DNA of 43,643 nt from Macrostomum lignano (lineage: Eukaryota), in assembly GCA_002269645.1 (NCBI GenBank), contig NIVC01000308.1:1-43643 (forward strand). Reading direction: 5' to 3'. The notes beneath the pieces were generated by a model. It had not been told where the DNA came from. It did not search any database and worked only from the letters and a program-made list of their open reading frames with translations. Both the position numbers and the translations under genes were made by a program. This document shows positions 1 through 43,643 of this stretch, piece by piece (position 1 is the first letter of the stretch; every line of letters begins with the position of its first letter).

Positions 1-122
1 ATAGGGAAACACTGTTTCTGAGAGACAACAATGGAACAATAGAAAATTAAAAAAAACCCTACAGAAAAAGCATTTGCTCCATATCTTGCCTAAGATATCA
101 GAAAGATCTCTACATTCAACTT

Positions 123-1032
123 CATCTCAGCAATTCCCCCATAAGTCTTGTCATCTCAGCAATTCCCCTATGAGCCTTGGAATCTCAACAATTCCCCTAT
201 CAGCCTTGGCATCTCAGCAATTCCCCATGAGCCTTGGCATTTCAACAATTCCCCTATGAGCCTTGGCATCTCAACAATTCCCCTTTGAGCCTTGGCATCT
301 CAACAATTCCCCTATGAGCCTTGGCATCTCAGCAATTCCCCCATGAGCCTTGGCATTTCAACAATTCCCCTATGAGCCTTGGCATCTCAACAATTCCCCT
401 ATGAGCCTTGTCATCTCAGCAATTCCCCCATGAGCCTTGGCATTTCAACAATTCCCCTATGAGCCTTGGCATCTCAACAATTCCCCTTTGAGCCTTGGCA
501 TCTCAACAATTCCCCTTTGAGCCTTGGCATCTCAGCAATTCCCCCATGAGCCTTGGCATCTCAACAATTCCCCTATGAGCCTTGGCATCTCAGCAATTCC
601 CCCATGAGCCTTGGCATTTCAACAATTCCCCTATGAGCCTTGCATCTCAACAATTCCCCTTTGAGCCTTGGCATCTCAACAATTCCCCTTTGAGCCTTGG
701 CATCTCAGCAATTCCCCCATGAGCCTTGGCATCTCAACAATTCCCCTATGAGCCTTGGCATCTCAACAATTCCCCTTTGAGCCTTGGCATCTCAACAATT
801 CCCCTATGAGCCTTGGCATCTCAGCAATTCCCCATGAGCCTTGGCATCTCAACAATTCCCCTTTGAGCCTTGGCATCTCAGCAATTCCCCCATGAGCCTT
901 GGCATCTCAACAATTCCCCTTTGAGCCTTGGCATCTCAGCAACTCCCCTATGAGCCTTGGCATCTCAGCAATTCCCCTATGAGCCTTGGCATCTCAGCAA
1001 CTCCCCCCCCCCTTGAGACTTGGCATCTCAAT
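123..1032. repeat. 29-bp minisatellite (GAGCCTTGGCATCTCA(A/G)CAATTCCCC(T/C)AT), family A
   Basis: About 30 tandem copies with period 29 (e.g. GAG at 258 and 287). Probably intronic to the SLC6 gene. Confidence 0.95.
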
Positions 1033-1317
1033 TGAGAGGTGTCTTATTCTGTTTTACTAAATCAATCAATATGCTGACTAAATTGATAAATTAGCGCAAT
1101 TTAAGACTCAAGTGAATTAATCTATTGTTCTTAACGGAGTTTATTTTACTAGTCCACTAGTTTAGTTGTTAAGTATGTTGTGAATAGCGTAGAAAATAAA
1201 ATAAAAATGAGATTGTACGGTATTGCGTTCTAATTATGTGCTAAAACGTGTGAATGAATTCCTAATTTAATATCTTATTTGATACTGAGATCTTGTACCC
1301 GTATTTTCCCTGTGCAG

Positions 1318-1350
1318 AGTAAACACAGCACCTTAGCAGGTGCAAAGCAG
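1318..1350 (+). CDS. Possible micro-exon of the SLC6 gene (SKHSTLAGAKQ)
   Basis: Acceptor TTTTCCCTGTGCAG and donor CAG|GTGACT enclose 33 stop-free nt, phase 0/0, compatible with a phase-0 acceptor at 2294. No family motif supports it. Confidence 0.3.
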
Positions 1351-1544
1351 GTGACTCCAAAATCAGAATTCCGATAATGAATTAAAAAATATTCATAAAG
1401 CTGGGAGCAAATATGATCAACTTTTCTATTGAATATTCATCCAAAGATAGGAGATCTGTTAATGTTTGATGTGGGGGTAAACAATTTTCTTAGTGCAATT
1501 TTTACATTTCGCTCAAGTTTAGAGTAAAAACATAAAATGCGGTT

Positions 1545-2254
1545 GCTGGGCCAGCCTCCAAGAGTGTCAGTTGCTGGGCCAGCCTCCAAGAGTGTCAGTT
1601 GCTGGGCCAGCCTCCAAGAGTGTCAGTTGCTGGGCCAGCCTCCAAGAGTGTCAGTTGCTATGCCAGCCTCCCAGATCCTCAATTGCTGGGCCAGCCTCCC
1701 AGATCCCCAGTTGCTGGGCCAGCCTCCCAGATCCTCAGTTGCTGGGCCAGCCTCCCAGAGTTTCAGTTGCTGGGCCAGCCTCCCAGATCCTCAGTTGCTG
1801 GGCCAGCCTCCCAGATCCTCAGGCAGCAAGCCAGCCTCCCAGATCCTCAGGCAGCAAGCCAGCCTCCCAGATCCTCAGTTGCTGGGCCAGCCTCCCAGAG
1901 TGTCAGTTGCTGGGCCAGCCTCCCAGAGTGTCAGTTGCTGGGCCAGCCTCCCAGATCCTCAGTTGCTGGGCCAGCCTCCCAGAGTGTCAGTTGCTGGGCC
2001 AGCCTCCCAGATCCTCAGTTGCTGGGCCAGCCTCCCAGATCCTCAGTTGCTGGGCCAGCCTCCCAGAGTGTCAGTTGCTGGGCCAGCCTCCCAGATCCTC
2101 AGTTGCTGGGCCAGCCTCCCAGATCCTCAGTTGCTAGGACAGCCTCCCAGATCCTCAGTTGCTGGGCCAGCCTCTCAGATCCTCAGTTGCTGGGACAGCC
2201 TCCCAGATCCTCAGTTGCTAGGACAGCCTCCCAGATCCTCAGTTGCTAGGACAG
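1545..2254. repeat. 28-bp minisatellite (GCTGGGCCAGCCTCCCAGA(TCC/GTG)TCAGTT)
   Basis: About 25 copies, period 28 (GCTGGG at 1545/1573 and 1741/1769). Explains ORFs 1537-2271, 1571-2137 and 1599-2249. Confidence 0.95.
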
Positions 2255-2293
2255 GCACCCATTCAATCTGAACAACTGCCTACAGAATCGCAG

Positions 2294-2388
2294 GCCAACT
2301 CTGAAGCCAACCCTCAATTCAAACCATTTGCAGTCAACAGCACCGACCCGGAAACGAAGTGCAAGACACCCTCTGAAGAATTTTACGA
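2294..2388 (+). CDS. SLC6 transporter exon, end of extracellular loop 2 (..FAVNSTDPETKCKTPSEEFY-E)
   Basis: TPSEEFY is the conserved SLC6 EL2 motif; NST sequon; donor GA|GTGAGT at 2389. Phase 2 joins 2752 to give EEFYENHVLQLTSGI. The 5' boundary is uncertain (2255, 2286 or 2294). Confidence 0.75.
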
Positions 2389-2751
2389 GTGAGTAATTAA
2401 TTGTACTTAAAAAAGCCAAACACAGACACCAATTACAGGGACAACTGGAACTAAAAACTAAAAACTAAACTAAATTTCTAGTACTTTCATCTATTAGAAA
2501 ACCTCCATGCAGACAGGCTTGGTTCGTAAGAAACCACCACTTTAGTACTCGTAAAACAGACGTAAAATTCAAAGATCAGGCAATTTTTTTGGAGGCCACA
2601 ATTTCCTCGGAGAACAAATACACTGCGGAGATAGGAAAAATCAGTTTTTTTCATCCCAAAATCAGTGATTGCATTTGAGCTGGGCACTGCCATTCCTTTA
2701 ATTTAGCGGATCATGCCAATCTCTTAGCAATCCCTCTGCCCATGCCAACAG

Positions 2752-3361
2752 AAATCACGTACTGCAACTCACCAGCGGTATTGAGCACTTCGGCAGCGTG
2801 AACTGGTTTGTCCTGCTGGCTCTATTCATAGCCTGGGTCATTGTGGCTCTGGTGCTACTCAAAGGTGTCCAGTCTCTGGGCAAGGTGTCCTATTTTACCG
2901 CAATATTCCCTTATCTGATGCTGACAATTCTGCTGATCAGAGGGGCCACACTGCCCGGAGCGGCGGAAGGTGTGAAATTCTACCTGACACCCGTGTGGAG
3001 CCGTCTGGCCGATTACAAAGTCTGGATGGAGGCGGCCACACAGATCTTCTTCAGCTTGTCCTGCTGCAACGGCGGCCTCATAGCCATGAGTTCGTATAAT
3101 AAATTTCGCAACAACTGTCAGAGAGATGCTGTGATGGTGGCTTTGATCAACTGCGGCACTTCTGTGTTTGCCGGCTTAGTGATCTTCTGCAACCTGGGCT
3201 TCATGTCGCATCAGAAGAATGTGCCGGTTGGCGAGGTGGCTAAGGGCGGCCCGGGTCTGGCCTTTATTGTCTATCCGGAGGCGCTGACCCACATGCCGCT
3301 GTCGCCGCTGTGGTCTGTGCTGTTCTTCATCATGATGGCCACGCTCGGCTTCGGCTCTCAG
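2752..3361 (+). CDS. SLC6 Na+/Cl--dependent amino-acid/neurotransmitter transporter exon (TM4-TM8), glycine/proline/nutrient amino-acid transporter-like
   Basis: Motifs GKVSYFTAIFPY, LIRGATLPGA, AATQIFFSL, SSYNKFRNNC, GPGLAFIVYPEAL, LGFGSQ. Acceptor AACAG ending 2751, donor CAG|GTTCGT at 3362. Confidence 0.95.
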
Positions 3362-3380
3362 GTTCGTGACGGCGGGGAGC

Positions 3381-3845
3381 GAGTGAAGATGATGGGAAGA
3401 GAGAGTGGAGATAATGGGAAGAGAGTGGAGATGTTGAGAAGAGAGTGGAGATGATAGGAAGAGAGAGCGGAGATGATGGGAGGAGAGAGTGGAGATGATG
3501 GGAAGAGAGCGGAGATGATGGGAAGAGAGTGGAGATGATGGGAAGAGAGTGGAGATGATGGGAAGAGAGTGGAGATGATGGGAAGAGAGTGGAGATGATG
3601 GGAGGAGAGAGTGGAGATGATGGGAAGAGAGCGGAGATGATGGGAAGAGAGTGGAGATGATGGGAAGAGAGCGGAGATGATGGGAAGAGAGAGTGGAGAT
3701 GATGGGAAGAGAGTGGAGATGATGGGAAGAGAGTGGAGATGATGGGAAGAGAGTGGAGATGATGGGAAGAGAGTGGAGATGATGGGAAGAGAGTGGAGAT
3801 GATGGGAAGAGAGTGGAGATGATGGGAAGAGAGTGGAGATGATGA
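3381..3845. repeat. 20-bp purine-rich minisatellite (GAGAGTGGAGATGATGGGAA)
   Basis: Exact period 20 at 3721-3840; begins about 20 bp after the SLC6 donor. Confidence 0.95.
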
Positions 3846-4321
3846 AAGCTGAGATGCGATCAAAGCAACACACGAGGAAAGTGAAGGTATCTATCTGTAC
3901 TTAGCACATTCTTCTGCAAGCTCGTTTGGCCAACTATCTGAGACAGAAGACGCGAGCTGCAGTGACGGAATTTTCGCGCACTGCTGTGCACTTCTCTCCC
4001 CTAGCTATCTTTCGGCGCAAATAACAAAGTTATGGCCTTTTTCTACAGCTAAAATGGCTGTCAGAGAGAGTCAGCTGAGGCCTCAGAGGAGGAACTGAAA
4101 AGTGAAAGCAATTTCTACAGCTTCACTCAGTCCAGTCTGAACCAGTTTGCTTTCCTTAAGGGTCTGCAATCGTTTGTTGGGTTATTTAAACTACTTTTGT
4201 TAGTAAGCAGTGAGTAAAATTACGCGAAAATTATTTGTATATTTCGATATAGTCGTTTAATTAAAATAGATGTTCGCTTAATAAAGAAAATTTTGAGTAA
4301 AACACTCCTGGTATTTAGGCT

Positions 4322-4745
4322 GTCGGATTCAGTCACGTGACCTCTGTAGTGTACATTGTTATAGGCTTTTAATACCCCAGAAGCTATTGGTTTCAGTCAC
4401 GTGACTCCTGTAATGTACATTGTTATAGGCTTTTAATACCCCAGAAGCTATTGGTTTCAGTCACGTGACTCCTGTAATGTACATTGTTATAGGCTTTTAA
4501 TACCCCAGAAGCTATCGGCTTCAGTCACGTGACTCCTGTAGTGTACATCATAGGGTTTTATAGCCGAAGGCTGTCGGATTTAGTCATGTGACTCCTGCGC
4601 GCAGTGTACATTAGTATAGGCTTTTATGCCTCAAGAGCTGTTGGTTTCAGTAACGTGACGTGGCTTTATAGCCGGGGTCTTATCAGTCACGTGACCACAG
4701 GTATGCGCCAATTTTTTTTGTGGAGCAAGCCCATCACGTGACTTC
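4322..4745. repeat. Degenerate 64-bp tandem repeat carrying GTCACGTGAC palindromes
   Basis: AGTCACGTGA at 4331, 4395, 4459 and 4523 (period 64); variants at ~4583, 4650, 4686 and 4733. Confidence 0.85.
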
Positions 4746-4804
4746 AAGGCTGTAGGCGACAATGCCGCATAATATAAATAATCAATCCACTCCCTCTACT
4801 GCAG

Positions 4805-5740
4805 TTCTCAATCGCTGAGACAGTGCTCTGCGCTCTGCAAGACGAGCTCAAAGCCAAGGGCCTGATCGGGGCCTCCAAGTCGCATTCTATCCTGCTTCGG
4901 CTCGGAGTCTGCGCCTGCCTATTCGCCCTGGGCATCCCCATGACTTTCGGCGGCGGTATGTACCTGCTGAACCTCATCGACAACGCCGTGTCCACCTTCC
5001 CGCTGTTGGTGTGCGGGCTCTGCGAAATTGTCGTGCTGATGTACATCTATCCGTACAGACAGTTCGCCGAGGACATCAAGCTGATGGTCGGTGGCAAGCC
5101 GAATATCTACTGGCGAGCCAACTGGATGGTTGTCACCCCGCTGGTCATCGTGGTGCTCATCCTGCTCATGATCATATTCTATGAGCCGCTGACCTACGGA
5201 TCGTATGAGTACACCCAGCCGTTCCAGCTGCTCTGCCTGCTAATTGGAGTCTTCGTCATCGTGTGGATACCTGTCTACGCCCTCTACAAGTACTGCGCCG
5301 AGGGCGGCGGAATCCTGCTGAAGGAGTTCCTGAAGCCGGCCGAGGAGTGGGGCCCCGCCCAGCTAGAGGACCGCGGCGAGTTCCTTGACAACCTGGCCAA
5401 GACCACCAACTCCCTTGACGGCACTAACAATTTCTTCCAGTCGAAGTTGAGCATCGCAGCTGAGTTGCAGCGAGCCGCCAGCAAGGAGTCGGGCTTGAAC
5501 CGGATTCGAACTCACACCAACTCGTTCTCCCAGCTGCAGTCCAGCGGGTCCGCCGCTCATCTCACCATCTACGATCAGCACGCGATCGCTGCGGCCGCCA
5601 ACCCGCAGGCTGCTGCTGCCAAGTGTGACAGGTGCGACACCTCCCCGGGGGCCGCCACGCCGGACACTCAGCAGGTGCCATTCGCTTCATTCAGCCTGGG
5701 CCCCCAGCAGGTTAAGGAGGACGTACAGACGGCTGTCTGA
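4805..5740 (+). CDS. SLC6 transporter terminal exon (TM8-TM12 and C-terminal tail)
   Basis: Acceptor CTACTGCAG ending 4804 gives SQ|FSIAETV; motifs GGMYLLNLID, YPYRQFAEDIKLMVGGKP, W..VTP, KPAEEWGP; stop TGA 5738-5740. The C-terminus QTAV fits a class I PDZ-binding motif. Confidence 0.95.
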   Translation, partial: FSIAETVLCALQDELKAKGLIGASKSHSILLRLGVCACLFALGIPMTFGGGMYLLNLIDNAVSTFPLLVCGLCEIVVLMYIYPYRQFAEDIKLMVGGKPNIYWRANWMVVTPLVIVVLILLMIIFYEPLTYGSYEYTQPFQLLCLLIGVFVIVWIPVYALYKYCAEGGGILLKEFLKPAEEWGPAQLEDRGEFLDNLAKTTNSLDGTNNFFQSKLSIAAELQRAASKESGLNRIRTHTNSFSQLQSSGSAAHLTIYDQHAIAAAANPQAAAAKCDRCDTSPGAATPDTQQVPFASFSLGPQQVKEDVQTAV

Positions 5741-5919
5741 CTGCAAACTGCCATGAACACCGAATTGAGAACGTGATTGACCTTAAGGTGAAAATTAACC
5801 ATTTTTAAATGGCCTCATGGTGAGTCAATCAGATGATGGCCTCTTTAAGGGCAACCGGCAAAGCTCTTGTCTACACAGGCGAGGCCCTTGTCTAACACAA
5901 ATGGGAACTGTTAAGATCT

Positions 5920-6240
5920 AGTGCCACCTGTTAGACAGGAATGTCACCTGTTAGACAAGAGTGTCACCTGTTAGACAGGAACGTCACCTGTTAGACAGGA
6001 GTGTCACCTGTTAGACAGGAGTGTCACCTGTTAGACAAGAGTGTCACCTGTTAGACAGGAGTGCTACCTGTTGGACAGGAGTGTCACCTGTTAGACAGAA
6101 ATGTCACCTGTTAGACAGGAGTGTCACCTGTTAGACAGGAGTGTCACCTGTTAGACAGGAGTGTCACCTGTTAGACAGGAGTGTCACCTGTTAGACAGGA
6201 GTGTTACCTGTCAGACAAGATCGAATGTCACCTGTTAAAA
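5920..6240. repeat. 20-bp minisatellite (GTGTCACCTGTTAGACAGGA), family B
   Basis: About 15 copies, period 20. Confidence 0.95.
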
Positions 6241-7267
6241 AGGAGTATCGACTCTGCATTGTGTGGTACATGCATACACACGTACATATTTATAAGCATA
6301 CTTTTGAAAATTTACGACTTCTAAAATCAACAGGCACTTAATTCTGCCTTTGTCGCAGAAAATCATTAGTTAGTCAGTTGCTCTGCTATAGAAATAGAAT
6401 TTCATTGACAAGCCAACTCTACAACTGCTTGATTTTAGCTTTAGTGGAACTTCTAATTCCGCTCATCCGCACGAGATGGTTACAGCCCTCTTCGTTTTTT
6501 TAGGATTTTAAGCAAAGCTCAGCAGCTTACACATAAAAGCTCATTTTTCCCGACCACTAACTACTACTTGCTCTATAGTAGCACCTATCGTATTTCCGCA
6601 TATAGTTAGTTTTATTTGTATCCATTTTTCGATACCTGTATGCTTGCCATTATGTTAATGGTACACCGCGCTTTAACTACTATAATCGGTATAATTTTTA
6701 GTGGTAATGCGTTGCGTTTGAATTTTTGAACATAAAAATATTTGTCGTAAAGAACACTGCGAACTTTGATTTAAATTTGTTTTGTTTTAAATGTATTGCG
6801 CAGTTTACGGTACGGCGCTTATTTGCGTGAAAACAAACTTTTATTTACATGTATCTTCCACCCAGTTTATTGAAACATTTTACTGCTTTTTTTCACGTTT
6901 CTTCTATTACAGTACAAACAAACGCAATAATTGTCTTTATAAACAATATAATTTTATTGTAGCTTATAGCTTTATCTTTACAGTAAGTTAATATCTTTTA
7001 ATAAATAAGTACGGAATTTGGGATACTTGAAAACCTAAAAACTAAAATCTCAGAAGAGTTATGGAATTGTTATAATAAAAATATTAATGACATTAAATCA
7101 TTTACAGAACGGCTAAATTTAATTAAATTAAGTTTAATTAATTTAATGAAGTATATCAATCACTGATATTTTAGTAATTGAGATTTGTTAGAAACGAACG
7201 AATTTTGAAGAAAAATATTCAAAGTATCCTTACACAACCAACTTCAAACACCCACTTCAAACAATCA

Positions 7268-8620
7268 CCTACCGCTACGACCACCCCACTCCCAGCTGCA
7301 ACCACTCCACTCCCAGCTACGACCACTCCACTCCCAGCTACAACCACTCCACTCCCAGCTACAACCACCCCACTCCCAGCTACAACCACCCCACTCCCAG
7401 CTACGACCACCCCACTCCCAGCTACGACCACCCCACTCCCAGCTGCAACCACTCCACTCCCAGCTACGACCACCCCACTCCCAGCTGCAACCACTCCACT
7501 CCCAGCTACAACCACCCCACTCCCAGCTGCAACCACTCCACTCCCAGCTACAACCACCCCACTCCCAGCTACAACCACTCCACTCCCAGCTACGACCACT
7601 CCACTCCCAGCTACGACCACCCCACTCCCAGCTGCAACCACTCCACTCCCAGCTACAACCACCCCACTCCCAGCTACAACCACCCACTCCCAGCTACAAC
7701 CACTCCACTCCCAGCTACGACCACCCCACTCCCAGCTGCAACCACTCCACTCCCAGCTACAACCACCCCACTCCCAGCTACAACCACCCACTCCCAGCTA
7801 CAACCACTCCACTCCCAGCTACGACCACCCCACTCCCAGCTGCAACCACTCCACTCCCAGCTACGACCACCCCACTCCCAGCTGCAACCACTCCACTCCC
7901 AGCTACAACCACTCCACTCCCAGCTACGACCACCCCACTCCCAGCTACGACCACCCCACTCCCAGCTACGACCACCCCACTCCCAGCTGCAACCACTCCA
8001 CTCCCAGCTACGACCACCCCACTCCCAGCTACAACCACTCCACTCCCAGCTACAACCACCCCACTCCCAGCTACGACCACTCCACTCCCAGCTACGACCA
8101 CCCCACTCCCAGCTGCAACCACTCCACTCCCAGCTACGACCACCCCACTCCCAGCTGCAACCACTCCACTCCCAGCTACAACCACCCCACTCCCAGCTGC
8201 AACCACTCCACTCCCAGCTACAACCACCCCACTCCCAGCTACAACCACCCACTCCCAGCTACAACCACTCCACTCCCAGCTACGACCACCCCACTCCCAG
8301 CTGCAACCACTCCACTCCCAGCTACGACCACCCCACTCCCAGCTACAACCACCCCACTCCCAGCTACAACCACCCACTCCCAGCTACAACCACTCCACTC
8401 CCAGCTACGACCACCCCACTCCCAGCTGCAACCACTCCACTCCCAGCTACGACCACCCCACTCCCAGCTGCAACCACTCCACTCCCAGCTACAACCACTC
8501 CACTCCCAGCTACGACCACCCCACTCCCAGCTGCAACCACTCCACTCCCAGCTACAACCACCCCACTCCCAGCTACGACCACCCCACTCCCAGCTGCAAC
8601 CACACTCCCACTCCCCACAG
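7268..8620. repeat. 21-bp minisatellite (CCACTCCCAGCT(A/G)C(A/G)ACCAC(C/T)), copy 1
   Basis: About 64 units, including four 20-bp variants that switch the apparent reading frame. Confidence 0.95.
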
Positions 8621-9440
8621 TTAAAATTCCAGTGTTCTGGTGCAGCATGAATATTTATTATACTTTTAGGTTACGAGCGTAGCAAATAATAAGCAGACAA
8701 ACTTGGTATTTCCTTACAATAAACAAAACATAAAGGCGAACCATCACCCGCAAATATTAAAATATTAAAATAGTAAATAAATACATTGTTATTATACATA
8801 AACATCATCTTGGAGAGTCTTTAACGGGACGCCGTGAAATGCTCCAATTGAAAGCGCATAAAAACTCACCGTTTTAAATAAGACAAATCAGATAAATTGT
8901 TTGCAACAAAAGATTGAGAAATTTATTGCAATTTGGAAGAAAAAATTACATAAAAGTTGCTACTTTTTAATTTACTGTTCTATAAGGCAGTGCTTTGCGG
9001 GACAATGGGGACTTGGTATTTGGCTCATGTAGATTGGGGTAGGCTTGCTTTGTGGCCTATGTACTCGTACATTGACTGGGACACGGGCGGGGAGGTAGGC
9101 TCGGTTTTGGCCTATGTACATTGGGCGGGAGACGGGGTATAGCTTTATCTTTACAGTAAGTTAATATCTTTTAATAAATAAGTACGGAATTTGGGATACT
9201 TGAAAACCTAAAAACTAAAATCTCAGAAGAGTTATGGAATTGTTATAATAAAAATATTAATGACATTAAATCATTTACAGAACGGCTAAATTTAATTAAA
9301 TTAAGTTTAATTAATTTAATGAAGTATATCAATCACTGATATTTTAGTAATTGAGATTTGTTAGAAACGAACGAATTTTGAAGAAAAATATTCAAAGTAT
9401 CCTTACACAACCAACTTCAAACACCCACTTCAAACAATCA

Positions 9441-10793
9441 CCTACCGCTACGACCACCCCACTCCCAGCTGCAACCACTCCACTCCCAGCTACGACCACT
9501 CCACTCCCAGCTACAACCACTCCACTCCCAGCTACAACCACCCCACTCCCAGCTACAACCACCCCACTCCCAGCTACGACCACCCCACTCCCAGCTACGA
9601 CCACCCCACTCCCAGCTGCAACCACTCCACTCCCAGCTACGACCACCCCACTCCCAGCTGCAACCACTCCACTCCCAGCTACAACCACCCCACTCCCAGC
9701 TGCAACCACTCCACTCCCAGCTACAACCACCCCACTCCCAGCTACAACCACTCCACTCCCAGCTACGACCACTCCACTCCCAGCTACGACCACCCCACTC
9801 CCAGCTGCAACCACTCCACTCCCAGCTACAACCACCCCACTCCCAGCTACAACCACCCACTCCCAGCTACAACCACTCCACTCCCAGCTACGACCACCCC
9901 ACTCCCAGCTGCAACCACTCCACTCCCAGCTACAACCACCCCACTCCCAGCTACAACCACCCACTCCCAGCTACAACCACTCCACTCCCAGCTACGACCA
10001 CCCCACTCCCAGCTGCAACCACTCCACTCCCAGCTACGACCACCCCACTCCCAGCTGCAACCACTCCACTCCCAGCTACAACCACTCCACTCCCAGCTAC
10101 GACCACCCCACTCCCAGCTACGACCACCCCACTCCCAGCTACGACCACCCCACTCCCAGCTGCAACCACTCCACTCCCAGCTACGACCACCCCACTCCCA
10201 GCTACAACCACTCCACTCCCAGCTACAACCACCCCACTCCCAGCTACGACCACTCCACTCCCAGCTACGACCACCCCACTCCCAGCTGCAACCACTCCAC
10301 TCCCAGCTACGACCACCCCACTCCCAGCTGCAACCACTCCACTCCCAGCTACAACCACCCCACTCCCAGCTGCAACCACTCCACTCCCAGCTACAACCAC
10401 CCCACTCCCAGCTACAACCACCCACTCCCAGCTACAACCACTCCACTCCCAGCTACGACCACCCCACTCCCAGCTGCAACCACTCCACTCCCAGCTACGA
10501 CCACCCCACTCCCAGCTACAACCACCCCACTCCCAGCTACAACCACCCACTCCCAGCTACAACCACTCCACTCCCAGCTACGACCACCCCACTCCCAGCT
10601 GCAACCACTCCACTCCCAGCTACGACCACCCCACTCCCAGCTGCAACCACTCCACTCCCAGCTACAACCACTCCACTCCCAGCTACGACCACCCCACTCC
10701 CAGCTGCAACCACTCCACTCCCAGCTACAACCACCCCACTCCCAGCTACGACCACCCCACTCCCAGCTGCAACCACACTCCCACTCCCCACAG
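9441..10793. repeat. 21-bp minisatellite, copy 2
   Basis: Same variant order as copy 1. Confidence 0.95.
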
Positions 10794-11613
10794 TTAAAAT
10801 TCCAGTGTTCTGGTGCAGCATGAATATTTATTATACTTTTAGGTTACGAGCGTAGCAAATAATAAGCAGACAAACTTGGTATTTCCTTACAATAAACAAA
10901 ACATAAAGGCGAACCATCACCCGCAAATATTAAAATATTAAAATAGTAAATAAATACATTGTTATTATACATAAACATCATCTTGGAGAGTCTTTAACGG
11001 GACGCCGTGAAATGCTCCAATTGAAAGCGCATAAAAACTCACCGTTTTAAATAAGACAAATCAGATAAATTGTTTGCAACAAAAGATTGAGAAATTTATT
11101 GCAATTTGGAAGAAAAAATTACATAAAAGTTGCTACTTTTTAATTTACTGTTCTATAAGGCAGTGCTTTGCGGGACAATGGGGACTTGGTATTTGGCTCA
11201 TGTAGATTGGGGTAGGCTTGCTTTGTGGCCTATGTACTCGTACATTGACTGGGACACGGGCGGGGAGGTAGGCTCGGTTTTGGCCTATGTACATTGGGCG
11301 GGAGACGGGGTATAGCTTTATCTTTACAGTAAGTTAATATCTTTTAATAAATAAGTACGGAATTTGGGATACTTGAAAACCTAAAAACTAAAATCTCAGA
11401 AGAGTTATGGAATTGTTATAATAAAAATATTAATGACATTAAATCATTTACAGAACGGCTAAATTTAATTAAATTAAGTTTAATTAATTTAATGAAGTAT
11501 ATCAATCACTGATATTTTAGTAATTGAGATTTGTTAGAAACGAACGAATTTTGAAGAAAAATATTCAAAGTATCCTTACACAACCAACTTCAAACACCCA
11601 CTTCAAACAATCA

Positions 11614-12381
11614 CCTACCGCTACGACCACCCCACTCCCAGCTGCAACCACTCCACTCCCAGCTACAACCACTCCACTCCCAGCTACGACCACCCCACTC
11701 CCAGCTGCAACCACTCCACTCCCAGCTACAACCACCCCACTCCCAGCTACAACCACCCCACTCCCAGCTGCAACCACTCCACTCCCAGCTACAACCACCC
11801 CACTCCCAGCTACAACCACCCCACTCCCAGCTACGACCACCCCACTCCCAGCTACGACCACCCCACTCCCAGCTGCAACCACTCCACTCCCAGCTACGAC
11901 CACCCCACTCCCAGCTACAACCACTCCACTCCCAGCTACAACCACCCCACTCCCAGCTACGACCACTCCACTCCCAGCTACGACCACCCCACTCCCAGCT
12001 GCAACCACTCCACTCCCAGCTACGACCACCCCACTCCCAGCTGCAACCACTCCACTCCCAGCTACAACCACCCCACTCCCAGCTGCAACCACTCCACTCC
12101 CAGCTACAACCACCCCACTCCCAGCTACAACCACCCACTCCCAGCTACAACCACTCCACTCCCAGCTACGACCACCCCACTCCCAGCTGCAACCACTCCA
12201 CTCCCAGCTACGACCACCCCACTCCCAGCTGCAACCACTCCACTCCCAGCTACAACCACTCCACTCCCAGCTACGACCACCCCACTCCCAGCTGCAACCA
12301 CTCCACTCCCAGCTACAACCACCCCACTCCCAGCTACGACCACCCCACTCCCAGCTGCAACCACACTCCCACTCCCCACAG
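11614..12381. repeat. 21-bp minisatellite, copy 3 (shorter)
   Basis: Only one 20-bp variant unit; 585 bp shorter than copies 1 and 2. Confidence 0.95.
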
Positions 12382-12854
12382 TTAAAATTCCAGTGTTCTG
12401 GTGCAGCATGAATATTTATTATACTTTTAGGTTACGAGCGTAGCAAATAATAAGCAGACAAACTTGGTATTTCCTTACAATAAACAAAACATAAAGGCGA
12501 ACCATCACCCGCAAATATTAAAATATTAAAATAGTAAATAAATACATTGTTATTATACATAAACATCATCTTGGAGAGTCTTTAACGGGACGCCGTGAAA
12601 TGCTCCAATTGAAAGCGCATAAAAACTCACCGTTTTAAATAAGACAAATCAGATAAATTGTTTGCAACAAAAGATTGAGAAATTTATTGCAATTTGGAAG
12701 AAAAAATTACATAAAAGTTGCTACTTTTTAATTTACTGTTCTATAAGGCAGTGCTTTGCGGGACAATGGGGACTTGGTATTTGGCTCATGTAGATTGGGG
12801 TAGGCTTGCTTTGTGGCCTATGTACTCGTACATTGACTGGGACACGGGCGGGGA

Positions 12855-13875
12855 GGTAGGCTCGGTTTTGGCCTATGTACATTGGGCGGGAGACGGGGTA
12901 GGCTTGGTTTTTGGACTGTGTACATTGGGCGAGAGACGGGGTTGGCTTGGTTTTTGGACTGTGTACATTGGGCGAGAGACGGGGTTGGCTTGGTTTTTGG
13001 ACTGTGTACATTGGGGGAAGACGGGATAGGCTTGGTTTTTGGCCTATGTACATTGGGTGGAAGACGGGGTAGGCTTGGTTTTTGGCCTATGTACATTGGG
13101 CGAAAGGGGTAGGCTTGGTTTTTGGCCTATGTATATTGGGCGGGAGACGGGGTAGGCTTGGTTTTTGGCCTATGTACATTGGGGGAAGACGGGGTAGGCT
13201 TGGTTTTTGGACTATGTACATTGGGGGAAGACGGGGTAGGCTTGGTTTTTGGCCTATGTACATTGGGGGAAGACGGGGTAGGCTTGGTTTTTGGCCTATG
13301 TACATTGGGCGAAAGGGGTAGGCTTGGTTTTTGGCCTATGTATATTGGGCGGGAGACGGGGTAGGCTTGGTTTTTGGCCTATGTACATTGGGCGAGAGAC
13401 GGGGTTGGCTTGGTTTTTGGACTGTGTACATTGGGCGAGAGACGGGGTTGGCTTGGTTTTTGGACTGTGTACATTGGGGGAAGACGGGATAGGCTTGGTT
13501 TTTGGCCTATGTACATTGGGTGGAAGACGGGGTAGGCTTGGTTTTTGGCCTATGTACATTGGGCGGGAGACGGGGTAGGCTTGGTTTTTGGCCTATGTAT
13601 ATTGGGCGGGAGACGGGGTAGGCTTGGTTTTTGGCCTATGTACATTGGGGGGAGACGGGGTAGGCTTGGTTTTTGGCCTATGTATATTGGGCGGGAGACG
13701 GGGTAGGCTTGGTTTTTGGCCTATGTACATTGGGGGAAGACGGGGTAGGCTTGGTTTTTGGACTATGTACATTGGGGGAAGACGGGGTAGGCTTGGTTTT
13801 TGGCCTATGTACATTGGGGGAAGACGGGGTAGGCTTGGTTTTTGGCCTATGTATATTGGGCGGGAGATGGGTAGG
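12855..13875. repeat. 43-bp minisatellite (GGCTTGGTTTTTGGCCTATGTACATTGGGCGGGAGACGGGGTA)
   Basis: Period 43 (GGCTT at 12901/12944), with shorter variants; downstream of the SLC37A3 stop. Confidence 0.95.
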
Positions 13876-13964
13876 CTAAAAGAATAGCAGGCATGCTAAA
13901 GAATATAATATTGGTTAGTCAGCGCGCGGATCTTATCAGTACAATTTGTAAACAAAGAGTTAAT

Positions 13965-14457
13965 TTACTCCGCCACCTGCACCTCGGCCGCTCTGTTATT
14001 GCTAAAAAATCTTCGCTTTATATCTCGAACTAAGACAGGTAGAACGCAGAGTAGAGACAGGCCAATCATGGACACGAATAGGTAGAACACCCAGCCCCAG
14101 CCGTAGGCAGCCTGTATGCCCGGTATAGCAGCCTGACCCAGGGCCGCTCCCATCGATCCCGTGCCATCAATAATCCCAGTAACAGTTCCCAGGGCCTCGG
14201 CATTGCCGCGCAGTTCCGGTCGGCGACCCAAATCGGCGCACGTGGCCGAACTAATAATATTGGCAGGGCCGCCGACAAAGAAACCGGCCATGGCCATCAG
14301 GAAGGCATTGACAATGCGGTCCTCGGGTGACCAGGAGTACGCTAGCAGCGCCGGCATCGCCAAGAATAAGAACAGGCAGAGCAGAGGCGAGCGGGACCAC
14401 ATCAGGTCGCTGAGCAGGCCGCAGATTATGCCAGCTATTATGCCGCCAACGTCGTAC
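13965..14457 (-). CDS. SLC37A3: SLC37A3-like sugar-phosphate exchanger, exon 3 (terminal)
   Basis: W|YDVGGIIAGII; GFFVGGPANIISSA..ADLGRRPELRGNAEALGTVTGIIDGTGSMGAALGQ is diagnostic for SLC37. AAG acceptor after a polypyrimidine tract and CTAAT; stop TAA 13965-13967. Confidence 0.93.
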
Positions 14458-14544
14458 CTTGAATAGGTAGGGAAGGGGGAGAGGAAAGAGATTAGCTTTG
14501 AAAATTAATAACATAAATTACTCAGTTTAATGTACATTGAGGGG

Positions 14545-14905
14545 CATGGGGTAGGTGTACACTCGCTGGAGCGAGTGTACATCGGGGGTAGAGGGATAGG
14601 CTGGAGCGAGTGTACATTGGAGGCAGGAAGATTGGTTGGAGCGAGTGTACATTGGGGGCAGAGGGATAGGCTGGAGCGAGTGTACATTGGGGGCAGACAG
14701 ATAGGCTGGAGCGAGTGTACATTGGGAGCAGAGGGATAGGCTGGAGCGAGTGTACATTGGGAGCAGAGGGATAGGCTGGAGCGAGTGTACATTGGGGGCA
14801 GAGGGATAGGCTGGAGCGAGTGTACATTGGGGGCAGAGAATAGGCTGGAGCGAGTGTACATTGAAAGCACAGGGATAGGCTGGAGCGAGTGTACGTTGGG
14901 GGCAA
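14545..14905. repeat. 35-bp minisatellite (GGCTGGAGCGAGTGTACATTGGGGGCAGAGGGATA) in SLC37A3 intron 2
   Basis: Period 35 (CAGAGGG at 14764/14799). Confidence 0.93.
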
Positions 14906-14928
14906 CTCTAAATGAAAGGCGCACCTAC

Positions 14929-15597
14929 CAACTAGACAGCTCGTCGCTGAAAGCATTGGTCCAGCCGTATTTCTCCTGAATATACAGCGGCAGCCAGAAG
15001 AAGAATGCATAATTAACCAGCTTAAGGCAGGCGTACGACAGGGCAAACAGCACAACGCCTTCAATTTTCAGAGCGCCAACCACTCCTAACGGTGGAGGCC
15101 GCTGCCTAGGCGATGCAATCGTTACTTCTACGTTGCCTAGCAACGGACTCCTAGCGGCGGACTCATCTTCATTATTCTCTTCCTCGTTAATAGAAACACG
15201 ACGAACTGCGGGTTTCTGCAGCTCAATAGGATCCGGGATTAAGGATGTCAGAATTAGGCAGGCTCCGCCTAGCAACAAGCTGGCTGGCAGCAGGAAGCAC
15301 AGATCGTATCCGTAGTCCACTACCAGAGCAGCCAGGCTGTTCCCGATGATGTTGCCAACCGAGGCGCAGCTGCTCCAGATCCCGAATACGAAGCCGTGTG
15401 TTCTCTCCGGGAACCATTTGCCAATGATGGCCACGCAGCAGGGCCAGCCCACTGACTGCAGCAGGCCGTTCGCTAGCCACAGGCTCACGTACACAGGCAC
15501 ACTGTACAGGTGGATCAGCTCTGTCGCGTAGCCGAACAAGAACACCGTGACAGCACTGCCTGCCATGCCGCCCGCCATCAGCTTGCGCTGGTCGTAT
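14929..15597 (-). CDS. SLC37A3: SLC37A3-like exon 2
   Basis: NGLLQSVGWPCCVAIIGKWF, FGIWSSCASVGNIIG, YACLKLVNYAFFFWLPLY. Acceptor TTTGCAG, donor TG|GTAGGT; phases 2/2 match both neighbours. Confidence 0.95.
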
Positions 15598-15662
15598 CTG
15601 CAAATGTGCCAGGCTCTTAGTGCTTACTTATTGTAAGTAATACAGCTGTCACAGAGGAAATA

Positions 15663-16006
<344 letters not shown>

Positions 16007-16329
16007 CTGTCGCCCAGAATGCCGCTGAGATAGAGTCCCACAGAGTAGGCCAGCAGGAAAGCGGTGTCCAGCACCCCAGTGAATTCCTTTGCACTTTTGC
16101 TGCTGGAGAACAGCGGCTCCCGCTGCCAATTAGCCGCAGGCAGCAGGTGGGGGTGGCTGCTGTTCGGCGGTGTCCACTCTTTGATCAGCGAGTCCTTCAC
16201 CGTGCTCACCGCTTTCCGGCTGGCGTGAAAGAATGCGTAGCAGCAGAATGTGAGCACAAACACGGTCACGTGATGCCTTGTCATGAAGGACAAGTAGCCT
16301 AGACAGGCGCTTTGAGTTGGTTGACTCAT
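16007..16329 (-). CDS. SLC37A3: SLC37A3-like exon 1
   Basis: ATG at 16329; [42 protein letters not shown]. Donor AG|GTCTGT. Confidence 0.93.
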
Positions 16330-16412
16330 TTTCTTTGAGCATGCAATATAATAAAAGGTGGAAAAGAAAAGTTAATACTGAATGGTAAAATTCATCGATT
16401 GTTTAATAGGGT

Positions 16413-16990
16413 ACCCATATCCTGAAGCAGTTTGCCACAGCCTGAAGCAGATTCCCATATCCTGAAGTAGTTTCCCATATCCTGAAGCAGTTTCCCACAT
16501 CCTGAAGCAGATTCCCATATCCTGAAGTAGTTTCCCACAGCCTGAAGCATATTCACATATCCTGAAGCAGATTCCCATATCCTGAAGTAGTTTCCCATAT
16601 CCTGAAGTAGTTTCCCACAGCCTGAAGCATATTCACATATCCTGAAGCAGATTCCCATATCCTGAAGCAGATTCACATATCCTGAAGCAGATTCCCATAT
16701 CCTGAAGCAGATTCCCATATCCTGAAGCAGATTCCCATATCCTGAAGCAGATTCTCATATCCTGAAGCAGTTTCCCATACCCCGAAGCAGCTTCCCATAT
16801 CGTGAAGTAGTTTCCCACATCCTGAAGCAGATTTTCATATCCTGAAGCAGATTCTCATATCCTGAAGCAGTTTCCCATACTCTGAGGTAGTTGTTGGATG
16901 TACTGAAGTGGCTGCCCATATTCTGAAGCGGGCGTCTAGGCCCTGAAGTGTTTGCTGACACCCTGAAGTGTACTCTCATGTCCTGAATTG
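16413..16990. repeat. 20-bp minisatellite (CCCATATCCTGAAGCAG(A/T)TT), between MFSD1 and SLC37A3
   Basis: Period 20; degenerates beyond ~16880. Confidence 0.92.
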
Positions 16991-17561
16991 GGTGCCCATA
17001 CCCCCAAATCCTGAAATTCCTAAATAAAGTCTTGAATCAGTGAAATAAACAAAACACAGAAGCCCAGCATTAAAACCTGATAAATTTGGTGAATTTTCAA
17101 ATATATAAATCAAGCACCATTGTAACGCATAAAACAGCATTAATAAATGAATTTTAGAATAAAAAAGTTACTCGGATTATGTATTGCACAAATTGTATAA
17201 TCGAAAGACCCGAAACACGGTCAAAAGTGGACGTCATGGAAAATTTTGAAATCAATTATCAATTTAAAAATACTGTCGTTAATAGAAAATAAAAAGAGAA
17301 AAAATAACTGAAGAAAATAATATTCGGAACTAATCATAAAGTTGCACCTATACAGTAACGCTTGACAACAGGTTGTTTACCTTGGATACTAAGGATTTCA
17401 AATTTTATATATTTATTTTCGAATGAAAATCCGGAAATTCTCTTATTTTTTTTCAACTCCAAACCTGTTAATCAAGGGAGCAATAAGAGTACATTTACCG
17501 TTTATATCGCGTAATTAAAGACAAATAAGTGTCTCAATTTAATCCTGCGCGATCGCAGATT

Positions 17562-17780
17562 TTAAGCCTCATCAGCAGCTTTCGCTGCAGCTTCTGTAGC
17601 CTGCTTGGCAAGCTCGGCGTCCTTGCGCCTGGAGCTGGCAGACTTGTTGAGCTCCCCGCCAAGCTTAGATATGTCCCACAGGTACAGAACGGCGCAGAAT
17701 ATCAGAGCTAGGCAGAGCCAGGCTAAAAAGAACACTTCGAGAATGAGATAACCTTTGGAGTCAACGATAAGACCGGATAC
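17562..17780 (-). CDS. MFSD1: MFSD1 exon 5 (terminal; absent from ORF track)
   Basis: VSGLIVDSKGYLILEVFFLAWLCLALIF...GGELNKSA..RRK matches the MFSD1 last TMs. Acceptor TTTCAACCAG; 73 codons ending TAA at 17564-17562. Confidence 0.9.
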   Translation of the reverse strand, partial: VSGLIVDSKGYLILEVFFLAWLCLALIFCAVLYLWDISKLGGELNKSASSRRKDAELAKQATEAAAKAADEA

Positions 17781-17849
17781 CTGGTTGAAACGATATTTTA
17801 AGGTGTAATTTCAGTTATTTGTTTTCAAGTCGTTTAGAAAATCCAATAA

Positions 17850-18412
17850 GACAGCAGCCCCAATATACCACTGTCGGGTAATGGAGGTAGCAGCCCCAAA
17901 AAACACTGTCGGGTAAGGGGGGGGGTAGCAGCCCCAATAAAACACTTAGAGGGGGGTAGCAGCGCCAATAAAACACTGGGGGGGGGGGTGTAAGGGGCTA
18001 AAAGCCTCAATATAACACTGAGGGGGTGAGAGGTTAGCCCAGTCCCAATAAAACACTGAGGGGGTGAGGGGTAGCCCAGTCCCAATAAAACACTGATGGG
18101 GTGAGGGGTTAGCAGCCCCAATAAAACACTGAGGGGGTGAGGGGCTAGCAGCCTCAATAAAACACTGAGGGGGTGAGGGGTTATCAGACCCAATAAAAAC
18201 TGAGGGGCTAGCAGCCTCAATAAAACACTGAGGAGGTGAGGGGTTAGCAGACCCAATAAAAACTGAGGGGTGAGGGGCTAGCAGCCTCAATAAAACACTG
18301 AGGGGGTGAGGGGTTAGCAGACCAATAAAAACTGGGGGGGGGGGGGTGAGGGGTTAGCAGATCCATTAAAAAACTGAGGGGGTGAGGGGTTAGCAGACCC
18401 AATAAAACACTG
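17850..18412. repeat. ~36-bp G-rich minisatellite (GGGGTTAGCAG(A/C)CCCAATAAAACACTGAGGGGGTGA) in MFSD1 intron 4
   Basis: Degenerate tandem copies. Confidence 0.88.
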
Positions 18413-18442
18413 GAGTTTAATTGAAAACAAAACTAGACTAAC

Positions 18443-18912
18443 CTGGTTAATAACAGCCAATCCAAGATTCTGAATACTCTGCATAATTCCGTATGCTGTG
18501 CCAAGCATATGATTGGGCAGACAATAGGACACCAACGGCCACAATGAGGCTGCTAGGATAGAATAGCTAACCCCAAGCCAAATCATGATGCCGTAGGGGC
18601 TCAGATTGAATGTGAAAGCCAAACAAGCGTGACAGCCCATAGTCATGAGGCTGCCCAGCATCACCCACATGATGTTGCGACCAGTTCTATCGATGAGGAA
18701 GCCACAGACGGGACTGGAAATTGCGCTGACAATATACGGCAAACTGTTCACTGCGTCGGCTTCATTCGGGTTGAAATTGAATTTGCGCTCGAAAAATACC
18801 TGGCCAAGGCTGATGAAGGGGAACACGCTGACGTAATAAGCTACACAGATCCCGCACAGAAGCCACACGGCTGCTGGGAACCGAATGATGTCCGATAGCT
18901 GGATTTTCTCAC
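18443..18912 (-). CDS. MFSD1: MFSD1 exon 4
   Basis: G|EKIQLSDIIRFP, YYVSVFPFISLGQVFF, SLPYIVSAISSP..GFLIDRTGRN, LWP..LGTAYGIMQSIQNLGLA. Phases consistent with neighbours. Confidence 0.95.
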
Positions 18913-18934
18913 CTGAGATTTGCACGGGCAGAGG

Positions 18935-19965
18935 GTTATAGGCGATTCTTAAGGTGCTTTATGGGCAATTCTTAAGGTGGTTTATGGAGATTCTTAAGGT
19001 GGTTTATGGGCAATTCTTAAGGTGGTTTATGGAGATTCTTAAGGTGGTTTATGGGCAATTCTTAAGGTGGTTTATTGGCGATTCTTAAGGAGGTTTTTAG
19101 GCGATTTTTAAGGTGGTTTATTGGCGATTCTTAAGGTGATTTATGGACGATTCTAAATGTGGTTTATGGGCAATTCTTGAAGCGGTTTTGGGGCGATTCT
19201 CAAGGTGGTTTATGGACGATTCTTAAAGTGGCTTATGGCGCGATTCTTAAGGTGGTTTATGGGAAATTCATAAGGTGGTTTATGGGCAATTCTTAAGGTG
19301 GTTTTTGGGGCGATTCTTAGGGTTGTTTATGGTTGATTCTTAAGGTGGTTTATGGGCGATTTTTAAGGCGGTTTATGGGCGATTTTTAAGGTGGTTTATG
19401 GGGCGATTCTTAGGGTTGTTTATGGTTGATTCTTAAGGTGGCTTATGGGCGATTTTTAAGGCGGTTTATGGGCGATTGTTGAGGCAGTTTATGGGCGATT
19501 CTTTAAGTGGCTTATGGGGCGATTCTAAAGGTGGTTTATGGGCAATTCTTGAAGCGGTTTTGGGGCGATTCTCAAGGTGGTTTATGGGCAATTCTTAAGT
19601 GGCTTATGGCGCGATTCTTAAGGTGGTTTATGAGCAATTCTTAAGGTGGTTTATGGGGCGATTCTTAGGGTTGTTTATGGTTGATTCTTAAGGAGGTTTA
19701 TGGGCGATTTTAAGGCGGTTTATGGGCGATTTTTAAGGTGGTTTATGGGGCGATTCTTAGGGTTGTTTATGGTTGATTCTTAAGGTGGCTTATGGGCGAT
19801 TTTTAAGGCGGTTTATGGGCGATTCTTGAGGCGGTTTATGGGCGATTCTTAAGGTGGCTTATGGGCGATTCTTAAGGCGGTTTATGGGCGATTCTTACTC
19901 TCAGGGTTGTTTATGGTTGATTCTTAAGGTGGTTTATGGGCGATTTTTAAGGTGGTTCATAGGCG
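18935..19965. repeat. 23-bp minisatellite (GGGCGATTCTTAAGGTGGTTTAT) in MFSD1 intron 3
   Basis: About 44 diverged copies. Confidence 0.93.
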
Positions 19966-20179
19966 ATGGTCTGTAATAAGACCATGTAATAATAAGATGG
20001 TCTGTAAGCAAGCTACAATCTCAGTGATGTATTTTTCCCCGTTAGTAAAGTCACTTTCAAGATTTTCTAATAAACAAAGTAATTAAGACATTCTCAGAAA
20101 AGCGCTAAAACAATTTCCTAAACGAGAAGGTGAAAAATAATTTATCTATTGATGAAAAGAGATGATGCAACTCACTCAC

Positions 20180-20522
20180 CTGTGCTTCCAGCATCCGCTC
20201 CAAGCAGCCTCTTGGCCCTCCTATCAATATAGGCCAGTACAAAAGCGCAGCCCAGCGACAAGATGCAGCTGAATGCAGCCAGGAACAAAGCCGCGCCCAG
20301 CTGTTGCCAGGGCTGGGAGAAGCGGCCATCAAGAGAGTGATAAATTGGCTGCATGACGTTCATATTCACTGTGCTGCCGATGCGAGACATGCTGAGCTGG
20401 ATGCCGAACACCATGTTGAGCTCGTGACCGCGGAACCACGATGTAGCATAGGTGTTCTGGGCCACGGCCAGGCTCTCGCCTCCGATGCCGAATAGGAATC
20501 TGGCCGCGTCCATCAGCCACAC
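20180..20522 (-). CDS. MFSD1: MFSD1 exon 3
   Basis: RFLFGIGGESLAVAQNTYATSWFRGHELNMVFGIQLSMSRIGSTVNMN is diagnostic for MFSD1. Acceptor CCCAG, donor G|GTGAGT. Confidence 0.95.
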
Positions 20523-20547
20523 CTGGGCAGGTGGGGGGGGGGTTTGG

Positions 20548-21327
20548 GATATTTAATTACCGGGGCGATTCTTTAGAGATATTCTATTACCGGGGCGATT
20601 ATTTAGGGATATTCTATTACCGGGGCGATTATTTAGGGATATTCTATTATAGGGGCGATTATTTAGGGATATTCTATTACAGGGCGATTCTTCAGGGAAA
20701 TTCTATTACAGGGCGATTCTTTAGGGAAATTCTATTACAGGGCGATTCTTTAGGGAAATTCTATTACAGGGCGATTCTTTAGGGAAATTCTATTACAGGG
20801 CGATTCTTTAGGGAAATTCTATTACAGGGCGATTCTTTAGGGAAATTCTATTACAGGGCGATTCTTTAGGGAAATTCTATTACAGGGCGATTCTTTAGGG
20901 AAATTCTATTACAGGGCGATTCTTTAGGGAAATTCTATTACAGGGCGATTCTTCAGGGAAATTCTATTACAGGGCGATTCTTTAGGGAAATTCTATTACA
21001 GGGCGATTCTTTAGGGAAATTCTATTACAGGGCGATTCTTTAGGGAAATTCTATTACAGGGCGATTCTTTAGGGAAATTCTATTACAGGGCGATTCTTTA
21101 GGGAAATTCTATTACAGGGCGATTCTTTAGGGAAATTCTATTACAGGGCGATTCTTTAGGGAAATTCTATTACAGGGCGATTCTTTAGGGAAATTCTATT
21201 ACAGGGCGATTCTTTAGGGAAATTCTATTACAGGGCGATTCTTTAGGGAAATTCTATTACAGGGCGATTCTTTAGGGATATTCTATTACAGGGCGATTCT
21301 TTAGGGATATTCTATTACAGGGCGATT
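20548..21327. repeat. 29-bp minisatellite (GGGCGATTCTTTAGGGAAATTCTATTACA) in MFSD1 intron 2
   Basis: Highly homogeneous array; resumes briefly at ~21958-22006 after the LINE insertion. Confidence 0.95.
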
Positions 21328-21347
21328 AGAGTAATAGAGTATCCCTA

Positions 21348-21955
21348 TTACTACGACGACGACCTAATTTACGACGACCTAGCGAGACGGCGCAGCAAGG
21401 CCTGGGCTGCCTTCCAATCTGTGCGGGCGGTGCTGCTCTCCGAGGCCCTGTCCGACGGCGCCAGGTCCCAGCTGTTCCAGGCGGTTGTTGAGACCGCCCT
21501 GCTGTACAATGCTGAGACCTGGACGCTGACCGGGGCGCTTGAGGCGCAGCTCGACGCGGCACATGCGGCCCTAGTCCGCGCCACTTTCGGCGCCCGCCGC
21601 GGCCCTGGTAGCGAGACAACCGAGTCCCTGTACAAGCGCACAGGCCTGACGCGGCCTTCTGCCCTGCTGAGACAGCGGCGCCTGCGGCTGGCCGGACATG
21701 TCATCCGGGCCGAAGCTTACTGCCCAGAGCCGCTGCAGGACGTCCTGTTGTGGACACCGCAGGGACCGCGCAGGCGTGGCCAGGGACGATCAGCCCGCTA
21801 CGTCGACCGCCTTTTTGAAGATGCGCGAGCACCCAGCCAGGCGGCCGGTGTGAAGCACATTAGAGACCTAGCTCTGAAACGCGCGATTGACGCTCCCCCC
21901 TTTTGGCCACTTCTGTGGCTGGCGTGGGGCGTAACTATTATTATTATTATTATTT
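21348..21955 (+). mobile_element. 5'-truncated non-LTR retrotransposon (RTE-like LINE), C-terminal part of the RT ORF with a (TAT)6 tail; antisense to MFSD1
   Basis: Frame DDLARRRSKAWAAF...LLYNAETWTL...RLRLAGHVIR...RRRGQGR matches the post-RT C-terminal motifs of RTE-type ORFs. (TAT)6 at 21936-21953. No clear target-site duplication. Confidence 0.85.
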
Positions 21956-22028
21956 TTGTTATTACAGGGGCGATTATTTAGGGATAATTTATTACAGGGG
22001 CGACTTCTAAAAAAACCAGAATTCTCAC

Positions 22029-22345
22029 CTTATTAATAAAAGCGCCAAAGGCGAACAGCAACTGACCAACCAGACAAAACGATGAGAAAATAATTGCTCC
22101 AAGGCGAATACCAAACAGCCTGTCAATCAGGTAGCCACCAATCATTGACAGCACAACATTCGGCCAAGAATACCAGGCGTAGAAGGACGAGTACTGGGCG
22201 GTGGTCAGGCTTAAGTCTTCTGTCATGACGTCTTGCAGAGCGCTTGGATTATCGTAGCAGAAATACGAGCCAAATGACAGGAAGCACATGAAGGACAAGG
22301 CGAGATAGCGGTGCAGCGCCGACCGAGGGTTGCAGGCAGCGCAGC
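22029..22345 (-). CDS. MFSD1: MFSD1 exon 2
   Basis: CNPRSALHRYLALSFMCFLSFGSYFCYDNPSALQ...YAWYSWPNVVLSMIGGYLIDRLFGIRLG. Acceptor GATTCAG, donor AAG|GTGAGA. Confidence 0.95.
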
Positions 22346-23877
22346 CTGAATCAACAATTTCAATGGAATCAGTTTTGATGGCACAATTTGAAAACAATAA
22401 ATAATATGAAGTGGTGGGTGCAAAAAAACCTGATCATTACAAGTTGCTAACTATAATGGTATTGATTATTGGTTGACTTAATTAATTGAGACAATTCTAA
22501 TATTTATGATTAGTTTTATAGCTCCTTTTATCTATCCATTGTTATCTTGAAACAATCCATAGTTACCACTAAATCATACCATTTTTCTTAATACCTTATC
22601 CCTTAGTCAACCTAAATTTGGGATAAAAAAGTAAATTTTTGTAACACCTTCCTTACTATCTTTAGCCATGTGTAGCAACTATTGAAGTGATTCAAAACAT
22701 TTGGTAATCTTTACCACAAAATCCTATGTTTAGCAACCATTGAAGTGATTCAAAACATTTGGTATTGGTATCCTATTTTGCTGATAAAAAATATTTTTCT
22801 AAATTTCAAATTTTATTTGCATCAACTTGTACAAAAAGCTAGAATCTAGAATAAGTAACTGTATCAATATTTTAAGTTTTCTAATTTTATAGCTGTTAAA
22901 AGAACAAAATACAAAAATCATATAAATAAAAAAGTAACTACTATTAGCTTGGTTATTTGGTTATACAATAATAAATATAATCTAAAATTTGGTTGCTTTA
23001 TAATTATAGTAAAGAAGATAGTATAGCAAATGAAAATGTCTAAAAGCCACAGCAATAAGCCTAGGCATCTTAAGGCTTATTTACATTGCTATCAAACAAG
23101 CTGCCAAAACATAAACAATTTAAGCATAGTTCCAGTTTACTGCATTAAACTATTTCGCCCTCTATTCAAAGGTAGGGGGGGGGGTTGGAATATAATGAAG
23201 TAAACTAGAACCATGCCACAATTTAAGCGCTTACAAAGGAATCAAATATGATATACAAATTGGGTGATCACATAAAATTTGGTCTTATTTGATAGCATTA
23301 TAAGTAAATATTTAATTTCTAAGTATTATTTTTAATTATTATTATTAGATAATCATTACTAAATAATTACTGATTTAATTATTATTTATTAAAATATATA
23401 ACTAATAAATATACAAATTCAAAAGCTTAAATCTTAGATTTTTACTTTTTTAGCATTCTTTTGTAATTTATATCATGCACTCAAAGACTCAATTAGGCTC
23501 ATGCACTTAATTTAATAATTAATCTAGCAAAAGCTTTTAGGCCTATAAAAATTAGAAAATGAGATTTTTATATATTTAGTTCAAGAAGTTGTGAAAAAAT
23601 AAAGCTAAAATCTTGACTTGATTAAATTAAAGAAGTATTTTTAGTTACTTAGGAAACTTTTTAGTCTATAAGTATTGTGGCTCTAGATTTTGTTCAACAG
23701 ATAAAAATATTGGCTATGCCACTGAAAACGTTGATTAAAGGCAGATATAATTTTGAAGATTTTTATTAACACACTGCTTGGAAATAATGGAGGAAGAATT
23801 AGGCCTAGTAAGGGATAATTGAGTAGTAAATGCAGCATTGTATTGTCAATAAGTCGAAAATGTAGATATTTATTTAC

Positions 23878-23974
23878 CTTGGTACTCAACTTCATTGTTA
23901 TGGTCCCCAGTTGGTGCATTTAGGGCAGGAGACTGATTGCTTAAAAGAGGACTTGTTTCCTCTGCACTATCCAT
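23878..23974 (-). CDS. MFSD1: MFSD1 exon 1 (MDSAEETSPLLSNQSPALNAPTGDHNNEVEYQ-G; absent from ORF track)
   Basis: ATG at 23974; 97 nt (32 codons + 1) matches the phase-1 acceptor of exon 2; donor AAG|GTAAAT. ETSPLL fits the [DE]xxxLL lysosomal sorting signal known at the MFSD1 N-terminus. Confidence 0.85.
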
Positions 23975-24793
23975 GACAGGCTAAACTTTTGCAAAGTTAC
24001 AAGCTACTAGGGTAGGGTCTAATCTAATTAAATACTTAGCTCTGCTGGTTACTAGTATGGGCCTAAAAACTCCGTCTAGTCTAGGTCGACAACTGCCAAG
24101 AAAATGATGTTTGTGTTTATTACTAAAAACGATAAAGTTAAAAATTTGCAGTACTAACAAGAGCCATTTGATCTACTTTATTTTAACTGAAACTTGCGTG
24201 AATAAAACTTAGTTTGATAAACAATATAATACTAAAGTTGAAGTCTAACAAACGCCAAAGAAAAATCATTTTAAGTTTTGATAAACTGATTAACGGATTA
24301 GTTTAATATTAAATAGGCTGTCTTAGAATAAAAAGCACTACGTTTTGAGATCGAGATTCGCTGAATTTTTGCGCATATATTGATAATGCAGGTGCTACAG
24401 AGCAGTGCTTTATTCTGAAAACAATGCTTAAAAACCATATGCAGATTGGCTTTCTCTTCAAAACATTAAACGGTGTTTGTTCTGCGCAGTTACACTAGCT
24501 GTAATCAGCATGTTTTACTTTTTTGTGGTGGCAAATAATTGCTTCGACTTTGTGCTGAGGCCCGGCCTGAAACGCTAAATGTGCTACTCCGCCGTTGTAC
24601 ATGACCGATGCCTCTGATCATTCAGAGCTGGAAATTATACACTGATGTACATGTATATTTCTAGCGCCTGTACATTTTATTATTGCATGAATATCATATG
24701 TATGATGTATAGCTACATCCATCCTGGCCGCGGCCCCCACTAATTTTTGCGTGCCCTCCCAATTCTTCCCCTGTGATTCTTGCGCCCCTGTGA

Positions 24794-25080
24794 TGACTCA
24801 CCCCACTTCCCCGCGCACCAGCCCAACTCAATTCTATTTTATAAATAATTCATGCGTGTAACGGTTTCTGATCCCTTATCTTCCCAAGCTTCTTCCTGCC
24901 TGTTACATAATCCCCCATTATAAATTATTTTTCTCGCTGCGCACCTCAATTTCTCGTCCAATCACAGCGCGGCTGACGTGGGTGACGTCAAAGTGGCTGT
25001 TGGTAATTGAGGTCAAGGACAAGTCACGCCCTTCAATATTACGTGATTGCATGACGCATAATCTCATCAGGGCTATAAAT
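24794..25080 (+). promoter_or_regulatory. bZIP-site-rich TATA promoter
   Basis: TGACTCA 24794, CCAAT 24958, TGACGTGG 24974, TGACGTCA 24983, TTACGTGA 25039, TGACGCA 25052, TATAAAT 25074. Confidence 0.55.
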
Positions 25081-25145
25081 AAAATACTGTTTCGCACCAA
25101 ACCGTTTCCGACCCATATTCTCCCTGCCGCGTTTCCAGCTTACGC

Positions 25146-25212
25146 GGAGCTGCAACAATTCCGTTCGGAGCTGCAACAATTCCGTTCGGAGCTGCAACAA
25201 TTCCGTTCGGAG
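25146..25212. repeat. 3 x 21-bp direct repeat (GGAGCTGCAACAATTCCGTTC)
   Basis: Copies start at 25146, 25167 and 25188. Confidence 0.9.
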
Positions 25213-26031
25213 CCTCCTTCTCCCTTTTGGTGCGGATCGGAGCTGTAACGTCCTTGACTGCAGCCGCCGCCGTGACTATCCGACGACCACCGTGCCAACA
25301 AGAAGTCCTGACCTGCCCGTGGGCCACGTCTATAAGGTACTAATTTGTATTTCTTTCTCTGTTGCGCTGCCCTTGTTGAGTATAAGCAGCCCGCGGTCTC
25401 CCCCCTCCCGGGCCATTGCTCATCTTCTAATTTTTCATTCTTAACTTATTAAGTCCGTTTTAATAATTAACTGAATGATTTAGGTCAAGTTTAGGGCCAG
25501 TATAAAATCAGGGCATTACAACTATAGTGTATTCAAATGTTTACTATGAAATGTGAGTAGTGATCGTGCATGGCAATGGGCATGGAATAGAAGCTGAGGG
25601 TCAGAGGGAAAGATTATCGAGTATGAGCCGAATTTAACCAAATAATCATACATGTAGCATGAGTGACAGTACTTCTAAATAAGTCCCAGTAGGATGTGCC
25701 GCACGAGAGAGCCCTGGGACCTGCACTTTAATTCCCATCCCCTGCTGCATCGAACCCATCTAGGAGAAAAGCATAATTAGATGGCGTTATCTTTATATCC
25801 ACCCTTGGAATCCTGGGGCTTATTAGGAGGATATTGTAGTCTCACCAGTTTAAAGATCCCCCTATGCAAAAGCACTGAATAACTAGACTGTCTCTGTGTG
25901 CCTCGCATAGAGTTCCTCAATCGGCCACTTTGTTCTGTTGTTGAATTAACGAACGCAGAAACAAGATAGATAATTATCCGGGCGCTCAGTGGCACCAAAA
26001 GAGGGCTTGGCCAATAGGAGGGCGGCTCGTA

Positions 26032-26127
26032 TATTTATGCACGCGGGGAAGGAAAGTTCTAGAAAGACCGGGGAAGGAAACTTCTGGAACTATGCGTAAA
26101 CAAGTCCGCGGTGGAAGTTTCTAGAAA
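26032..26127 (-). promoter_or_regulatory. Cluster of three perfect heat-shock elements plus a TATA-like box
   Basis: gGAAagTTCtaGAAa 26051-26065, gGAAacTTCtgGAAc 26076-26090, gGAAgtTTCtaGAAa 26113-26127; CATAAATA on the minus strand at 26039-26032. Confidence 0.7.
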
Positions 26128-26416
26128 CGCTGTCCCCGAACTACCCCTACGCATCGCATGCCTTTGCAATACACAACACACTTCTAGTACAGTTAAGGTC
26201 AAGAACCTTCGGCTGTTACAGACCGCGCGGGAGTCCTGTCTCGTTAGTGAGACTTTTTACCGGGTGCACTCCTGCACAGGTGACTGGTGGCGGTTGCGCC
26301 TCTGGCAGCGTGTGTATTCAAACAATTGCCAGGCCCGCTGTCTAGATAATAGGGATCTTGGCCGCAAGAGAAGTTCAGCTACCGCACCAGCCAGAGACCG
26401 ACGTAATCTAGGGGTT

Positions 26417-26800
26417 ACGTCTAACAGGTGACACTATCCTCTGTCTAACAGGTGACACTATCCTCTGTCTAACAGGTGACACTATCCTCTGTCTAACAGG
26501 TGACACTATCCTCTGTCTAACAGGTGACACTATGCTCTGTCTAACAGGTGACACTATCCTCTGTCTAACAGGTGACACTATCCTCTGTCTAACAGGTGAC
26601 ACTATCCTCTGTCTAACAGGTGACACTATGCTCTGTCTAACAGGTGACATTATCCTCTGTCTAACAGGTGACACTATCCTCTGTCTAACAGGTGACACTA
26701 TCCTCTGTCTAACAGGTGACACTGTCCTCTGTCTAACAGGTGACACTATCCTCTGTCGAACAGGTGACACTATCCTCTGTCTAACAGGTGACGCTATCCT
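26417..26800. repeat. 24-bp minisatellite (TCCTCTGTCTAACAGGTGACACTA), family B inverted
   Basis: About 16 copies, period 24. Confidence 0.95.
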
Positions 26801-27496
26801 GTCAATGTTCAGTTTAAACTACAGGTAGCTATACTCGTATTCGTAGAAATTTACCTTATAAATTTTACCTTACCTTACCTTATAAATTGCATACAATTTC
26901 AAACAGCTGACTTTAACTAACTTTAAGTAGAAAAGTCACATAAATTTCGTGCAAAATATAAAAAAACGTTTGTTTCTATTAAGCGCATATAATTCATTAT
27001 AAAATATTATCAATCGATAACAATCGATTTAGATATCTATAAAATTTATTTTCTCATTGGAATTTTTTAAAACGGTACAAATGATCAAAGCTGCATTGAG
27101 CATCAGAAAAACCAGTTGAAAAAAATATAAAAATACTTGTAGCTGTACAAATTAAAACTAAGTGCATCTGTTGCTATAATATTTAAAACGAGAAAACAGT
27201 TCGTTCATATTGGCGTTTGATATTGTTCTCACCATAGCTACATTCGGTTTTCTTAAAAATGATCTGGAACGTATCGCTGTATGTTTTAGCTCTTTAGCGA
27301 CCGAATTAGTCTATGGCACAACGCGCTCTGCCTTCGACAATTATTGTACATCGAACTAAACAGATTAATTGTATTTTTGGTACCAAAACAATTTTGCGAA
27401 AAAAATGAATACATTATTCGCAGCCAACTACTTGAAGTAAGCATCGATGATTGAAAAGAATTAATTTCTATTTATTTTTCCATAGCGCTCGATCAG

Positions 27497-27815
27497 TCAG
27501 TCGTAGGTGGGCCTGAAGCCACCGCCGCCGCCACCGCCTCCTCGCCTGGCTGCCCCCGGGTTTGCCGGGTCGGGCAGAGCGGCGGCGCCTGACGGGCCGT
27601 CGTCTCGGCCGTGCAGCACCATGGTGCGCACCTCCTCCATCTCGGCGAACGGGATCCAGTCGTCGCCAACTGGACGCCCAGCGTCGAGACGCTCCCGCTC
27701 GGTCTCGAAGACGGTTTCGTGCTTCTCCCACGACTGGTCGCAGGCGGCGCACACGAAAACGGAATTGAAGGCGCCGCAGGGGCAGGAGCGGCACTGGTGC
27801 TGCCGGGTGTCGCTT
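27497..27815 (-). CDS. FAM221B: FAM221B exon 3 (terminal)
   Basis: CRSCPCGAFNSVFVCAACDQSWEKHETVFET..ER...GRPVG. Acceptor CACCCCAG; stop TGA 27497-27499. Confidence 0.9.
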
Positions 27816-27859
27816 CTGGGGTGCGAGAGGGGGAGAGTCGGGTTTGGATTTGCCATCAC

Positions 27860-28495
27860 GATATGGAATTGAGACATTGGGGAATTGGGAATTGGGAGAA
27901 TGGGAATCGAGGGAATCGGGGTAATGGATATCGGTGCATTGGGATTCGGGGCTATTGGGATCAATGGGGGAATTGGGATTCGGGGAATCAGGGAATCGGG
28001 GTGTTGGGAATTGTGGAATTAGGAAAAAGGGAAATGAGGGAAAGGGAAATGAGGGAAAGGGAAATGAGGGAAAGGGAAATGAGGGAAAGGGAAATGAGGG
28101 AAAGGGAAATGAGGGAAAGGGAAATGAGGGAAAGGGAAATGAGGGAAAGGGAAATGAGGGAAAGGGAAATGAGGGAAAGGGAAATGAGGGAAAGGGAAAT
28201 GAGGGAAAGGGAAATGAGGGAAAGGGAAATGAGGGAAAGGGAAATGAGGGAAAGGGAAATGAGGGAAAGGGAATTAGGGAATGAGGGAAGGGAAATTTGA
28301 AAGCGAGGAATTAGGAATCGGGGTATTGGGAAACGATTGGGAATCGGGGAATTAGGAATCAGGAAATTGGGATTTAGGGACTTGGGAATCGGGGAATCGG
28401 GAAACGGGGAATTGGGGAATAGGGGAATCGGGAAACGGGGAATTGGGAATCGGGAAATTGGAAATTGAGATTCAGGGATTAGGAATCGGGACATT
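27860..28495. repeat. GGGAAT-type degenerate repeat with a 15-bp core array (GAGGGAAAGGGAAAT, ~28022-28295) in FAM221B intron 2
   Basis: Exact period 15 in the core; explains the REREM and GNEGK ORFs. Confidence 0.92.
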
Positions 28496-28818
28496 TTGAA
28501 TTTGGATTTTATCCAGGAAATGCAATCAGAACTCGATCATGGGATTAAGAATTGCAGTAAGGTTTAAGTGTCTACTCCCGTAGGGTCATGGGACAATTTG
28601 CTGCAATGCCACTGACACGCCTTAGCCACTCTATCCTTTTATATCACTACAAAACTCAATGAAAAAAATGATTTATTTTACTATAAGTAGTGTAGTAAAT
28701 AAATTTCAATAAATAATGTACAATGCTAGATGTAATTTTCTAATGTTTTTACTATCAGTAGTGTTTAGCAAACCGACTAAAGCAACAATATTGATCAATA
28801 TTCGTCTAAATCTCTCAC

Positions 28819-29111
28819 CTATGCTCCTCGTGCGTGTGTTTGCACCGGCACTTTGCCCGCCAACTGGCCGGATCGAAATCGCGACGCCGTTTCAACCAGA
28901 ACTCGCCGGCCTCCTCCGGTCTGGTTGGCACCCATTCGAAGTTGGCGCATTTGCAGTGCTGACACGGCAGCTGGAGGGCCCGGCCGCCAGGCTGCTTGTG
29001 CTCGGCGAGGTTGTGGCCGCAGAAGCAGCGGGAGCCGGAGTGGACGCGCTGGCAGTCCTGCTTGTCGTAGGGCGGCTCCCGGGGTCGCCAGGAGAAATAC
29101 CAGCCGCTGGC
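28819..29111 (-). CDS. FAM221B: FAM221B exon 2
   Basis: SRCFCGHNLAEH..PC..CKC..F..VPTRPEEAGEFWLKRR..FDP.SWRAKCRCKHTHEEH matches FAM221B (DUF4475). Acceptor ATGCAG, donor AG|GTGAGA. Confidence 0.93.
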
Positions 29112-29237
29112 CTGCATGGGGGTAGCGACAGGTAGGTGTCTGGTAGATTATCTGGTAAGCATGCAGGGGAGTCTATCAGATGGCCTAGTAGACTAGCAGG
29201 ATAGTCTGGTAGGCAAGTAGACAATCTGGTAGCTTAC

Positions 29238-29375
29238 AGGGGGAATTGCTGAGATGCCAAGGCTTACTGAGGGAATTGCTGAGATGCCAAGGCTTACTGA
29301 GGGAATTTCTGAGATGCCAAGGCTTACTGAGGGAATTGCTGAGATATCAAGGCTTACGGGGAAAATTGCTGAGAG
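29238..29375. repeat. 30-bp minisatellite (GAGGGAATTGCTGAGATGCCAAGGCTTACT), family A inverted, in FAM221B intron 1
   Basis: 4-5 copies, period 30. Confidence 0.9.
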
Positions 29376-29503
29376 GTCAGAAGCTACATGTTGTTCATTC
29401 AAAAAAGTTCATTCCATTCTTTGTTGGCTCCCTAACGGGGGGGCGCTGATTGCTAGTACAGTCAAAAGTATCAGCTGAATGAACTTAGCTCTCCCTCTCT
29501 AAC

Positions 29504-29827
29504 CTTGGCCTCCTCAACCGCTCGCATCTCCGGCTCGAACAGCTGCTTCACCTTGGGCGCCAACTCCGCCCCATTCATCGCCTTGGCAACGGCAAGCACA
29601 TTGTACTGCTCGGCACGCTGGATTTTGTTAACTCGGAGCTCACCGCCAGGCAGCTGGTAGCGGCCGGGAATCAGGTTGCCCTGCCCGTCTGTTGGAAGCC
29701 CGCGACCCCGACCGGCGGCCGGTCCAGCGGCGCCTCGCTTAGCAACCGTTTTTGTTGACTTTGACGACGATGATGACGAGGCAGCTGCGCCGGATTTGCC
29801 TGGCTGATTTGGTCGGCTGCTGCTCAT
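29504..29827 (-). CDS. FAM221B: FAM221B exon 1
   Basis: ATG at 29827; 108 codons to donor AAG|GTTAGA; phase 0 joins ASGWYFSWR. Low-complexity N-terminus, then VLAVAKAMNG..LAP.VKQLFEPE..A. Confidence 0.8.
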
Positions 29828-32531
29828 TGTTTGTTTTAAAGCTTGCTGGAGCAGTTTTTACAACAAAAACACGAAGCACAATGTTATTTAAGAAGTCATT
29901 TTTTGTTTTAGACCTTAAAATAAAGACTTAGCGTTGAACGACACCAAATGCTAGTATATTAGATAAAATCGAATTCTTCTATTATGGGTGCTGTGATGTT
30001 CAGTCCATAGACAGCCACCACCTATGAACAGCTATAAATAGTTCAATGACTAATTTGCAAATTTACTTGGATAAAATGAAAAATCAAGCGCTCAATTTTC
30101 TTTAGATTAAATTGAACCCCTAAATTCAAAATGGGTTATTAAAGGCTATATTAAAATAAAACAGTTGTTTTGTTGCTTTCTATTTTTACTTAGTTAAATA
30201 TATTGATTTGAATTTTGAACTAGTAGGCCTACAAGACAATATTTAGATTTACAAAATTAATAACAATGAACTAAAATAAAACTTATCTTGCAAGAAAAAT
30301 TTGAATCCATTAGTTTGTTTTATTATTAGGATAAAATGAATTGTCCTATAGTAAGGTCTTAGCCCAAAGTCTTAGCCCATGGTATAAGTTTTTTGTCCTA
30401 AATATGCCATAATAGGAACATACAAATATAATAGACTTGTTGCTTTTAAAAAGCAAGGAAATTAAAATATATATACCCTTAGTTTCTCAACAATGTTCAC
30501 ATAAATTACCACATCATGTCGTTCAAAATTTGATATTCATAAAATATAGAGCATCGTGAGCATGCTTTATTTAAAAATTATTATTATTTAAGTTTTTTAC
30601 ACTAAAAAATTATTTATAATAGCAATAACCATAAGTGTTAAAAATCGAATCGCAGGTACAGGCCATAATTAAAAATGTTAAGTCTAGCGCAAAAGATAAG
30701 CTTAGAATTCGAACTGAAAAATGGGACACTTACGGTGTGCGGCCGGGTGTGAGCCTATATAAGCAAGTTGTAGACTTGTAGTGGTAGCGCCCTTACGCCC
30801 GCACTGCCCTTTAAAAATGGATTTTCTGATGTGAAGTTGAATTAGTGCTGTTAATAGATTACTGTGCTGATCTTGTTTAGGAATAAATTTTTAAACGGTT
30901 TATATGTAAAAAAAGACTTGTAATATATTAGTATAGGTACAATGCGTTACATAAATAAATATAATAACCATTTTTGTTGTAACGTTACAGTTTACCTAAG
31001 TTTGGGTAGCAACGACGTTTAAAAGCTTTATTTGTAAATAATTATTGCTAAAAATAGAATATAGGTTCAAAAACACAGTGAATTAACTGCAAAACGCTTG
31101 AAAAACAATGCTCCACCCACTTTTCCACTACAACTCTTAACATTTTATTTGCACGCAAAAAATGAAAAGATCAACATGGAGCAATTTCTTTAATAGTGTG
31201 CATTGTAGCAACAATAATATTGCAGCAAGCAAAGCAAAGGCGAATGCAATTACTCTTCTCTTTAAAAGTTACATTACAATTTAGATGTCTTGATACTTGT
31301 ACAAGCACATTTAGTCTTTTAATATCGTTGACAAAAGCAAAGCAATAAAACGCTCCAAACGTCCTTTTTATTATTTATTGTCAATATCAATTAATAATAC
31401 GTTCTTTATGAAACTATCCACTGACTTGTACTATACGACTACGTAACACTCCTTTGGCAGGTTTTCTTTACCAAAGGCAAAAGAAAAAAATTCCAAGAAC
31501 TAAAAACGGAAAACCAAATAAACTATTTGTGTAAGAGAAAATAAATGATTAAATGGGTCAACAAAGTCAGAGAAATACGAGCTACATAATCTATGGACTA
31601 CAAGAATTACTACCGATTCAAAGCCTGAGTTTTCCATGCACATTTACCTTACGTCGTTACCAGTCCGTGAGGAATCAAACTTCGAGGCACTTATGCATCT
31701 ATAATATACATTTGCTTTCTGCAGATCACTAGCGTACGACTCTTTTTATTTTCACTGAGGCGGAAAGTCTGTCTGTGAGTGCTAAGTATAAAATGGTATT
31801 AAAATTAATTTATAAGTTGGCAGTTTGTTTGAAAATATAATAGTTTGATACAGTTTATATTTTTTTAATTGTTTTAATATTGTATGTATCTATGACGCTT
31901 GTCTGGCGATTATTTGACACGAATGTAGTAAGGCTTTTAAACGTATAGCTCAATATTATTATTTGGAGGAGCTTCTCTTCAATACTCTCTTTCTTGCAAA
32001 TTGCATAATAATTTTTGTCACTTAAAAGGTAAAGTATTGAAATATAAAAATATAAAATTGCCAATATGCACATAAAATAATGCTTGTTTAAAGTCATTAG
32101 CTTAGTTGTTTTTTATTCATTGGTTGAACAATAATGATGATTTAAAAAGTCAAATAGACTCGTATTAGTTGATATGATTTTACTTGGTGTCTAATTGTCA
32201 TCTGCTATGGATTTTGATAAAAGTTAGCTAATTTATAAGGAAAGCGATCAGTAAATCAGTCCAATAATAATTAAATTAGAAGCAATCAATATTATTTAAG
32301 CATATTTTTTAGATATTATTCCTACTTTTGCTTTTGTGCAAGTGTATTTTCAAGTTATATTAAATTAATTTCAGGAATTTTTAAGGCTTTAATTGATAAA
32401 GTGTACTAAGCATCAAAAATAAGATTGATTAAACATATTTTTTTCGAAACAAATACTCCAGCTAGGTAAATAATTTCTAATAATTTACTCTTAATAAAAT
32501 ATTTATTGCAGATAATCTAATTTAATCAGAG

Positions 32532-32725
32532 ATGCCAGTCGCTAAGGACAGGCTTGGCTCGCTACAGGTGTGCAAGCTGATCCAGTGCGTTCGGAGCGCA
32601 GCAAAGCACAGATTGACAAGCTGGTGCAGTGCGGCATACCATATTTGGTTAATTATGGCGAGCCGTACGAAGGCGAGACTGCATTGATTATTGCGGTTAA
32701 AGAGAATGACATCGATATGATTAAG
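32532..32725 (+). CDS. ANKEF1: ANKEF1 exon 1 (contains a 1-nt frameshift at ~32593)
   Basis: MPVAKDRLGSLQVCKLIQCVR then, after a frame change, ERSKAQIDKLVQCGIPYLVNYGEP..GETAL..A...NDIDM matches the ANKEF1 N-terminus. Donor AAG|GTGAGG. Confidence 0.85.
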
Positions 32726-32917
32726 GTGAGGCCTAGCAACTCTATGAATACACTCCTAATATAGGGTATATTTTAAGCGAATACTTAGTTGCGACACATG
32801 CTGATGGTAAGAAGTCAATTGGTGTCGCATGTGTCCCAATCCCAGCGGGTGTAAGCCAGGATTTTTCATTGAGGCTGGTAATGCTTTTTGGTGGCTGGGC
32901 CTTTTCAGTTGAGGTCT

Positions 32918-33280
32918 GGCGCCATTTTATTTGAGGTGTGTTGTGGCGCCATTTCATTTGAGGTGTGGCGCCATTTCATTTGAGGTGTGGCGCTATTTAA
33001 CTTATAAATGTGTGGTGTGGCGCCATTTCATTTGAGGTGTGGTGTGGCGCCATTTCATTTGAGATGTGTTGTGGCGCCTTTTGATTTGAGGTGTGTTGTG
33101 GCGCCATTTCATTTGAGATGTGTTGTGGCGCCATTTCATTTGAGGTGTGTTGTGGCGCCATTTCATTTAAGGTGTGGTTTGGCGCCATTTCATTTGGGGT
33201 GTGTTGTGGCGCTATTTTATTTGAGGTGTGTTGTGGCGCCATTTCATTTGGGGTGTGTTGTGGCGCCATTTCATTTGAGC
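32918..33280. repeat. 27-bp minisatellite (GTGTGTTGTGGCGCCATTTCATTTGAG), ANKEF1 intron 1
   Basis: Tandem copies, period 25-27. Confidence 0.92.
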
Positions 33281-33369
33281 GAGGGAAAGTGATTTGATTT
33301 AAAGTGAAATTAAAAAATGTTTGCCCATATAAATTTTCTAGATTTAAAAAATGATATTTGCTCCCGCAG

Positions 33370-33523
33370 TTCCTCACCAAGTCGATGGGCGCCCTGCCGG
33401 ATTTCGGCGACCTCGCCGGGGTGACGCCGGCCATGCGGGCGGCCGAGCGAGGCCTGGACGGCGCGCTGGCCGCTCTAATTGAGGCGGGCGCCAACATGCG
33501 CGCCAGCGACAACGAAGGGAAAA
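33370..33523 (+). CDS. ANKEF1: ANKEF1 exon 2 (absent from ORF track)
   Basis: FLTKSMGALPDFGDLAGVTPAMRAAERG...EAGANMRASDNEGK, an ankyrin repeat. Acceptor CCCGCAG, donor A|GTGAGT. Confidence 0.92.
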
Positions 33524-33589
33524 GTGAGTGAGACAGAAGAGATCGAGAAACATGCTAGTATACCAATAGCACTCTTGCTTGCTGCCTCC

Positions 33590-34432
33590 CCTATCTCCCC
33601 TGTCTCTCCTCTCCCATTCTCTTCCCCTCCCTCCTCCCCTCTCTTCACTCTCCGGTCTCTCAGCTCTCTCCCTCCTCTTCTTTCTCTTCTTCACTCTCTC
33701 TCTCCCTTCTCCTTCCCTTCTCTTCATCTCCTTCACTCTCCACTTTCTCCACCATCTCTCTCTCTCTCCTTCTCTCCCCTTCTCCACCATCTCTCTCTCT
33801 CCTTCTCTCCCCTTCTCCTCTCTTCTCCTCTCCTTCTCTCCCATTCTCCTTCCTTCTCTCTCCTTCTTTCCCCTTCTCCTCCCTTCTCCCTCTCCTTCTC
33901 TCTCCTTCTCCTCCCTTCTCCCTCTCCTTCTCTCTCCTTCTCCTCCCTTCTCCCTCTCCTTCTCTCTCCTTCTCCTCCCTTCTCCCTCTCCTTCTCTCTC
34001 TTCTCCTCCCTTCTCCCTCTCCTTCTCTCTCCTTCTCCTCCCTTCTCCCTCTCCTTCTCTCTCCTTCTCCTCCCTTCTCCCTCTCCTTCTCTCTCCTTCT
34101 CCTCCCTTCTCCCTCTCCTTCTCTCTCCTTCTCCTCCCTTCTCCCTCTCCTTCTCGACCCTTCTCCTCCTTCTCCCTCTCCTTCTCGACCCTTCTCCTCC
34201 CTTCTCCCTCTCCTTCTCTCTCCTTCTCCTCCCTTCTCCCTCTCCTTCTCGACCCTCTCCTCTTCTCCCTCTCCTTCTCGACCCTTCTCCTCCTTCTCCC
34301 TCTCCTTCTCTCCCCTTTTCCTCCCTCCCTCCTTCTCTCCCCTCTTTTCTTCTCCACTCCCTCCCTTCTCCCTCTCCTCGTTTCTCTTCACGTCTCTCCT
34401 CTCCCATTCTCCGACTCCCTCCCTCTACCCCT
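33590..34432. repeat. Polypyrimidine (CT-rich) degenerate tandem repeat, ANKEF1 intron 2
   Basis: About 840 bp almost entirely C/T; explains the S/L/P-rich and E/R/G-rich ORFs. Confidence 0.93.
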
Positions 34433-34994
34433 CTGTCCCAGTTTATCATCCTGGCAAAGTTATTTACAATCCTAAATATTGTCATGCACAAATTTTATGG
34501 GGAAATTTTTAACTGCCTTTGTAAATTAAATGTGTTCAGCGCTTTTGGGATTTGAAGTGCGTCGCAATCTCCCAGTTTCTCTCCTTCATCTGTCGCCGCT
34601 CCTTTGAGCAGTGCTCACTGATGAGGAACAAAACCTCAACGAGACGATCATCCCTAACCCCCCTTTTTCAGCCGTAGCTTCGGAAGCTGGTGCCAAACAA
34701 GTAAAAAAATCAGCATCATTTCTAACCCTCCCAGTTTATGATCAACAATCAGTTCTCTGATTTTAATAAATGTTTTATAATAATAAAAACAATGCGATTT
34801 TAAATAATCACGCACTTATACTACTACTGTCACTATTATCACCATCAATTTTCCGGTGAAAATTCGGCATCTGTAACGATTATTATATTCTCACATCCAC
34901 ATGGTATTTGAACTGCAAAATTTATGAACGCTTCAGGAAAATTCAGTTTTTAAAGAACACACTGTACTTCAATTAGAGGGGGCCAAATACCTAT

Positions 34995-35765
34995 AAGAGG
35001 CGCCAATATCTCTTGGTCGGCGCCATATCTCTTGGTGGGTGCCCTGTCTCTTGGTGGGCGCACCCTGTCTCTTGGTGGGCGCCCCTGTCTCTTGGTGGGC
35101 GCCCCTGTCTCTTGGTGGGCGCACCCTGTCTCTTGGTGGGCGCCCCTGTCTCTTGGTGGGCGCACCCTGTCTCTTGGTGGGCGCACCCTGTCTCTTGATG
35201 AGCGCACCCTGTCTCTTGGTGGGCGCCCCTGTCTCTTTGTGGGCGCACCCTGTCCCTTTGTGGGCGCACCCTGTCTCTTTGTGGGCGCACCCTGTCTCTT
35301 TGTGGGCGCACCCTGTCTCTTTGTGGGCGCACCCTGTCTCTTGTGGGCGCCCCTGTCTCTTGTGGGCGCACCCTGTCTCTTGGTGGGCGCCCCTGTCTCT
35401 TGGTGGGCGCCCCTGTCTCTTGGTGGGCGCCCCTGTCTCTTGGTGGGCGCACCCTGTCTCTTGGTGGGCGCACCCTGTCTCTTGATGTGGGCGCCCCTGT
35501 CTCTTGGTGGGCGCACCCTGTCTCTTGGTGGGCGCCCCCTGTCTCTTGATGGGCGCCCCCTGTCTCTTGATGGGCGCCCCCTGTCTCTTGATGGGCGCCC
35601 CTGTCTCTTGGTGGGCGCCCCCTGTCTCTTGGTGGGCGCACCCTGTCTCTTGGTGGGCGCCCCCTGTCTCTTGGTGGGCGCCCCCTGTCTCTTGATGGGC
35701 GCCCCTGTCTCTTGATGGGCGCCCCTGTCTCTTGGTGGGCGCACCCTGTCTCTTGGTGGGCGCCT
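34995..35765. repeat. ~20-22-bp minisatellite (TTGGTGGGCGC(A)CCCTGTCTC), ANKEF1 intron 2
   Basis: About 36 copies with C-run length variants. Confidence 0.94.
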
Positions 35766-35864
35766 AAGCATAATTGAGCTTTCAAATACAAATAATAAAT
35801 TGTTCATTACAAGCGAATGCAATGGCCCCGATGCAACCGTGACTTCTCTTACATAACGCGTCAG

Positions 35865-36061
35865 GCATTTTGTTTTACTGCTTGGAGCCAAGCGAAGAGC
35901 ACGCCAAGTGCCTGGCCCTGGCACTCGAGAACGACGCAGACGTCAACTGGCCAGCTAAGGACGGTCGAACGGCCTTCTTTGCCGCCTGCGAGGTGGCCGC
36001 CGACAATCCGGAGGCGTGCAAGCGACTACTGGAGGCTGGAGCGATGGCGGAGGTGGCTCAG
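35865..36061 (+). CDS. ANKEF1: ANKEF1 exon 3
   Basis: S|ILFYCLEPSEEHAKC..LALENDADVN...G..AF..ACE. Acceptor CGTCAG, donor CAG|GTCTGG. Confidence 0.92.
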
Positions 36062-36111
36062 GTCTGGCCTCAGGGGCTGGGATGCGTCTTTTGGTTCAGG
36101 ATCGCTAGGCA

Positions 36112-36680
36112 TGATACCACAGGGTGTGGGATCATAGAGTGTTGGGATCATAGTGTGTTGGGATCATAATCGTGTGGGATAATAGGGTGTGGGATCATAG
36201 GGTGTGGGGTCATATGGTGTGGGATCATAGGTCGTGGGATCATCAGTTGTAGGTTCATAGGGTGTGAGATCAAAGGGTTGGATCAAAGGGTGCGAAATCA
36301 TCAGGCTTGGGATCATCAGTTGTGGGATCATTAGGTGTGGGATCATAGGGTGTGGGGTCATATGGTGTGGGATCATAGGGTGTGGGATCATAGGGTGTGG
36401 GATCATCAGGTGTGGGTTCATAGGGTGTGAGATCAAAGGGTTGGGATCATAGGGTGTGGGATCATAGGGTGCAAAATCATCAGGCTTGGGATCATCAGGT
36501 GTGGGATAATCAGGTGTGGGATCATCAGGCTTGGGATCATCAGGTTTGGAATTATCAGGTTTGGGATCATCAGGTGTGGGATCATTAGGTGTGGGATCAT
36601 CAGGTGTGGGATCATCAGGTGTGGGATAATCAGGTGTGGGATAATCAGGTGTGGGATAATCAGGTGTGGGATCATCATGT
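36112..36680. repeat. 15-bp minisatellite (GGGATCATCAGGTGT / GGGATCATAGGGTGT), ANKEF1 intron 3
   Basis: Period 15; explains the PTPYD/PTPDD ORFs. Confidence 0.92.
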
Positions 36681-36732
36681 GTATGATAGCTATAGAATAC
36701 CCGATTCCCCACTTCAAAAAACACCCAAACAG

Positions 36733-37077
36733 GTGGGCACCCGTCGCACCGCCCTGATGGCGGCGTGCGCCAGCGGCTCAGACGAGGTAGTGCTGGCGGC
36801 GCTGCTCCGAGGCGCTGACCCGAACAGCGCGGACCGGCAGGGCGGAACCCCGGCGCACCACGCGGCCAGAGCCGGCCATCTCGGCTGCCTGTTTCGACTG
36901 TCCGCTTTCGGCGCCGATTTTGATCGACTCGACGCCAAGCAGAACGGCGCCATTCATCTGGCGACGGCGGCCGGGCACGCCGGCTGCGTGAAATTCCTCG
37001 GCCAGAGAGGCACCAGCGCTGCCAAGGTCAAGAATGCCGACGGGAAAACCTTAAGACTGCTGGCTAAGGAGGCCAAG
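36733..37077 (+). CDS. ANKEF1: ANKEF1 exon 4
   Basis: RTALMAACASG..GADPN..D..G.TPAHHAARAGH..SAFGAD..QNGAIHLATAAGHAGCVKFLGQRG. 115 codons, phase 0/0. Confidence 0.93.
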
Positions 37078-37125
37078 GTGAGGCATTGCTCGAGAATGCG
37101 GCGTTTGAAAACTCTGTACTTAAAG

Positions 37126-38250
37126 ACAGCCCTTAGAGACACCACAGCCCTTAGAGACACCACAGCCCTTGGAGACACCACAGCCCCTAGAGACACAGAC
37201 ACTTGAAGCCACAGCCCTTGAAGACACAGACACTTGAAGACACAGCCCTTAGAGACACCACAGCCCTTAGAGACACCACAGCCCTTAGAGACACCACAGC
37301 CCTTAGAGACACCACAGCCCTTAGAGACACCACAGCCCTTAGAGACACAACAGCCCTTAGAGACACAACAGCCCTTAGAGACACCACAGCCCTTAGAGAC
37401 ACCACAGCCCTTAGAGACACCACAGCCCTTAGAGACACCACAGCCCTTAGAGACACAACAGCCCTTAGAGACACCACAGCCCTTAGAGACACCACAGCCC
37501 TTAGAGACACAGACACTTGAAGCCACAGCCCTTGAAGACACATACACATGAAGCCACAGCCCTTGAAGCCACAGCCCTTGAAGACACAGACACATGAAGC
37601 CACAGCCCTTGAAGACACAGACACATGAAGCCACAGCCCTTGAAGATACAGACACTTGAAGCCACAGTCCTTGAAGACACAGACACTTGAAGCCACAGCC
37701 CTTGAAGACACAGACACTTGAAGCCACAGTCCTTGAAGACACAGACACTTGAAGCCACAGCCCTTGAAGACACAGACACTTGAAGCCACAGCCCTTGAAG
37801 ACACAGACACTTGAAGCCACAGTCCTTGAAGATACAGACACTTGAAGCCACAGCCGTTGAAGATACAGACACTTGAAGCCACAGTCCTTGAAGACACAGA
37901 CACTTGAAGCCACAGCCCTTGAAGACACAGACACATGAAGCCACAGTCCTTGAAGACACAGACACTTGAAGCCACAGCCCTTGAAGACACAGACACTTGA
38001 AGCCACAGCCCTTGAAGACACAGACACATGAAGCCACAGTCCTTGAAGACACAGACACTTGAAGCCACAGCCCTTGAAGACACAGACACTTGAAGCCACA
38101 GCCCTTGAAGACACAGACACTTGAAGCCACAGCCCTTGAAGACACAGACACATGAAGCCACAGTCCTTGAAGACACAGACACTAGAAGCCACAGCCCTTG
38201 AAGACACAGACACTTGAAGCCACAGTCCTTGAAGACACAGCCCTTCGAGA
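37126..38250. repeat. Compound minisatellite: 18-bp (CACAGCCCTTAGAGACAC) grading into 31-bp (ACAGCCCTTGAAGACACAGACACTTGAAGCC), ANKEF1 intron 4
   Basis: 18-mer ~37126-37510; 31-mer ~37510-38250. Confidence 0.93.
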
Positions 38251-38418
38251 TATAGTCCTTAGAGACAGCTCAACACACACCTTGAAGGCAAACTTCAAGA
38301 CGAATAATCTCAACACAAAGCATAGTGCGCTCACTTCACTCTCTCACAGCAATAAGCAGCCAAAAGCACTCTTACAGGTGCACAGCCAAACTCGATCACC
38401 CACCCCACGTCCACGAAG

Positions 38419-38862
38419 GTCTCCAAAGCGTGCACGAAGGAAGTTCGCCGTGCCGAACGGATGAGCGGCAAACCGCGCGCTAAAAACAACGAGCTGTGGG
38501 CTCTGACCCTCTACGACTGGACTCTGGCGCGAGGCGAGGAGCTGAAAACTCGCTTACTAACCGAGTTCGATCCGGAGTCTACTGGGCAGGTGGCTCGCGA
38601 AGATTTTGTCCAAGTGCTTGGCATCATGGGCGCTCCTTGGACTCCGGATTGCGACAAAAAACTCGGACCGCTGTACGACAAAACCAAGAACAGCTCGTTC
38701 GATTACAAAGACTTCCTGTTGGGCAAAAAGTACATTGGCAAGCTCTACTTGGCCGCGGCTTTCGAGCCGAAAAAGAAGCGAGCCAAGAAAGGCAAAGGCG
38801 GCGGTCGGCGAAAGAAGAAAGCGAAGTATCCGTTCGAGATCTGCGTACTTCCGGACGAGCAG
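38419..38862 (+). CDS. ANKEF1: ANKEF1 exon 5 (EF-hand region)
   Basis: KEVRRAER..LWALTLYDW..FDPESTGQVAREDF (EF-hand-like)..GKKYIGKLYLAAAFEPKKK..PFEICVLP. Start 38419 (AAG acceptor) or the in-frame alternative 38386; donor CAG|GTGAGT. Confidence 0.88.
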
Positions 38863-38931
38863 GTGAGTTGAGCGAAGCTTGGCGCCGTTTATGGACAATG
38901 CATTTAGTGACCTTGGATAATCTAGCGAAGC

Positions 38932-39112
38932 TAGAGAGGCGCCGAAATCAAAGCTAGTAGAGAGGCGCCAAAATCAATGCTAGACAGGCGCCAAAATCAA
39001 AGCTAGACAGACGCTAAAACCAAAGCTAGACAGGCGCTAAAGTCAAAGCTAGACAGGCGCCAAAATCAAAGCTAGACAGACGCCAAAATCAAAGCTGTAC
39101 AGGGGCCAAAAT
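38932..39112. repeat. 23-bp minisatellite (GGCGCCAAAATCAAAGCTAGACA), ANKEF1 intron 5
   Basis: About 8 copies. Confidence 0.88.
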
Positions 39113-39166
39113 TCAAGTAAAAAGCAAGTCAAAGTCGATCTTTGTATCAACTTTACTACACATCAG

Positions 39167-39552
39167 GTGATGAGACCCGCGTACGGCGCCCCACCAGTGA
39201 TGTACGTGCCCCGTGCGGTCAGCCTGACGGACACCCAGCAGCATCAGCAGCGCTTTGAAGAGCAGCAACTGCAGCGAATGCCGGAGCTCTACCAGCTGGA
39301 GAAGCAGGCTGAGCTGTCCAGACCGCAGGCGAGCAGAAAACTGCAAGACGACTCTGTCTGGTATTCAACTCGATTAGCCAAAAGTTTCGTCAATTTAAAC
39401 GACTGCGCCAAACATGGCGATGTGGAATCGATACGGCTGGCCTTGCGCAAAGGCTACGGCACGGAGGTGGCTGACAAGTTGAGCAAGACGCCCCTGATGG
39501 TGGCTGCTCACTATGGGAATATTGATGTGGCCAAGTTTCTGCTGGAGGCTGG
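39167..39552 (+). CDS. ANKEF1: ANKEF1 exon 6
   Basis: GAPP..Y..LQDDSVWY..FVNLN...K.GDV..KTPLMVAAHYGNIDVAKFLLEAG. Acceptor CATCAG, donor GG|GTGAGT. Confidence 0.93.
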
Positions 39553-39589
39553 GTGAGTTCTTTGTTGCAATCCTTGTCTAGGGATCTTT

Positions 39590-40165
39590 TAGGAATGATT
39601 CTCTAGAGTCTATGGATTGATCCTCTAGAGTCTATAGATTGATCCTCTAGAGTCTATGGATTGATCCTCTAGAGTCTATAGATTGATCCTCTAGGGTCTA
39701 TGGATTGATCCTCTAGAGTCTATAGATTGATCCTCTAGAGTCTATAGATTGATCCTCTAGAGTCTATGGATTGATCCTCTAGAGTCTATAGATTGATCCT
39801 CTAGAGTCTATGGATTGATCCTCTAGAGTCTATAGATTGATCCTCTAGAGTCTATAGATTGATCCTCTAGAGTCTATGGATTGATCCTCTAGAGTCTATA
39901 GATTGATCCTCTAGAGTCTATAGATTGATCCTCTAGAGTCTATAGATTGATCCTCTAGGGTCTATAGGTTGATCTACTAGAGTCTATAGATTGGTCCACT
40001 AGAGTCTATAGATTGATCCTCTCGAATATATAAACTGATCCTCTTAGAGTCTATAGATTGATCCTCTAGAGTCTATAGATTGATCCTCTAGAGTCTATAG
40101 ATTGATCCTCTAGAGTCTATAGGTTGATCTACTAGAGTCTATAGATTGATCCTCTTAGAGTCTAC
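39590..40165. repeat. 22-bp minisatellite (GATTGATCCTCTAGAGTCTATA), ANKEF1 intron 6
   Basis: About 25 copies with internal palindrome CTCTAGAG. Confidence 0.94.
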
Positions 40166-40346
40166 TAAAATGATCCTTTATTAGAATCTATACATTGAGC
40201 CTAGAGTTTATAGTATAGTGAATTCTAAAGCTAAGATAATTCAATAAAACAATCCTGGCTACGCCCTTGACAAGACAGAAATCCCTTGTGGAACTTCTGC
40301 ATCCCATCTTACCTTCCTTCAAGCCACCTCATAAATACCCCAACAG

Positions 40347-40573
40347 AGCAGACGTCGCCGCCCGCGACAACTTCAAATGGACGCCGCTACACCACGCCTG
40401 CCACGCCGGCCACCTGGAGATGGCGGAGTTGCTGCTGAAGAGCGGCGCCCCAACCGAGGCTGTGGCGTTGAACGGCTCCACACCGCTGCTGAGAGCGATT
40501 GAAACTGCTAATCTGCAGCTGGTCGACCTGCTGCTGAAGTACGGAGCCAAGGCTTCGGTTGAGAATAAGATGG
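40347..40573 (+). CDS. ANKEF1: ANKEF1 exon 7
   Basis: G|ADV..RDNFKWTPLHHACHAGH..ALNGSTPLLRAIE..LLKYGAK..ENKMG. Acceptor CAACAG, donor G|GTGAGT. Confidence 0.93.
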
Positions 40574-40597
40574 GTGAGTTTTTTGTGTCAGAATTTA

Positions 40598-41300
40598 GAG
40601 GCGTCAGAAGCGTTAGTTGCGTCAGAAACTTTTAAGTTTTATCCTAAGAATCCAAGTTGTGTCAGAAGCTTTCAAGTTGTGTCCGAGGCTTCAAGTTGTG
40701 TCAGAAGCTTTAAAGTTGTGTCAGAAGCTTTAAAGTTGTGTCAGAAGCTTTTAAGTTGTGTCAGAAGCTTTCAAGTTGTATCAGAAGCTTCCAAGTTGTT
40801 TCAGCAGCATCCAAGTTGTGTCAGAAGCTTCCAAGTTGTGTCAGAAGCTTTCAAGTTGTGTCAGAAACTTTTAAGTTGTGTCAGAAACTTTTAAGTTGTG
40901 TCAGAAACTTTTAAGTTGTATCATAAAAATCCAAGTTGAGTCAGAAGCTTGGAGGTTGTGTCAGAAGCTTCCAATCTGTGTCAGAAGCTGTCAAGTTGTG
41001 TCAGAAGCTGTCAAGTTGTGTCAGAAGCTGTCAAGTTGTGTCAGAAGCTTCCAATTTGTGTCAGAAGCTGTCAAGTTGTGTCAGAAGCTGTCAAGTTGTG
41101 TCAGAAGCTGTCAAGTTGTGTCAGAAGCTTCCAATTTGTGTCAGAAGCTTGGAGGTTGTGTCAGAAGCTTCCAATTTGTGTCAGAAGCTTGGAGGTTGTG
41201 TCAGAAGCTTCCAATTTGTGTCAGAAGCTTCAAGTTGTTCAAAGGCTTTCAAGTTGTGTCAGAAGCTTTCAAGTTATGCCCGAGGCTTCCAAGTTGCGTC
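40598..41300. repeat. ~20-bp minisatellite (AAGTTGTGTCAGAAGCTT(T/C)(C)), ANKEF1 intron 7
   Basis: About 34 copies. Confidence 0.93.
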
Positions 41301-41406
41301 ACATACATCGAATTGTATAATTTGGCGTTGACGGAGATTCAGATAAAGAGAAATTAGTTTTATAATACTTTGATCCCAATTTTCTTCGTTATGCATTTTT
41401 TCACAG

Positions 41407-41537
41407 GCCAAATGATTCACGAAGTGGCTCAGAACTGGGGCGCTCCGAAGGTCGCGGATTTCATCAAGACCAAATTTCCCAAGATGACCGCCATCGATCC
41501 GAAAAAGAGGAAAACTGGAGGCGGAGCGAAAAGAAAG
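41407..41537 (+). CDS. ANKEF1: ANKEF1 exon 8 (later exons not identified in the window)
   Basis: G|QMIHEVAQNWGAPKVADFIK completes the last ankyrin repeat. Acceptor TTTTTCACAG, donor AAG|GTGAGA; unspliced read-through stops at 41579. Confidence 0.85.
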
Positions 41538-41818
41538 GTGAGAATTCGATTTGATTGGTTGAAGGAGTGGTGCGAGTGAAGACGATTTCTTAGAAAAATT
41601 TAGTTATTAGTTGCTATGGCTTCTCAGTGGGGAATAGAACTAGTAAATTTTGAGCTGAAAACCAAATGATTAATTATGATTGTCAAAAAACATTTCAGCG
41701 CTAAAGTCGGCTTTAACTTCGAGAGGCAGTCGGCAAAAATAACCGGTAAGAAAATGTCTGTTTCTGTTAGAAAAACAGCTCATGGTAGACTTTTAGCTGG
41801 CTTGAATTTTTGCACCTC

Positions 41819-42125
<307 letters not shown>

Positions 42126-42864
42126 CTGTTTACGGTATCCATCTAATTACCTGTATTAAAAACTCATTGGAAATTTTAACCAAGCTACATATACTACTAG
42201 TTAGGGACATTTTAAAGCACATTTTTATCTAGAAAAACTGCATTCCACAATGCCTAAAGGTCTAAAAAAATTACAGCTAGCCTAATCGCATTTCGAATTT
42301 CAGCCCCCGCCGCAAGAGCATCATGCCTTAATGTGCTAATTGAATTGTACAATTGTATATGATCATTGATACCTGATAACTGATATTATTTTTAAAGTAA
42401 TTGATAACTGATAACTGATATTATTTTTAAAGTAAATATTCCGCAAATCTTTTTTGAAACGTAAATAAGTGTACTTTTCAAAAAAATTACGCATAGCTCG
42501 TATAGTATAAACCTTAACTGATTATTTATAACAAAAAACTACAATGAGCATTTACCGACTACTGTGTTTCAAATGTAGAATAGAACTAATTGTTGTTCTC
42601 AACTGTATGCGGAAAACAAACTGAATTGATTGAGTACGTATTCTTTTTCAACTCGAATTCCGTTGCTTTAAACAAAACGAACTCTAAAATAAATGAAATT
42701 ACTTTTTTGTTAAAATAAATGAAATTATTTTTTGTTAAAATAAATGAAATTACTTCTTTATTAAAATCTAGCAAGTATTAACATTTTTTTGTTGACTTGA
42801 TTTAATTTATAATCACGGGCTACTCATGACGCATAAATTAAGTAGTACAATAGCTAAATCAATA

Positions 42865-43057
42865 AAGTGCGTGTTGACGAAATCATCAATCGTCTATGGC
42901 CAAGTGCGTGTTGACGAAATCATCAATCGTCTATGGCCCAAGTGCGTGTTGACGAAATCATCAATCGTCTATGGCCCAAGTGCGTGTTGACGAAATCATC
43001 AATCGTCTGTGGCCCAAGTGCGTGTTGACGAAATCATCAATCGTCTATGGCACAAGT
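42865..43057. repeat. 5 x 38-bp tandem repeat (AAGTGCGTGTTGACGAAATCATCAATCGTCTATGGCCC)
   Basis: Starts at 42865, 42902, 42940, 42978 and 43016. Confidence 0.93.
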
Positions 43058-43643
43058 CTGGCGACAAAAACCAGTTTTGAAACTCTAGATATACACGGCT
43101 GGCGCGAAGGTGGAAACTTTTCAATGTTGCTGAGTGTGGTTTTAAAGTTGTAATAGATTTATTTATACTTTTTAGCAAATTTTCACCATAGACAAAAGAA
43201 CATCAAATGATTTTAAATATACGAGGAGTACCGTACATTTCTGAAACTGCATTATTCAAGGACTACAGATTAAAGTATTTGTTCATCAAGTCACTTTGCT
43301 GCGTCAAATGACTGACACATATTTATGGTGGCCCAGACCACTACATGTACGTCCTTCAGGATGACGAAGAGGTCATTAAAAGAGTGGCTGCACGAGGTTA
43401 CTTTCACAACGCGAAATTTCTCTCAGCATCAGTGGCAGTAGCGGCGTAATATCGATCGTGACAACCTGTTTCAACGTGTCATACACCGGCGTCACCTGAT
43501 TAATCTGTCAAGGGTGAAGTCGTGCATACTCTCACAATTAATTGCGCTTCCGTCGTCTCATGCTCGATAAGTATCTTCCGATGCCTCTCACGGCTCCTTC
43601 TTTCACAAGCCGAGAGTACTCGTAAGTCACCGGTAGGACGAGG

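What the first reader, a model, noticed from the sequence alone, without database searches (positions are those of the whole stretch)
25846..26127. Orphan heat-shock promoter: three perfect HSEs and a TATA box aimed at a lysosomal transporter rather than an hsp gene
Seen: three perfect nGAAnnTTCnnGAAn elements within 77 bp (two may derive from a 25-bp local duplication). CATAAATA lies on the minus strand 12 bp from the nearest HSE. Downstream on that strand are an ATG at 25908 and a donor CTG|GTGAGA at 25845. Known: HSE-then-TATA at this spacing is the classic HSF1-driven hsp70-type layout. No chaperone ORF lies downstream. Inference: this is a heat-inducible first exon (~26005-25846). If it splices to the acceptor TTTAG|CCTGTC just before the MFSD1 ATG (exon start 23980), it stays in frame and adds MRGTQRQSSYSVLLHRGIFKLPV ahead of the dileucine signal. 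That would couple HSF to lysosomal peptide export, and possibly to SLC37A3 further downstream. In-frame joining has a 1-in-3 chance probability. A heat-induced lncRNA is the alternative.
Basis: partly seen in the sequence, partly recalled or inferred. Interest (0 to 1): 0.75.

Follow-up and report, generated by a model that had tools for sequence, protein, structure and literature searches.

The report
Heat-responsive solo LTR upstream of MFSD1
The three heat-shock elements and TATA box are real, but they belong to a 248-bp solo LTR left by a flatworm (Macrostomum lignano) retrotransposon family already published as heat-inducible, so this is a known transposon promoter near MFSD1, not a host heat-shock switch built for that gene.

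Summary
Three perfect HSEs lie at 26052-26126, with CATAAATA 12 bp away on the minus strand.

The window is scaffold NIVC01000308.1 of the Macrostomum lignano assembly Mlig_3_7. Minus-strand 26178->25931 (248 bp, TGTTG...GAACA) matches the published LTR promoter of the Ty3/Mdg4 Mag-clade family Mlig-id115 (ID206 in the preprint). It is flanked by a 5-bp target-site duplication, AAGTG.

A second assembly copy of the locus carries a full-length 4,529-bp element at the same site with the same duplication. Its LTRs are near-identical and it has one 1,327-aa PR-RT-RNaseH-IN reading frame. The window copy and a third copy are solo LTRs.

Ustyantsev et al. 2025 showed this family is induced by heat (log2FC about 8). 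They also showed that the isolated LTR drives a reporter only when its HSEs are intact.

So the promoter reading holds, but "orphan host promoter aimed at MFSD1" does not. MFSD1, SLC37A3 and FAM221 are absent from the preprint's list of heat-upregulated genes.

Read-out transcription toward MFSD1 remains possible but is unshown. This is an already known kind of element and of low interest.

The parts
25931..26178 (-). Solo LTR (248 bp, 5'-TGTTGTG...AACAGAACA-3') of the Ty3/Mdg4 Mag-clade retrotransposon family Mlig-id115 (= Mlig_LTR-RT_ID206)
   Evidence: It is 96.8% identical to each of two machine-read prints of the published KU60 LTR promoter; the two prints disagree with each other where they differ from the window. 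It is 100% identical to the 3' LTR of the full-length element in L007 and to the solo LTR in L006.
26179..26183 (-). Upstream copy of the 5-bp target-site duplication AAGTG
   Evidence: the left flank ...ctagAAGTG|TGTTGTG is identical in L005 (the window), L006 and L007.
25926..25930 (-). Downstream copy of the 5-bp target-site duplication AAGTG
   Evidence: the right flank ACA|AAGTGgccgattgagg follows the solo LTR here and in L006, and follows the 3' LTR of the full-length element in L007.
26114..26126 (-). HSE 3 (distal), TTCTAGAAACTTC, in U3 of the LTR
   Evidence: It fits the published HSE pattern nTTCnaGAAnnTTCc that was mutated in the reporter experiment.
26077..26089 (-). HSE 2, TTCCAGAAGTTTC
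26052..26064 (-). HSE 1 (proximal), TTCTAGAACTTTC
26030..26039 (-). TATA-like box CATAAATATA of the LTR. It implies a transcription start near 26010-26000 (inferred).
   Evidence: The preprint's Fig. S3 marks a putative TATA box in this LTR.
25846..25930 (-). Host flank immediately downstream of the LTR. It is a possible read-out or chimeric exon with no transcript evidence.
   Evidence: The 73-aa ORF 25998-25777 has no Pfam family and is not on record as a called gene.
23878..23980 (-). MFSD1 (BOX15_Mlig018958g3) first coding exon. The ATG is at 23974 and the dileucine motif is EETSPLL. An AG at 23982-23981 precedes it and could be a cis- or SL trans-splice acceptor.

Best explanation
The HSE cluster is the U3 promoter of a solo LTR. 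A Ty3/Mdg4 (Mag-clade) retrotransposon of family Mlig-id115 inserted between FAM221 and MFSD1, in the same orientation as both genes, and duplicated the target AAGTG. In one assembly copy of the locus the element is still full-length. In the window and in a third copy, recombination between the two LTRs removed the interior and left a single 248-bp LTR.

The family carries three canonical HSEs and a TATA box so that the host heat-shock factor drives its own transcription. The solo LTR keeps this module intact. On heat shock it most likely fires and produces short-lived read-out RNA running from about 26005 into host DNA toward MFSD1. This has no demonstrated consequence for MFSD1 protein or expression.

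Shown here: the LTR identity, its boundaries, the target-site duplication, the full-length sister copy and the solo status. Shown by others for the family: heat induction and dependence on the HSEs. Inferred: activity of this particular copy, the start-site position and the fate of read-out RNA.
For: -: the window is M. lignano scaffold NIVC01000308.1 of GCA_002269645.1, the assembly used in the paper.
- 26178->25931 aligns over its full 248 bp at 96.8% to both machine-read prints of the published KU60 LTR promoter.
- the published HSE pattern nTTCnaGAAnnTTCc fits all three HSEs.
- L007 carries two LTRs (3495-3743 and 7776-8023, differing by one 1-bp indel) flanking a single 1,327-aa ORF. The insertion site and AAGTG duplication are the same. 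A TGG-starting primer-binding-like sequence lies 1 nt after the 5' LTR, and a polypurine tract GGAAGGAGGGGAAGAA lies before the 3' LTR.
- that ORF has protease (weak), RVT_1, RT_RNaseH, Integrase_H2C2 and rve in Ty3 order.
- flanks are 99-100% identical among the three copies.
- there is no second LTR and no gag-pol ORF in the window.
- the family is upregulated with log2FC 8.1, the isolated LTR drives mScarlet after 37 C, and HSE mutation abolishes this.
Against: - No transcript data for this specific copy were available. It could be silenced by chromatin or small RNAs.
- The published LTR sequence was available only as machine-read PDF text, so 8 apparent differences cannot be resolved base by base.
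- The Mag-clade assignment rests on the paper's phylogeny and was not redone here.
- The paper mentions two solo LTRs within 2 kb of mildly upregulated host genes without naming them. This LTR is 1,957 bp from the MFSD1 ATG, so a mild effect on MFSD1 cannot be excluded.
Confidence: 0.93

Rival explanations
1. LTR co-option without protein change. Heat-induced transcripts start in the solo LTR (or the 3' LTR of the full-length allele) and read through to the AG at 23981. There they are SL trans-spliced, or cis-spliced from the 25845 donor. The result is ordinary MFSD1 mRNA and a mild heat responsiveness for MFSD1, and possibly for SLC37A3 downstream.
For: - The LTR has the same orientation as MFSD1 and lies 1,957 bp upstream of its ATG.
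- An AG lies 6 nt before the ATG.
- The SL ends in ATG, and joining it at 23980 is in frame, giving MPVMDSAEE....
- The paper reports two unnamed solo LTRs within 2 kb of mildly upregulated genes.
Against: - MFSD1, SLC37 and FAM221 do not occur in the complete upregulated sheet (log2FC>1) of the preprint's 3'-end RNA-seq, which would count any MFSD1 mRNA whatever its 5' end.
- Four AATAAA and three ATTAAA hexamers lie between the LTR and the exon.
- The acceptor GTTTAG fits the published trans-splice motif YTNCAG poorly.
- Whether MFSD1 is trans-spliced is unknown.
Confidence: 0.1
2. A heat-inducible alternative first exon (about 26005-25846) splices to 23980 and adds MRGTQRQSSYSVLLHRGIFKLPV to the MFSD1 N-terminus ahead of the dileucine signal.
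For: - The donor CTG|GTGAGA matches the species' GT[G/A]AG donor motif.
- The junction is in frame.
- The promoter family is proven heat-inducible.
Against: - The extension is encoded by arbitrary host flank 23 nt past a recent TE insertion, and no family matches it.
- GT[GA]AG occurs 3 times in the 1.96-kb spacer, so one near the LTR is unremarkable.
- The frame match is a 1-in-3 event.
- MFSD1 is not in the heat-upregulated list.
- No protein with this N-terminus was recovered, although that search was uninformative.
- The paralogous MFSD1 genes lack any such element.
Confidence: 0.03
3. A relic host hsp-gene promoter, left after loss or translocation of a chaperone gene, or a host promoter that the retrotransposon family copied from this locus.
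For: The HSE-TATA spacing resembles hsp70-type promoters. No chaperone ORF lies downstream.
Against: - The whole module lies inside TG...CA termini bounded by a target-site duplication.
- It occurs twice as terminal repeats of an intact gag-pol element at the same site in L007.
- The paper reports 19 copies of the family.
- Host flanks outside the LTR carry no HSE.
Confidence: 0.01

Closest known systems
Mlig-id115|Mag (Mlig_LTR-RT_ID206) LTR retrotransposon of Macrostomum lignano (Ustyantsev et al., Mob DNA 2025, PMC12801592)
   Same: It is the same sequence, with three HSEs of the form nTTCnaGAAnnTTCc, the same TATA and the same LTR termini. It comes from the same genome assembly.
   Different: This copy is a solo LTR rather than a full element. 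Its position 1.96 kb upstream of MFSD1, and the full-length/solo pair at one site, are not individually described in the text I could read.
ONSEN (ATCOPIA78) of Arabidopsis
   Same: It is an LTR retrotransposon whose LTR carries HSEs bound by heat-shock factor, which gives strong heat induction. Its solo or new copies can make neighbouring genes heat-responsive. This comparison draws on established knowledge and on the paper.
   Different: ONSEN is a Ty1/Copia element of plants. The HSEs were acquired independently. No effect on neighbouring genes is shown here.
Helitron1_CE of Caenorhabditis elegans
   Same: It is a transposon that carries HSEs and spreads HSF-1-responsive elements around a genome (cited).
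   Different: It is a rolling-circle DNA transposon, not an LTR element, and it has no LTR promoter or TATA architecture.
Drosophila/vertebrate hsp70 promoter
   Same: It has multiple nGAAn trimers immediately upstream of a TATA box.
   Different: It drives a chaperone gene and is of host origin. Here there is no chaperone downstream and the module is TE-borne.

Membership tests
Solo LTR of an LTR retrotransposon (family Mlig-id115|Mag) | Sequence identity to the family's LTR over its full length | tested here: met
   248 of 248 bp are identical to the L007 3' LTR and to the L006 solo LTR. Identity is 96.8% to each of two machine-read prints of the published LTR.
Solo LTR of an LTR retrotransposon (family Mlig-id115|Mag) | TG...CA termini | tested here: met
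   The termini are TGTTGTG...AACAGAACA.
Solo LTR of an LTR retrotransposon (family Mlig-id115|Mag) | Short target-site duplication directly flanking the single LTR | tested here: met
   AAGTG lies on both sides. The same 5-mer flanks the complete element in L007.
Solo LTR of an LTR retrotransposon (family Mlig-id115|Mag) | No internal gag-pol region and no second LTR at the locus | tested here: met
   The self-BLAST finds no second copy. There is no long ORF between 25930 and 23980. Host flank resumes immediately after the LTR.
Ty3/Mdg4 LTR retrotransposon (the full-length sister copy, L007 3495-8023) | Two near-identical LTRs, a PBS-like TGG sequence after the 5' LTR, a polypurine tract before the 3' LTR, and pol domains in the order PR-RT-RH-IN | tested here: met
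   The LTRs differ by one indel. TTGGCGACGAGGATGG follows the 5' LTR and GGAAGGAGGGGAAGAA precedes the 3' LTR. Pfam finds Asp_protease_2 (weak), RVT_1, RT_RNaseH, Integrase_H2C2 and rve in that order. The tRNA complementary to the PBS was not identified, since no tRNA gene is in the loci held.
Ty3/Mdg4 LTR retrotransposon (the full-length sister copy, L007 3495-8023) | Placement in the Mag clade by RT phylogeny | not tested
   Taken from PMC12801592.
Heat-inducible HSE-dependent promoter | Canonical trimeric HSEs upstream of a TATA box | tested here: met
Heat-inducible HSE-dependent promoter | Heat-induced transcription that needs the HSEs | not testable with these tools
   This was shown for the cloned family LTR (KU60 reporter and RNA-seq log2FC 8.1). 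It was not shown for this genomic copy.
Host hsp-gene promoter | A chaperone coding sequence downstream | tested here: not met
   There is no chaperone ORF. The 73-aa ORF has no Pfam family.
Host hsp-gene promoter | Host (non-TE) origin and conservation at related loci | tested here: not met
   The module lies entirely within the LTR. The paralogous MFSD1 loci L008 and L009 have no HSE cluster upstream.
Alternative first exon of MFSD1 | A usable donor and acceptor, and an open frame across the junction | tested here: met
   This is weak evidence: the frame match is a 1-in-3 event, the acceptor is TAG, and there are 3 GT[GA]AG in the spacer.
Alternative first exon of MFSD1 | Transcript or protein evidence for the junction | tested here: inconclusive
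   The protein search with the extended N-terminus returned one unrelated hit and did not even recover the known MFSD1. No RNA data were accessible.
Alternative first exon of MFSD1 | Heat induction of MFSD1 mRNA | tested here: not met
   MFSD1 is absent from the fully held upregulated sheet (log2FC>1, FDR<0.05) of preprint Table S2. The caveats are that counts are at transcript-cluster level and the table is the preprint version.

The most novel reading that the evidence does not exclude
The polymorphic insertion (full-length element in one copy of the locus, solo LTR in two) acts as a heat-responsive upstream promoter. Through cis- or SL trans-splicing at the AG before the MFSD1 ATG, it would give one or more MFSD1 copies, and perhaps SLC37A3, a mild HSF-dependent induction. 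That would be a very young example of a flatworm LTR wiring a lysosomal transporter into the heat-shock response.
Probability: 0.1. Interest if true: 0.4.

Novelty: already known. Interest (0 to 1): 0.15.

Why it matters
The result turns an apparently surprising regulatory link, HSF driving a lysosomal dipeptide transporter, into an ordinary case. It is a young solo LTR of a transposon family already shown to have captured heat-shock elements for its own expression.

The residual value is modest:
- The locus offers a natural full-length/solo pair at one site with identical flanks.
- It sits 2 kb upstream of, and co-oriented with, a conserved gene.
- It is therefore a convenient place to test whether HSE-bearing LTRs spread heat responsiveness to host genes in an animal, as ONSEN does in plants.

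Tried and rejected
- Orthologue conservation. The first homolog hits (P0003, P0009) came from unrelated compact eukaryotic genomes and were useless for synteny.
- Host hsp promoter relic. Rejected because of the LTR termini, the target-site duplication and the full-length sister element.
- 5' LTR of a truncated element. Rejected because the sequence after the LTR is the duplicated target plus host flank, identical to what follows the 3' LTR in L007. It is not the PBS that follows the L007 5' LTR.
- Plus-strand promoter (CCAAT-GC box-TATATTTA reading rightward). Rejected because the LTR and the element's ORF are oriented on the minus strand of the window.
- Protein search for the predicted N-terminally extended MFSD1. 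It returned one irrelevant hit and missed the known protein, so it is uninformative.
- Exact look-up of the 73-aa ORF spanning the LTR/flank junction. It is not on record.
- Literature search for the gene id Mlig018958. No papers.
- tRNA scan to identify the PBS partner. There are no tRNA genes in the loci held. From memory, the PBS-like sequence resembles the complement of a tRNA-Ser 3' end; this is untested.
- Supplementary files of the final paper are not held, so the preprint's were used instead.
- Pfam on the 186-aa intronic ORF 21421-21981 gave nothing.

Full report
**1. The observation**

The minus strand of 26126-26052 carries three perfect trimeric heat-shock elements: TTCTAGAAACTTC, TTCCAGAAGTTTC and TTCTAGAACTTTC. 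The pattern occurs four times in the 43.6-kb window against 0.56 expected, and no shuffle of 100 reached four. Three of the four fall within 75 bp. The two proximal elements sit in a 21-nt direct repeat spaced 25 bp apart.

CATAAATA lies at 26039-26032, 12 nt downstream of the nearest element. The proposed splice is in frame.

**2. Where the window comes from**

A concatenate of the MFS-transporter exons found BOX15_Mlig018958g3 of the flatworm Macrostomum lignano. Its only contig is 43,643 bp, the length of the window. The look-up placed it on NIVC01000308.1 of GCA_002269645.1, assembly Mlig_3_7.

On the minus strand the gene order is:
- a FAM221 homologue (CDS 29839-27497);
- the finding;
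- MFSD1 (CDS 23974-17562);
- an SLC37A3-like MFS gene (16338-13965).

**3. What the HSE cluster is**

A literature search for heat-shock promoters in this species returned Ustyantsev et al. 2025 (Mob DNA 17:3, PMC12801592). They report that several LTR retrotransposon families of M. lignano have acquired canonical HSEs in their LTRs. The top family is Mlig-id115|Mag, with 19 copies and three HSEs per LTR. It is called ID206 in the preprint.

The preprint's Fig. S3 prints the LTR promoter cloned into reporter plasmid KU60. Window minus strand 26178->25931 aligns end to end with both machine-read prints of that sequence at 96.8%. The two prints differ from each other at the places where they differ from the window, so much of the residual mismatch is probably reading noise. 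The published description of the HSEs, nTTCnaGAAnnTTCc, fits all three elements.

The segment begins TGTTGTG and ends GAACA. It is bracketed by the same pentamer, AAGTG, on both sides.

**4. Sister copies of the locus settle the history**

The protein cluster of Mlig018958 has three members, g1, g2 and g3. Their loci were fetched.

| Copy | Scaffold | Locus | State of the insertion |
|---|---|---|---|
| g3 | NIVC01000308.1 | window (L005 reversed) | solo LTR |
| g1 | NIVC01001679.1 | L006 | solo LTR, 100% identical, same flanks |
| g2 | NIVC01000307.1 | L007 | full-length element |

In g2 the LTR occurs twice, at 3495-3743 and 7776-8023, and the two copies differ by a single 1-bp indel. Between them lies one uninterrupted 1,327-aa reading frame. 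It has aspartyl protease (weak), reverse transcriptase, RNase H, integrase zinc-finger and integrase core domains in the Ty3 order.

The sequence left of the 5' LTR and right of the 3' LTR is the same host sequence that flanks the solo LTRs, including AAGTG on each side. A TGG-starting primer-binding-like sequence follows the 5' LTR, and a polypurine run precedes the 3' LTR. Host flanks are 99-100% identical among the three copies.

So a 4,529-bp element inserted once at this AAGTG. In two of the three assembly copies, LTR-LTR recombination then reduced it to a solo LTR. The near-identity of the LTRs says the insertion is young. Whether the three copies are alleles, homeologues of this hidden polyploid, or assembly redundancy cannot be decided here.

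**5. How it most likely works**

For the family, the paper reports the following:
- heat induction with log2FC 8.1 in the preprint table after 2 h at 37 C;
- induction within 5-15 min by qPCR;
- heat-dependent reporter expression from the isolated LTR, in injected eggs and in a stable line;
- complete loss of that response when the HSEs are mutated.

Binding by heat-shock factor itself was not shown by the authors.

The solo LTR in the window keeps all three HSEs and the TATA box unchanged. The best inference is that it fires on heat shock from about 26010-26000. The RNA would run out of the LTR at 25931 into host DNA toward MFSD1.

That 1,959-nt stretch contains four AATAAA and three ATTAAA hexamers, and 35 ATGs ahead of the MFSD1 start. 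Unprocessed read-through would therefore be a poor MFSD1 message. Only cis-splicing from the 25845 donor, or spliced-leader trans-splicing at 23980, could yield a functional mRNA.

About 30% of M. lignano genes are trans-spliced. The SL ends in ATG (PMC8629364), and joining it at 23980 would also be in frame. However, the acceptor GTTTAG is a poor match to the published YTNCAG motif, and I have no evidence that MFSD1 is trans-spliced.

**6. Test of the MFSD1 coupling**

The RNA-seq in the paper counts 3' ends (Smart-3SEQ). It would therefore register any MFSD1 mRNA whatever its first exon.

The preprint's sheet of upregulated genes (log2FC>1, FDR<0.05) is held in full, because the second sheet begins at part 31 of 40. 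It contains no MFSD1, SLC37, FAM221 or ANKEF1. There are three caveats:
- counts are per transcript cluster, so three or more gene copies are pooled;
- this is the preprint's analysis, not the final one;
- the final text mentions two unnamed solo LTRs within 2 kb of mildly induced genes, and this LTR is 1,957 bp from the MFSD1 ATG.

The paralogous MFSD1 genes (Mlig023589; L008, L009) have no HSE cluster in the 10 kb upstream. There is thus no sign of an older HSF-MFSD1 link. The 73-aa ORF across the LTR/flank junction has no family and no record as a called gene. A protein search with the predicted extended N-terminus was uninformative.

**7. Comparison and verdict**

This is a member of an already described family in the very genome assembly where that family was described. 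It works like ONSEN in Arabidopsis, and like the HSE-bearing Helitron1_CE in C. elegans. It resembles an hsp70 promoter because the transposon has convergently built one.

It fails the tests for a host hsp promoter: no chaperone lies downstream, its origin is a TE, and there is no conservation. The tests for a bona fide MFSD1 exon are either trivial or not met.

That result was obtained.

Novelty is "already known" and interest is low. The only open and mildly interesting question is whether this young insertion lends MFSD1 some heat responsiveness.

Noticed in passing
L007 3495-8023 (NIVC01000307.1, upstream of Mlig018958g2): This is an apparently intact full-length copy of the heat-inducible Mlig-id115|Mag element. 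It is 4,529 bp long, its LTRs differ by one 1-bp indel, and it has a single 1,327-aa open reading frame. It sits at the same AAGTG site where the window and L006 have solo LTRs, giving a natural full-length/solo pair.
   Followed up: yes
window 23980-23972 (minus): The published M. lignano spliced leader ends in ATG. Joined at the AG before the MFSD1 start, it would read in frame (MPVMDSAEE...). Whether MFSD1 is trans-spliced is unknown, and the acceptor is TAG rather than the preferred CAG.
   Followed up: partly
L008 20743-23851 and L009 20952-24066: The paralogous MFSD1 gene (Mlig023589) has an HSP70-family gene 3.6-5.5 kb downstream on the same strand. A single HSE (GAATCTTCAGGAA) lies about 1.9-3 kb upstream of that HSP70 gene. 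No HSE cluster lies upstream of the MFSD1 paralogue.
   Followed up: partly
window 7178-12411: The window holds long tandem copies with a period of 2,173 bp. The ORFs 7178-8650 and 9351-10823 are identical, and 11524-12411 is shorter. Each copy is built from threonine/proline-like minisatellites with strong GC skew (-0.5 to -0.7).
   Followed up: no
window 26419-26800, 20563-21327, 28026-28281, 25145-25213: Dense minisatellites (24-, 29-, 30- and 21-bp units) lie in the intergenic and intronic DNA around the LTR. The 24-bp x 16 array lies 240 bp upstream of the LTR in host flank.
   Followed up: no
window 34932-34944: This is the only other perfect HSE trimer in the window (TTCAGGAAAATTC). It is isolated and sits at the edge of a low-complexity repeat, so it is probably a chance match.
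   Followed up: no
window 21421-21981 (+): A GC-rich 186-aa ORF lies inside an MFSD1 intron on the opposite strand. From memory it looks like the C-terminal tail of a non-LTR retrotransposon reverse transcriptase, but Pfam found nothing.
   Followed up: partly
window 17562-16338: The MFSD1 stop and the SLC37A3-like start are only about 1.2 kb apart on the same strand, and part of that is minisatellite. By the published repeat-adjusted 1-kb criterion the pair might qualify as an operon if the downstream gene is trans-spliced.
   Followed up: no
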